From an uncultured delta proteobacterium (GTDB lineage Bacteria; Desulfobacterota; Desulfuromonadia; Desulfuromonadales; BM103): a DNA stretch of 64,000 nucleotides. The number at the start of each line of letters is the position of its first letter. Positions within the stretch are counted from its first letter, which is position 1. Below, one piece after another: positions 1 through 64,000 of this stretch. The notes under the pieces are model-generated. The model ran no database searches, was not told the origin of the DNA, and worked only from the letters and a program-made list of their open reading frames with translations. The stretch spans positions 90,237 through 154,236 of the forward strand of contig CAVQRZ010000006.1 of NCBI GenBank assembly GCA_963715335.1, read 5' to 3'. Both the position numbers and the translations under genes were made by a program.

Positions 1-748
1 CCCAAGGCGTTACAGGGTGACGGCCACCGGAGCTCTTACCCTCACCACCGCCGTGGGGATGATCAACCGGGTTCATGGCGACACCACGTGATTGCGGGCG
101 TTTGCCAAGCCAACGGTTACGTCCGGCTTTGCCGATCTTGATATTTTCATGATCAGTGTTACCGACCTGGCCAATCGTCGCAGAGCAATCCTGCAGCACC
201 AGTCGAACCTCGCCGGAAGGGAGACGCAGTTGAGCGTACTTGCCTTCCTTGGCGGCGATCATCGCATAGGTGCCTGCGCTTCTCGCCAACTGGCCACCCT
301 TACCGATTCGCAGCTCGACGTTGTGCACCCATGTACCAAGCGGGATCGAACGGATCTGCAGGGAGTTTCCGGGCACGATGTCAGCACTGTCGCTGGCAAT
401 GACTACGTCACCGACCTTGATACCGACGGGAGCCAAAATATAGCGTTTTTCGCCGTCCAGGTAACTCAGAAGCGCTATACGCGCTGAACGGTTGGGGTCG
501 TATTCTATTGATACAACCTTGGCCGGGACTTCGCGTTTGTCACGCTTGAAGTCAATAATCCTGTACTTGCGCTTGTGGCCACCGCCAGTATGCCGCTTGG
601 TAATCCGGCCCGTGTTGTTACGACCGCCGGATTTTTTCAGCGGTGCCAACAGTGACTTTTCCGGAGTTGATGTCGTGATTTCCTCGAAATTCGAGGCGGT
701 CATGTGACGTCGACCCGCAGATGTCGGCTTAAACTTTTTGATCCCCAT
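1..748 (-). CDS. rplB: 50S ribosomal protein L2 (3' part outside window)
   Basis: Minus strand from ATG at 748 reads [17 protein letters not shown]...; GGAG RBS; follows rplW. Not in the ORF track because it runs off the edge. Confidence 0.97.
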
Positions 749-781
749 TATTGTTACTCCGTCAGATGGATATCAGACTTA

Positions 782-1066
782 TTAAACACCGAAGAAATCG
801 ATGGTGCCTTCCGCCAGGGTCACATATGCCTTTTTGACATTGGAACGCTTGCCAAAGTTACGACCGGTGCGCTTGACCTTGCCGGCAACGATTATGGTGC
901 GGACGTCCTGCACCTTGACGTTGAAAGCACGTTCAACAGCCTGCCTGATTTCGACCTTATTGCTATTCATGGCAACTTCAAATGCCACCACGTTGCCAGT
1001 CTCTTTCATCAGGTTGGACTTTTCCGTAATCAGGGGTTTCCTGATAATCTGATGCAAAGGTTTCAT
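782..1066 (-). CDS. rplW: 50S ribosomal protein L23
   Basis: KPLITEKS...KKAYVTL motifs; S10 operon order. Confidence 0.97.
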
Positions 1067-1686
1067 TTTGCCAGAACTCCTTCGATCTGGTCGATCGCCG
1101 CTTCGGTCATGACCAGGTTAGGATACTTCAGGATGTCATAGACGTTGACACCCTCGGCACGCAGCACCTTGACAAAAGGCAGGTTGCGCGCTGACAACTC
1201 AAGATTCGTGTTCATCCCATCAACCACGATCAGAGCCTTTTTCAATTCAAACCGGTCAAGAACCTCAGCAAAACTCTTGGTACTGATTTTCTCAAGGTCG
1301 AGACCATTGACAACGGTCATGCATTCTTCCTTGTAACGGGCAGAGAGCGCACTGCGCAGCGCAGACTGTTTGACCTTACGGTTCAACTTGAATTTGTAGT
1401 CGCGAGGGGTCGGTCCGAAAACCACACCGCCGCCGACATGATTCGGCGCTGTCGGCGTGCCTTGACGGGCATTACCGGTGCCCTTCTGTTTATACGGTTT
1501 CTTGCCACCACCGCGAACTTCGCCGCGACTCTTGACCTTGACGGTACCCTGACGCCTTGCAGCGAGCTGGTAACGAACCATATCATGCAACAGGTATTCC
1601 TTGACGTCCGCGTTGAACACTTCATCAACCAGATCCCGCTCGGACACCTGCTTGCGGTTTATGTCATACACTACAATCTTTGCCAT
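1063..1686 (-). CDS. rplD: 50S ribosomal protein L4
   Basis: [19 protein letters not shown] motif. Confidence 0.98.
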
Positions 1687-1717
1687 AACTAAACTCCGGC
1701 ACTCAAACGAGTAATTA

Positions 1718-2353
1718 TCACTTGGCCTTGAAGGTCTTGCGCAACACTACCAGACCGTGATTCGCCCCGGGGATGGCCCCTTTGATCAGAATCAGGTTCT
1801 GTTCAGGACGAACCTCAACGATTTCCAGACCCTGCTGGGTGACACGGGCATTGCCCATCTGCCCCGGCATCTTCTTCCCCCTATGGACACGTGACGGCCA
1901 GGCGCTTGCCCCGATCGACCCGGGTGCCCGGTGAAACCTGGAGCCGTGCGTAGCACGCCCGCCAGAAAAATTCCAACGCTTGATGACCCCCTGGAAGCCC
2001 TTGCCTTTGCTGGTTCCGGTCACATCAATGACATCGCCGGGCTTGAAAACCGCGTCGCAGGTAATCTGATCACCAACTTGGTAGCCATCAACATTCTCAG
2101 CACCCAGTTCGCGCAGGTAAGCAAATGCGCCCTGATCAGCTTTTTTGAAATGTCCCATCATGGGCTTGGTCGCGCGATGGGTTTTCTTGGCTGAGAAACC
2201 AACCTGCAAAGCGTTGTAACCATCAGCGGATTCCGTCTTCTTCTGCAAGACGGTACAGGGGCCTGCCTCCACCACAGTCACCGGTACACGGCGGCCGTCG
2301 GCTACGAAGACCTGGGTCATGCCCAGTTTTTTACCCAAAATTCCCTGAATCAT
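1718..2353 (-). CDS. rplC: 50S ribosomal protein L3
   Basis: [10 protein letters not shown] and [15 protein letters not shown] motifs; ATG at 2353 (GTG at 2356 is an alternative). Confidence 0.98.
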
Positions 2354-2374
2354 CACTTTACCCTTAATTCGCTG

Positions 2375-2683
2375 TTACAGCTTGATCTCGACATCGACAC
2401 CGGCAGAAAGGTCTAGCTTCATCAAAGCATCAACCGTTTGCTGGGTCGGCTCAACGATATCAAGCAAGCGCTTGTGTGTACGCATCTCGAATTGCTCGCG
2501 GCTCTTCTTGTCAACATGTGGGCCACGCAGCACGCAGTACTTGTTGATCACTGTCGGCAGCGGAATCGGACCAGCCACTCTGGCTCCGGTACGTTTGGCC
2601 GTGTCGACAATCTCATTGACCGACTGGTCAAGCAGCTTGTGATCATATGCCTTGAGGCGGATACGAATCTTCTGACTCTGCAT
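2375..2683 (-). CDS. rpsJ: 30S ribosomal protein S10
   Basis: [11 protein letters not shown]...GPIPLPT...[13 protein letters not shown]. Confidence 0.98.
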
Positions 2684-2698
2684 GATCTCGTCCTTTAA

Positions 2699-3898
2699 TT
2701 ACTCAACAATATCGCTGACGACACCGGCGCCAACCGTGCGGCCACCTTCGCGGATTGCGAAGCGCAGTTCTTTGTCCATGGCGATCGGGGTGATCAGGTC
2801 GACAGTGATCGCTATGTTATCACCAGGCATGACCATCTCGGTCCCTTCCGGAAGCTCGACAATACCCGTTACGTCCGTCGTACGGAAGTAGAACTGCGGG
2901 CGGTAACCTTTGAAGAACGGGGTATGACGACCACCTTCCTCCTTGGTCAGGATGTAGGCTTCCGCCTTGAACTTGGTGTGCGGGGTAATGCTGCCCGGCT
3001 TCGCCAGGACCTGGCCACGCTCGATATCTTCACGTTTCACACCGCGCAGAAGAATCCCGCAGTTATCACCGGCCTGACCCTGGTCCAGAAGCTTGCGGAA
3101 CATCTCGACACCCGTCACGACCGACTTGGCGGTATCCTTGATGCCGACGATCGCAACTTCTTCGCCAACCTTGATGATGCCGCGCTCGACACGACCCGTG
3201 GCAACCGTGCCGCGACCGGAAATCGAGAACACGTCCTCGACCGGCATCAGGAACGGACGATCAATCGCACGCTCAGGCTCGGGGATGTACGAGTCGCACT
3301 GGCGCATCAGCTCCAGGACCGGCTCACAGGCGGCGCAGCCGTCGACGCCACAGCCGCACTCAAGGGCCTTCAGGGCGCTGCCGGGAATGATCGGAAGATC
3401 GTCACCGGGGAACTCGTAGGAGGAGAGCAGTTCACGGATCTCCAGCTCTACCAGCTCCATCAGTTCTTCGTCATCGACCATATCAGCCTTGTTCAAAAAA
3501 ACCACCATCGCGGGCACGCCAACCTGACGGGCAAGCAGGATGTGCTCGCGGGTCTGGGGCATCGGGCCGTCGGCAGCCGAGACCACCAGGATTGCACCGT
3601 CCATCTGCGCGGCGCCGGTGATCATGTTCTTAACGTAGTCAGCATGACCCGGGCAGTCGACGTGGGCGTAGTGACGGTTCTGCGTCTCGTACTCAACGTG
3701 TGCCGTGGCGATCGTGATACCGCGCTCACGCTCCTCGGGAGCGTTGTCGATCTGATCGAACGCTTTAAATACAGCGCCGCCTCGCGAGGACAGCACGTTC
3801 GTGATTGCTGCCGTCAAAGTCGTCTTGCCGTGGTCAACGTGACCGATCGTCCCAATGTTGACATGGGGCTTAGTCCGTTCAAACTTGGCTTTGGCCAT
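2699..3898 (-). CDS. tuf: Elongation factor Tu (str operon copy)
   Basis: [18 protein letters not shown] motifs; 399 aa. Confidence 0.99.
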
Positions 3899-3936
3899 GG
3901 TCGTATCTCCTTATATTCTTGTGCTAAAAAGTTGAA

Positions 3937-6015
3937 TTAACCCTTGGTTTTGCTGATAATTTCTTCAGCAATCGCCTTGGGAACCTGTTCATAATGATCG
4001 AAGGTCATGGTGTAGGTCGCTCGTCCCTGGGTCGCACTGCGCAGGTCCGTAGAGTAACCGAACATGCTCGACAGAGGAACCTGGGCGCTGACAACCTGTG
4101 CTCCGCCACGTGCTTCCATCCCGGCAACCCGGCCACGACGACTGTTCAAATCGCCCATGACTTCGCCGAGGTATTCCTCAGGAAGGACGACTTCCACATC
4201 CATAACCGGCTCGAGCAGTATCGGCTTGGCCTTGGCAGCGCCTTCCTTGAAGCCCATCGAACCGGCAATTTTGAACGCCATCTCCGAAGAGTCAACATCA
4301 TGGTAGGAGCCGTCAAAGCAGGTCACCCTGACATCCACCAGCGGGAACCCTGCCAGGATACCGTTCTGAGCTGCTTGCTCAGCACCGGCACCGACTGCAG
4401 GGATATATTCCCGGGGGATAACACCGCCCTTGATCGCGTCGACGTACTCGAAACCGCCACCGGCCTCAAGGGGTTCAAGACGCAGATGACAATCGCCGTA
4501 TTGGCCGCGACCACCAGACTGACGGACAAACTTGCCCTGAACTTCAACGGTCTTGGTGATTGTTTCGCGGTACGCAACCTGGGGAGCGCCTATGTTCGCC
4601 TCGACCTTGAACTCTCGCCTCATGCGGTCAACGATGATCTCGAGGTGCAGCTCGCCCATGCCGGAGATAATCACCTGGCCTGTTTCCTCGTCGGTTTTGA
4701 CGCGCAAGGAGGGATCTTCCTGGACCAGCTTGCCGAGGGCGGTACCCATCTTTTCCTGGTCGCTCTTGGTCTTCGGTTCGATAGCGATATGGATAACCGG
4801 CTCCGGGAACTCCATGGCCTCAAGAATACAGGAAAGCTTGGGATCACAAAGAGTGTCGCCAGTCGTGGTGTGCTTCAGACCAACTGCGGCGGCAATATCG
4901 CCTGAATAGACCTGCTTGATCTCTTCACGCTTATTGGCATGCATTTTCAGCAGGCGGCCAAAGCGCTCCTTCTTGTCCTTGGTAGCATTAAGCACATGAG
5001 CACCGGACTCAGCGACGCCGGAATAGACACGAAAGAAGGTCAGCTGGCCGACAAACGGGTCCGTCATGACCTTGAAAGCCAGGGCCGCGAAAGGAGCGCT
5101 GTCGTCAGCGGGACGAGTCACTTCAGCACCGGTACCAGGTTCAATGCCCGGGATCGGTTTAACATCGAGAGGCGAAGGCATGTAATCAATCACTGCGTCC
5201 AGCAGTGTCTGCACACCCTTGTTTTTGAATGCCGTGCCGCACAGGACCGGGTTAATCTGCAGGGCCATTGTCGCCTTGCGGATGCCGGCCTTGACTTCTT
5301 CAATGGTGAGTTCTTCACCACCGAGATATTTCTCCATCAGTTCTTCATCTGAGGAGCTGATCTCTTCGAGCAAAGCTTCCCGAGCGGCTTCCGCATCATC
5401 CAGAAGATCTGCAGGGATATCCATAACTTCGTATTTGGCACCCATCGACTCGTCGCTCCAGATAATCGCTTTCATCTGGACCAGGTCAATAACACCACGA
5501 AAGAGGTCTTCTACGCCGATTGGCAGCTGAATTGGCACCGGGTTGGCACCAAGGCGGTCGCGCATCATCTTGACGCCGCGGTTGAAATCGGCGCCGACGC
5601 GGTCCATCTTGTTGATAAAGGCAATTCGGGGAACGCCGTACTTGTCGGCCTGACGCCAGACTGTCTCGGACTGGGGCTCAACGCCGCCAACCGAACAGAA
5701 CACGGCAACGGCGCCGTCCAGCACCTTCAGGGAGCGCTCTACCTCGATGGTAAAGTCAACATGTCCGGGGGTATCTATAATATTGACGCGGTGCTCTTTC
5801 CAGAAGCAGGTGGTTGCAGCCGAGGTGATTGTGATGCCACGCTCCTGCTCCTGCTCCATCCAGTCCATGGTGGCAGCGCCATCATGAACTTCACCGATCT
5901 TGTGGGAAACGCCAGTGTAATAGAGAATACGCTCGGTGGTGGTCGTTTTACCAGCATCAATGTGGGCCATGATACCGATATTACGGGTTTTATCTAATGC
6001 TACTTTGCGTGCCAC
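3937..6015 (-). CDS. fusA: Elongation factor G
   Basis: [20 protein letters not shown]; 692 aa; GTG start. Confidence 0.99.
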
Positions 6016-6033
6016 AGCAGTTCGTCCTCCGCC

Positions 6034-6504
6034 TTACCAGCGATAATGAGCGAAGGCTTTGTTAGCTTCGGCCATGCGATGTACATCTTCGCGTTTTTTA
6101 ACGGATGAGCCACGGTTTCCAGCCGCATCCATGAACTCACCGGCGAGGCGCTCCTGCATGGTTTTTTCACCACGACCGCGAGCGAAACCTACGATCCAGC
6201 GAATCGCCAGGGCATTACGACGTTCATTGCGAACCTCGACCGGCACCTGGTAGGTGGAACCACCAACACGACGGGACTTGACTTCGACAGTCGGACGAAC
6301 GTTTTCCAGGGCCTTCTTGAAGACCTCGACCGGCTCATCACCGGAACGCGACTTGATCAGGTCAAAAGCACCGTAAACGATATTTTCGGCGGTACTCTTC
6401 TTACCGTCAAGCATCAGAGCATTGACGAACTTGGCCACCAGTTGATCGTGGAATTTCGGATCAGGCAGGATAACCCGCTTGGCTACTTCTCTTCTTCTCG
6501 GCAT
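6034..6504 (-). CDS. rpsG: 30S ribosomal protein S7
   Basis: MPRRR...[12 protein letters not shown]...[12 protein letters not shown]. Confidence 0.99.
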
Positions 6505-6526
6505 AACGTCCTCTTCCGTCTCTCAA

Positions 6527-6898
6527 TTACTTGGGCCGCTTGGCACCGTATCTGGAACGCGACTGCTTACGGTCTTTAACCCCCGCAAGGTCAAGGGCAC
6601 CACGGACGATCGTATAACGAACGCCGGGAAGGTCTTTGACCCGGCCGCCACGGACCAGCACCACTGAGTGCTCCTGCAGGTTATGTCCGACACCCGGAAT
6701 GTATGTAGTAATAACCATTCCATTGGTCAGGCGGACACGGGCAACTTTACGAAGCGCCGAGTTAGGCTTCTTCGGGGTCGTGGTGTACACGCGGGTACAT
6801 ACGCCACGCTTTTGAGGGTTACCCCTTAGCGCAGGCGCTGTTGATTTATCTTGTTTTTTCTCACGACCCATACGGATCAACTGATTGATCGTCGGCAT
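6527..6898 (-). CDS. rpsL: 30S ribosomal protein S12
   Basis: MPTINQL...[11 protein letters not shown]...[10 protein letters not shown]. Confidence 0.99.
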
Positions 6899-6968
6899 CG
6901 AATCACTCCCGAATTTGCGTATTCATGACGTTAAAAGAACAGGTTTTCTCACAGGAGAAAACCCGCTG

Positions 6969-6997
6969 AATCTAGCAAAGCGGGCCCTCCCTGTCAA
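6969..6997 (-). promoter_or_regulatory. sigma70 promoter of the str operon
   Basis: Minus strand TTGACA-17 nt-TAGATT with extended TG; a leader hairpin GGTTTTCTC-N4-GAGAAAACC follows (~6942-6963). Confidence 0.7.
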
Positions 6998-7042
6998 GTA
7001 CTTATTGTAGCGAACAGCTTTTTTTATCAGCCGGCTGAAAAA

Positions 7043-11227
<4,185 letters not shown>

Positions 11228-11269
11228 GACACATCCTCCTTTTCAGGATGAGGGGTTTGCGCAGCAGTA

Positions 11270-14200
11270 TCAGTCCTCTTCTTCCAGCAACTCGACGTCG
11301 AGACAGAGTGCCTGAAGCTCTTTGATAAGGACGTTGAACGATTCCGGGAGACCCGCTTCAAGGGTATGCTTGCCCTTGACGATCGCCTCGTAAATCCGGG
11401 TCCGGCCGGCCACGTCATCCGACTTGACCGTAAGGAATTCCTGCAGGGCGTGAGCTGCACCGTAAGCTTCCATAGCCCAGACCTCCATCTCACCGAGCCG
11501 CTGGCCGCCGAACTGGGCCTTACCGCCCAGCGGCTGTTGGGTGACCAGGCTGTAGGGGCCGATACTACGGGCATGGATCTTATCGTCAACCAGGTGATGC
11601 AGCTTGAGCATGTACATGATGCCGACGGTGACCTTCTCCTTGAAGGCTTCGCCGGTCCGTCCATCATGCAGGGTCATCTGCCCGTCAAGGGGCATACCCG
11701 CACGCTCCAGCTCGATTTTGATCTGGTCTTCGTGGACACCTTCAAAGACCGGGGACGCCATGGGGATGCCATGACTGAGCCGGCGAGCCAGACTGAGGAC
11801 ATCTTCATCACTCAGTTCATCGATGAAAGTGTTCAGCTCCTTGTTGCCGTAGATGTCCTTGATCTGCTTGCGCAGCTTTTTCGGCTCCGTCATCTTGTCG
11901 ATTGCGGCCTGGATCTGCTCACCAAGGAAGCGTGAGGCCAAGCCAAGATGGGTCTCCAGAATCTGACCGACGTTCATACGTGACGGGACACCGAGCGGGT
12001 TAAGCACGATTTCAACCGGAGTGCCATCCGCCATGTAAGGCATGTCTTCTTCGGGCAGGATCCGCGACAGGACACCTTTGTTACCATGGCGGCCGGCCAT
12101 CTTGTCACCAACCGAGAGCTTACGCTTGATGGCGATGTAGACCTTGACCATCTTGATAACGCCCGGAGGCAGGTCATCGCCGCGCTTGAGCTTTTCAATC
12201 TTGTCGGCGAAGACGGTTTTGATGATCTCCTCCCGCTCCCGCAGACGTCTTGATGTTTCAGTAACCCTGGCTTCGGCCTTTTCGTCAGACAGGGAAATTT
12301 CGCCCCAGAGGCTGAACGGAATCGATTCGAGCGCCTTGATGGTAATCTTGTGACCCTTCGGCAGCAAGGTCTTGCCGTCACGATCCTTGACCGGCACTGA
12401 GACCGCCTGGTCGTTCAACAGGGCCGCCAGCTTGCGTTGGGCAGACTCCCGGATGATGCGTATTTCATCGTTCTGGTCCTTGAGCAGCTTGTCAATTTCG
12501 GTCTGCTCAATAAACTCGGTGCGGGTATCCTTGTCCAGGCCCTTACGGGAGAAGACCCGGGCACCGATGACCACCCCTTCGACACCAGGCGGCACACGCA
12601 GCGAGGTATCCCGCACATCACCGGCTTTTTCACCGAAGATTGCGCGCAGGAGCTTCTCTTCCGGCGACAACTGGGTCTCACCTTTGGGTGTGATCTTGCC
12701 GACCAGGATATCGGTCGGTTTGACTTCCGCGCCGATCCGGATGATGCCGCTTTCGTCGAGGTTGCGCAGTGCATCTTCGCCGAGGTTGGGGATATCGTCG
12801 GTGATCTCTTCCTTGCCCAGCTTGGTATCGCGGGCAACACACTCGAACTCCTCGACATGAATCGAGGTATAGCGATCTTCTTTGACCAGCTTCTCGGAGA
12901 TCAGGATCGAGTCCTCGAAGTTGTAACCGCCCCAAGGCATAAAGGCGACCAGAACGTTCTGCCCAAGGGCCAATTCGCCCCACTGGGTGGAAGGCCCGTC
13001 GGCGATGATCTCGCCACGCTTGACCTTATCGCCGACCTTGACAATCGGTTTCTGGTTGAGGCAGGTGTTCTGGTTGGAACGGATAAACTTGATCAGGTTG
13101 TAGATATCAACGCCGGTGCCTGTTTCATCGACCTCGTTGTCGTCGATCTTGACGACGATGCGGCCAGCGTCAACATTTTCGACAACACCATTGTGGCGGG
13201 CAACGACTGCAGAGCCGGAGTCGTGGGCGACAATCCGCTCCATACCTGTCCCGACCAGCGGAGCATCGGCACGCAGCAGGGGCACAGCCTGTCGCTGCAT
13301 GTTGGAACCCATCAGGGCACGGTTCGCATCGTCATTCTCCAGGAACGGGATGAGAGCCGCAGCAACTGAGACCAGCTGCTTGGGCGACACGTCCATCAGT
13401 TCGATCTCGCCCTGGTTGATGAGCATGAACTCACCGTTCTTCCGAGCGTTGACCAATTCATTAACGAAGCAGTTTTTCTTGTCGAGCGGGGCGTTGGCCT
13501 GAGCGATTGCGTGCCCCTCTTCCTCGAGTGCCGAGAAATATTGGATCTCGTTTGAGACCTTGCCGTCCTTGACAATGCGGTAGGGCGTCTCGACGAAACC
13601 GTGGACATTGATCCGGGCATAGGTCGACAGTGACGCAATCAGACCGATGTTCGGACCTTCGGGAGTCTCAATCGGGCAAACACGGCCATAGTGCGTCGCA
13701 TGCACGTCACGGACTTCAAAACCTGCACGTTCGCGGGTCAGACCGCCGGGTCCGAGAGCCGAGAGGCGGCGTTTGTGGGTAATTTCAGAAAGCGGGTTGG
13801 TCTGGTCCATGAACTGGGAGAGCTGACTCGAGCCGAAGAACTCTTTGACCACGGCCGAGACCGGCTTGGAATTGATCAGGTCATGGGGCATCAGGCTGTC
13901 AACTTCCTGCAGGCTCATGCGCTCCTTGATTGCACGCTCCATGCGCACCAGGCCGACACGGTACTGGTTCTCAAGCAGTTCGCCAACCGCACGCACGCGA
14001 CGATTGCCGAGATGGTCAATGTCATCGATCTTGACCGGCAGATGGCGCGTATTCCCTTTGTCGTCAGAGACTTCCCAATCGTTGACACCGTTGCGCAGGT
14101 CGATCAGGTAGCGCACAACTTCGAGGATGTCTTCTTTGGTCAGGGTCGTTATCTCAAGAGGCAGCTTCAGCCCGAGCTTGTGATTCAGCTTGAGACGCCC

Positions 14201-15421
14201 GACCGTGGAGAGGTCATAGCGCTCCTCGTTGAAGAAGAGGCTCGAGAAAAGCGCGTCTGAGCTCTTGAGAGTCGGCGGATCACCGGGGCGCAGGCGACGG
14301 TAGATCTCGACCTTGGCTTCTTCGGGCGAGGCGACCTTATCCTGCAGCAGAGTGTCGCGCAGGAAGGGGCCGACATACATGTGGTCAATAAAGAGGACCG
14401 TGAAGCGGTTGATGCCGCGCTTGGCCAGTTCTTCAAGCCTGGCGGCGGTCATCTCTTCATTGCACTCGACGACAACTTCACCAGTCGCTTTGTCAATGAT
14501 GTCCGTCGAAGAAATCTTGCCGATGACCTCCTCTTCCGGGACATCAATAAACTCGATCTTCTTTTCATCGATTTTGCGGATTGCCGACTTGGTGAATTTA
14601 CGGTTGGCCTTGACCAGCACCTCGCCATCGGCGTCAAACACATCGACGGTGGTCCGCTGCCCGAGAAGGAGCTGGGTATTGACCTTCTTGCGATAGATGC
14701 CATCTTCAACGAAGATTTCATCTGTATCGTAATAGTGATTCAGGAGCTCCTCGGCAGAGAAGCCCAGGGCTTTCAAAAGTACGGTCGCCGGCAGCTTGCG
14801 GCGACGGTCGATTCGTACAAAAAGGATATCTTTATGATCAAAATCGAAATCGAGCCAGGAACCCCGGTACGGGATCACCCGGGCGCTGTAAAGCACCTTG
14901 CCGCTCGAGTGCGTCTTGCCCTTGTCGTGGTCGAAAAAGACCCCGGGCGAACGATGCAGCTGACTGACAATGACACGTTCAGTACCATTGATGATGAAAG
15001 TACCGTTTTCCGTCATCAGTGGAATTTCACCGAAATAGACTTCCTGCTCCTTGATGTCGCGGATCGACTGTACGCCGGATTCCTTATCGACATCCCAGGA
15101 GACCAGTCGCACCTTGACCTTCATCGGGGCGGCAAAAGTCATCCCCCTCTGGTGGCACTCCTCGACATCGTACTTCGGGGTGCCCAGCGAGTATTCAACA
15201 TACTCAAGGGAGCAGGTTTCACTAAAATCCCGGATCGGGAAGACCGAGCGGAAGACCGCCTCGACGCCGATGTTCTGGCGAGCGGTCGCAGGCAGATCCG
15301 CCTGCAGGAAACGCTGATAGGAATTCTTTTGGATATCAATCAGGTTAGGGATATCGATGATCCGCTTGATTTCCTGAAAGTGTTTCCTAAGAAGCTGGTT
15401 ATTCGCAATCGAATAAGCCAT
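11270..15421 (-). CDS. rpoB: RNA polymerase beta subunit
   Basis: [12 protein letters not shown]; rifampicin region [21 protein letters not shown]. Confidence 0.99.
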
Positions 15422-15453
15422 GGTGTCTCCTCATTATGTTGACTAAAGTATAA

Positions 15454-15484
15454 TAGCCAAGGCCACTCAAGGTGGCCTTGGCTA
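15454..15484 (-). terminator. Hairpin terminator/attenuator between rplL and rpoB
   Basis: 13-bp perfect stem TAGCCAAGGCCAC/GTGGCCTTGGCTA followed by TTATACTTT on the minus strand. Confidence 0.6.
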
Positions 15485-15509
15485 GGACGTGATTATCCGA
15501 GACGGGCTA

Positions 15510-15896
15510 CTACTTGAGCTCCACGCTGGCGCCAGCTTCTTCCAGCTGGGTCTTGATGCCTTCGGCTTCTTCCTTGCCCGCGGCTTCTTTGACAGTGTTA
15601 GGGGCGCCGTCGACCAGGTCCTTGGCTTCTTTCAGGCCCAGACCGGTGATCGCACGCACAACCTTGATGACATTGATCTTCTTGTCGCCGACAGCAGTGA
15701 GCACGACATCAAATTCGGTCTTCTCTTCTTCAGCGGCAGCCTCGCCACCGCCGGCCGGTCCAGCGGCAGCAACTGCAACAGGTGCAGCAGCAGAGACGCC
15801 GAATTTTTCTTCCAGTTCCTTGACCATTTCAGCCAACTCAAGGACGCTCATCTTCTCGATGAATTCAATAACCTGTTCTTTAGTGATTGCAGCCAT
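15510..15896 (-). CDS. rplL: 50S ribosomal protein L7/L12
   Basis: [10 protein letters not shown]...[10 protein letters not shown]...[11 protein letters not shown]. Confidence 0.98.
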
Positions 15897-15965
15897 TTTC
15901 TGTATCCTCCGTAATCCTGTATCGATATTTTTTAGATTGTTAATTTGATGTCAGCCAGAGCAATC

Positions 15966-16487
15966 TCAGGCCGCTTCCTTCTGGTCCTTGATCGCAGCCA
16001 AAACCTGTACGAACGAGCGTGGTACTGCGGCCAGAACACCGACAAAGTTGGTTGCCGGAGCACTCATTGAGCCCAGCATCTTGGCCAGCAGTTGTTCGCG
16101 GCTCGGCAGGTCCGACAACGCCTTGATCGCATTGGCGTCAAGCAGTTTACCATCGAGCATTCCCGCCTTCAGTTCGAAGACTCCGTGCTTTTTGGCAAAA
16201 TCCACCAGAGCCTTGGCGGGAGCAACCGGGTCATCCTTGACCAAGGCGATAGCGGTCGGTCCGCTCAGGTACTTGTCGAGACAACCCGCGTCGGTATCCT
16301 TTGCCGCCAGGCGTAGCAGGGTGTTTTTGACAACGCGGTACTCAACCCCGAGTTCCCGGAGCTTGTTCCGCAAATCATTGGCCTGGTCTACGTCCAGGCC
16401 GCGATAGTCCGCCAGAAAAGCAGCCTTGGCTTCCTTGAGTTTTTGCGCAAATTCCGCGACCAGAGTTTCTTTGCTTTGTTTATTCAA
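15966..16487 (-). CDS. rplJ: 50S ribosomal protein L10
   Basis: DYRGL...VVKNTL...[12 protein letters not shown] start. Confidence 0.97.
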
Positions 16488-16584
16488 CGTCTCTCCTCCT
16501 TTCCTTGTAGATTTCAGAGCTAATGACTTAGCTCCTCATCCCAGCCTTCATGAAGGTGAAGAAGAGACCGCATGTCTCATACAC

Positions 16585-16655
16585 CATCCATCTCGCCTCG
16601 GCAGGTGGTCTCGCCATTAAACCGTTAAGTACCTGCTGTCTGTGGCCAGGACTTG
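16585..16655 (-). promoter_or_regulatory. L10 leader (ribosomal protein autoregulatory RNA)
   Basis: Minus strand AGACAGCAGG...TTAA...CCTGCCGAGG upstream of rplJ matches the typical L10 leader core; ends approximate. Confidence 0.75.
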
Positions 16656-16705
16656 CTTTATCCTGTGATGCCGCACCACAAGTGTGATGCGACTTGATGC
16701 CTGTC

Positions 16706-17407
16706 TTACTTGGCCAGCGCCTGCAACTCGGGGACGTCGACATTGACACCGGGTCCCATGGTTGCGGAGATTGTCACTTTCTTTACGTAGGTACCCTTGG
16801 CGGTAGACGGCTTGGCCTTAATCAGGGCGTCCATCAGGGTAACCAGGTTGCCCTTGAGTTTCTCAGCATCAAAGGAAACCTTGCCGACCGGGGCATGCAC
16901 GATGCCAGCCTTTTCTGCACGGTACTCGACCTTGCCCGACTTTGCTTCACTGACGGCCCGGGCGATCTCAAAGGTAACCGTGCCAACCTTGGGGTTGGGC
17001 ATCAGGCTGCGGGGGCCGAGCAGCTTGCCGATCTTGCCGACGGTGCCCATCATGTCAGGTGTGGCTATGGCGGTATCAAAATCGAACCAGCCACCCTTGA
17101 TCTTCTCGACCAGGTCGTCGCCACCAACATAGTCAGCGCCGGCTTCCTGGGCCTCCAGAGCCTTTTCCCCTTTGGCAAAAACCAGCACCCGGATCGTCTT
17201 GCCGAGACCATTTGGCAGCACCACGGCGCCACGGACCATCTGGTCGGCCTTACGGGGGTCAACACCGAGCTTTACCGAGACATCGACCGACTCGTCGAAT
17301 TTGGCGTAAGCCGTTTCCTTAACCAGGGCCAACGCCTCGTCAACTGTATAGATCCTGGTACGGTCGATCTTGTCCTTGGACGCTTTGAACTGTTTTCCTG
17401 TCGCCAT
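16706..17407 (-). CDS. rplA: 50S ribosomal protein L1
   Basis: KFDESVD...[14 protein letters not shown]...[11 protein letters not shown]. Confidence 0.98.
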
Positions 17408-17439
17408 TGTCTATCTTCTCCGCGTTCAGCGTGTAGTAA

Positions 17440-17865
17440 TTAAGCTACAACTTCGAGGCCCATGCTCCGCGCAGTTCCTTCTATAATGCGCATGGCACCC
17501 TCGATATTATAAGCATTGAGGTCGGGCATCTTGAGCTTGGCGATTTCCGCGACCTGCGCCTTGGTGACCTTGCCGACTTTGGTCTTGTTCGGCACACCGG
17601 AACCCTTGGGAATCTTGGCAGCCCGTAGCAAAAGCACCGACGCCGGTGGGGTCTTGGTGATAAAGGTGAAAGAGCGGTCAGCGAAGACCGTAATGATGAC
17701 CGGGATAATCAGGCCTTCCTGGTCCTGGGTTCTGGCATTGTAAGCCTTGCAGAACTCCATGATGTTCACGCCGTGCTGACCCAGTGCCGGGCCGACCGGA
17801 GGTGAAGGATTTGCCTTACCGGCAGTGATCTGCAGTTTTATCTGTCCAATAACCTTTTTGGCCAT
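17440..17865 (-). CDS. rplK: 50S ribosomal protein L11
   Basis: [23 protein letters not shown]. Confidence 0.99.
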
Positions 17866-17898
17866 GAATTGACTCCTTAACTATATTCCGCCAGAAAC

Positions 17899-18435
17899 TC
17901 AGCTGGTCTTTTCAACCTGGATAAACTCAAGCTCAACCGGGGTAACCCGGCCAAAGATGCTGACCATGACCTTGAGCTTGGCCTTGTCAGGTTTAACATC
18001 TTCAACAATGCCGGTGAAATTCAGGAACGGCCCATCGATAACCCGCACCGTTTCACCAACTTCAAATTCGACTTTCGGCTTCGGCCGCTCTACGCCCTCT
18101 TCCATGCGCCTGGTGATTTTGGCCACTTCCTCATCAGGAATCGGCGGAGGGGTTGTTCCACCGCCGACGAAGCCGGTCACCTTGGGCGTATCCTTGACGA
18201 TATGCCAGGTTTCACTGTTCAGCTCGACGTGAATCAGAATATAGCCGGGGAAAAACTTGCGGGTAGAGGTCTTGCGCTCACCATTCTTGAGCTCCACCAC
18301 GGTTTCCGAGGGGATCAGAACCTCACCGAAGAACTCCTCCGCGCCTAAAGAGCGGATCCGTTCCTCAAGGTTGAGTTTGACCTTGTTCTCGTAACCTGAA
18401 TAGGTATGTACTCCGTACCACTTCTTCTCGCCCAT
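17899..18435 (-). CDS. nusG: Transcription termination/antitermination factor NusG
   Basis: WYGVHTYSGYENKV, FFPGYIL, KOW GPF motif; ATG at 18435 likely. Confidence 0.97.
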   Translation of the reverse strand: MGEKKWYGVHTYSGYENKVKLNLEERIRSLGAEEFFGEVLIPSETVVELKNGERKTSTRKFFPGYILIHVELNSETWHIVKDTPKVTGFVGGGTTPPPIPDEEVAKITRRMEEGVERPKPKVEFEVGETVRVIDGPFLNFTGIVEDVKPDKAKLKVMVSIFGRVTPVELEFIQVEKTS

Positions 18436-18452
18436 GGGATTCACTCGGTCTC

Positions 18453-18638
18453 TCAGTTGAGCAAGGTCTGGATCAGTGCTGACAGGCCTGTGTCAACGAT
18501 CCATAAGAAAACTGCCACCAGCAGGACAAGTACGACGACAACCACCGTCGATCCGTAAGTTTCCTTGCGGGTGGGCCAGGTAACCTTCTGCAGCTCAGCT
18601 TTGACCTGTTGAAGAAATTCGGTAACCTTGAAATTCAC
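18453..18638 (-). CDS. secE: Preprotein translocase subunit SecE
   Basis: ELQKVTWPTRKET plus one TM helix; between tRNA-Trp and nusG. Confidence 0.95.
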   Translation of the reverse strand: MNFKVTEFLQQVKAELQKVTWPTRKETYGSTVVVVVLVLLVAVFLWIVDTGLSALIQTLLN

Positions 18639-18676
18639 TATCGCAACCTGTATGTAGGATTAACGTTAAAGTTATT

Positions 18677-18753
18677 TGGCAGGCCAGGTAGGATTCGAAC
18701 CTACAACACCCGGTTTTGGAGACCGGTGCTCTAGCCGTTAGAGCTACTGGCCT
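18677..18753 (-). tRNA. tRNA-Trp (CCA)
   Basis: AGGCCAGTAGCTC...CCGGTCTCCAAAACCGG...GGTTCGAATCC...CCA. Confidence 0.97.
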
Positions 18754-18792
18754 GCAACCTCAAACAACAACTTGCCCGATTGCACCCTAAGC

Positions 18793-18942
18793 CTACTTGG
18801 TCTCTTTATGGACCGTGTGCTTACGGCAGAAACGGCAGTACTTCTTGAACTCCAGCTTGTCAGGAGTATTCTTTTTGTTCTTGGTCGTCGTGTAGTTGCG
18901 CTGCTTGCATTCGGTGCAAGCAAGGGTCACTATATCGCGCAT
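18793..18942 (-). CDS. rpmG: 50S ribosomal protein L33 (Zn-ribbon form)
   Basis: [49 protein letters not shown]; below the ORF track cutoff. Confidence 0.96.
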
Positions 18943-19012
18943 TGATTTATCCTCGGCGCCCGCTCTGTAAAGGACGGGCGCCTGCTTATGTTAAAATTCA
19001 GGAACAGCGAAG

Positions 19013-20212
19013 TTACTCAACAATATCGCTGACGACACCGGCGCCAACCGTGCGGCCACCTTCGCGGATTGCGAAGCGCAGTTCTTTGTCCATGGCGATC
19101 GGGGTGATCAGGTCGACAGTGATCGCTATGTTATCACCAGGCATGACCATCTCGGTCCCTTCCGGAAGCTCGACAATACCCGTTACGTCCGTCGTACGGA
19201 AGTAGAACTGCGGGCGGTAACCTTTGAAGAACGGGGTATGACGACCACCTTCCTCCTTGGTCAGGATGTAGGCTTCCGCCTTGAACTTGGTGTGCGGGGT
19301 AATGCTGCCCGGCTTCGCCAGGACCTGGCCACGCTCGATATCTTCACGTTTCACACCGCGCAGAAGAATCCCGCAGTTATCACCGGCCTGACCCTGGTCC
19401 AGAAGCTTGCGGAACATCTCGACACCCGTCACGACCGACTTGGCGGTATCCTTGATGCCGACGATCGCAACTTCTTCGCCAACCTTGATGATGCCGCGCT
19501 CGACACGACCCGTAGCAACCGTGCCGCGACCGGAAATCGAGAACACGTCCTCGACCGGCATCAGGAACGGACGATCAATCGCACGCTCAGGCTCGGGGAT
19601 GTACGAGTCGCACTGGCGCATCAGCTCCAGGACCGGCTCACAGGCGGCGCAGCCGTCGACGCCACAGCCGCACTCAAGGGCCTTCAGGGCGCTGCCGGGA
19701 ATGATCGGAAGATCGTCACCGGGGAACTCGTAGGAGGAGAGCAGTTCACGGATCTCCAGCTCTACCAGCTCCATCAGTTCTTCGTCATCGACCATATCAG
19801 CCTTGTTCAAAAAAACCACCATCGCGGGCACGCCAACCTGACGGGCAAGCAGGATGTGCTCGCGGGTCTGGGGCATCGGGCCGTCGGCAGCCGAGACCAC
19901 CAGGATTGCACCGTCCATCTGCGCGGCGCCGGTGATCATGTTCTTAACGTAGTCAGCATGACCCGGGCAGTCGACGTGGGCGTAGTGACGGTTCTGCGTC
20001 TCGTACTCAACGTGTGCCGTGGCGATCGTGATACCGCGCTCACGCTCCTCGGGAGCGTTGTCGATCTGATCGAACGCTTTAAATACAGCGCCGCCTCGCG
20101 AGGACAGCACGTTCGTGATTGCTGCCGTCAAAGTCGTCTTGCCGTGGTCAACGTGACCGATCGTCCCAATGTTGACATGGGGCTTAGTCCGTTCAAACTT
20201 GGCTTTGGCCAT
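19013..20212 (-). CDS. tuf: Elongation factor Tu (tRNA-linked copy)
   Basis: Same protein as 2699..3898; true ATG at 20212 with GGAGG RBS. Confidence 0.99.
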
Positions 20213-20364
20213 TGCGTTTTCCTCCCTTGTTTGCGTCTGCTGCTTTATAATGTCTTTTTTGTTTGCCGGCAGATCGACATCCTGAGATATCAACCCTGCT
20301 GGCTCCACCTGATGGAAACGAAGTCAATTTTGTAACCGCCCCGCTCTGTTAATGAGTTGTGATG

Positions 20365-20440
20365 TGGAGCCCACAATCGGATTTGAACCGATGACCTCAT
20401 CCTTACCAAGGATGTGCTCTACCTACTGAGCTATGTGGGC
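20365..20440 (-). tRNA. tRNA-Thr (GGT)
   Basis: GCCCACATAGCTCAG...CATCCTTGGTAAGGATG...CCA. Confidence 0.97.
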
Positions 20441-20480
20441 CCGTTGAGTCATCATCACCCAGGCAAGGCAATTAATAAAT

Positions 20481-20557
20481 TGGAGCGGGAAACGGGATTC
20501 GAACCCGCGACCCTCAGCTTGGAAGGCTGATGCTCTAGCCAACTGAGCTACTCCCGC
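20481..20557 (-). tRNA. tRNA-Gly (TCC)
   Basis: GCGGGAGTAGCTCAG...TCAGCCTTCCAAGCTGA...CCA. Confidence 0.97.
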
Positions 20558-20693
20558 TTAGTGTCGTTTCGTTGGACTAAATGCCTAACCTATGAATCTT
20601 TCTCTTTGGAGTCCGGCAATTCCATTCTCGCAGTTTATTTCGGTCAAAAACCTCCTGCGCCAAACAGCCCTGCTTTTCTCCGGCAAGTTTTAA

Positions 20694-20778
20694 TGGTGGA
20701 GGGGGGAGGATTCGAACCTCCGAAGTCTTCGACGTCAGATTTACAGTCTGATCCCTTTGGCCACTCGGGAACCCCTCC
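20694..20778 (-). tRNA. tRNA-Tyr (GTA)
   Basis: GGAGGGGTTCCCGAG...TCAGACTGTAAATCTGA, long variable arm, CCA. Confidence 0.97.
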
Positions 20779-20830
20779 AGGGGATATCTTCTATTCAGTT
20801 TTAAGGGAGCCAGGCTCCCCGGCAGCTCAA

Positions 20831-20906
20831 TGGAGCTGGCGAGAGGAATCGAACCCCCAACATCCTCATTACAAGTGAGGTGCTCTGCCTATTGAGCTAC
20901 GCCAGC
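20831..20906 (-). tRNA. tRNA-Thr (TGT)
   Basis: GCTGGCGTAGCTCAA...CCTCACTTGTAATGAGG...CCA. Confidence 0.97.
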
Positions 20907-20914
20907 ACAAGGGG

Positions 20915-21020
20915 CGTTATATACAACAGTGCTTGGCAAATTGCAAGTAAAAATTTACCAGATTTCATCGACGCCACCATAAGTGCGCAGTTATAACGAA
21001 AGCCCGGGCAAGTGTCAAAT
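20915..21020 (-). promoter_or_regulatory. Tandem sigma70 promoters for the tRNA-tuf operon
   Basis: Minus strand TTGACA-17-TATAAC (~21018-20990) and TTGCAA-17-TATATA (~20946-20918), each followed by a GC-rich discriminator. Confidence 0.7.
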
Positions 21021-21064
21021 AGCAAAGTCTCTTTTTTTCAGAAAAAACCTTTCAGCTTTTTCTG

Positions 21065-21093
21065 TTGACAATTATGACCGGTTTAGTTATAAA
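21065..21093 (+). promoter_or_regulatory. Near-consensus sigma70 promoter with no downstream CDS
   Basis: TTGACA-17 nt-TATAAA. Confidence 0.7.
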
Positions 21094-21099
21094 TAAACC

Positions 21100-21159
21100 A
21101 CCATAGAAACCCGTTTATTTGGGGTGTCCCTTCCCCTCCTGAGGACACCCCATTTTTTT
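21100..21159 (+). ncRNA. Candidate ~60-nt small RNA
   Basis: Lies between the promoter above and a plus-oriented terminator TGGGGTGTCC-loop-GGACACCCCA-T7. Confidence 0.55.
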
Positions 21160-21183
21160 GTCTGCCTCCCCACCCCTGACAGA

Positions 21184-21999
21184 TCATCTTCTGACACCTC
21201 CCAGGGTTGCTCCCGCTTTCTCCGAAACCAGACTCACACGCGGCGTACCCAGGATCGGATCTTCATCGACAATCAGGTTGCAGCCGTAACTGTGCGTCAG
21301 CTGGCCATGGGTCAGGACCTGTCGCGGAGTGCCGATTTTTTCGACGACGCCATCCTTGAGGAGCATCAACCGGTCCGCATATGCGGAGGCCAGATTGAGG
21401 TCGTGAGAGACCATGACGATGGTGATTTGCTCCTGCTGCCTGAGCCGCTCCATCAGATCCATGATTCTCAGTTGATGGGCAGGATCAAGTGAAGCGGTCG
21501 GCTCATCCAGAAGCAGGACCTCAGATTGCTGACAGATCGCCCGGGCGATTATGACTCTCTGCCGTTCGCCGCCACTGAGTTGGCCGAGACGCCGGTTCGC
21601 AAGATGCAGCACCTCCGTGAACGCCATGGCCTGCTCGGCCAGTTCAAGGTCATGCCTGCCTTCCACAGCCAGCAAACCCAGGTGCGGATAGCGGCCCATT
21701 ATGACCGTTTCAGCGACAGTGAACGGAAATTCGGCATTGATCTGCTGCGGCACCATCGCCAGTGAGCGGGCCAGATCCTTTCTGGAATACTCACTAACAG
21801 GTCTCTGCCGAAGCAGAATATCTCCGGCAGACAAACGGTGCAGACCGGCCATCGCTTTGAGGAGGGTGGTCTTACCCGCACCGTTCGGGCCGATGATGAC
21901 AAAGAACTCCCCTGCCTCGATTTGCACAGAGACGTTCCGGAGCACGTCTGATTGGCCATATTGCAGGCTGACGTTGCAGACCTCAATCAGGCCGCTCAT
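21184..21999 (-). CDS. Cobalamin/Fe-siderophore ABC transporter ATPase (BtuD/FecE-like)
   Basis: GPNGAGKTT, LSGGERQR, LLDEPT, SHDLN. Confidence 0.92.
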   Translation of the reverse strand: MSGLIEVCNVSLQYGQSDVLRNVSVQIEAGEFFVIIGPNGAGKTTLLKAMAGLHRLSAGDILLRQRPVSEYSRKDLARSLAMVPQQINAEFPFTVAETVIMGRYPHLGLLAVEGRHDLELAEQAMAFTEVLHLANRRLGQLSGGERQRVIIARAICQQSEVLLLDEPTASLDPAHQLRIMDLMERLRQQEQITIVMVSHDLNLASAYADRLMLLKDGVVEKIGTPRQVLTHGQLTHSYGCNLIVDEDPILGTPRVSLVSEKAGATLGGVRR

Positions 22000-22994
22000 C
22001 GCCGGCCCCTCCAGAGCAAAACAATGAACAGGGGGGCGCCGATCAGTGCGGTGACAATCCCGACGGACATTTCTCCCTGGCTGGACAGGCTGCGGGCAAG
22101 CAGGTCGCAGATAACCAGGTAGGAGGCCCCGGTCAGAATCGAGGCCGGCACCAGGATGCGGTGGTCCGGACCAATCGTCAGGCGCAGTACATGCGGAATG
22201 GTCAGGCCGACGAAACCGATCAACCCCGACTGGCAGACTGTCAGGCTGACCATGAGCGAAGTAGTCACCAGCAAGACCGATACGACCACCTTGACATTGA
22301 CCCCCATTGCCGAGGCACTGTCCTGCCCGGTCAGGAGCAGGTTGAGCGGCTGGGCCAGCAGGTATATCAAGACAAAGCAGGGCAGAACCCCAAGCAGCAG
22401 CGGCAGGCTGTCGGAACCGGCGGCGGAAAGGTCACCCATGAGCCAGAAAATAATTTTATGCATCTGGCCGGACTGGCTGATCGAAATCAGGAACATGATG
22501 ATTGCGCCACAAAAGGCATTGACCATCACGCCGCCCAGCAAGAGGGAGTCACTGCTGCCTTCTTTCCGCCCGGACAGCAGCAGGACCAGCAGCAGGACCG
22601 CGAGAGAGCCGGTGAAAGAACTCAGGGCCAGCCCCGGGAAAAAGCTGAAACCGGCGAGGATGCCGAGAATCGCCCCGACAGCCGAGCCGCCGGAGACGCC
22701 GAGAATGTAAGGTTCAGCCAGGGGGTTGCGCAACAGGGCCTGGAAGACCAGGCCGCCAAGCGCAAGGGACGCACCGACGGTTGCCGCCAGGATCACCCGG
22801 GGCCAGCGCAGTTGCCAGATGATCACTTCCAGTGTCGCGTCGGGCTCGCTGCGCCCCAGCAGGGTCTGCCAGGCCGCGCCGATCTCTCCCGATGAGCCTA
22901 TGGTCAGGCCAAGCAGCACCGAGCCGATCAGCACCGGGGCGAGGACCAGCGTGACCATGATCAGTTTTATGTGGACGGGGCGGTAGCCGGTCAT
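21996..22994 (-). CDS. btuC: FecCD-family permease (BtuC-like)
   Basis: RWPRVILA, LLRNPLAEPYILGVSGG, GLIGFVGL motifs; under a B12 riboswitch. Confidence 0.88.
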   Translation of the reverse strand: MTGYRPVHIKLIMVTLVLAPVLIGSVLLGLTIGSSGEIGAAWQTLLGRSEPDATLEVIIWQLRWPRVILAATVGASLALGGLVFQALLRNPLAEPYILGVSGGSAVGAILGILAGFSFFPGLALSSFTGSLAVLLLVLLLSGRKEGSSDSLLLGGVMVNAFCGAIIMFLISISQSGQMHKIIFWLMGDLSAAGSDSLPLLLGVLPCFVLIYLLAQPLNLLLTGQDSASAMGVNVKVVVSVLLVTTSLMVSLTVCQSGLIGFVGLTIPHVLRLTIGPDHRILVPASILTGASYLVICDLLARSLSSQGEMSVGIVTALIGAPLFIVLLWRGRR

Positions 22995-23015
22995 ATCAGT
23001 ACCGTTTCCTGTACG

Positions 23016-23900
23016 CTAGGGAATCTCAGCCTGTGCCGGGTGCAGCAGGCCGACCAGGTACTCCAGGGCATCGATCAGCCTCGGCGTCGGGCGGTCAAAC
23101 AGGTCCGCATCGACAACATGCAGGCGCCTGTTTCGGACCGCCGGGATCTGCGGCCACTCCTGCCAGCGGGAGCGGAGTTCCTGGTCCGTGTAGCCCCCGC
23201 CCATTGATGCCAGAAGGACCACCTCGGGTTCGAGCGCAAGGAGTTCCTCCCAGGTGTATCTTGGATAACCGATGCGGTCTGCAGCCAGATTTATGGCCCC
23301 TGACCGGATCAGGAGCTGATGTAGAAAGGTGTCGGAGCCGGCCGAGATAATCGGCTGCGCATCGATCTGGAAGAACACCCCGGGGCGGTTCGTGACTCCC
23401 TCGACCTGCCGGGCTACCCGGGCCAGGCGTTGCCGATAACCGGCGGCCAGGGTTTCTGCACGGGCTTCTTCATGGTAGATCGAACCCAGCCGTTCGACGG
23501 TGTCAACAATCCCTTCCAGGCTTTGGGGGTCGAAAACATAGACAGGAATCCCCAGCGCCTCAAGCCTGTCAACCACAGCCTTCGGGTTGCCGTCCCTGAT
23601 CGCCAGACAGAGTTGCGGCTTCAGGCTGACGATCTTTTCGATGTCCAGTGCGACATAGCTCCCCACCTTCGGCAATCTTGCTGCAGCTTCGGGGAAGTTG
23701 GCGAACCGGGTCGCGCCGACCAGGGCCTCCCCGCCCCCAACCTCGTAACTGATCTCAGTGAGGTTGGGGGCCAGGGAGACGACGCGCGTTAAAGGCTCTG
23801 CGACCTCGACCGTGCGACCGATCTGGTCGACGAGTTCCCGGCTGTGTGCGGGAGCCACCAGAAGAAAAGAGAACAGCAGTAAAAACAGGGGCTTTTTCAT
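23016..23900 (-). CDS. btuF: Cobalamin-binding periplasmic protein (BtuF-like)
   Basis: Signal peptide; RVVSLAPNLTE, DIEKIVSLKP, RPTPRL. Confidence 0.88.
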   Translation of the reverse strand: MKKPLFLLLFSFLLVAPAHSRELVDQIGRTVEVAEPLTRVVSLAPNLTEISYEVGGGEALVGATRFANFPEAAARLPKVGSYVALDIEKIVSLKPQLCLAIRDGNPKAVVDRLEALGIPVYVFDPQSLEGIVDTVERLGSIYHEEARAETLAAGYRQRLARVARQVEGVTNRPGVFFQIDAQPIISAGSDTFLHQLLIRSGAINLAADRIGYPRYTWEELLALEPEVVLLASMGGGYTDQELRSRWQEWPQIPAVRNRRLHVVDADLFDRPTPRLIDALEYLVGLLHPAQAEIP

Positions 23901-23932
23901 CAGTGTATTCGGCCCAGGCTACTTAATAAACG

Positions 23933-25765
23933 CTAGAAATATGCGGTCAATCCGGCAAACAGTTCACGAGGTGGCATCGGGTAGCCGGGGTTTGCCTCGT
24001 AGTCTTTGTCAAACAGGTTCTTCACCGAAACGGTCGCATCAATAGCGACCTCGCCGAGCATTATGGTATGAGTCAATGCCAGATCCGCGACAAAATAGCC
24101 TTTGTCCTTGCGGGTGGCTTCGGGGTAGTAGCGCAGGTAGCGGCCATCGAAGCGCAGCGTGGTCTCCTCGAACGGTTTCAGAGATACGAAACCGTGGGTT
24201 TCGTGCCGCGGTTTACCGAGCAGGTATTCATCCGTGTCGCGATCTTTAGGATGCAGGTAGGTGTAGTTGCCACCGATTGTGGCAAATCTGCAGATATCGT
24301 ACCTGCCATCGACCTCGATCCCCCAGATGCGGACCTCCCCAACATTTTCTGGTGTCCAGGGATCCCACCAGTTCGGCCCGGTCGGCTGCCAGTGGATCAG
24401 ATCATCAGCATCGCGAAGGAAGCCGGCAAGGGAAACACGGCCACGCTCACCAAGAGTCTGGTCCAGTGCCACTTCATACTCCCAGGCTATTTCAGGATCA
24501 AGATCCGGATTACCAACATTACCATAGGGGTCTATCCAGTAAAGATCATTCAAAGTCGGGGCACGAAAAGCTTTGCTCGCCGAGATGCGAAGGCGGGTCG
24601 ATTCGGTCAAGGACGTAAGCAGCGCCGCACGGGGGCTCAATTCATTGTCGAAATCGGAGTGGATATCGTAGCGGAGGCCTAGTAACAGTGTCACGGTTGG
24701 CAGTAGATCGACCTGGTACTGGCCGAAAACGGCACCATGCTCCTGGTCTTCGTCACCGATACTGGTCGAATCGATCTCGTCACTGTAGTAATCGCCACCA
24801 AAAACGAAAAGATGACCATCTCTACCCATTTCAGCCTGGATTTCGGCACCAATGGTGTCAACCTTGTGGGTATCATCCTCAAAGGACGCCGGATTCTTAT
24901 AATCGTTGCGATGATGCTCATAGATAGCGCGGGTCGTCACCTTGGCCGAGCCGACCGGTGCCTGAAGTTTCAGCGACGCAATGGTCCGCTCGTCCTGCTG
25001 CTCAGCATCGGGTAACGGGTAAGAAGTCGCACCCGGGATGCCGCTCTCATAATCGAGGTGATAAGCCGACAGCTCGACATCCACGTCCTCTGTCGGTGAG
25101 TAACCGAAGACCCCATTGACTGTGTATTGATCGAAATCCGAATTCTTACGATAGCCATTCGACTCCTGATATTCGGCACCCAAGCGATAACGGACATCGC
25201 CGGCCTTGCGTGAGGTAGAGCCATTGATGATACGGCTATCACGCTCACCCTCATTCCAACCGACCTGGGTCGATGGCACATCTTCGGGAGCCCGGGTGAT
25301 GATGTTGATGACCCCGCCCAGAGCGTTGGAACCGTAGAGCGCCGAGGCAGCTCCCCGAAGAACCTCGACCCGTTCGATCTCATTCACAGCGACTGGCAGC
25401 TGGTTCAGGTCGAACTGGCCGTACTGCGGCGAGTTGAGTCGAACACCGTCGATCAGGACCAGCACTTGTGCTGCCTCTGAACCACGAATACTTGGGCTGG
25501 ACACAGATCCCCGCACCCCATTACTCACGACATGCAGGCCAACCACATCCTGCAGCACCTCATCCAGACGGGTCGCGCCGCGCGCGGCGATTTCCTCGGC
25601 AGTCACCACGGCAACAGAGGCCGAGGCTTTCGATAGCGGCTCGGCCATGCGAGTCGCAGTCACCACAACCTCATCCATCATCACCGACGGCTCCCCTGCC
25701 TCTGCGGCAAAGGCCGGACTGCACACCAGTAAACCCGTCACAACAACCAACAAAATCCTGTACAT
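23933..25765 (-). CDS. btuB: TonB-dependent cobalamin receptor (BtuB-like)
   Basis: ATG at 25765 after GGAG; signal peptide, TonB box DEVVVTATR, IERVEVLRGAASALYG, C-terminal Phe. Confidence 0.9.
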   Translation of the reverse strand: MYRILLVVVTGLLVCSPAFAAEAGEPSVMMDEVVVTATRMAEPLSKASASVAVVTAEEIAARGATRLDEVLQDVVGLHVVSNGVRGSVSSPSIRGSEAAQVLVLIDGVRLNSPQYGQFDLNQLPVAVNEIERVEVLRGAASALYGSNALGGVINIITRAPEDVPSTQVGWNEGERDSRIINGSTSRKAGDVRYRLGAEYQESNGYRKNSDFDQYTVNGVFGYSPTEDVDVELSAYHLDYESGIPGATSYPLPDAEQQDERTIASLKLQAPVGSAKVTTRAIYEHHRNDYKNPASFEDDTHKVDTIGAEIQAEMGRDGHLFVFGGDYYSDEIDSTSIGDEDQEHGAVFGQYQVDLLPTVTLLLGLRYDIHSDFDNELSPRAALLTSLTESTRLRISASKAFRAPTLNDLYWIDPYGNVGNPDLDPEIAWEYEVALDQTLGERGRVSLAGFLRDADDLIHWQPTGPNWWDPWTPENVGEVRIWGIEVDGRYDICRFATIGGNYTYLHPKDRDTDEYLLGKPRHETHGFVSLKPFEETTLRFDGRYLRYYPEATRKDKGYFVADLALTHTIMLGEVAIDATVSVKNLFDKDYEANPGYPMPPRELFAGLTAYF

Positions 25766-25797
25766 GTCTCCACTCCCGTTACAAGGGACCGGGGCCA

Positions 25798-25833
25798 TAA
25801 AAAATCCCCGGTCAATATAAAATTGATCCGGGG
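25798..25833 (-). terminator. Riboswitch expression-platform terminator
   Basis: Minus strand TCCCCGGATCAA...TTGACCGGGGA-TTTTTT between the aptamer and btuB start. Confidence 0.7.
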
Positions 25834-25899
25834 ATTCCCTGTATCTCCACGAACTCTCGGCAACCACCCCGTGACCGCGGGGGCAGCAACTCAAATCTC

Positions 25900-26075
25900 T
25901 CCAGACAGGTCTTCTGACTTCCGGTTCGTCCTACTGATCGCGCCTTCCCGACGGGTAGTGTCAGTGGCTTGTCTAGCGATGTTCGTCCCCGGTCACAGCG
26001 GCGGGCCCGTCCCGGATTTACACCGGGTTCCCTTTTGTCCGGCCTCGCAACGGATTGCGACACCGGTCAAGCCTT
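25900..26075 (-). ncRNA. Cobalamin (AdoCbl) riboswitch
   Basis: Minus strand AAAAGGGAACCCGGTGTAAATCCGGG...CCCGCCGCTGTGA...GCCACTG...GGGAAGG...AAGTCAGAAGACCTG (B12 box). Confidence 0.95.
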
Positions 26076-26298
26076 GCGGCATCTGAAAATGTATGGCGCA
26101 ACCTTACCCGTTGTCTCCGGACAAAGTCAAGAATCGCCTGTCTGAAACCGCCAACATTTATGTGGCCGTCGTCAGATGATGACAATTGTCTGCCCGACCG
26201 TCAAAAACTCGAATTAGTACTTGTGAAGCGTTAAAGATTGATTAACATTACCTGAGCAGCAGCTTGCTTAACTTAACAACCAGTCAAGGAGACTCAAG

Positions 26299-27498
26299 AT
26301 GTCAAAGATAAAAGGGACGATCGGCATACTCACCGGGGGAGGAGATGTCCCGGGCCTTAACCCGGCGATCCGGGCGTTGACAGTGCGTGCCCTGAGAGAT
26401 GGATACAGGGTTCTCGGCATCAGGCGCGGCTGGGCCGGGCTGGTCGACCTGGTCCCCGACCCGCATGCCGACAACAGCAGCTGCGTACAGGAGCTGACCG
26501 AGGAGATTGTCAACCGCGCAGGCCGCACGGGCGGGACTTTTCTGCATACCTCGCGGACCCGTCCAAGCCACTTGCCGATCACCAACGTCCCGGTCCACCT
26601 GCAGGATACTTACCGGGAAACGATCAACGACGTCACACCGCAGATCCTGAAGAACATCGACTTCCTCGGCCTGGACTTCCTCATCCCGATCGGCGGCGAC
26701 GACACGCTCAGCTACGGACAGCGCCTGCATGAAGAGGGGGTCAAGGTGGTCGCCATTCCGAAGACCATGGACAACGACGTGCCTGGCACCGATTACTGTA
26801 TCGGCTTCTCGACCTGCGTCACCCGGACGATCGAACTGACCCACCGGCTGCGCACCAGCGCCGGGTCCCATGAACGCTTCCTGGTCCTCGAAGTGTTCGG
26901 CCGCTATGCCGGGTTCTCGGCGATCCTGCCGACCATGGCCGGTGCCGCCGACCGCTGCGTCATCCCGGAGCACCCCTTCGACATGGAGCAGCTCTGCGAC
27001 CTGCTCAGCTACGACCGCCGCAAACATCCGAGCAACTACTCGGTGGTCCTGATCTCCGAAGGCGCGACCATGACCCATCACGACGGCATGCTTTACGAGG
27101 GGGAAGAGACTGACCAGTACGGTCACAAGAAGCTCGGCGGCATCGGCGACCAGGTCGCCGCACAGTTGAAGGAGCTCTCACCGAAATTCAACAACGGTCG
27201 CCGGGTCAACGTCCTCAGCCAGAGGCTGGGCTACCTGGTCCGTTGCGGAGACCCCGACGCGATGGATTCGATCGTGCCGATGGCCTTCGGCAACCTCGCC
27301 TTCGACATGGTCCTCTCCAACACCTCGGGACGCCTGATCAGCCTGCACAACGGCTGTTATGACACCGTGCCGATCGAGGTGGTAACCGGCCGCAAAAAAG
27401 TCGTTGATATCAGCAAGTATTACGACACCGAGCGTCTGCGGCCGAAATACGAGTCGTTCCTGCGCCTGCCGACCTTTATCATGACCAGCGATATTTGA
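26299..27498 (+). CDS. Phosphofructokinase, probably PPi-dependent
   Basis: TGGGDVPGLN, GGDDT, PKTMDND motifs. Confidence 0.9.
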   Translation: MSKIKGTIGILTGGGDVPGLNPAIRALTVRALRDGYRVLGIRRGWAGLVDLVPDPHADNSSCVQELTEEIVNRAGRTGGTFLHTSRTRPSHLPITNVPVHLQDTYRETINDVTPQILKNIDFLGLDFLIPIGGDDTLSYGQRLHEEGVKVVAIPKTMDNDVPGTDYCIGFSTCVTRTIELTHRLRTSAGSHERFLVLEVFGRYAGFSAILPTMAGAADRCVIPEHPFDMEQLCDLLSYDRRKHPSNYSVVLISEGATMTHHDGMLYEGEETDQYGHKKLGGIGDQVAAQLKELSPKFNNGRRVNVLSQRLGYLVRCGDPDAMDSIVPMAFGNLAFDMVLSNTSGRLISLHNGCYDTVPIEVVTGRKKVVDISKYYDTERLRPKYESFLRLPTFIMTSDI

Positions 27499-27539
27499 TC
27501 GTGGGATTGTCTGATTAGGAAATATTATCTGGAGCAGGC

Positions 27540-28157
27540 CAGATGTCTGACAAAGTTCAGCAAGACTTCATAATAGAGAGGGCAACAGTGGGTTAAACTG
27601 TTGCCCTCTGTCTTTATTCTTAAAAGCTTAAAAGCAACACCGGCGGGTCGCGTCCCGCCCGACGCCATACTTTTGTCCGGCAACAAAAGTATGCAAAAAT
27701 GCCTTCTCCTTGCGGAGGGCATCTCCTTTGCCGGATCTCTGTGACTTCAAGAACCTGCTGTGATGGGGATCCGGCCCTGTGTCAAAGGGCCTGACCTTTC
27801 CGTGTGATTTACAGGGAAAAGCCAAAACAACCTCTACCGACGCAAGCCTCCACAGCAGGAGAGGCTCTCAAGAGCCTCGGCTCCTGCGGGGGAAGCGTAG
27901 GCTCTTGATCGTTTAGAACCATCCGGATTGAGGTTGCCGCCTATTCCGAGCCAGACATGCCCAGCGCAGCGCAGGCCCTTTTCTGCTTACTCTTTTGGGC
28001 CAGCAAAAGAGTAAGGCGCAGTCGGGGGGCGCAACCCCCGGGTTTTGCTTTTATCTTTGAATGCCAAAGAACAACGGCAAAGGGCAACAGATGAACCATC
28101 TGTTGCCCTATGATTTAGAGAAATCCCGCATCACGTGCGAGGTTTGTCAGCAACCTG
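27540..28157. mobile_element. Nested palindromic non-coding element (MITE/REP-like)
   Basis: Imperfect terminal IR (12/15) CAGATGTCTGACAAA...TTTGTCAGCAACCTG enclosing mirrored AGGGCAACAG hairpins and mirrored double-hairpin units. Confidence 0.55.
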
Positions 28158-28192
28158 AGGCCAGACGGCTGACTGCCGTCTGGCCTATTTTT
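28158..28192. terminator. Hairpin at the 3' end of the methyltransferase gene
   Basis: AGGCCAGACGGC-N5-GCCGTCTGGCCT perfect 12-bp stem between convergent genes. Confidence 0.6.
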
Positions 28193-28934
28193 TAGCAGTA
28201 GCTTTTTGCCTGACAACCTCGAACAGAGCCACGGCGCTCGCCGAAGCGGCGTTCATTGAGGCGACACCGCCGCTCATCGGGATTTCCAGCAGACCATCGC
28301 ACAGCTGGCGGGTTCGCTGACGCAGGCCCTCGCCTTCGCCGCCGATGATCAGGGCAAGATGGCCGGACAGGCTCGAGCTAAACAGGGGCTGCGCCCCTTC
28401 GCCGGCAGCCAGGCCGTACACCCAGAAGCCGCTCTTTTTCAGCGTCTCGATGGCCCTGGCCAGGTTGGTCACCTGGCAGACGGCAAGATGTTCCACCGCA
28501 CCAGCCGATGCTTTGTCGACTACGTTGGTAATCCCGCAGCTGCGATCCCTGGTAATGACCACCCCCTGGCAGCCCGCCGCGTCGGCGTTGCGCAGAATCG
28601 CCCCCAGGTTGTGCGGGTCGGTGATCCCATCCAGCAGCAGGAAGAACCCGTCCTGACCGGACGCCTGCCAGGCGCTCAGAAGATCCTCGAGCTCGGTGTA
28701 GGGGAATGGCTCCATACTCATCACCACCCCCTGATGATGGGGCAGCCCGGCGAGCCGGTCGAGATCCTGACGACGGCGCTGTCGAACCGGCACTTCACAA
28801 TCCTTTGCCAGGACCAGGACTTCCTCGATGCGCTTACCGCCGGCTTTCTCGTCGACAAACAATTCGACCGGTCGACGACGACCGCGCAAAGCTTCTTTGA
28901 TGGGGTTGATGCCGTAGAGATAATCTAGGTTCAT
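28185..28934 (-). CDS. rlmB: 23S rRNA 2'-O-methyltransferase (RlmB/TrmH SPOUT family)
   Basis: LYGINPIKEAL, HQGVV, LDGITDPHNLGAILR, GGEGEGLR, SMNAASA; ATG at 28934. Confidence 0.9.
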   Translation of the reverse strand: MNLDYLYGINPIKEALRGRRRPVELFVDEKAGGKRIEEVLVLAKDCEVPVRQRRRQDLDRLAGLPHHQGVVMSMEPFPYTELEDLLSAWQASGQDGFFLLLDGITDPHNLGAILRNADAAGCQGVVITRDRSCGITNVVDKASAGAVEHLAVCQVTNLARAIETLKKSGFWVYGLAAGEGAQPLFSSSLSGHLALIIGGEGEGLRQRTRQLCDGLLEIPMSGGVASMNAASASAVALFEVVRQKATAKK

Positions 28935-29148
28935 GCTATGGTCCCTGAAAACTTTTCCGTGCGTCGACTTCGGCCCGATGCTGAATGACACACGGCGTGA
29001 ATTTAAACCGGGCCAGTCTGATGCGCGGCAAGGCCAGAAGGGCTGCGCAAACAACAGGCCCTTTCCTGCACGGCCCGGGACGTGACAATCCGCAGCGCGA
29101 TCGCTCGGCAGGCCTGTCACACTCAACAGCCAGCCAAGCTATCATAAG

Positions 29149-30099
29149 CTACTGGTCAACGGTGACAGAATGGCAGTTGCTCTCTGGCGCTTTGCCGCGT
29201 CTCTCACGCGAGACCTCGACCTCATCCGGCGCAGGGTGACCAGCCCGGTTGCGCCCGATCAGGGCCTGGATACCGTACCAGCCCAACGCTCCTTCCTCTG
29301 CAATGTCGGAGAGCTCTTCCAGTGCCGTCCGGTTGTCGTACTCTCCCGTCCGGTAAGGCCGGGAAGAGATCAGGGCGTCATAGACATCGCAGGTCGCAAC
29401 CATTTCCACCAGGGGGCTCACCGCGGCAAGACCTCTCGGGTAACCTGAACCGTTGCATCGTTCATGGTGGTTGAGGGCGACGTGCGCCGCCGGATGGCGA
29501 GGGTCTCCCAGGTAATAACTGAGCAACACGTAGCCGGCCACGGCGTGAAATTCAAGGGATTGGCGCTCCCGGCGGGTCAGGGGGGTCTTTTTTTGCAGGA
29601 TGTCGGAGGGGATCGTCAGTTTGCCGACATCGTGTGTCGGCCCGACCAGCAGGACATTCCTCTCTGCCATCGTGTTTGGGTAGCATTTTTCCATCATGAA
29701 AGAGGTCAGAGCGAAAACGACCAGTGAGTGGCGATAGGTATAGAAGTCGCTTTGCTTGAACATGTCCAGCGCGGTCAAAAGGGGCTGCGGAATCGGTATC
29801 TCGCCGAACTGCCTGAGATGGTCCCGAACCCCGTCGGCACCGCCAAAAACAAACACGTAGGGGGCTTCACTCATGAAGCGTTCCATGTCCGACAGGACCT
29901 TGTCGTGCTGAAGCAGGCAGCTGGTCTTGAACTGCCTCAGCCGTCCCCGCCTGGCGATATCATTGATGACCGCCTCGTCGAGCAGGAGGCCCGCAGGGAG
30001 AAGCTCCGCGCCATCCAGGTCCCTGATGGCAAAAGCTAACGTGATATCGAGTGCATTGATGTCGCTGGTTATTGATGATCCTGATATGCCATCATTCAT
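29149..30099 (-). CDS. HD-GYP domain phosphodiesterase
   Basis: YRHS, HDVGK, HHERCNGSGYP, DVYDALISSRPYR. Confidence 0.9.
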   Translation of the reverse strand: MNDGISGSSITSDINALDITLAFAIRDLDGAELLPAGLLLDEAVINDIARRGRLRQFKTSCLLQHDKVLSDMERFMSEAPYVFVFGGADGVRDHLRQFGEIPIPQPLLTALDMFKQSDFYTYRHSLVVFALTSFMMEKCYPNTMAERNVLLVGPTHDVGKLTIPSDILQKKTPLTRRERQSLEFHAVAGYVLLSYYLGDPRHPAAHVALNHHERCNGSGYPRGLAAVSPLVEMVATCDVYDALISSRPYRTGEYDNRTALEELSDIAEEGALGWYGIQALIGRNRAGHPAPDEVEVSRERRGKAPESNCHSVTVDQ

Positions 30100-30192
30100 G
30101 TGACCCCCCTAGATTACATGCAATCGGCTACTCCAATCCTGCCCGTTCAGATCAGCTGCAAAATTGTCCCTGTCTCTTTCCCCGGTGGCGGA

Positions 30193-31626
30193 TCACGACT
30201 TGTTGACCGACGTGGTCTGATCCGTAGTTGAAATGCAGTCCTTCCCCTCCGATTTCGACTTGAACATCAATTGGTTGGCCAGATCGACAAGCTGAGTGAA
30301 CGCTTGTTGGCCATCGCCGGGGAACGTTGCAATCCCGGTACTGATTGTGATCTGTTGCTCGCCCATCCCCTTGTACCGAAACGAACTGATACTTAAACTG
30401 ATCCTGCGCGCCAGTTCCAGTGCCCCGGCGGTTTCGGTCTTGGGCAGAAGGATCACGAACTCTTCGCCGCCGTAACGTGCCGCGATATCGATTTCCCGCA
30501 CAAACTCCCTGATCATCACCCCAATCTGCCTGATCACTTCATCGCCACGGATATGGCCATATTTATCGTTGACCAGTTTGAAGTCGTCGATGTCGAAAAA
30601 AATCAATGACAGCGGCTCATGATGCCGGACCGCACGGGAAAATTCTTTCTCGAGCCGTTCATAAAAGTGCCGATGCGTGTAAAGCTTGCTCAACCCGTCG
30701 CGAATCGCCATCTCTTCGAACAGGTCCTTGGCGGATTTCATCGATTCGAAAAGGGTCGCATTTTCCAGCGCGTTCGCAGAGATATTGGCGACCAGATGAG
30801 TAAGCTTGCTGATGCGTTCGGAGATACCATCTTTCAATTTCATTGTCGTGCGCAGGAAAAGGGTGCCGATAACGGCCTCTTTCTTGATGATTGGCATAAC
30901 GATGAGCGAATTGAGATTCAAGGCCGCGACATGCTGGCGAACCGGTTCCATCAGTGGGTCGAGCTTGACATCGTTGACGATCACCGCTTTGTGAGTCTCT
31001 ATCGCCTTGCGTATCTCCGGATAGCGATTCAAATCCAGCCTGAGTTCGTTGTTTTCCTGCAGGTTGTTGCAAGCCTTGACGGTAATTTCGTTGCCATTGC
31101 AGACGCTGATAATTGAACACCGCTCGACTTCAATAACATCGGCAATCTTTTCCACGACAAATCGCAGGATTTTCATCGGGTTGCGCAACACGGTGACAAT
31201 GTCGTAGAGCTCGAGCAGCATCTGCAAGTCGCGCCGCTCCAGTTCGTTGTAGTAGTTCTTGTACAGCAGGTGCGCATCGACTCGTGCCAGAACTTCCGGA
31301 GGGTGAACCGGTTTGGTAATATAATCGTCGGCGCCGGTCTGCAGGCCGAGAAGGATCTCATCCCGGTTGGTATGGGCGGTAATCAGGAGCACCGGGATGC
31401 GCTTTGTCTGCTTGGTCTCCTTGATGATCCTGCAGACTTCAATGCCGTTCATGCCCGGCATCTCGATATCGAGAATGACGAGATCCGGGGTCTCGCTAAA
31501 GACCAGGTCCAGAGCCGTTTGGCCATTGTCCGCCTCGAGTGTTATGTAACGGCCCGCCAGGGCATCCTGCAGAATTGTCCTGATAAACCTGTCGTCATCG
31601 ACAATCAGGACCTTGTCCATTGTCAT
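30193..31626 (-). CDS. REC-GAF-GGDEF response-regulator diguanylate cyclase
   Basis: VDDD...LDIEMP...KP receiver; GAF-like middle; REID I-site and RYGGEEF. Confidence 0.92.
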   Translation of the reverse strand: MTMDKVLIVDDDRFIRTILQDALAGRYITLEADNGQTALDLVFSETPDLVILDIEMPGMNGIEVCRIIKETKQTKRIPVLLITAHTNRDEILLGLQTGADDYITKPVHPPEVLARVDAHLLYKNYYNELERRDLQMLLELYDIVTVLRNPMKILRFVVEKIADVIEVERCSIISVCNGNEITVKACNNLQENNELRLDLNRYPEIRKAIETHKAVIVNDVKLDPLMEPVRQHVAALNLNSLIVMPIIKKEAVIGTLFLRTTMKLKDGISERISKLTHLVANISANALENATLFESMKSAKDLFEEMAIRDGLSKLYTHRHFYERLEKEFSRAVRHHEPLSLIFFDIDDFKLVNDKYGHIRGDEVIRQIGVMIREFVREIDIAARYGGEEFVILLPKTETAGALELARRISLSISSFRYKGMGEQQITISTGIATFPGDGQQAFTQLVDLANQLMFKSKSEGKDCISTTDQTTSVNKS

Positions 31627-31991
31627 CCCCTGACCCTCCAATTGGCTAGCTATCGCTCGCATTTTTGCCCACTATCCATCCAAGGTATACGGTTGGTCAC
31701 GATTGACCAGAAACCGTTTTTCATAACCACGAGGGAAGACGCCCCACAGCACGCTTCAACTCTCCAAACAGCATCAACACGTTCGTAGAGCACTGTTTTG
31801 CCTACGACAGCCTGTTTCAAGGGAGTTGCAATGGCCGCTTCCTCAAGAATCGGCCGGGAGCCACTACGTCAGGAAAAATTTCGCTGGCAGGCCGGAAGAC
31901 AATGTTTTCTGATGACAGCCCCCATAATCGCCCCGTTCAACCTCGACGACTATATGCAAAAAACGTGCAAAGTTCCGGCTATTGAGAGATT

Positions 31992-32723
31992 TTATTCATC
32001 CAGAGCTGCCTGCATTTCCTGCAGGATCATACCGGCCGCCAAGGCAGGATCCGCCGCCGCAGAGATTGGCCGTCCGACCACCAGGTAATCGGCCCCTGAG
32101 CGCAGGGCCTCTCCGGGGGTCGTCACGCGCTTCTGATCATCCTTCGCGGCGAACGTCGGCCGGACACCGGGCGTAACGATCAGGAAGTCCTCACCGCAAA
32201 CATCACGGATCAGGGCCACTTCTTGCGGCGATGCGACCACGCCGTCCATGCCGGCATCTTTGGCCAGCCTGGCAAGCTTGGGCACCATGACCTGTACGGG
32301 CCGATCGATGCCGACGCCGCGCAGGGTCTCTTCATTCGACGAAGTGAGAATCGTCACCGCCAGCAGGATCGGTCGGTTCGGGTTGCCGCGCGGACACTCC
32401 TTGTCGATTTCAGCCACCAGCTTCGCCATCATTTCAAAGCCGCCCAGGGCATGAACGTTGAACATCCTGACCCCAAGCCGCAGAGCCTCGAGACCGGCCA
32501 TGGCCACGGTATTCGGGATATCGTGGTATTTCAGGTCGAGGAACACATCACTGCCGCCAGCCTGGACCAGGCGGACAACCTCGGGGCCACACCGGGTAAA
32601 GAGCTGCTTGCCGATTTTGAATACCCCGACCTGTTCCTGCAGTTTTTCAACCCATTTGCGGGCATCTTCCAGGCTGTCGACATCAAGGGCGAAGATCAGC
32701 TTTTGTTTGGCACTATTCATCAC
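31992..32723 (-). CDS. pyrF: Orotidine-5'-phosphate decarboxylase
   Basis: FLDLKYHDIPNTV, VTPGVRP, LVVGRPI. Confidence 0.97.
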   Translation of the reverse strand: MMNSAKQKLIFALDVDSLEDARKWVEKLQEQVGVFKIGKQLFTRCGPEVVRLVQAGGSDVFLDLKYHDIPNTVAMAGLEALRLGVRMFNVHALGGFEMMAKLVAEIDKECPRGNPNRPILLAVTILTSSNEETLRGVGIDRPVQVMVPKLARLAKDAGMDGVVASPQEVALIRDVCGEDFLIVTPGVRPTFAAKDDQKRVTTPGEALRSGADYLVVGRPISAAADPALAAGMILQEMQAALDE

Positions 32724-33945
32724 GGTTTCCTATCAGGTCCCGGACGCGCTGCGAGACGTCCTGGACGCGCTTGATCAATTCGGCAGAGTCTACGGCGCCA
32801 AGCTCACGGCGCGCGGCGATGCATTCCATGTAGACCAGTTCGCTGAGGGACTCGGAGAGCAGGCGCAGTTTGTCACCTTCCTCGAGGCCAGCCAGGTTGG
32901 CAAGGATACGGCCGCCATCTATCGAGCCGTCTTCCTTCAGTGCGGTTTGTCTGAACACGTATGAGAACGGTTGCGGCAGGTCGCGCAGGAATCGCGAAAT
33001 TTCCTCACGGAACCGGGGGTTTTTGGCCGAGACCACGCCGTGCATGGCCACCAGGACACCGTTGAAGATCTTGACCACTTCACCGAGGACCCCCTCGACG
33101 GCGACGGTCGGGGCCTCCTCCATCTTCACTACGCCGCGTTCAACCAGCTGGCTGAGCAACCTCAGAGCATCGAATTCACCGGACCCCGAACGGCGCAACA
33201 GCTCGCTGACATCGCTGACCCCCGACTGGGCCAGGGCGACCATTCTCTGAGATATGCTGTCAAGATCGTTGGGGACCTTGCCAGTGGCCACCGGCATAGC
33301 GTCAAGCGACTTGATCTTCTGAATGTACAAGGCCCGCTCATCAACCCGTCTCAACCCCTCCATGATCAGGTTCTGGGTGGTCATGGAAAGCCTGACGACC
33401 TTGTTTTCATCCGGCTTGACATTGGTGTACAGATAGGAGCCATCATGAAAGGCAAACAGGTTGTAGGTGATCGTCTCCACCTGGTTTTTGGTCGCGGCCC
33501 AGAGGTCCTGGGAAGTGATGATCCCCTGGTCGACCAGGATCTTGCCCAGCGGGATTTCGCCGTTGGCAAACTGGCGGGCGCCCTGCAGGATTTCCCGGTC
33601 GAATTTGCCGAGGCCGTAAAGGATTTCGCCGATCTCCTCTTCCGGAAAGGTGCTTGTTGCGTAGACGATCTCACCTTTCTGGAAATAAAGGCCCTTGCTG
33701 CCCCCTGACAGATCGAACTGTAACAGCCCTGACTTGCGGAACATGTTGAAAAACGAGAGCAGGTCGACAATGCCGACTTCCCCGACCAGGCCGGTCATCA
33801 GTACCTTGTCGGCACTTGCCGCAGATTCCAGCAACAGGTGCTGTTCGGAACAGGAGGACAGCCTCAACGGCTGGTCACCCAGTGATTTCAAAACAGTCGA
33901 CGGCAGCAGCAGCTTGCCGCCCTTTTCGATCCTTATCTCGCTCAC
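32713..33945 (-). CDS. DUF4388-like domain protein
   Basis: GLVGEVGIVDLLSFFNMFRKSGLL...LYFQKGEIVYA...LGKILV pattern; GTG start at 33945. Confidence 0.7.
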   Translation of the reverse strand: MSEIRIEKGGKLLLPSTVLKSLGDQPLRLSSCSEQHLLLESAASADKVLMTGLVGEVGIVDLLSFFNMFRKSGLLQFDLSGGSKGLYFQKGEIVYATSTFPEEEIGEILYGLGKFDREILQGARQFANGEIPLGKILVDQGIITSQDLWAATKNQVETITYNLFAFHDGSYLYTNVKPDENKVVRLSMTTQNLIMEGLRRVDERALYIQKIKSLDAMPVATGKVPNDLDSISQRMVALAQSGVSDVSELLRRSGSGEFDALRLLSQLVERGVVKMEEAPTVAVEGVLGEVVKIFNGVLVAMHGVVSAKNPRFREEISRFLRDLPQPFSYVFRQTALKEDGSIDGGRILANLAGLEEGDKLRLLSESLSELVYMECIAARRELGAVDSAELIKRVQDVSQRVRDLIGNRDE

Positions 33946-33949
33946 CGCC

Positions 33950-35677
33950 CTACGCCCCCATTGAAGCGGACAAGGCGGCACGCACCTGGGCAACGATCGT
34001 TTCTGCGGCACCATCGACCGGCAGCATGGAGTTTTCGCCAGAGCGTCGATCTTGCAGTTCGAAAGACTGCTCTTTCAACCCACGGGCGCCGACCGTCACA
34101 CGCAGCGGGATGCCAAGCAGTTCGGCATCCTTGAATTTGCTCCCCGGACGTTCATCGCGATCGTCGAGCAGAACCTCCAGGCCTTCGGCAAGCAGCTGTC
34201 CATACAGTGTTTCCCCGGCACCGAGGACTGTCTCATCATTCGGGTTGAGCAGGGTCACGATCACCTGGAACGGCGCCAGCGGCATCGGCCAGACAATGCC
34301 GTTCTCGTCGTGGTTCTGCTCTATCGCTGCCGCCGCAGTCCGGCCGATACCGATGCCGTAGCAACCCATGACCAGCGTTCGTTCCTTGCCCTGACCATCA
34401 AGGACCGTGGCATGCATTGCATCCGAGTACTTGGTGCCGAGTTTGAAGACATGGCCGACTTCGATGCCGCGCCAAGCCTCCAGCCGACCGTTACAGCGCG
34501 GACAGGGGTCGCCGGCCTGAGCCTCGCGCAGGTCGACAAAAGCTTCAACCTGGAAATCCCGACCGTGGTTGGCGCCGGTCAGGTGGAAATTCTCCTCATT
34601 GGCGCCAAGGCCGAAGTCACTCAATATCGCCAGGGCCTGATCGGCCAGGACACGGCAGGTCAAACCGATCGGTCCGGAGAAACCGGTCGGGGCACCGGTC
34701 AGCTTCCTGACCAGTGCTTCGTCGGCCATCTGCAGGTGGTTGCAGCCGAGGAAGTTGCACAGTTTGACCTCATTGAGCTTGTGATCCCCGCGCATCAGCA
34801 CGGCGATGTTCTCTTCACGCTCGTTCTGCAGCATCAGGGTCTTGACCATCTTCTGCGGATTTTCATTCAGGAACGCGGCGACATCTTCAATGCTTTTCAG
34901 ATTTGGGGTCGCGACCTTGCCCAGCTCCATGGCCGGGGCCGGGGCTTTCCCGACCGGGGCACGCAGTTCGGCCTTTTCGACATTGGCCGCGTAGTCACAG
35001 CTATTGCAGGAGACAATGGCGTCCTCGCCGGTTTCGGCAAGGACCATGAATTCATGGGAAAAGCTGCCGCCGATCGCTCCGGAGTCCGCCTCAACAGCGC
35101 GAAATTCGAGGCCGCAGCGCATAAATATGCGCCGATAGGCGTCATACATTTTTTTGTACGAAATATCCGCGCCGGCGTCATCGATATCGAAAGAATAGGC
35201 GTCTTTCATGATGAATTCCCGGCCGCGCATCAGGCCGAAGCGTGGGCGGATCTCGTCACGGAACTTGGTCTGGATCTGGTAGAGGTTCAGCGGCAGCTGG
35301 CGATAGGAGTTCACCGTGCCACGGACGATTTCCGTCACGACTTCTTCGTGGGTGGGACCGATACAGAAATCGGTCTCCTTGCGGTCCTTGAAACGCAGCA
35401 ACTCCTTGCCGTACTGCTGCCAGCGTCCTGATTGTTGCCACAAGTCAGCAGGGTTGACTGCAGGCATCAGCAATTCAATGGCGCCGGCGCGATTCATCTC
35501 TTCGCGAACGATATTCTCGACCTTGCGGATCACCCGCAAGCCGAAAGGCAGGTAGTCATAAATACCGGCCGCCACCTTGCGGATCATACCGGCCCGGGCC
35601 ATTAACTGGTGGCTGACGACTTCAGCATCACCGGGAGTTTCTTTCAACGTCGGTAAAAAGTACTGGGAATAACGCAT
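33950..35677 (-). CDS. proS: Proline--tRNA ligase (bacterial type with editing domain)
   Basis: GPTHEE, FRDEIRPRFGLMRGREF, MGCYGIG. Confidence 0.98.
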   Translation of the reverse strand: MRYSQYFLPTLKETPGDAEVVSHQLMARAGMIRKVAAGIYDYLPFGLRVIRKVENIVREEMNRAGAIELLMPAVNPADLWQQSGRWQQYGKELLRFKDRKETDFCIGPTHEEVVTEIVRGTVNSYRQLPLNLYQIQTKFRDEIRPRFGLMRGREFIMKDAYSFDIDDAGADISYKKMYDAYRRIFMRCGLEFRAVEADSGAIGGSFSHEFMVLAETGEDAIVSCNSCDYAANVEKAELRAPVGKAPAPAMELGKVATPNLKSIEDVAAFLNENPQKMVKTLMLQNEREENIAVLMRGDHKLNEVKLCNFLGCNHLQMADEALVRKLTGAPTGFSGPIGLTCRVLADQALAILSDFGLGANEENFHLTGANHGRDFQVEAFVDLREAQAGDPCPRCNGRLEAWRGIEVGHVFKLGTKYSDAMHATVLDGQGKERTLVMGCYGIGIGRTAAAAIEQNHDENGIVWPMPLAPFQVIVTLLNPNDETVLGAGETLYGQLLAEGLEVLLDDRDERPGSKFKDAELLGIPLRVTVGARGLKEQSFELQDRRSGENSMLPVDGAAETIVAQVRAALSASMGA

Positions 35678-35777
35678 CGGTCAACCTCTGAATAAGAGAA
35701 TAACCCTCTCACAGTTGATTAGAGAAGGCCTCTGAAATTAGCCTATTTCGAGGGGGATTGCAAGTTGTGATGCAGGC

Positions 35778-36842
35778 TCAGGGCTTACGGTCTTCGGCCA
35801 GGGACAAGGCTTCTTCGACGAGGGCATCGGCAAGTTCGGCCTGCGGCACCTTGCGCACCACTTGACCTTTGCGAAACAGCAGGCCCTGGCCCTTGCCACC
35901 GGCGATACCGAGGTCCGCTTCGCGCGCTTCACCGGGGCCGTTGACCCCGCAACCCATAACCGCGATCGTTATGCGCATCGGCAAGCTGTGCAATCGCCGC
36001 TCGACTTCTTCGGCAATCTCGATCAGATCGATTTCGCAACGACCGCAGGTCGGGCAACTGATAAACACCGGGCCGCGTTCGCGCAGTTCGAGACTTTTCA
36101 AAATCTCCCAACCGACCCGTACCTCTTCGACGGGATCCCCTGTGAGTGAGATCCGTAGCGTGTCGCCGATTCCGTCGTAGAGCAGGGCGCCGAGGCCCAC
36201 GGCGCTTTTGATCGTGCCGCTCCAGGTCGTCCCGGCCTCGGTGATCCCGATATGCATCGGATAATCGACCTGCTCGGCGAGCAGACGGTAGGCAGCAACG
36301 GTGCGCTGCACATCAGAGGCCTTGAGGCTGACCTTGATCTCGCGATAACCCAGCTCTTCCAGGATACGGATATGGGAGAGCGCGCTGGCCACCATCGCTT
36401 CAGCGGTCGGGTGGCCGTACTCTTCCAGCAATTCCTTTTCCAGCGATCCGGCATTTACCCCGATACGGATCGGCACAGCGCGCTCGGCGCAGGCCTTGAC
36501 GACCTCTTCGACCTTCCAGCGTGCACCGATATTGCCGGGGTTGAGCCGCAAGCCAGCGACCCCTGCCTCCAGCGACATCAGTGCCAGACGGTAATCGAAA
36601 TGAATGTCGGCAATCATCGGCAACGGGCTCTGGGCGCAGATCGCCTTCAAGGCTTGCGCTGCCGCCTGATCGGGAACGGCACAGCGCACGATTTCGCAAC
36701 CGGCTTGAGCAAGGGCCGCTATTTGCGCACCGGTCGCGGTAATATCACGGGTATCGGTATTGCACATCGACTGCACCGAGATCGGCGCGTCACCACCAAC
36801 CGCCACATTGCCGACCTGGATTTTGCGTGTCCGACGTCTCAA
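35778..36842 (-). CDS. ispG: HMBPP synthase IspG (GcpE)
   Basis: ADIHFD, RLNPGNIG, CPTCGR, MGCGVNGPGE. Confidence 0.97.
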   Translation of the reverse strand: MRRRTRKIQVGNVAVGGDAPISVQSMCNTDTRDITATGAQIAALAQAGCEIVRCAVPDQAAAQALKAICAQSPLPMIADIHFDYRLALMSLEAGVAGLRLNPGNIGARWKVEEVVKACAERAVPIRIGVNAGSLEKELLEEYGHPTAEAMVASALSHIRILEELGYREIKVSLKASDVQRTVAAYRLLAEQVDYPMHIGITEAGTTWSGTIKSAVGLGALLYDGIGDTLRISLTGDPVEEVRVGWEILKSLELRERGPVFISCPTCGRCEIDLIEIAEEVERRLHSLPMRITIAVMGCGVNGPGEAREADLGIAGGKGQGLLFRKGQVVRKVPQAELADALVEEALSLAEDRKP

Positions 36843-36881
36843 ATGGCCACCCTAAAAGACGAAACAAACCCTGGAAAACAA

Positions 36882-36980
36882 TTAACGCAAAGTAAAGCAC
36901 TGAAAGGCAAAGGAAAGTCGCAAAGCGATCAAAACCTTTTAAAGCTGGTTCTCTTAGCGCCCTTTGCGTCTTTGCGTTAA
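36882..36980. repeat. Inverted octamer (NCGCAAAG) repeat element, copy 1
   Basis: TTAACGCAAAG...CTTTGCGTCTTTGCGTTAA. Confidence 0.65.
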
Positions 36981-37011
36981 AAAAGAATCCAGTTGCCCAT
37001 GAAGATTTTCG

Positions 37012-37081
37012 AGTTTACGGACGTATCCGGCTACATGTCAAGCAGAGCCTGCTTGCCAACATAAAGGTTTCCATATATAGT
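37012..37081. promoter_or_regulatory. Divergent sigma70 promoters for ispG and yedF-selC
   Basis: Plus TTGCCA-17-TATAGT (37053-37081); minus TTGACA-18-TAAACT (37041-37012). Confidence 0.6.
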
Positions 37082-37109
37082 GTGGCGAAAGTTTAATCTG
37101 GGGAGCTAA

Positions 37110-37691
37110 ATGAAAACCATCGACTGCCGCGGCCAGCAATGCCCGCAACCTGTTATCCAGACCCGCAAAACCATGCTGGCAGAACCTGGCAGCGTGCTGG
37201 AAGTTTTGGTTGACGACCAGGTCTGCCAGGACAATGTCTCGCGCCTGGCAACGACCATGGGATACCGCATCAGGGCTGAAGAATCAGGGCCAGCGATCCG
37301 GCTTGAGCTGAGCCCGGGAGAGAAACTGCAGAGTCACGCCACCGCACCTGCGACCGGACCGAGGATTATCTTTATCGGTTCAGACCAGATGGGGTCCGGC
37401 GACCCCAAGCTCGGCCAGGTCCTGATGAAAAACTTTATCTTCACCCTGACCGAAGCAGATGTCGTCCCCGACGCCATTTACTGTGTCAACAGCGGCGTCA
37501 GGCTGACGATCGGAGGCTCCGAGGTCCTCGAACCCCTGGAGGAACTTGCCAGTCGCGGTGTCGACATCGCATCATGCGGTCTTTGCCTGGAGTATTTTGA
37601 CGCCAAGGACTCCCTGGTCGTCGGCAGAGTCTCCAACATGCTGGAACTGGTGAACGCCCTGGAAGGGGCTGGCAGCATCATTCGCTTGTAG
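37110..37691 (+). CDS. yedF: Selenium metabolism sulfurtransferase-like protein YedF (TusA + DsrE-like domains)
   Basis: IDCRGQQCPQPV TusA motif; GSDQMGSGD...LG.VLMKNF...CGLCLEYF; adjacent to selC. Confidence 0.88.
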   Translation: MKTIDCRGQQCPQPVIQTRKTMLAEPGSVLEVLVDDQVCQDNVSRLATTMGYRIRAEESGPAIRLELSPGEKLQSHATAPATGPRIIFIGSDQMGSGDPKLGQVLMKNFIFTLTEADVVPDAIYCVNSGVRLTIGGSEVLEPLEELASRGVDIASCGLCLEYFDAKDSLVVGRVSNMLELVNALEGAGSIIRL

Positions 37692-37698
37692 CTTTTAA

Positions 37699-37779
37699 GG
37701 GAGTAGTTCGTAGCCTGGTGGCGCGCTCGGTCTTCAAAACCGATGGGGGGCGTATCCCGTCCCTGGTGGGTTCGATTCC
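37699..37779 (+). tRNA. selC: tRNA-Sec (TCA), 3'-truncated
   Basis: GGGAGTAG acceptor 5' strand, TCGGT-CTTCAAA-ACCGA anticodon arm, long variable arm, GTGGGTTCGATTCC. The rest of the 3' T-stem, the acceptor 3' strand (CTACTCCC) and GCCA are missing. Confidence 0.85.
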
Positions 37780-38824
37780 AAACCTCTACGCGGAGCCGCC
37801 ACCCCATTTCCTCGACGAAGAAGTCACACCTTACGAAAAGATGTTCGTCCGCAACAATGGCCTTGTGCCGGAAAAGGTCGACGCGGCGACCTGGACGCTG
37901 ACGATTGATGGCGAATCCGCCAAGAAATCGGTCTCGCTGTCGATCGACGAGTTGAAGAAGAAGTTCAAGGCCCACACCTACCATATCCAGCTCGAGTGCG
38001 GGGGTAACGGCCGCTCGGAATTCAACCCGCCCGCCAAGGGCAACCAGTGGCGCGTGGGTGCCATCTCCTGCGCAGAATGGACCGGCGCCCGGCTGCGCGA
38101 TGTTCTCGAGTATGCCGGCATCAAGGATGACGCCGTCTATATCGGCTATTATGGCGCGGACATCCACGTCAGCGGCGATCCGACAAAGGTCGTCATCTCT
38201 CGTGGGGTTCCAATGAGCAAGGCCCTGGAAGACGAATCGCTTATCGCCTGGGCGATGAACGGTGCCGAGATCCCGCTGCTGCACGGCTACCCATTGCGCC
38301 TGGTGACCGGCGGCTGGCCGGCCTCAACCAGCGGCAAATGGCTGAACCGCATTGCCATCCGCAACAAGGTCCACGACGGCCCGAAGATGACTGGCATGTC
38401 TTACCGCGTCCCGGCCTATCCGGTCGCGCCCGGCGCCAAAGTTCCGGAAGAGGACATGGCGATCATCGAGTCGATGCCGGTCAAATCCATCATCACGTCG
38501 CCGAAATCGGGAGCCCTTGCAAGCTTCGGCCAGGAGATCGAAGTGCGTGGCCATGCCTGGGCGGGAGACCTTGCCGTCAAGGCCGTGGACGTCTCCATTG
38601 ATTTCGGAGGGACCTGGCAACCATGCACCCTCAAGGCGCCGCGGAACCGGCTCGGCTGGCAGAACTGGTCGGCCAAGGTCAAATTCCCGCAGGCCGGCTA
38701 TTACGAGATATGGGCTCGTGCCACAGACGAGAAGGGCACGATGCAGCCGATGGTTGTCCCGGGTTGGAACCCGCGCGGCTACCTCAACAACGCTTGTCAT
38801 CGCGTCGCAACCAAAGTCGTGTGA
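37780..38824 (+). CDS. Sulfite oxidase family molybdoenzyme (SorA/SoxC-like), 5'-truncated
   Basis: AEPPPHFLD, FVRNNG, LECGGNGR (Mo-ligating Cys), HGYPLRL, SGKWL, WNPRGY. No Tat leader; the track start at 37718 lies inside the tRNA. Confidence 0.85.
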
Positions 38825-38841
38825 TCACGCCAGGAGGAGAC

Positions 38842-39186
38842 ATGATGAAAAGACGAATCTGGTTGTTGCCCGTTCTGCTGCTCTTGTGGTCGTTGCCGGC
38901 GTTCGCCGCTGACCAGGAGATCGACAAGGAAACCGGCCTGATCATCGCACCGGGTTTTGAAGAGGTGAAGCAAACCTGCACGGTTTGCCATTCACCGATG
39001 CTGATCACCCAGAACAAGTCGGACCGTGATGGCTGGCTGGAGATGATCCGCTGGATGCAGGACAAACAGGGACTTTGGCAGCTCGAACCGGCACTCGAGA
39101 ATACGATCCTCGACTACCTTGCCGAAAATTATGGGCCGACAGCGGTCTCCCGCAGGCCGCCGCTTGAGGTGCAGTTTCCGGAATAA
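38842..39186 (+). CDS. Monoheme cytochrome c (SorB-like partner)
   Basis: AGGAGG RBS, signal peptide, CTVCH, WLEMIRWMQ...GLW. Confidence 0.85.
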   Translation: MMKRRIWLLPVLLLLWSLPAFAADQEIDKETGLIIAPGFEEVKQTCTVCHSPMLITQNKSDRDGWLEMIRWMQDKQGLWQLEPALENTILDYLAENYGPTAVSRRPPLEVQFPE

Positions 39187-39189
39187 CAC

Positions 39190-39554
39190 TGGGTTTTTAA
39201 CGACCAGGCAACCATTGGACTAAGCTGCGTTTCTAGCTTAAGAATCAGATGAACATAAAGAATAGTGCCGAATCAGAAGAAGCCAAACAGGATGGGCAGG
39301 TAACCAATAAAAAGATGAAACAGGTGAAACGCGGTGGATTTTTCATTGCTTCCGGCTGCTGGCGAGGTGCTGCTTTCCTGCGAAAGCGCATAGCCCTCGC
39401 CTTCCGCGGTTAACTCGTCCCCTCCTGACGGATCAAGATGGCAGAGGCCACAATCCCTTGCCGTTGCTTCTGCATATTCTTAAGTTGCAGAGACAATGTT
39501 GGCAGAAAAGAGAGTGACCAGAAAGATCAGGAGTATAACTTTTCTGTCGAACAT
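39190..39554 (-). pseudogene. Truncated membrane cytochrome c gene with two in-frame stops
   Basis: GAGGTG RBS; MFDRKVILL...SAT*EYAEATARDCGLCHLDPSGG...GFF*FGTILYVHLILK; 3' end approximate. Confidence 0.7.
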
Positions 39555-39615
39555 CAGGACACCTCATTATCGGATCAAAGAGGCCGTATCAATTCCGTTT
39601 TGCAAATATTTTCGA

Positions 39616-40170
39616 TTAAGCTGCTGCTTGAGCTTCATAGCCCTCCACAAGTCGTCGGTACTTCTCTTTAAGCCCCGAAGTTTTCGCTTCTGCCTGGACA
39701 TACGCGGCCAGCATTCTGGAACGAACTTCTTCAGGGAGTACGCGCTCAGCGAGCGGATAAAGGATATCATTCTCTTTTTCGATATGACCACGTAGCAGAG
39801 CGGCATAGCCCTTGGCATTTTCTGCAATGATTGTTGCCTGACCAGTTTCTCCAACGAGAGCTTTTTGCGCTGCCTCTTCCATGTTACGCACGTATACACG
39901 GCCCTGGTCGTGCTCCATATGCATCGCCTCGATTGGCGACTGCTTCGCCGGCATGCCGTTTTTGACCAGCTCAACAAAGAGGACATCCTCTTCCTTGGCA
40001 TGGTGAAAACGGTCGGCATAGTTACGAATAAAATCTACTACATCAAGATAGAATTGCCAGTTCCGAAACTTGCCCTGCTCCAGAAGTTCCGTGTTTCTTT
40101 CGACCAGCGCTATCATACGCAGGATCAGCTTGTGCTCATCCACCATGACTTGCGTGACGTTGGTTTTCAT
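39616..40170 (-). CDS. Hemerythrin (HHE) domain protein
   Basis: EHKLI, HHAKEE, EHDQGR, HIEKEN. Confidence 0.9.
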   Translation of the reverse strand: MKTNVTQVMVDEHKLILRMIALVERNTELLEQGKFRNWQFYLDVVDFIRNYADRFHHAKEEDVLFVELVKNGMPAKQSPIEAMHMEHDQGRVYVRNMEEAAQKALVGETGQATIIAENAKGYAALLRGHIEKENDILYPLAERVLPEEVRSRMLAAYVQAEAKTSGLKEKYRRLVEGYEAQAAA

Positions 40171-40174
40171 ATCC

Positions 40175-40634
40175 TTAAGCCTTTCTTGTTCCATCAACAC
40201 CGATCACAGCAATTTCAAGAGGAACATCTTTGCCAGATTGGGCAATGGCCTGCTGTGCAAACATGGCCATGCCGCGACAGCAAGGAACTTCCATGATCGT
40301 CACGGTCACCGACTTGATGTCGTTTTGGGCAATGATCGCGGCAAGCTTTTCGACATAGGGGCTGGTGTCGTCAAGTTTCGGACAGGCATTGACCAGCACC
40401 CTGCCCTTGATGAAGTCCTTGTGAAAATCCGCGTAGGCAAAAGGCACGCAGTCTGCAGCGATCAGCAGATGTGCGTTTTGCAAGTAAGGTGCGTGAGGCG
40501 GCACCAGGTGCAACTGGGTTGGCCACTGGCGCAGTTCGGAAGGCCTGCGGTCTGTATAGGTCACGTCTTCTGTTGGCCGGCTTTTCAATGGTACGGACGT
40601 TGGCGCCCGGGCATCCACATGTGAGTGTACTCAT
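40175..40634 (-). CDS. Hcp-associated Fe-S protein, frameshifted near 40575
   Basis: CGCPG in one frame; SELRQWPTQL...AADC...CPKLD...MEVPCC in another. Confidence 0.75.
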
Positions 40635-40870
40635 GCTGCTTCTCCTTTTTTTGTATTGACCGTTTCAAGGTAATCGTTGATTTCTTTCTCGATCTGCGCT
40701 TCGACCTCGTCACCGAGGGCGTGGATTGAAACGACATCTTTCACCAAACAGATACCGACGCCGCAGGTAACGCAGCCGATATCGTACTTCTGCAGAATCT
40801 CACCGATCACGGGGTGTTCTTCGATGGTTTTGTTGATGGCTTGTTCGCCTATTCGATTATTTAAATTCAT
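40631..40870 (-). CDS. DUF1858-like redox protein
   Basis: AAGGAG RBS; IEEHP..GEIL..YDIGCVTCGVGIC...VSIH. Confidence 0.75.
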   Translation of the reverse strand: MNLNNRIGEQAINKTIEEHPVIGEILQKYDIGCVTCGVGICLVKDVVSIHALGDEVEAQIEKEINDYLETVNTKKGEAA

Positions 40871-40934
40871 GCCGAAAATCTCCTTTTCGTCTGGCTTGTT
40901 GAGTCCAGAATAAGCAAAAACCCCGATCAAAAAC

Positions 40935-40948
40935 ATGACCAGGGTCAA
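40935..40948. promoter_or_regulatory. Crp/Fnr-family (HcpR-like) site
   Basis: ATGAC-CAGG-GTCAA, at about -41.5 relative to a minus-strand -10 (TATTCT, 40912-40907). Confidence 0.65.
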
Positions 40949-40996
40949 AATACCTGACAAAAACCATCAGGGTTATTCCTTGTTTCCTTGCAAGCC

Positions 40997-41434
40997 TCAA
41001 AGAACCAGATGATCTATAATGTCTCCAGAACGAACTTCACCACCGCTAATAACCTTCGCGAACACTCCTTCTTTGGGCATAACACAATCTCCGGCTTGAT
41101 CATAAATAGCACACCGAGAATGACATTCCTTGCCTATTTGCGTAATCTCGAGAATAACTTCTCCGATTTTCAATCGTGCGCCAATCGGCAGATCAACGAG
41201 GTTAATTCCTTCAGTCGTTATATTCTCAGCAAAGTCTCCTTTATCGACATCGAGGCCCAGCGTCTGCATTTTTTGTATACTTGTCATGGCCAGCAAGCTC
41301 ACCTGTCTGTGCCAGTTGCCGGCATGAGCGTCGCCCTCGATACCGAAATCTGATTTCATTCTTATGCTGGGGACAGGAATTTTTCTCGTCCCTTTCCTCT
41401 CACTAATGCAGACAGCAACGACTTGGCCAGCCAC
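40997..41434 (-). CDS. MOSC domain protein
   Basis: GIEGDAHAG..HRQVSLL, FAENITT, ITQIGKECH, CVMPKEG; GTG start with GGAGG. Confidence 0.9.
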   Translation of the reverse strand: MAGQVVAVCISERKGTRKIPVPSIRMKSDFGIEGDAHAGNWHRQVSLLAMTSIQKMQTLGLDVDKGDFAENITTEGINLVDLPIGARLKIGEVILEITQIGKECHSRCAIYDQAGDCVMPKEGVFAKVISGGEVRSGDIIDHLVL

Positions 41435-41435
41435 G

Positions 41436-42443
41436 TCAGCCTCCGATACACGACATCTGAAATGATCCCTGGCTATCATGAAAATTATGCCGACAAGATT
41501 TCCCTTCGATCACATCTCTCAGAGCGCTACGAACAGTATCATAACCATTGGCCAAGGCGGGCTTAAGGTCAAAAGCACCATCAGACAGCAGGCAGCTTTT
41601 GACCATGCCTGTCGAGGTCACTCTGATTCGGTTACAAGAGCCACAAAAATGATCGCTCATCGGCGTTATGATGCCGACAGTCCCGACCGCGCCAGCAATC
41701 CGGTATGGCTTGGCCGGACCGCACAACCGGGTTGTCTCAAGCGGCTCTAAAGAATATTTTTGCTGTAAACTTTTAATGATCTCCGAACCCGGCAGAATTC
41801 GATTACGCCATGCTTTCTCGCGGATAGTCGGCATATATTCGATGAATCGTACTGACCAGGGCCGGGTCAGGCTTAACGCTGCGAAGTCACCAATCTCATG
41901 GTCATTGATACCACGCATGACGACCATGTTCAGCTTCAACTGTAAACCCACCCGCTCTGCTACGTCCAAACCATCGAGAACCTTCTTGAGATCGCCGCCT
42001 CGAGTAATCTCAGCATAAGTCGCCGGATGGAGAGAATCCAAGCTTACATTGAGGCGTTTAATGTTAGCAGCCTTGATCTCTGACGCCATCTCGACAAGTA
42101 ATAGACCATTGGTCGTAAGCGTGACTTCCGATAACCCCGATAACGAATTAAGTTGCCGGAGGAAACTGAGCAATCCCTTGCGAACAAGAGGCTCTCCCCC
42201 GGTTATGCGAAGTTTTTCAATGCCGAGGCTGACCGCGGCCCGGGCAATCTGCATCATCTCTTCGTATCGCAAGACCTCATTGTGACAGCGCTTTGAAATA
42301 CCTGATGAGGGCATACAATAGCAGCAGCGCAAATTACATCGATCTGTCACAGACAGTCTAAGGTAATTGACGGTTCGCCCGAAATGGTCAGCGTTGAGCC
42401 TGGGACGACTACAGGCTTCATTCTTGAACGCTTTATCTGCCAA
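41436..42443 (-). CDS. moaA: GTP 3',8-cyclase MoaA
   Basis: DRCNLRCCYC, TGGEPL, FCGSCNRIR, C-terminal IGG; start uncertain (TTG at 42443 chosen). Confidence 0.92.
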   Translation of the reverse strand: MADKAFKNEACSRPRLNADHFGRTVNYLRLSVTDRCNLRCCYCMPSSGISKRCHNEVLRYEEMMQIARAAVSLGIEKLRITGGEPLVRKGLLSFLRQLNSLSGLSEVTLTTNGLLLVEMASEIKAANIKRLNVSLDSLHPATYAEITRGGDLKKVLDGLDVAERVGLQLKLNMVVMRGINDHEIGDFAALSLTRPWSVRFIEYMPTIREKAWRNRILPGSEIIKSLQQKYSLEPLETTRLCGPAKPYRIAGAVGTVGIITPMSDHFCGSCNRIRVTSTGMVKSCLLSDGAFDLKPALANGYDTVRSALRDVIEGKSCRHNFHDSQGSFQMSCIGG

Positions 42444-42450
42444 TTTAATG

Positions 42451-42888
42451 TCACACCTTCGCAGACTCAAACTTGGCTAATTGTTCTTTCATCGCCTTTT
42501 CCTTCTGGTGGCGTTCGGTAATATCTCGCATGATCGCTGCGACACCGAGAGGCTGATTATGATCATCGACCAGCATCACGATGGAAAACTCGGTCGATAA
42601 CCTTGACCCGCTCTGATGCATGGCCGGGACCGAAAGGAGTTCCGTGCCGTAACGTGTTTCTCCCGTCGCCATGGTCTTATGATAACCCTCCCAGTGACGT
42701 TCACGAAGCTTTTCCGGGATGATCAGGTCAAGTGACTGGCCAACGGCCTGTTCGGCCGAGAAACCAAAGATTCGTTCGGCACCCTTGTTCCACAAGTGGA
42801 TGATCCCTTCGCGATCAGCAAACATAATCGCGTCCGGAGCCTGGGCGAGAATCTGCTGGCTCATGTTATTGATATCAAGAGTGTTCAT
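42451..42888 (-). CDS. Stand-alone PAS domain protein
   Basis: PDAIMFAD..G.I..WNKGAERIFG...IIPE..RERHWEGY...RDITE. Confidence 0.85.
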   Translation of the reverse strand: MNTLDINNMSQQILAQAPDAIMFADREGIIHLWNKGAERIFGFSAEQAVGQSLDLIIPEKLRERHWEGYHKTMATGETRYGTELLSVPAMHQSGSRLSTEFSIVMLVDDHNQPLGVAAIMRDITERHQKEKAMKEQLAKFESAKV

Positions 42889-43079
42889 GTGTCGTCCTTT
42901 TGTCTGAGTCTCCCCTGCTGAACAACTGGGGATACCTGGTTTCAAGATATTCCTTAAATGCTAGGGCATTATTCCAGCGGCTTTTCGAGCTGTACACGAA
43001 GGTCACTTGACGTCCCGTTAACATTTCGATCAACTGCTAACATCGCCGGGTCGTAGGCACGCTTGATCGTGATGGTCAT

Positions 43080-44684
43080 CTACGGATTTTGGATATAGGC
43101 ATTCTTCCTGGTGTAGAACCACCAGTTGAGCACCAGGCAGACGAAGTAGAACACCGCAAAGCCATAGAGGGCATACTCGGGAGTCGTTGCCTTGATCTGC
43201 TCACCAAACACCTGCGGGATGATGAAGGCCCCATAGGCCGCCACCGCTGATGTCCAGCCAAGCACCGGCCCTGCCTGCTCCTTATCAAAGATGATAGCGA
43301 TTGAACGGAAAGTCGAACCGTTGCCGACACCGGTCGCGGCGAACAGGATGATGAACAGAAGCAAAAAAGGCACGAAGTAGCTCTCGGGGGTCGCCGAACC
43401 GTAGGCCGCCTTCATGAAGTAAGCGCAGCCGAACGCCGAGACGATCATGACGATTGAGACCCACTGGGTGACGATGGCACCGCCGAGTTTGTCGGAGATC
43501 TTGCCGCCGATCGGGCGGATCAGCGCGCCGATGAAAGGGCCCATCCAGGCGAACATCAGGGCGCTCGGGCCGTTGGGGTTGGCCGTATTATGGGTCATGA
43601 CTCCGTCGACCAGGATGTGGGAAAAACCGAAGATGACCTTGATCGACAGGGCGAAGGCCGCCGAGTAGCCGATGAAGGAACCGAAGGTCATGGTGTAGAT
43701 GACCGTCATCGCCCAGGTGTGCTTGTTGTTGAAGATCCGGTACTGCCGATCGAGATTGGCGCGAAGGTTCCCCTTGGTCAGGTATTTCATGCCGAACACC
43801 GTAGCGGCGATGACCAGCGGCAAAACGATCCATTTGCTGAGCAAACCCAGGCCAACCGGCGCAGGCAACAGCAGATAAAGCCCGATGGAGGCGGTCACGA
43901 AGGCGATGGCCAGCAAACCGGTAATCTTTATAAAGCTGTGCGGCGTCGAGCCGATATCCGGGGAGACCGTCTCGGTGGTGATGTTGTTCATGCCGAAAAA
44001 ACCGGCAAACGCCAGCGGAATCAGCAACACCAGCCAGACGAAACCGGCATTGTGAATGTAGGTCTCGGTCCCTGCAGGGATCTTGCCGATCAAGGTGCCG
44101 CTGGTGTTAATCAGGGTCTGCGGGTCGCCGCCGAATATTCCCATGGTCATGACCAGCGGGATGAGGATCTGCATCGTCGTAACGCCGAAATTACCCAGGC
44201 CCGCGTTGAGGCCAAGAGAGGTTCCCTGCACCCGCTTGGGGAAGAAAAAACTGATATTCGACATCGATGAAGCAAAGTTGCCGCCGCCGATACCGGAGAA
44301 CAGGGCAAGGAAGTAGTAGACCTCGATGGGGGTCGCCTTGTTCTGCAGTGCGAACCCTGTACCGATGGCCGGGATCATCAACAGGGCGGTCGTAAAGAAA
44401 ATGGTATTACGCCCTCCGGCGATGCGGATCAGGAAGGAACTGGGAATCCTTAAGGTTGCACCAGTCAAACCCGCAATCGCCGAAAGGGTAAACAGTTGTG
44501 ATTGACTGAACGGATAACCTAGATTAATCATCTGAACGGTAATGATGCTCCAGTAGAGCCAGACAGCAAAGCCGCACAGCAGACTGGGGATCGAAATCCA
44601 GAGATTGCGGGTTGCTACTTTCTTGCCCGTCGCGTTCCAGAACTGCTCGTCTTCTACGTCCCACTTGTCTAAATTAATGGACAT
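43080..44684 (-). CDS. narK: Nitrate/nitrite MFS transporter (NarK2-like)
   Basis: WDVEDEQFW, GATLRIP, GGGNFASSM, GNGSTF. Confidence 0.93.
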   Translation of the reverse strand: MSINLDKWDVEDEQFWNATGKKVATRNLWISIPSLLCGFAVWLYWSIITVQMINLGYPFSQSQLFTLSAIAGLTGATLRIPSSFLIRIAGGRNTIFFTTALLMIPAIGTGFALQNKATPIEVYYFLALFSGIGGGNFASSMSNISFFFPKRVQGTSLGLNAGLGNFGVTTMQILIPLVMTMGIFGGDPQTLINTSGTLIGKIPAGTETYIHNAGFVWLVLLIPLAFAGFFGMNNITTETVSPDIGSTPHSFIKITGLLAIAFVTASIGLYLLLPAPVGLGLLSKWIVLPLVIAATVFGMKYLTKGNLRANLDRQYRIFNNKHTWAMTVIYTMTFGSFIGYSAAFALSIKVIFGFSHILVDGVMTHNTANPNGPSALMFAWMGPFIGALIRPIGGKISDKLGGAIVTQWVSIVMIVSAFGCAYFMKAAYGSATPESYFVPFLLLFIILFAATGVGNGSTFRSIAIIFDKEQAGPVLGWTSAVAAYGAFIIPQVFGEQIKATTPEYALYGFAVFYFVCLVLNWWFYTRKNAYIQNP

Positions 44685-46215
44685 GCCCTCTCTCCTTCGC
44701 ATCATCTTCAAGAATGGTTGATTGCTCACCTTCGATTTTCTGCATATCTTCAGGGTGCTTCTCCCGCATCATCTTCTGCACGGTGAGATGCATCCAGAGC
44801 AGGCAGACCAGCGAGAGTGCAAACATGAACATCCAGCAACTGGTCCAGAGGCCGGTCCATTCGAGCATGTAACCGAATATGATCGGGCAGAAGAACCCGC
44901 CAAGGCCCCCAAGCACGCCGACCATGCCTCCGACCACCCCCACCTCTTCGGGGAAGTAGTCCGGAATCAGTTTGTAGACGGCAGCCTTGCCGATCCCCCA
45001 GATGCTGCCGAGCAAAATGACAAAAACCGCGAAGATCCAGACATTCGCCTGGAAGAATATCCGGGTGACGCCTTTGGCAAGCAGCTCCTTCTTTTTCACC
45101 TGTTGCCCGACTTCGACCACCGGCTCCTGCCATGTCTGTTTGGTCGGGAAAATCAGCATCTGGTCGTCGGTGTAATTCTCAATTGACTCGGGTTTCTCTT
45201 TGATCGTGTACACCACCTCGCCCACCGTCACGGCGGTGCCGGTAACAGCGGTGACTGTACCGTTTCGCTTGGCCATCACACCACGCCCGGGGGAGTAAAT
45301 GTCCATCTTGGGTATGATGATCAGGAAGCTGATCAAGACCGATGCACCGAGAACCCAGTACATTACGGCACGTCCGCCGAACTTGTCGGACATCCAGCCG
45401 CCAAGGGCGCGGATCACCCCCGATGGCAAACTGAAGGCGGAGGCGAACAGGCCGGCGGTGACCAGCGGCAGGTAGTAGACATTGACAAAGTACGGCACCA
45501 GCCACTGCGAGAAAGCGACAAAGCAACCGAATACCAGGAAATAATAGAGACCGAAGCGCCACACCTTGACATCCCTGAGCGGCGTAAGCATCTGGCTGAA
45601 ACTCTTGGTCGACGATGCCGGCTTCTTGTTGTCAGCGAAGATAAAAAAGATGACGCCCATGGTCGCAAGCATGATCGCATAATAAATCGGCAGTTGCCGC
45701 CAACCTTCGAGGTTAGCACCGTTATTGGTCAGCTTGTTAAGCAGCGTTGGCGCCAGCAGGGTGGTCAACGCTGCCCCTGCGTTACCAGCGCCAAAAATGC
45801 CGAGAGCAGTACCCTGACGCTTGCGCGGATACCAGACCGAGGAGAAAGCAATCCCGATTGAAAAGCTCACACCTGCCAGGCCAAAACCAAAGCTGCAGAG
45901 CGCAAAGGTCATAAAACTGTCGGCCTTGGAGAGCAGAAACATCGGCACAGCACAGATGAACAGCAAAGAGCCGTAGACCGGCTTGCCTCCAAATTTATCA
46001 GTCAGCATCCCTGCCGGGAGACGAAAGAGCGACCCGGTCAGGACCGGGATACCCATCAGCCAGCCAATCTCGATAGGACCCCACTTGAAAACCTGATTGT
46101 CAGCCAGGAAGGTCACCAGGACACCGTTGAACATCCAGGCCGCGAAACAGACCGTGAACGCAAGGGTGTTCAGGAAAAGGACCTTGTGTGATTGTGCCGT
46201 TGCGACTTCTTGCAT
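44674..46215 (-). CDS. narK: Nitrate MFS transporter (NarK1-like) with soluble insertion
   Basis: TLAFTVCFAAW, GSLFRLP, GAGNAG, GKAAVYK. Confidence 0.9.
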   Translation of the reverse strand: MQEVATAQSHKVLFLNTLAFTVCFAAWMFNGVLVTFLADNQVFKWGPIEIGWLMGIPVLTGSLFRLPAGMLTDKFGGKPVYGSLLFICAVPMFLLSKADSFMTFALCSFGFGLAGVSFSIGIAFSSVWYPRKRQGTALGIFGAGNAGAALTTLLAPTLLNKLTNNGANLEGWRQLPIYYAIMLATMGVIFFIFADNKKPASSTKSFSQMLTPLRDVKVWRFGLYYFLVFGCFVAFSQWLVPYFVNVYYLPLVTAGLFASAFSLPSGVIRALGGWMSDKFGGRAVMYWVLGASVLISFLIIIPKMDIYSPGRGVMAKRNGTVTAVTGTAVTVGEVVYTIKEKPESIENYTDDQMLIFPTKQTWQEPVVEVGQQVKKKELLAKGVTRIFFQANVWIFAVFVILLGSIWGIGKAAVYKLIPDYFPEEVGVVGGMVGVLGGLGGFFCPIIFGYMLEWTGLWTSCWMFMFALSLVCLLWMHLTVQKMMREKHPEDMQKIEGEQSTILEDDAKERGHVH

Positions 46216-46255
46216 CTGACCTCCACAAACCAGGGATTACATCATCAGTCAATAA

Positions 46256-46933
46256 TCAGCCTACCCGGCGTGCCCGGTACCAGACCACAACCTGATAGGG
46301 CCGCGACAGATAGGTCAAAGGGACACTGACAACATGCACCAGTCTTGAAAACGGAAACAGCGCAATGATCAGGAACGCGTTGAATGCGTGCAGCTTGACG
46401 ACGGCCGGCAATGCAGCAAGATAGTGGACCTGGGGATCGAGCTTGAGCAGTGACCAGAGCCATGGTGACGCGGTGTGCAGATACCAGACGGAGCCCCAAC
46501 GCAAGGTGAACGCTATGTAGACGCCGGTTGCAACCTGGAGGACCAGAGTGACAAGAACCAGCCAATCGACAACGGTTGTCACCGCGGAGACCCGTGCATT
46601 GCCGATCCTGCGGCAGATCAGCAGGACAATCGCAATCAGGGTGCTGATCCCCAGAGCCAGGCCGGTGACCTCAAGCAGATAGAGCCGCAGGGGGTTGCCA
46701 AGCAGAACACCCCACCCGGAAGGGATCAGGAAAGCCAGAAAGTGTGCGAGCAGGATGATCAGGATGGCATAGTGCCAGGGGACCGAGCCCCAGAAGAGCA
46801 CCCGACTCTCGAGGAACTGGGACGATTGTGACGACCAGGAGTAGCGATCGACACAATAGCGGTAAAAGCCGACGCCTACCATCAAGGCGACTGCAACATA
46901 GGGAAATACGCCAAACAGTATCATGTCAGTCAT
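46256..46933 (-). CDS. narI: Respiratory nitrate reductase gamma subunit
   Basis: FPYVA, SSQSSQFLE, WHY, KLH...FPFSRLVH. Confidence 0.95.
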   Translation of the reverse strand: MTDMILFGVFPYVAVALMVGVGFYRYCVDRYSWSSQSSQFLESRVLFWGSVPWHYAILIILLAHFLAFLIPSGWGVLLGNPLRLYLLEVTGLALGISTLIAIVLLICRRIGNARVSAVTTVVDWLVLVTLVLQVATGVYIAFTLRWGSVWYLHTASPWLWSLLKLDPQVHYLAALPAVVKLHAFNAFLIIALFPFSRLVHVVSVPLTYLSRPYQVVVWYRARRVG

Positions 46934-47505
46934 GATAAACACTCCTTTTGCCGTTCTATTGACTGTTGCTCGGCATCAGACATCGCCGTCCCGATGAGAA
47001 ACCTTTGCAAAGAATCTAACAGCTCCATGTAAGGGTGGTTGTCGCTCTCAACACCTTTGGTGATTTGCTCCAGTGCCGGCAACAAACCATTACGGATAAT
47101 TTCCAGGCGACAGCCCTCATCAGAGATCGAACCGAGGAAGCGCAACACCTCAGCAAGGTGATCAGGAAGTTCATTGCCGGGGACGAAGCCATGTTCGCTG
47201 TATAGCTCCCGCAATTTGATCATGAACATGGTGCGCTGCTGGCTCTCCCCGCAAAGTTGATAGCCCACGTAAGGATGACAAAGTGATTGCAGATCGAAGG
47301 TGCCAGTAAAGGCTTCTTCGATGCGACTAATGTCGTTGATCTCGAGGAAATTGATGAAGCTCTCCAAGGGGACCGAGGCCTCGGGACTGATTTGTTTCAA
47401 GCTTGCGGAACAGGCCGTAGCCTCAGCGACGACGTTTTCGACCGGATAACTGAGCATGGTGGCAAACTGTCGACAGAGTTCCTGATGTTGTTTTAGTCCG
47501 TTCAT
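46930..47505 (-). CDS. narJ: Nitrate reductase chaperone
   Basis: LSYP, FTGTFD, ELPDHL. Confidence 0.92.
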   Translation of the reverse strand: MNGLKQHQELCRQFATMLSYPVENVVAEATACSASLKQISPEASVPLESFINFLEINDISRIEEAFTGTFDLQSLCHPYVGYQLCGESQQRTMFMIKLRELYSEHGFVPGNELPDHLAEVLRFLGSISDEGCRLEIIRNGLLPALEQITKGVESDNHPYMELLDSLQRFLIGTAMSDAEQQSIERQKECLS

Positions 47506-47588
47506 AATCTAATGCTTTCTCAAAAGACCCAATGGCTAAGTAAAAATTTTGATAGACAAGGCGGTAAATTGGACTATTTACGACGCCA

Positions 47589-49082
47589 TTACCAACGCCT
47601 CTTCGGAGGACGACGGCTGCCAAAGCCCATCTCCTGTTTGTGTTGCTCGGGGTCCATGCCCGCTTCGATGGCCTGCTCACGCAGCATCGGAGGAACGACT
47701 ATGCGTTCCTTGATCCTGGTCAGTGAGGTCATACGATAGATGGCATCAACGGCCTCTGAACTCAACTGGGCGATCGTGCAAGCCTTGGTGGCTTCTTCGG
47801 CGGGAAGATCTCCAACCGTGGCACTGCGACGTTGGATTCGTACTGAGATCAGCTTGCGATAGACCGCCTTGACTTCCTCCTCATTCCCGCCCGCAAACAG
47901 ACTGGCAAGGTATTGCATCGGCAGACGGGCCTGTTCCAGAGTGGAGAAGAAATCATCAGCCAGCTTCTGTTTCCCCTGGTTATCCATCGACATGACCGGC
48001 AACAGCGGCGGCACATAGAAGAGCATTGGCAGAGTCCTGAATTCAGGATGCAGAGGCAAAGCGATCCCCCACTCCTTGACGAATTTGTAGACCGGTGACT
48101 TCTGGGCTGACTCGATAATTTCCTCGGGTACGCCAGCCTTCCTGGCCTCCGCGATGACCTGGGGATCAAAGGGGTCAAGGATCATTTCTCTCTGCGCCGC
48201 AACCAGGTCCTTGTCGTCCCGCTTGGCAACCGCTTCGATCTGATCAGCATCGTAGAGCAGAACGCCCAGGTAGCGGATACGACCAACACAAGAATGGAAA
48301 CAGGCTGGCGCTTCTCCGGCCTCCTGGCGTGGATAGCAAAGAATGCACTTTTCCGACTTGCCCGTCGACCAGCCGTAATAGGTTTTCTTGTAAGGACATG
48401 CGGAAACACACATCCGCCAGCCACGGCACTTGTCCTGGTTGATTAGAACTATCCCGTCCTCGCCCCGCTTGTAGATCGCCCCGGAGGGACAGCTGGCGAC
48501 ACAGCCGGCGTTTAGACAATGGTTGCAGATGCGCGGCATGTGGAAGAAAACCATCTTCTCGATAGCAAACAGCTGCCGTTGCTCTTCAGCGGTGAGCTTC
48601 ACTACGCCCGGATCATTGGCCGCGTAGATATTCGAACCGGAGAGGTCATCATCCCAGTTGGGACCGGCCTCGATTTTCATCGGTTTGCCGGTGACCATCG
48701 AAACCGGACGTGCCGTTGGCTGATCATCTCCGGCCGGTGCGCTGGTCAAGTCTCCGTAGCGATAGGTGAACGGCTCGTAATAGTCATCCATGGTCGGCAG
48801 GTTCGGATTGTGGAAGATTTTCCCCAGTGTGCCGCCGCGACCGCCGATTTTCAGTTGCAAGGATTCTCCATTTTTCTCCCAGCCGCCCTTGTACTGTTCC
48901 TGGTCTTCCCATTTGCTCGGATAACCGGTGCCCGGCTTGGTTTCCACGTTGTTCCACCACATGTACTCGGCGCCTTTGCGATCGGTCCACAGGTTCTTGC
49001 AGGCGATGCTGCAGGTATGGCAACCGATACATTTGTCGAGGTGGAAAACTGATGACACCTGTGCGCGTATATTCATAGTCAT
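47589..49082 (-). CDS. narH: Respiratory nitrate reductase beta subunit
   Basis: DKCIGCHTCSIACK, WWNNVETKPG, CNHCLN, CRGWRMC; start 49082 or 49076. Confidence 0.96.
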   Translation of the reverse strand: MTMNIRAQVSSVFHLDKCIGCHTCSIACKNLWTDRKGAEYMWWNNVETKPGTGYPSKWEDQEQYKGGWEKNGESLQLKIGGRGGTLGKIFHNPNLPTMDDYYEPFTYRYGDLTSAPAGDDQPTARPVSMVTGKPMKIEAGPNWDDDLSGSNIYAANDPGVVKLTAEEQRQLFAIEKMVFFHMPRICNHCLNAGCVASCPSGAIYKRGEDGIVLINQDKCRGWRMCVSACPYKKTYYGWSTGKSEKCILCYPRQEAGEAPACFHSCVGRIRYLGVLLYDADQIEAVAKRDDKDLVAAQREMILDPFDPQVIAEARKAGVPEEIIESAQKSPVYKFVKEWGIALPLHPEFRTLPMLFYVPPLLPVMSMDNQGKQKLADDFFSTLEQARLPMQYLASLFAGGNEEEVKAVYRKLISVRIQRRSATVGDLPAEEATKACTIAQLSSEAVDAIYRMTSLTRIKERIVVPPMLREQAIEAGMDPEQHKQEMGFGSRRPPKRRW

Positions 49083-49089
49083 AGCTCCT

Positions 49090-52000
49090 TTACCAGTTCG
49101 GCTCCCCTTTGAGTTTTCGCACCATGATATAGGTGTCCCGGTTGGCGCCGGTCGGCCCCCAGTAGTTCCAGCCATAGGTGAACTGGCCATAACCGCCCAG
49201 CATCAGGTTCGGCTTGAGCCGGATCCGGTTCAGACTGTTATGCCCGCCGGCCCGTTTGTTGCCACGCAGTGGCGACTTGGGAACACCAATTGTCCGTTCC
49301 GGAGAATGATAGAGGAACGAGATGCCGCGCGGCAGACGTGAGCTGACGATTGCGCGGGTGACGACAACTCCGTGGTCGTTGTAAACCTCGACCCAGTCGT
49401 TATCGACAACACCGATTTGCTCGGCATCCTGGTCGTTGAGCCAGAAGGGGTGACACCCTCGCGAAAGAGTCAGCATTCGATGGTTATCGCCATAGGTGCT
49501 GTGGATGCTCCACTTGCCGTGAGGAGTCAGGTAGTTGAGCATGATGCTCTTTTCTTCTGTCTCCGTGACCAGGAAGTCCTGCAGCGTACTATGGTCCGGC
49601 TTTGGCTTGTAGGTCGGCAGGTGTTCACCGGCTGCGATATAACCCTGGTGGTCGAGGTAGAAATGCTGTCGGCCGGTCAAAGTCCGCCAGGGGACCAGGT
49701 GCTCGACATTAAGGCAGAAGCCGGAATAGGCCCGCCCGTCGGTCACCAGGCCTGACCAGACAGGGCTGTTCAGGAAGCGGCGCGGCTGACGGTCAAGGTC
49801 GGCGAAGGTCGTTCTTATGTCGCGGCTGCCTGCTGCCAGCTGGGTCAAGGGTAAACCGACCTTCTTCTCTTCTGCTGCAAATGCCCGGAAAGCCGCCTCG
49901 CCGTTGGTTTCCGGAGCCAGTGCAAGGATCACGTTGGCGGTGTCGATCGCGTCCGCCAATGATGGGTAGGTTTTGCCACCCCAGGTTTCAGTCGGATTCT
50001 TTTCGACCAGCTCGTCGTACATGTCCTCGATCTGCCAGTTGAGGCCATGGGCGCCGATACCACCGTTACGGGCATTCGGCCCGAAAGAGATAAACCGCTT
50101 GTAAAGGTTGACGTAGTCCCGTTCGACCACTACGAAGTTCGGCATCGTCTTGCCGGGGATCGGCTCACACTCGCCCTTGCTCCAGTCCTTGATCTCGGGC
50201 TGGGCCATCTCCGCCGGCGTATCATGCTGCAACGGCACAGCGACAATCTCGCGAACCGGCTCCGGCAGGTGGGTTTCAGCCAGTTCACTGACTTTCTTGG
50301 CCAGTGATTTGAAGATATTCCAGTCGCTGCGCGACTCCCAACAGGGCGGCACAGCTTCCTGCAGCGGGTGAATGAAGGAGTGCATGTCGGTGCTGTTGAG
50401 ATCGTTCTTCTCGTACCAGGTCGCCGTCGGTAACACGATATCCGAATAGAGCGCCGAGGTGTCCATGCGGAAGTTGATATCAACTACCAGGTCGAGTTTC
50501 CCTTGCGGGGCATCTTTATGCCACTTCACATCCTTGACAAATTCTTCAGCGGTTTCCGGGGCCACGGTGTTGGTGTGTGTACCGAGGTAATGCTTGAGGA
50601 AATACTCATGCCCTTTGGCACTCGACATCAGGGCGTTGCCGCGCCAGATAATCCACATCCGCGGCCAGTTTTCGGGCGCGTCAGGGTCCTCGACGGCGAA
50701 CTTCATCTTCTTCTCTGCGAGCTGTTTGACGGTCCAGTCGACGATCGCCTGGTTATCTTTGGCACCTGCAGCCTCCGCCTGTTTCACCGCCTCGATCGGG
50801 CTGCGGTCGAACTGCGGATAAAAGGGCAGCCAGCCGTTGCGCACAGCGCGAATCTGGTGGTCTATGGTGTGACCTTCAGTGATCTTGCTGTTCTCCGCGA
50901 CCGGGTTGATCTTGAGCTCGTCTGAAGTCTTTTCATAACGCCACTGATCGGTGTGAACATAGTGGTAGGAAGGAGCGTTCTGGAAGCGGGGCGGCTTCGA
51001 CCAGTCGAGCGCCCCCATGATGGACGCCCAGGGAGCCACCGGGGCCAGCTTTTCCTGACCGACGTAATGATTCAAACCGCCACCGTTCTTGCCGACGCAG
51101 CCGCACAACATCAGTGAGACAATGCCGGCGCGGTAAATCAGGTTGGCGTGGTACCAATGGTTGATGCCGGCGCCGATAATGATCGAGCACTTGCCTTCAG
51201 TCTGCTCGGCAGTTGACGCCCATTCACGGGCGAACTGGATGACGTTGGCACGATCGATGCCGGTAAATTTTTCCTGCCAGGCAGGGGTGTAGACGGCATC
51301 ACTGTCATAATCTGCCGGGTAGTCGCCGGAGAGACCGCGGTCAACGCCGAACTGGGCCATCAGCAGGTCATAAACTGTGGTCACGGCTATCCGGCCTTTA
51401 GCCGTTTCGAGATAGCGAATCGGGACCCCACGTTGCACGGCATTGCCGTCTGAAAAATCGTCAAAGAGCACCTGCAGGGCTTCATCGCCACCCTCCTGCA
51501 GGGAGAGGGCTGGAGCGATGTCGGAGCCATCCTGACCGTCCTTCATCTGCAGGTTCCATTCGCCCTTTTTCTCCTGCCAGCGGAAGCCGAGCGTTCCCAT
51601 CGGCATGCGCGGTTGCTGGCTCGCTTCGTCCCAGACCAGATACTTGAAAGTGCCGTTTTCTTCCTTGCTGTAGCGTTCCAGGTCCCCAGCCCTTGCCATC
51701 CGGCCCGGGTAGTAGACGCCGTTCTTCTCCTGTAATTCAATCAGGAACGGGGTGTCGCTGAAGCGTTTCAGATAGTCCATGAAGTAAGGCGTTTTGGCCT
51801 TATGATGAAATTCTGAGAGGATGACATGGTTGACCGCCATCCAGAAGGCACCGTCCTGTCCGGCATGGGCGGGAATCCACCAGTCGGCGAACTTCGAGGT
51901 CATGCTGAAGTCTGGAGAAAGGACCGTAACCTTGGTGCCGTTGTGGCGGGCCTCGGTCAGGTAATGCACGTCCGGGGTCCGGGTCATGCCGGGGTTAGAC

Positions 52001-52710
52001 CCCATGACGGCGATGTACTTGCTGTTGTACCAGTCTGCGCTCTCGGCAACATCAGTCTGCTCACCCCAGATCTCGGGTGAGGCGTTGGGCAGGTCGCAGT
52101 ACCAGTCGTAAAAGCTCAGGTTAGCGCCGCCCAGCAACTGCATAAAGCGGGAGCCGCCGGCGAAACTGAGCATCGACATGGCCGGGATTGGTGAGAAGCC
52201 GACCAGGCGATCGGCGCCGTATTTCTTGATAGTATAGATCGTCGAGGCAGCGATGATCTCTTCAACTTCATCCCAGCTTGAACGACGGAAGCCGCCCTTG
52301 CCACGGGCCTGCTGATATTTTTTCCGACTGGCTGCATCTTCAACAATAGAAGCCCAGGCATCGATCGGATCGCCATGTTCGGCTTTGGCCTGCCGCCAGA
52401 GATCGGTCAACACACCACGCAGGTAGGGGTATTTGATTCGCAGAGGGCTGTAGAGATACCAGGAGAACGAGATGCCGCGCTGGCATCCACGCGGCTCATA
52501 AGGCGGGATACCTGCTTCCAGTTCAGGGTAATCGGTGGCCTGTAGCTCCCAGCCGACAATTCCATCCTTGACGTGTACATTCCAGGAACAGCCGCCGGTG
52601 CAGTTGACACCGTGAGTACTGCGCACCACCTTGTCGCACTGACTGCGATTACGGTAGAACTCCTCCCATCTTCGCGACTTGGGATCGACGATATCTTTTA
52701 TCCAGCTCAT
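49090..52710 (-). CDS. narG: Respiratory nitrate reductase alpha subunit
   Basis: [31 protein letters not shown]; no Tat leader. Confidence 0.96.
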
Positions 52711-53237
52711 GCTGTTCCTCCCTTTCTGAAACGGGCCTGTTCAACCAGTGGACGTCGCACAGCTTTGAGCCGTCGCCACCCCAAGGCACCAAACACCACA
52801 AACAACAGACCCGTTGCCACAATGACGTGGCCTGCGAGACCGACTCCGATATCGGCGCTTGCGTTGTTTGCCACTGCAGCAAAAAAGGCCGTCAGATCTG
52901 CAACTTCACCTTCACTCAGGGGACGTTCAGAAAAAATTGCCGACATACTTGCAAATGCGGCGGGGTCATCCAGAACGGCCGTGACCCCTTCTTCGCCGTA
53001 ATTCTCAAACAGCGAGGTCAGGTCTGGGCCATAAGTGGCGCCGGCGGCATAACCCAACTCGTGCCCGGCGATCCCGTGACAAGCCAGGCAGGGAGCTCCA
53101 CCCGCAGCGAATGCGATTGAACCGACAAACAGCGCTTCGCCGCGCAGCGGATCTCCGGCCTGACTCCAAACTGATACCGGAAGCAGAAGGAATCCCGCTA
53201 CCAGCAACAACAAGCAATTCCATAGTCGTCTAGTCAT
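52707..53237 (-). CDS. narC: Membrane-anchored cytochrome c (NarC-like)
   Basis: Signal peptide, CLACH, GPDLT, C-terminal TM helix; overlaps narG start. Confidence 0.8.
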
Positions 53238-53439
53238 CGGCTCACCTCACCCTTATGCAGCGCTTCTCCGTATTCAGTTTTCGTTATCGTGCAGTGGAAA
53301 AATCAGGACGCTTGGCCCCATGTGTCACCCGAAAAATTCAAAATTCAACAAAGCCACAAATCTCTGTAGCAACTCTAACAACAACCCAGCGACCGTCCAG
53401 AGCTTGATACCAAAATAATATGCTGTTTTATTTTTATAA

Positions 53440-53453
53440 TTGACGTACGTCAA
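53440..53453. promoter_or_regulatory. Perfect Crp/Fnr-family (HcpR-like) palindrome
   Basis: TTGACGTACGTCAA in the nar/mob divergent region; minus-strand -10 (TATTTT, 53417-53412) at class II spacing. Confidence 0.75.
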
Positions 53454-53473
53454 AAACACGCAAAATTAACAAC

Positions 53474-53501
53474 TTGATTTTATTTCAAGGCTTTATATAC
53501 T
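53474..53501 (+). promoter_or_regulatory. sigma70 promoter for mobA-mod-moeA
   Basis: TTGATT-16-TATACT. Confidence 0.5.
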
Positions 53502-53510
53502 GGGCTCGCT

Positions 53511-54110
53511 ATGCAATATTCGCACAACGAAATTCACATGGACACAACCGGTGTTTTACTCGCTGGCGGGGCCAGTAGACGGATGGGGTTTGACAAGGCC
53601 TTTGTGCCGATAACTGGCAAGGCCCTCTATACTCGTGCGCTTGATTTTCTCTGTCGATATTTCAAGAACGTTATTATTGCCGGAGACAGGCCGGACCTGG
53701 CATGCCCGGATATCCCTGCGATTCCGGATATATACCCGGGGAGCGCCCTGGGCGGGCTGTTCACCGGCCTATCTGCGGCAAAGACCGACTGGATCTTTGT
53801 TGCCCCCTGTGACATGCCATATCCCGACCCCCGCATACTCGAACAACTCCTTGTCTTGCGTAACAGGGCCGATGCCGTGGTACCAAGGACGCCGGTGGGA
53901 TTTGAACCGGTCTTTGCCCTTTATCATAAGAACTGCCTGCCTCACATGGAGGCCATGCTGCGCAACAGCCAGTTCCGGATTTTCGATTTTTACCAGAAAA
54001 TCCGTGTGCAATATCTCGACTGGCACAAGATGCCTGGAGATTGGCAACGCAGCCTGTTGAACATCAACACCCCTGAGCAGCTTGCGCAGTTGCAGAGAGG
54101 TCAAAAATGA
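53511..54110 (+). CDS. mobA: Molybdenum cofactor guanylyltransferase
   Basis: LLAGGASRRMGFDKA, PCDMP, NINTPE; start may be 53538. Confidence 0.93.
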   Translation: MQYSHNEIHMDTTGVLLAGGASRRMGFDKAFVPITGKALYTRALDFLCRYFKNVIIAGDRPDLACPDIPAIPDIYPGSALGGLFTGLSAAKTDWIFVAPCDMPYPDPRILEQLLVLRNRADAVVPRTPVGFEPVFALYHKNCLPHMEAMLRNSQFRIFDFYQKIRVQYLDWHKMPGDWQRSLLNINTPEQLAQLQRGQK

Positions 54111-54617
54111 GCTCCGCCCGCTGTTTCCATCGTCGCCAAAAGCGGTACTGGGAAAACAACTCTGCTTGAGAAACTTATCACCGAGATGAAGCGACGAGGT
54201 TATAAAGTAGGTGTGATCAAACACGATGCGCATCGTTTTGATATCGATCACGAAGGCAAGGATTCCTGGCGGCTGACCCGGGCCGGGGCAGACACAATGC
54301 TGATCACGTCGCCGGACAAACTCGCCATGGTCAAAAAATATCCTCCGGAACTGGAACCGGACTTGGCGGAGAGCATCGCAGCCTATTGTGCAGATGTTGA
54401 TATCGTCTTGACTGAAGGGTTCAAAAAAAGCACGATGCCCAAGATCGAGGTTCATCGCCGGGCCCGAAGCGACAAGTTGCTTTGTCGCGACGAGGGCCAC
54501 GACCCGACCCTGATTGCAGTTGCTTCCGATAGCAAACTGGAAGTTGATGTACCCCTGTTCGACATCAATGATGCGCCAGGACTTTGCGACCTGATCGTAG
54601 AGCGATACCTGTCATGA
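54107..54617 (+). CDS. mobB: Molybdopterin-guanine dinucleotide biosynthesis protein B (start one base out of frame)
   Basis: VSIVAKSGTGKTTL, IKHDAH, EGKDSWR, EGFK; ATG at 54107 is not in the coding frame. Confidence 0.88.
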
Positions 54618-54963
54618 GCAAGTTACGGATACGCAGCAAGGTATGGCTGGAAGTCGATGGCAAGCCTTTTCTTGGCGATGGTCGTCACCGACTGCTTGCG
54701 GCAATACAACGTAACGGTTCAATCAGCTCCGCAGCTCGTGAGTTGAACTTGTCTTATCGCAAAGTCTGGTCTCAGTTGCAAGCCATGGAAGAGACGGCAC
54801 CCTTCTCCCTGCTGGAGCGCCGGGTCGGCGGCAAGGACGGCGGTGCAACCCATCTCACGCCTGGATCCTCGAACTCATGACACAGTTTGAGAAAATGCGC
54901 ACAAGCGTCAATGCTGAAGCAGACCGTTGCTTTCTTGAGTGCCGCGCCTCGGCAAAAAGGTGA
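54614..54963 (+). pseudogene. modE: ModE-type winged-helix regulator, frameshift near 54863
   Basis: GSISSAARELNLSYRKVW...GGKDGGATHLT; continues ILELMTQF... in another frame. Confidence 0.75.
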
Positions 54964-55786
54964 TGGTCATGCGTAGCGCTGTTTTTATCGCCCTGTTGCT
55001 CTTGGTTGCCGTTCCGACATGCGTCGGCGCAAGCCAACCTATTGTGATCTTTGCAGGTTCTGCATCGCAGCCACCGCTGCAAGAAGCTGTCGAAGCATTT
55101 AAGGCAAAGACCGGCATTCCGGTAACTCTTCACATGGGCGGCTCTGGAGCGATGCTCAGCCAGATACGGTTGACCGGACAGGGCGACCTATACATTCCGG
55201 GATCGCCAGACTTTATGACCAGGGCACGGGAGTCTGGTTGATTGTGGTGAGCCGGGATTCTCGCCTATCTGGTTCCAGCCATCATTGTTGCAGAGGGAAA
55301 TCCTCTGGGGATTAGAAGTTTACAGGATTTAGCAGGGTAGGTCTGCGGGTCGGCCTTGCCGAACCGGCAAGCGTCTGTGTTGGCCTCTACGCCGTTGAAA
55401 TCATCGAGCACAATGGGATGCTCGAACAAGTCCGTCCGAATCTGCGCGGGATGGTGGAGAGCTGCGCCAAAGCTGCTGCGATGATCCCCCTCAAGTTAGT
55501 CGATGCAGTGCTCGGTTGGCGAGAATTCGCCGCCTGGAATCCTGAAACGATGGATACCGTTCTGCTCGCTCCGCATGAAATCCCGCGTCTTGCCTACATC
55601 CCGGCCGGTAAATTGCGACACGCCAGGAACCCCGGTGGAGCTGAAGCGTTCATCGCCTTCCTGAAATCGGCCGAAGGATCGGCGATTTTCCAGAAGTGGG
55701 GCTATCTGACTGACGAAAACGCTGCACGCAAGTTTGCTCCTTCGGCGAAAATCGGTGGCACCTATACACTCCCGGAGGGATGGTGA
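54963..55786 (+). pseudogene. modA: Molybdate/tungstate-binding protein, several frameshifts at ~55230-55340
   Basis: FAGSAS, GGSGAMLSQI...GDLYIPGS, then broken frames until MLEQVRPN... Confidence 0.75.
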
Positions 55787-56571
55787 TGCTGCAGCGCGAC
55801 ACCGTCTTCAAGCTCAGCATGCTCCTGCCGCTGGCGATCCTTGCCGGTTATTTTCTGCTGCTGCTCCTCAGTCAGTCGACGTACTTCAATCCTGCGAGTT
55901 TCATCACACAGCTATCACAGCCCGACATCGTTTCGGCTATTACCCTCAGCCTGATTGCCGCAACGGCAAGCAGCGGAGTCGCAATCGCCCTGGCAATTCC
56001 ATCTGCTTACGCGCTGGCCCGCATCGACTTCCCCGGCAAACGCCTGATCGATACTTTTATTGATCTGCCTATGGTTTTGACACCGATCGCGCTCGGGACC
56101 CTGATTCTGATGTCGTGGAATACGGCATTCGGCAGAATGCTCACCGGTTTCGGGCTGACCCTGCCCTTTACCATGGCCGGCGTCATCGTCGCCCAATTCA
56201 CTGTTGTCGTCGCCATCAGCGTACGTATGCTCAAGGCAACCTTCGAACAGGTCAACCCGCGACAGGAGCAGGTCGCCCGACTGCTCGGCTGCTCGGCCTT
56301 CGGCAGCTTTTTTTATGTAACCCTGCCTCTGGCCAAACGTGGCATTCTCGCCGCAATTATCCTGACCTGGGCCCGCGCCGTTGGTGAATTCGGGGCGACT
56401 GTCATGGTCGCAGGCACTGCCAAGGGACAAACGGCCACGCTGCCGAGCAGCATCTATCTTGCCATGTCGATGGCCGACCTGCCGAGGACCGTCACCCTGG
56501 TCATCATTCTGATCGGGATCTCCCTGCTGGTCCTCTTCGGGGTCCGTATGCTGTCGGAGAGAGCCCAATGA
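55780..56571 (+). CDS. modB: Molybdate ABC permease
   Basis: DLPMVLTP, WARAVGEFGAT. Confidence 0.88.
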   Translation: MVMLQRDTVFKLSMLLPLAILAGYFLLLLLSQSTYFNPASFITQLSQPDIVSAITLSLIAATASSGVAIALAIPSAYALARIDFPGKRLIDTFIDLPMVLTPIALGTLILMSWNTAFGRMLTGFGLTLPFTMAGVIVAQFTVVVAISVRMLKATFEQVNPRQEQVARLLGCSAFGSFFYVTLPLAKRGILAAIILTWARAVGEFGATVMVAGTAKGQTATLPSSIYLAMSMADLPRTVTLVIILIGISLLVLFGVRMLSERAQ

Positions 56572-57655
56572 TCAGGGTCGAACAATTGACCGCTGAACGG
56601 GGGGATTTCTGCCTCGGTCCTGTTGACCTGACGCTGAACGAGGGCTCCTACCTGACCATTCTCGGTCCATCGGGAGCTGGAAAAACCATTTTTCTGGAGA
56701 CCTGCATGGGGCTACTCGCCCCCAGTTCCGGGCGGATTTGGCTCAACGATCGAGATGCCACAAATCTGGCTCCTGAGGACAGGCATATCTCGTACCTCCC
56801 CCAGGACCTCACCCTTTTTCCGCACCTGAGCGCCCGGGACAACATGATGTTCGGGGCAAAACACCGCAAACTGGAAACGGCCAGGTCAAATCAAGGCTCG
56901 ATGACCTCGTTGAATTGCTTGATCTTAAAGCCATTATCGATCGCGATGACGTGACGACTTTATCCGGGGGAGAGAAACAACGGGTTGCCCTTGCCCGAGC
57001 CCTTCTGCCCGGCCCTCAACTGCTGTTTCTTGATGAACCTTTTTCTGCTCTTGATGCCAACATCAAGCGACTCTTGCAGGTCAAGTTGCGGGAGATCAAC
57101 AAACAGCTGGGGGTGACCATTCTGCATGTGACCCACGACCAGGAAGAGGCGTTCATGCTTGGCGAAAAAATTGCCGTCATGATCGATGGACAGTTTCGAC
57201 AAATTGGCGAACGGGACGAGATCTATTATCAGCCTGGCACACTTGAGGTCGCACGCTTTCTGCGCAACCAGAACATCTTCGATCTGGAAATCGAGGAGAT
57301 CCTGCCGGATGGTTCGTTGTCTCTCGGCAACAACCCGAGGTTAATCGCCCCCGGCTTTGCAGAGGCCGCACCCGGCACGAGGGTCGCTGTCGGAATCCGT
57401 TCTGAAGAAGTTGTTATCATCCGGCCGAACAAACCGATCGGCCCGGAGCTTCAGGAGAACCTGTTCCATGCGACAGTGGCCGATATCCTCGTTTTCGGCG
57501 GGACCCAGACGCTTTGTGTCAAACTGAACGGCAGTGAGACAACGGTCGATGTCGAGTTGCCGAATTGTGCCATGCGGGATCTTGGGTACTCGATTGGCGA
57601 CACCTTGCAAGTATGCTTGCGCAAGAGAAGCCTTTGGACCATACCGTTGAATTGA
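56568..57655 (+). pseudogene. modC: Molybdate ABC ATPase, frameshift near 56890
   Basis: GPSGAGKT in ORF 56568..56954; LSGGEKQR/LDEPF in ORF 56915..57655. Confidence 0.8.
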
Positions 57656-57676
57656 AGTGTTTCAGGGAGGAACGCC

Positions 57677-58864
57677 ATGATCAGTTACGATGAGGCTCTG
57701 CAACGGGTTGTCGAGTCGGTATCGCCGATACATGCCGTTGAAATTCCCCTGCAGGAAGCTGCCGGGCTGGTTCTCGCCGCATCCGCGACGGCCCGCTGGA
57801 AGATGCCCCCGTACGACAACTCCGCCATGGATGGCTACGCTATCGGCTCTCCGACGGAGGATATTGAGTCGGGACTTCCTGATCATTGGCGCCTCCTATG
57901 CCGGGCATCCCTTTTCAGGCAGTGTCAACCCTGGTGAAGCCGTTCGCATAACAACCGGTGCCGTCCTGCCTGCCGGAGCAACCACTGTCATTCCAATTGA
58001 AGATGTCGAGGAAAACAGCGGTCAGATCCTTCTCAAGGTGCAGCCGGAAGCAGGGCAGAATGTACGCTATGCAGGAGAAGAATACCGTTCTGGCGAAGTC
58101 CTGGTTGAACCAGGGACAACCTTGCGAGCCGGCGAAATTGCCCTGCTCGCAAGTGCCGGGGTCGAAAACGTCAGTGTTTATCCCCGCCCGCGCGTCGCCG
58201 TGATTTCAACCGGGGATGAACTGGTGGAGCTTGGTCAGGCGCCCGGGCCAGGACAGATCATTAACTCAAACTTGCATTTCCTCAAAACACGCTTGGACGA
58301 ATGTGGCTGTATTCCAATCTGCCTGGGAATTGGAGGAGATGAACAGCAGACGCTTGACCAACTCATCGATCAGGCGCTTGACGCCGACATCATCATCACA
58401 ACAGGTGGTGTTTCAGTCGGTGAAAAAGACCATGTTCAGGCGACCCTGCAAAACCGCAATTTTGAAAAAATCTTCTGGAAAGTTGCCATTAAACCTGGCA
58501 AGCCTTTGCTCTTCGGTAAGGTCGATGACAAACCGTTTTTCGGGCTGCCGGGAAACCCTGCCGCCACGGCAGCGACCTTTGAACTGTTCGTCAAACCGGC
58601 GCTCAAAAGACTTGCCGGGCATGTCGACGTTTTGCCCGAGAAACGCATGGCGACCTTGACGCATGAAGTTAAAGGTGGCGGAAAACGTCAAGCCTTTCTG
58701 TGGTGTACGCTGAACTGGGTCAACGCGGCGTATCAGGTCACCGCATCGCAGTGGCAGGGGTCGGGACAGAACCGCTGTCTTACAGCCAAGAATGCCATGC
58801 TGCCCGTCCCGACAGACCTCAAATCATTATCCCCGGGGAACAGGTCGAGGTTCTTTTGATCTGA
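57677..58864 (+). pseudogene. moeA: Molybdopterin molybdotransferase, frameshifts near 57875 and 58835
   Basis: PPYDNSAMDGYA in one frame; RITTGA, STGDEL, GGVSVG, GLPGNP in the next; last residues EQVEVLLI in a third. Confidence 0.82.
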
Positions 58865-59101
58865 AGAAGCATCACGACATGAAAACCCTTTGGGAGCCGC
58901 ATTTAGCACAGCCGTTGTCATAGTCGAGGGATAAACCACAGCGATTTACGTTGAAATTTGCACCACAATTTGTTACACAAACATGGCTCACAATGCGTCT
59001 GCAGCAACTCCTTGCAAACGTAAATTCTGAGCACTTGGAGACAGATGGCGAGAGGCGAGAGGCCTCCATCAACTCCACCAACTCTCTCGTTGAGACATGG
59101 C

Positions 59102-59374
59102 ATGTTGAACCCCAAACAACATAAAGCCTACTGCGATTTCTATGACTCTGTCCGTGATACGGAGCATCTCGATTCCCGCACTGCGGCCATGATCGGACTG
59201 GCGGCAGCCATGGCCCGGGAGTGCCAGCCATGAATCGAGCACTACCTTGGCGTGGCCAGGGAGCAGAAAATCACAGACCAGGAGATCGGCGCCATCCAGG
59301 GGATCGTCATGGCGGTCTCGGCCGGCAAGATCAACGCCCTGATGCGCGAAGCCACCTCTCCCTCGCGGGACTGA
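59102..59374 (+). CDS. AhpD/carboxymuconolactone decarboxylase-like selenoprotein (CxxU)
   Basis: MLNPKQ...IGLAAAMARECQP-UGA-IEHYLGVAREQKITDQEI...; SECIS-like hairpin 11 nt after the UGA. Confidence 0.8.
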
Positions 59375-59419
59375 TCCATACCCTGCAATTTCCAACGGCA
59401 ATCTCTTCGGAGGTGATCC

Positions 59420-60822
<1,403 letters not shown>

Positions 60823-60835
60823 AACATTAATTTTT

Positions 60836-60950
60836 AACGCAAAGGCGCAAAGACGCGGAGAGAAAACCTAACAACATAGGCTCCTAATAGTTTTTGATTT
60901 TTAACAATATATTATTTTTTTCTTCCTTTGCGACTTCGCGTCTTTGCGTT
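60836..60950. repeat. Inverted octamer (NCGCAAAG) repeat element, copy 2
   Basis: ACGCAAAG-GCGCAAAG-ACGCGGAG ... CTTTGCGA-CTTCGCGT-CTTTGCGT around an AT-rich spacer. Confidence 0.75.
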
Positions 60951-60989
60951 TAATTGATTTTGAGATTTTGATTCAGACAGGTTTCAATT

Positions 60990-62906
60990 ATGAGCAACTC
61001 AAACCGCTATCACATCATCGGCACAGCCGGACACGTTGACCATGGCAAGACGGTCCTGATCAACAAGCTCACCGGCATCAATACCGACCGCCTCAAGGAA
61101 GAGCAGGAGCGCGGCATTTCGATCGACCTGGGTTTTGCACCCTTCAAGCTGGCCGACGGCAGCATGGTCGGCGTGGTCGACGTGCCTGGCCATGAGAAGT
61201 TCATCCACAACATGCTCGCTGGCATCGGCGGCATCGACCTGGTCCTGCTGGTCGTAGACGTCAACGAGGGAGTCATGCCGCAAACCAGGGAGCACCTGCA
61301 GATCCTGCACCTGCTGCAAATCCCGCGTGGCATCCTGGTCCTGACCAAATGCGACCTGGCCGAAGAAGACTGGATCGATATCGTCGAAGAGGAAGTTCGC
61401 GAGGCCCTGGCCGGGACCTTCCTGGCTGACGCGCCCTGTTGCCGGGTTTCGGCGATCAGGGGTGACGGGATCGACAACCTGCAGCAGACCATCCAGGGGA
61501 TCCTGAAAGAGCTGCCGCCACGAGACGAGGACGGGCCGACCCGCCTGCCGATCGACCGGCACTTCACGATCAGCGGGTTCGGCACCGTGGTCACCGGCAC
61601 CCTGCTTTCAGGGCGCATCAAGGTCGGCGATACCGTCGAAGTCATGCCCCCCGGGGAGACAGTGCGGGTCCGTGAAGTCCAGGTCCACGGCGAAAAAGCC
61701 GAGGTTGCCAGGGCGGGACAGCGCGTCGCCCTGAATCTGGCCGGACTGGAACGGAGCGACCTGGTCCGCGGCGCAGTGGTCGCCACACCGGGCTTCTTCA
61801 CCATGACGGAACGTTTCGACGCCCGCATCAACCTGCTCGCGGAAGCTCCGCGCCCGCTCAAGTTCCGCGACCCGGTCCACCTGCACATGGGGACCGCCAA
61901 GGTGACCGCCAGGGTTGCCCTGCTCGATCGTGACGAAATGAAGCCTGGTGAAAGCGTGCTGGCGCAGATCCACCTCGACAACCCGCTGGTCGCGCATCGC
62001 CAGGATCGCTTTATCATCCGCTCCTATTCACCGATGACCACGATTGGCGGCGGCCAGATTATCGACCCGTCGCCGAAGAAGCACAAACGCTTCCGCGACG
62101 AAGTCATGCAGGCGCTGAAAGAGCTTGAGTCTGGAGAAGGCTCGTTTATCGTCCAGAAGCTTGCCGAACTCGGCTGCGTCAAGCTCAAGGAACTGGAACA
62201 GACCTCGGGGCTGGGCCGCGAGCGCATCTCTGCCTTGCTCGACAGCCTCTCTGCGGCCGACCAGATCCGCCGGATCGGTGATCAGTGGGTCACATCGGAA
62301 ACCGCACGGGCCTGGCAGCGGGCCCTGGTTGAGGTGGTGGACAATCATCACCGTGATTACGCCCTGCAGCCCGGCATGCCGCACGCAACCCTGAAAGCCG
62401 CGTTGCCGGCCAAGGTCGCCCCGAAGGCCTTTGAGGAGCTTCTGTCGGAACTGGTTAAAGATGGTCAACTGGCCCAGCGGGGGGAATGGATCGCGCGCGC
62501 TGATTTTTCACCGAAACCGACAGAAATGCAGGAGCAGCTCCTGAAAAACCTGGAGAAGGTCTACCGGGATGCGGGCGTGGAGGCAAAAGGCCGGGTCGAT
62601 ATGCTGGCCCTGGCCAGGACTCCTGAGAACCAGATCGACTCACTGCTCGCGTTCCTCTTTGCCAACGGCACGCTGATCCGCCTCAACGAAGATTCGTTCA
62701 TGCACAAAGAGGCCTACCAGAGGGCGTTGAACGCTCTCAAGGAACACTTTTCCGGCAACGAGACCCTGACCCTGGCAGAGTTTCGTGACCGGATCGGCAG
62801 CGCCCGCAAACAGACCCAGGCGATTCTGGAGCTGTTCGACAGCCTGAAGTACACCATGCGCAAAGGCGACGAGCGGGTTGCCTGGCAATTACCGAAAGAC
62901 CAGTAG
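60990..62906 (+). CDS. selB: Selenocysteine-specific elongation factor
   Basis: [31 protein letters not shown]-terminal winged helices (FRDRIGSARK). Confidence 0.97.
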   Translation: MSNSNRYHIIGTAGHVDHGKTVLINKLTGINTDRLKEEQERGISIDLGFAPFKLADGSMVGVVDVPGHEKFIHNMLAGIGGIDLVLLVVDVNEGVMPQTREHLQILHLLQIPRGILVLTKCDLAEEDWIDIVEEEVREALAGTFLADAPCCRVSAIRGDGIDNLQQTIQGILKELPPRDEDGPTRLPIDRHFTISGFGTVVTGTLLSGRIKVGDTVEVMPPGETVRVREVQVHGEKAEVARAGQRVALNLAGLERSDLVRGAVVATPGFFTMTERFDARINLLAEAPRPLKFRDPVHLHMGTAKVTARVALLDRDEMKPGESVLAQIHLDNPLVAHRQDRFIIRSYSPMTTIGGGQIIDPSPKKHKRFRDEVMQALKELESGEGSFIVQKLAELGCVKLKELEQTSGLGRERISALLDSLSAADQIRRIGDQWVTSETARAWQRALVEVVDNHHRDYALQPGMPHATLKAALPAKVAPKAFEELLSELVKDGQLAQRGEWIARADFSPKPTEMQEQLLKNLEKVYRDAGVEAKGRVDMLALARTPENQIDSLLAFLFANGTLIRLNEDSFMHKEAYQRALNALKEHFSGNETLTLAEFRDRIGSARKQTQAILELFDSLKYTMRKGDERVAWQLPKDQ

Positions 62907-62967
62907 CGCGTGGCGCGTGGCGCGAAAAACCTTTTTTGGTTTCCTCGCTACTCGCCACGCGCCACTG
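62901..62967. repeat. Inverted heptamer (MGTRGCG) repeat element
   Basis: AGTAGCG-CGTGGCG-CGTGGCG ... CGCTACT-CGCCACG-CGCCACT. Confidence 0.7.
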
Positions 62968-62983
62968 AATTGGAGTGAATGAA

Positions 62984-64000
62984 ATGAGCGTGAAGCTATC
63001 ACACCTGTCCAAAACCAGCGGTTGAGCCGCCAAGATGGCCCCCGGGCCATTGGCGCAGGTGCTGCGCCAGCTGCCGACCGTTGCGGACCCAAACCTCCTG
63101 ACCGCCGCGATCCCCTTTGCCGATGCCGGGGTCTACCGGATCTCGGAGGACTGTGCGCTGGTGCAGTCGGTGGACTTCTTTACGCCGATCGTCGACGATC
63201 CGCGCAGCTATGGCCGGATTGCCGCGGCCAACGCGCTCTCTGACGTTTACGCCATGGGCGGTCGGCCGCTGACGGTCATGAACCTGGTCGGCTTCCCTGC
63301 CTGCCTGGAGCATGAGGTGCTGGTCGAAATCCTCAAGGGCGGGGCTGAGAAGGTCCGGGAAGCCGGTGCGGTGATCGTCGGCGGACACACCGTCGAAGAT
63401 GATGAGCCGAAGTACGGCCTGGCCGTGACCGGCCTGGTCGACCCGGCCAAGCTGGTCACCACGGCCGGCGCCCAACCAGGGGATCTGCTGGTCCTGACCA
63501 AGCCGCTCGGCACCGGCATCCTGGCAACCGCGTTAAAAGGTGAAGTGATCTGTGAAGAGCAGATGGCAGACGCCATCCGCAACATGGAGACGCTGAACAA
63601 AACAGCCTCGGAGATCATGCTGCAGGTCGGCGTCAACGCCTGCACCGACATCACCGGCTTCGGCCTGCTCGGCCATGCTCTGGAACTCGCCGAGGCCAGC
63701 AAAATCGGCCTTGAAATCGACGCTTCAGCCCTGCACATCTACCCGCAGGTCATGGAATTGGCCGCGATCGGTCTGGTCCCGGTCGGCAGCTACCGCAACC
63801 GCGAACACTACCTGCCGAACGTCACCAATCGCGAGCACCTCGCCCCGGAGATCGTCGATATCCTCGCCGATCCGCAGACCTCGGGGGGCCTGTTGATCGT
63901 GGTGTCGGCAGAGAAACTCGAGCAACTCACTACGCGACTCGAAGCAGCCGGTTGCGACGCTTTCGAGATTGGCCGTGTGACTTCAAATCATCCTGGACAA
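62984..64000 (+). CDS. selD: Selenide, water dikinase (selenoprotein; runs off window)
   Basis: MSVKLSHLSKTSG-UGA(63023)-AAKMAP..., DAGVY, VDFFTPIVDDP, ANALSDVYAMGG, TDITGFGLLGH, DPQTSGGLL. Confidence 0.96.

Follow-up and report, generated by a model that had tools for sequence, protein, structure and literature searches.

A predicted CxxU selenoprotein of the CMD fold directly upstream of selA in an uncultured member of the Desulfuromonadales

Introduction

What does a small open reading frame (ORF) with an in-frame TGA contribute to the cell when it stands at the head of the selenocysteine (Sec) genes? This question is raised by a 64,000-nt stretch of genome from an uncultured delta proteobacterium (hereafter the window), in which a plus-strand ORF (59102-59374) opens with an ATG at 59102, meets a TGA at 59231-59233 and closes with a TGA at 59372-59374, and in which read-through of the internal TGA gives a CMD-family (PF02627) product of 90 residues. 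The ATG of selA follows at 59420, 45 nt past the stop of this CMD gene, with selB and selD further downstream. A preliminary description of the locus had placed the ORF, the TGA as the second Cys of a CxxC motif, a hairpin 11 nt downstream of it and the 45-nt gap to selA, and all of these positions proved to be right.

CMD-like selenoproteins with a CxxU motif are a class catalogued since 2005: CMD domain-containing members are tabulated in PMC1088965, PMC2398784 and PMC13188914, and AhpD-like selenoproteins also appear in PMC1794560 and PMC1976440. The preliminary description had remarked that AhpD-like selenoproteins were predicted before; published tables list CMD-like CxxU selenoproteins of PF02627. 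As described there, the CMD-like selenoprotein or "AhpD-like 2" (PMC1088965, PMC2398784, PMC13188914) shares with the window gene the PF02627 domain, the CxxU motif, an in-gene bSECIS element and Cys homologues, a likeness that refers to the descriptions and not to representative sequences, whereas the window protein carries the pattern C-x-P-U-x3-Y and is covered by no NCBIfam model at its cut-off. A placement before selA or Hsp33 does not feature in the consulted parts of these accounts, and a literature search by title and abstract opening found no account of such a gene before selA or Hsp33, although BSepDB or supplements may list the subfamily.

Results

Predicted Sec decoding at the in-frame UGA

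The internal TGA completes a Cys-Gln-Pro-TGA stretch (59222-59233, plus strand), which would encode a C41-Q-P-U44 redox motif, and behind it lies a putative bacterial SECIS hairpin (59245-59261, plus strand) with a 7-bp stem, a 3-nt loop whose first nucleotide, 59252, is a G lying 18 nt past the UGA, and a minimum free energy (MFE) of -11.2 kcal/mol. These values fall within all four bSECIS criteria given in PMC13188914 (loop of 3-9 nt, stem of 4-16 bp, G in the first two loop positions at 16-37 nt from the UGA, MFE of at most -7.5), so that the SECIS-like hairpin of the preliminary description passes the rule, but what lifts it above chance is its conservation and not the fold itself. The same simple rule is passed by 16% of 1500 random TGAs in the genome, the stability of the hairpin alone is not significant (z between 0.29 and -1.92, according to which stretch is folded), and the window holds no Rfam SECIS match at the gathering score. 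Across 23 sequences, synonymous divergence drops to 0.058 in the hairpin codons compared with 0.46-0.56 elsewhere, and a 39-sequence alignment spanning the phylum has compensatory changes at four of six pairs, with a covariation score reached by none of 500 shuffles or slid registers, a figure that is inflated by kinship. Covariation is weak when only the 25 distinct close sequences are compared, with one compensatory pair and 23 of 500 shuffles scoring equally high. The hairpin is absent from all three Cys-type genes (L069, L080, L099).

A profile search found the CMD gene in 67 of the 206 genomes of the order, and the in-frame TGA is kept by 66 of the 69 matches, in 65 of the 67 genomes; a Cys gene, a TTA and a fragment stopping short of the site make up the non-TGA cases. 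The TTA (Leu) replaces the Sec codon in genome G600 (L082:1597-1599) while the hairpin there is intact, which may reflect an error or a recent loss. The dN/dS of 23 close sequences is 0.127 for codons 2-43, before the UGA, and 0.151 for codons 55-82, after it. Among the outcomes that would refute a selenoprotein, the preliminary description had named homologues without Cys or Sec at this position and a similarity ending at the UGA. None of its refuting outcomes was seen: Cys homologues were found, similarity crosses the UGA and the relatives retain the TGA. Of 27 matches in a first protein search, 24 covered only half of the query. The best 150 of 698 protein matches to an HMM include 96 with CxxC and 36 fragments, of which 25 start just after and 11 stop just before the U position.

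Because both the in-frame UGA and the hairpin behind it are conserved, it is very likely that a real protein is made from this ORF, namely a small redox protein with selenium from the class already catalogued, and on these comparative grounds we consider it next to certain that the UGA at 59231-59233 is read as Sec in this CMD-gene family. A true stop, be it in a pseudogene or through a sequencing error, would accord with indel errors near the CMD gene in the window contig (in selA and moeA), but it is hardly credible in view of the TGA shared by nearly all of these genomes, the purifying selection beyond it and the covarying hairpin.

A CMD fold without the AhpD proton relay

The read-through protein scores 38.6 bits against PF02627 (cut-off 23), and its AlphaFold model (pLDDT 85) consists of four helices, with the CxxU placed between helices 25-38 and 42-54 in a helix-turn-helix core like that of AhpD. 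Foldseek returned zero matches at an E-value of 0.001; its best rows were Pseudomonas aeruginosa RclX (7y4r; TM 0.71, weak at E 4e-3) and then 3bey, the Methanothermobacter protein O27018, and profile-to-sequence comparison matched the two at 7e-7 and 1.5e-8, respectively. These closest solved structures are likewise small CxxC proteins of the CMD fold, but they carry Cys only and share about 23% identity with the window protein. RclX, on which HOCl/HOSCN protection depends (PMC7950407), keeps four of the five AhpD catalytic residues, whereas the window protein is without the relay His and Glu.

In Mycobacterium tuberculosis AhpD the catalytic residues are Glu118, Cys130, His132, Cys133 and His137, the last being a relay His described as invariant among AhpD-like proteins (PMC3141380). 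With the relay positions defined as the His four residues past the second Cys and the Glu twelve residues ahead of the first, the window protein has Tyr48 in place of His137, without exception across the 16 aligned rows, and the hydrophobic Ala29 in place of Glu118. Among the 32 closest Cys homologues the His137 position is Tyr in 19 and His in three and the Glu118 position is Glu in two, and 64 more distant Cys homologues mostly have Glu and His. The signature of the subfamily is C-x-P-U-x3-Y.

The AhpD core domain model TIGR00778 gave no match at an E-value of 0.001, and no NCBIfam model reached its cut-off for the window protein. The best NCBIfam matches, MduS (NF045649; E 4e-13, 49 bits against a cut-off of 380) and ArsM/AhpD (NF041537; E 2e-12, 46 against 510), arise through the C-terminal AhpD-like CxxU domain of these selenoproteins, which have the hairpin in the same register as the window gene; however, there the domain is fused to or follows a methyltransferase domain and forms a separate clade (support 96/91). 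Membership in these two families was ruled out for the window protein, which stands alone with 90 aa, has no N-terminal methyltransferase domain and scores below both cut-offs. The GSU3128 family, named "distant AhpD homolog" (NF041047), likewise comprises small stand-alone CxxU selenoproteins of the CMD fold in Desulfuromonadia and was ruled out as well, at 25.1 bits against a cut-off of 110. A true GSU3128 member, scoring 154.6 bits, is encoded elsewhere in this genome (G000:C1:44532-44723; L123:1507-1758) by a second gene for a CMD-fold selenoprotein, which likewise has a hairpin. The MduS and ArsM matches had brought up the idea of an arsenic link, which was rejected as a general explanation, since just one of the stand-alone distant loci scanned lies in a cluster of ArsR, methyltransferase and SBF-transporter genes; apart from it, the neighbours of the distant homologues are mixed and share no common theme. 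That locus (L065, genome G199) has the order ArsR, methyltransferase, CMD-Sec, SBF transporter and resembles an arsenic-resistance operon.

Judged by these comparisons, the predicted protein is a CMD-like CxxU protein and not a canonical AhpD. The term AhpD-like, as used in the preliminary description, is true of its fold only, because the Glu118/His137 relay on which the AhpD mechanism draws is missing. An assignment as a canonical alkylhydroperoxidase of the AhpD type, or as an AhpC reductase, in which Sec takes the place of the second catalytic Cys could point to the helix-turn-helix bearing the CxxU and to AhpD-core proteins among the structural neighbours; with an invariant Tyr48, a hydrophobic residue at the Glu118 position and no TIGR00778 match, we regard this assignment as very unlikely.

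Genomic setting across relatives

The closest named relatives are mostly Desulfuromonadales or unclassified deltaproteobacterial MAGs. In the window's own family (f1; f22, f12, f4, f16 and f9 denote the other families compared) selA comes immediately after the CMD gene in each of the 27 genomes that have this gene, the window's own included, and the same applies to six of six f22 genomes, where one copy is frameshifted and one has a TTA. The spacer to selA (59375-59419, plus strand, 45 nt in the window and containing the selA Shine-Dalgarno sequence GGAGG at 59409-59413) measures 45 nt in 19 of 23 loci, compared with a selA-selB spacing of -4 to more than 300 nt among relatives. The upstream neighbours of the gene vary freely while the link to selA is unbroken in f1 and f22, a pattern that could mean functional coupling.

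Outside these two families, adjacency to selA was found in none of 45 other genomes holding both genes (28 from f12, two from f4, one from f16, two from f9 and 12 from elsewhere in the phylum), and a further two f12 genomes had no match to selA. In the f12 family, 30 genomes have the CMD gene; 13 of these loci were examined, and in 12 of them the gene immediately precedes that of the redox-switched chaperone Hsp33. The conserved order at these loci (L088-L098, L101, L025) is ABC-2 permease, CxxU CMD gene, Hsp33, in which Hsp33 may be a redox partner. Within f1, 13 genomes gave no CMD-gene match, 11 of them with selA present, and in two of nine inspected f1 genomes lacking the gene, selC lies directly before selA. 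Since the 17 selA-adjacent sequences group in one clade (support 94/92, just under the starring threshold of the tree tool; 64 rows, 90 columns), the adjacency to selA probably goes back to a single relocation event in one lineage; the Hsp33 neighbourhood is also confined to a single lineage and would equally represent one event.

The CMD gene had been described as the first gene of the sel run, which is correct for this assembly but not for its congeners, since all three congeners inspected have an intact selC (tRNA-Sec gene) 28-29 nt upstream of the CMD gene, and in two of them a YedF ORF is called directly before selC. The congener order is thus yedF-selC-CMD-selA-selB-selD, and selC lies within 60 nt upstream of the CMD gene in five of 25 loci of relatives and in three of five f22 loci.

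The selC and selA region of the assembly

In the window, yedF (TIGR03527; 37110-37691, plus strand) is displaced relative to the congeners and lies about 21 kb from the CMD gene, and selC next to it (37699-37779, plus strand) consists of the first 81 nt only, followed by SorA-like coding sequence. Within 37699-37790, the tRNA-Sec, without its last 15 nt, is joined to a SorA-like sulfite dehydrogenase sequence lacking its N-terminus, and a second selC copy, on contig C13, reaches the contig end at the same base. The block of about 21 kb between yedF-selC and the CMD gene (about 37780-59100) holds, as assigned from Pfam matches and from reading the ORFs, a nitrate reductase operon, nitrate transporters, and molybdenum cofactor and molybdate transport genes. 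A degenerate copy of the tRNA-Sec 3' end in front of the CMD gene (59065-59080, plus strand) is weak, with five of 17 mismatches and 60 of 2000 random windows as good. On contig C40, a 17-nt selC 3' remnant 29 nt before the ATG has two mismatches, a quality reached by none of 2000 random windows, which suggests that the block is an island inserted at selC; the join of selC to the SorA-like sequence is a probable misjoin at an integration site. Other relatives carry different genes at the position of the block.

The genome assembly has 6.87% contamination and duplicate contigs, and no public sequencing run is a close match to this strain (best share 0.26). The window copy of selA (59420-60822, plus strand) is frameshifted, with a net +2 nt relative to its relatives near 59505-59560 in a patch of mismatches against the C40 copy, which is open for 466 codons. 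Of the sel genes, selB (60990-62906, plus strand) and selD are present, selA is frameshifted on contig C6 and intact on C40, and both selC copies end at nt 81; the frameshift in selA and the shortened selC are probably artefacts of the assembly. The genes for moeA (57677-58859), a molybdate-binding protein (54939-55786) and an ABC ATPase (56568-57655) appear to be split across frames, which fits indel errors. Between selA and selB, an AT-rich spacer (60835-60955) lies between apparent inverted repeats, and its length varies widely among relatives. The selD gene (62984-64000, plus strand), which runs past the end of the window, is itself a predicted selenoprotein gene with an in-frame TGA at 63023-63025 (U14, in G-U-A-A-K) and a hairpin behind it, and the standard ORF call starts too late, at 63035. 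The window also contains a cobalamin riboswitch (RF00174, 103.5 bits) on the minus strand at 25887-26091.

RNA structure and transcripts between the CMD gene and selA

The preliminary description had further considered a selenium-sensing leader whose read-through affects selA. On paper, the 3' end of the ORF can pair with the selA Shine-Dalgarno sequence. Across 23 loci, however, the opening energy was independent of where the ribosome stops, with a median change of -0.16 kcal/mol and more than 1.5 kcal/mol in only four loci, and the local hairpin over the selA start is ordinary, since 22-28% of 250 control starts are equally closed. This test gave no support to a translation-coupled leader of the structural type, in which RNA structure would do the sensing.

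In Escherichia coli, a SECIS-like repressor in the selAB 5'-UTR likewise places a SelB-binding hairpin upstream of selA, and the selAB control described for it is negative (PMC13449736). As presented in that account, the E. coli element is untranslated and lies 3 nt from the Shine-Dalgarno sequence, whereas the window hairpin lies inside a coding gene at a distance of 147 nt and therefore cannot occlude the selA Shine-Dalgarno sequence in the way seen in E. coli.

The region 58700-59600 yielded no sigma-70 promoter and no plus-strand terminator. Four RNA-library runs were available, all from relatives and with 59512-59613 outside their coverage; among the contigs listed, one run has a contig that spans the gene and continues well into selA (X19, 59108-59499), and a second run reaches 26 nt into selA.

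Discussion

Taken together, our analysis favours a general redox role for the CMD gene. We estimate a probability of roughly 0.6 that the CxxU CMD-fold protein would form a thiol/selenol redox couple serving general redox upkeep, and that its placement before selA results from one relocation in one lineage and not from a step in Sec synthesis. Starting from what was observed, namely the conserved UGA, the covarying hairpin, purifying selection on both sides and the Cys homologues, a chemistry can be proposed conditionally. As known for bacterial Sec decoding, SelB and Sec-tRNA would bind the hairpin and insert Sec44; judging from the fold and the motif, the Sec44 selenolate would then attack an oxidant or a substrate disulfide, Cys41 would resolve the Sec44 intermediate as a selenenyl-sulfide, and a cellular reductant would reset the Cys41/Sec44 pair. 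The absence of the AhpD His/Glu relay would suit an exchange of the disulfide type, or else a selenolate able to act without a base. Weighing against this reading are the unbroken link to selA in f1 and f22, a C-rich patch found specifically in f1, the confinement of the Hsp33 neighbourhood to one lineage, the mixed neighbours of distant homologues, the TTA in G600 and, in this assembly, the incomplete selC and frameshifted selA.

The position next to selA had also been taken to suggest a role in selenium handling, in which, jointly with YedF, the CxxU protein would serve SelD by reducing or carrying selenium, for instance in selenotrisulfide or perselenide form. The gene order of the sel operon gives this idea some weight, as the congeners have yedF-selC-CMD-selA-selB-selD, selC is found close upstream at part of the loci, and the link to selA is never broken in either family. 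Nevertheless, all 45 genomes outside the selA-adjacent clade lack the adjacency, eleven f1 genomes keep selA without the CMD gene, two f1 genomes without it have selC directly before selA, and the adjacency belongs to one clade and so probably to one event; moreover, a selenium supplier that itself depends on Sec would be expected to fail under selenium scarcity. The restriction of the selA adjacency to one clade, its absence elsewhere, the Hsp33 neighbourhood in f12 and the gene-less f1 genomes hence favour a general redox role over selenium handling, which we consider unlikely although it retains weak support from the operon order.

Somewhat less probable still is a dual function, in which the CMD gene doubles as a selenium sensor by acting as a Rho-dependent attenuator of selA-selB-selD, the version in which the proposed selenium-sensing leader could persist. 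Leader attenuators of the tnaC type depend on Rho and present a C-rich, G-poor, loosely folded site that is uncovered upon early termination of translation. Here, without Sec-tRNA, ribosomes would end translation at the UGA, leaving about 186 nt ahead of selA untranslated, Rho would load on a C-rich patch and transcription would end; with read-through, the patch would be shielded and selA-selB-selD made, in a positive feedback. A candidate Rho-loading site is a C-rich, G-poor patch over the last codons and the spacer (59348-59401, plus strand), with an unpaired probability of 0.54 versus 0.40. The mean C-over-G skew, taken across 54 nt around the natural stop, is 0.42 in 24 f1 loci, -0.24 for f12 (13 loci) and -0.10 for 14 other loci; the window gene has 0.35, a value reached by two of 94 comparable junctions in the genome, and 22 of 23 loci from seven genera have a skew of 0.33 or more. 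The skew holds although spacer identity between genera is only 0.37, with 0.27 expected from composition, fourfold sites have G in 12 of 110 cases within the last seven codons versus 189 of 756 elsewhere, and the stops of selA and selB in the same operons are without skew. The largely constant 45-nt spacer, as against the loose selA-selB spacing, a Rho gene encoded in the genome and the contig of a relative running from the CMD gene into selA are also in line with an attenuator. Yet the skew test was made post hoc, after the anti-Shine-Dalgarno model had failed, and on kindred sequences, so that its significance is overstated; five f22 loci precede selA and have a skew of 0.00 with spacers mostly of about 30 nt, and the first 45 nt of the ORF are equally skewed (0.42-0.45). 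Furthermore, purifying selection on the protein is strong and elsewhere it works apart from selA, a contig that covers two genes is no proof of a single transcript, and the E. coli control, as reported, is negative and not positive (PMC13449736). A literature search by title and abstract opening found no account of Rho polarity at a Sec codon. If it were true, Rho polarity would represent a new form of bacterial selenium sensing, with transcription of the Sec machinery confined to times when this machinery already works, and a positive-feedback switch opposite in sign to the SelB repression in E. coli.

The CMD gene belongs to a widespread subfamily, present in about a third of the genomes of the order and, at stricter scope, in 23 of 401 genomes sampled from the phylum, which gene callers split at the UGA and which no NCBIfam model covers at its cut-off. 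According to the published accounts consulted, the function of the predicted CMD-like CxxU selenoproteins is not established. A CMD fold without the AhpD proton relay offers a small and tractable test of what Sec does in this fold, and its conserved positions, one ahead of selA and one ahead of Hsp33, provide two concrete handles on the function of the protein.
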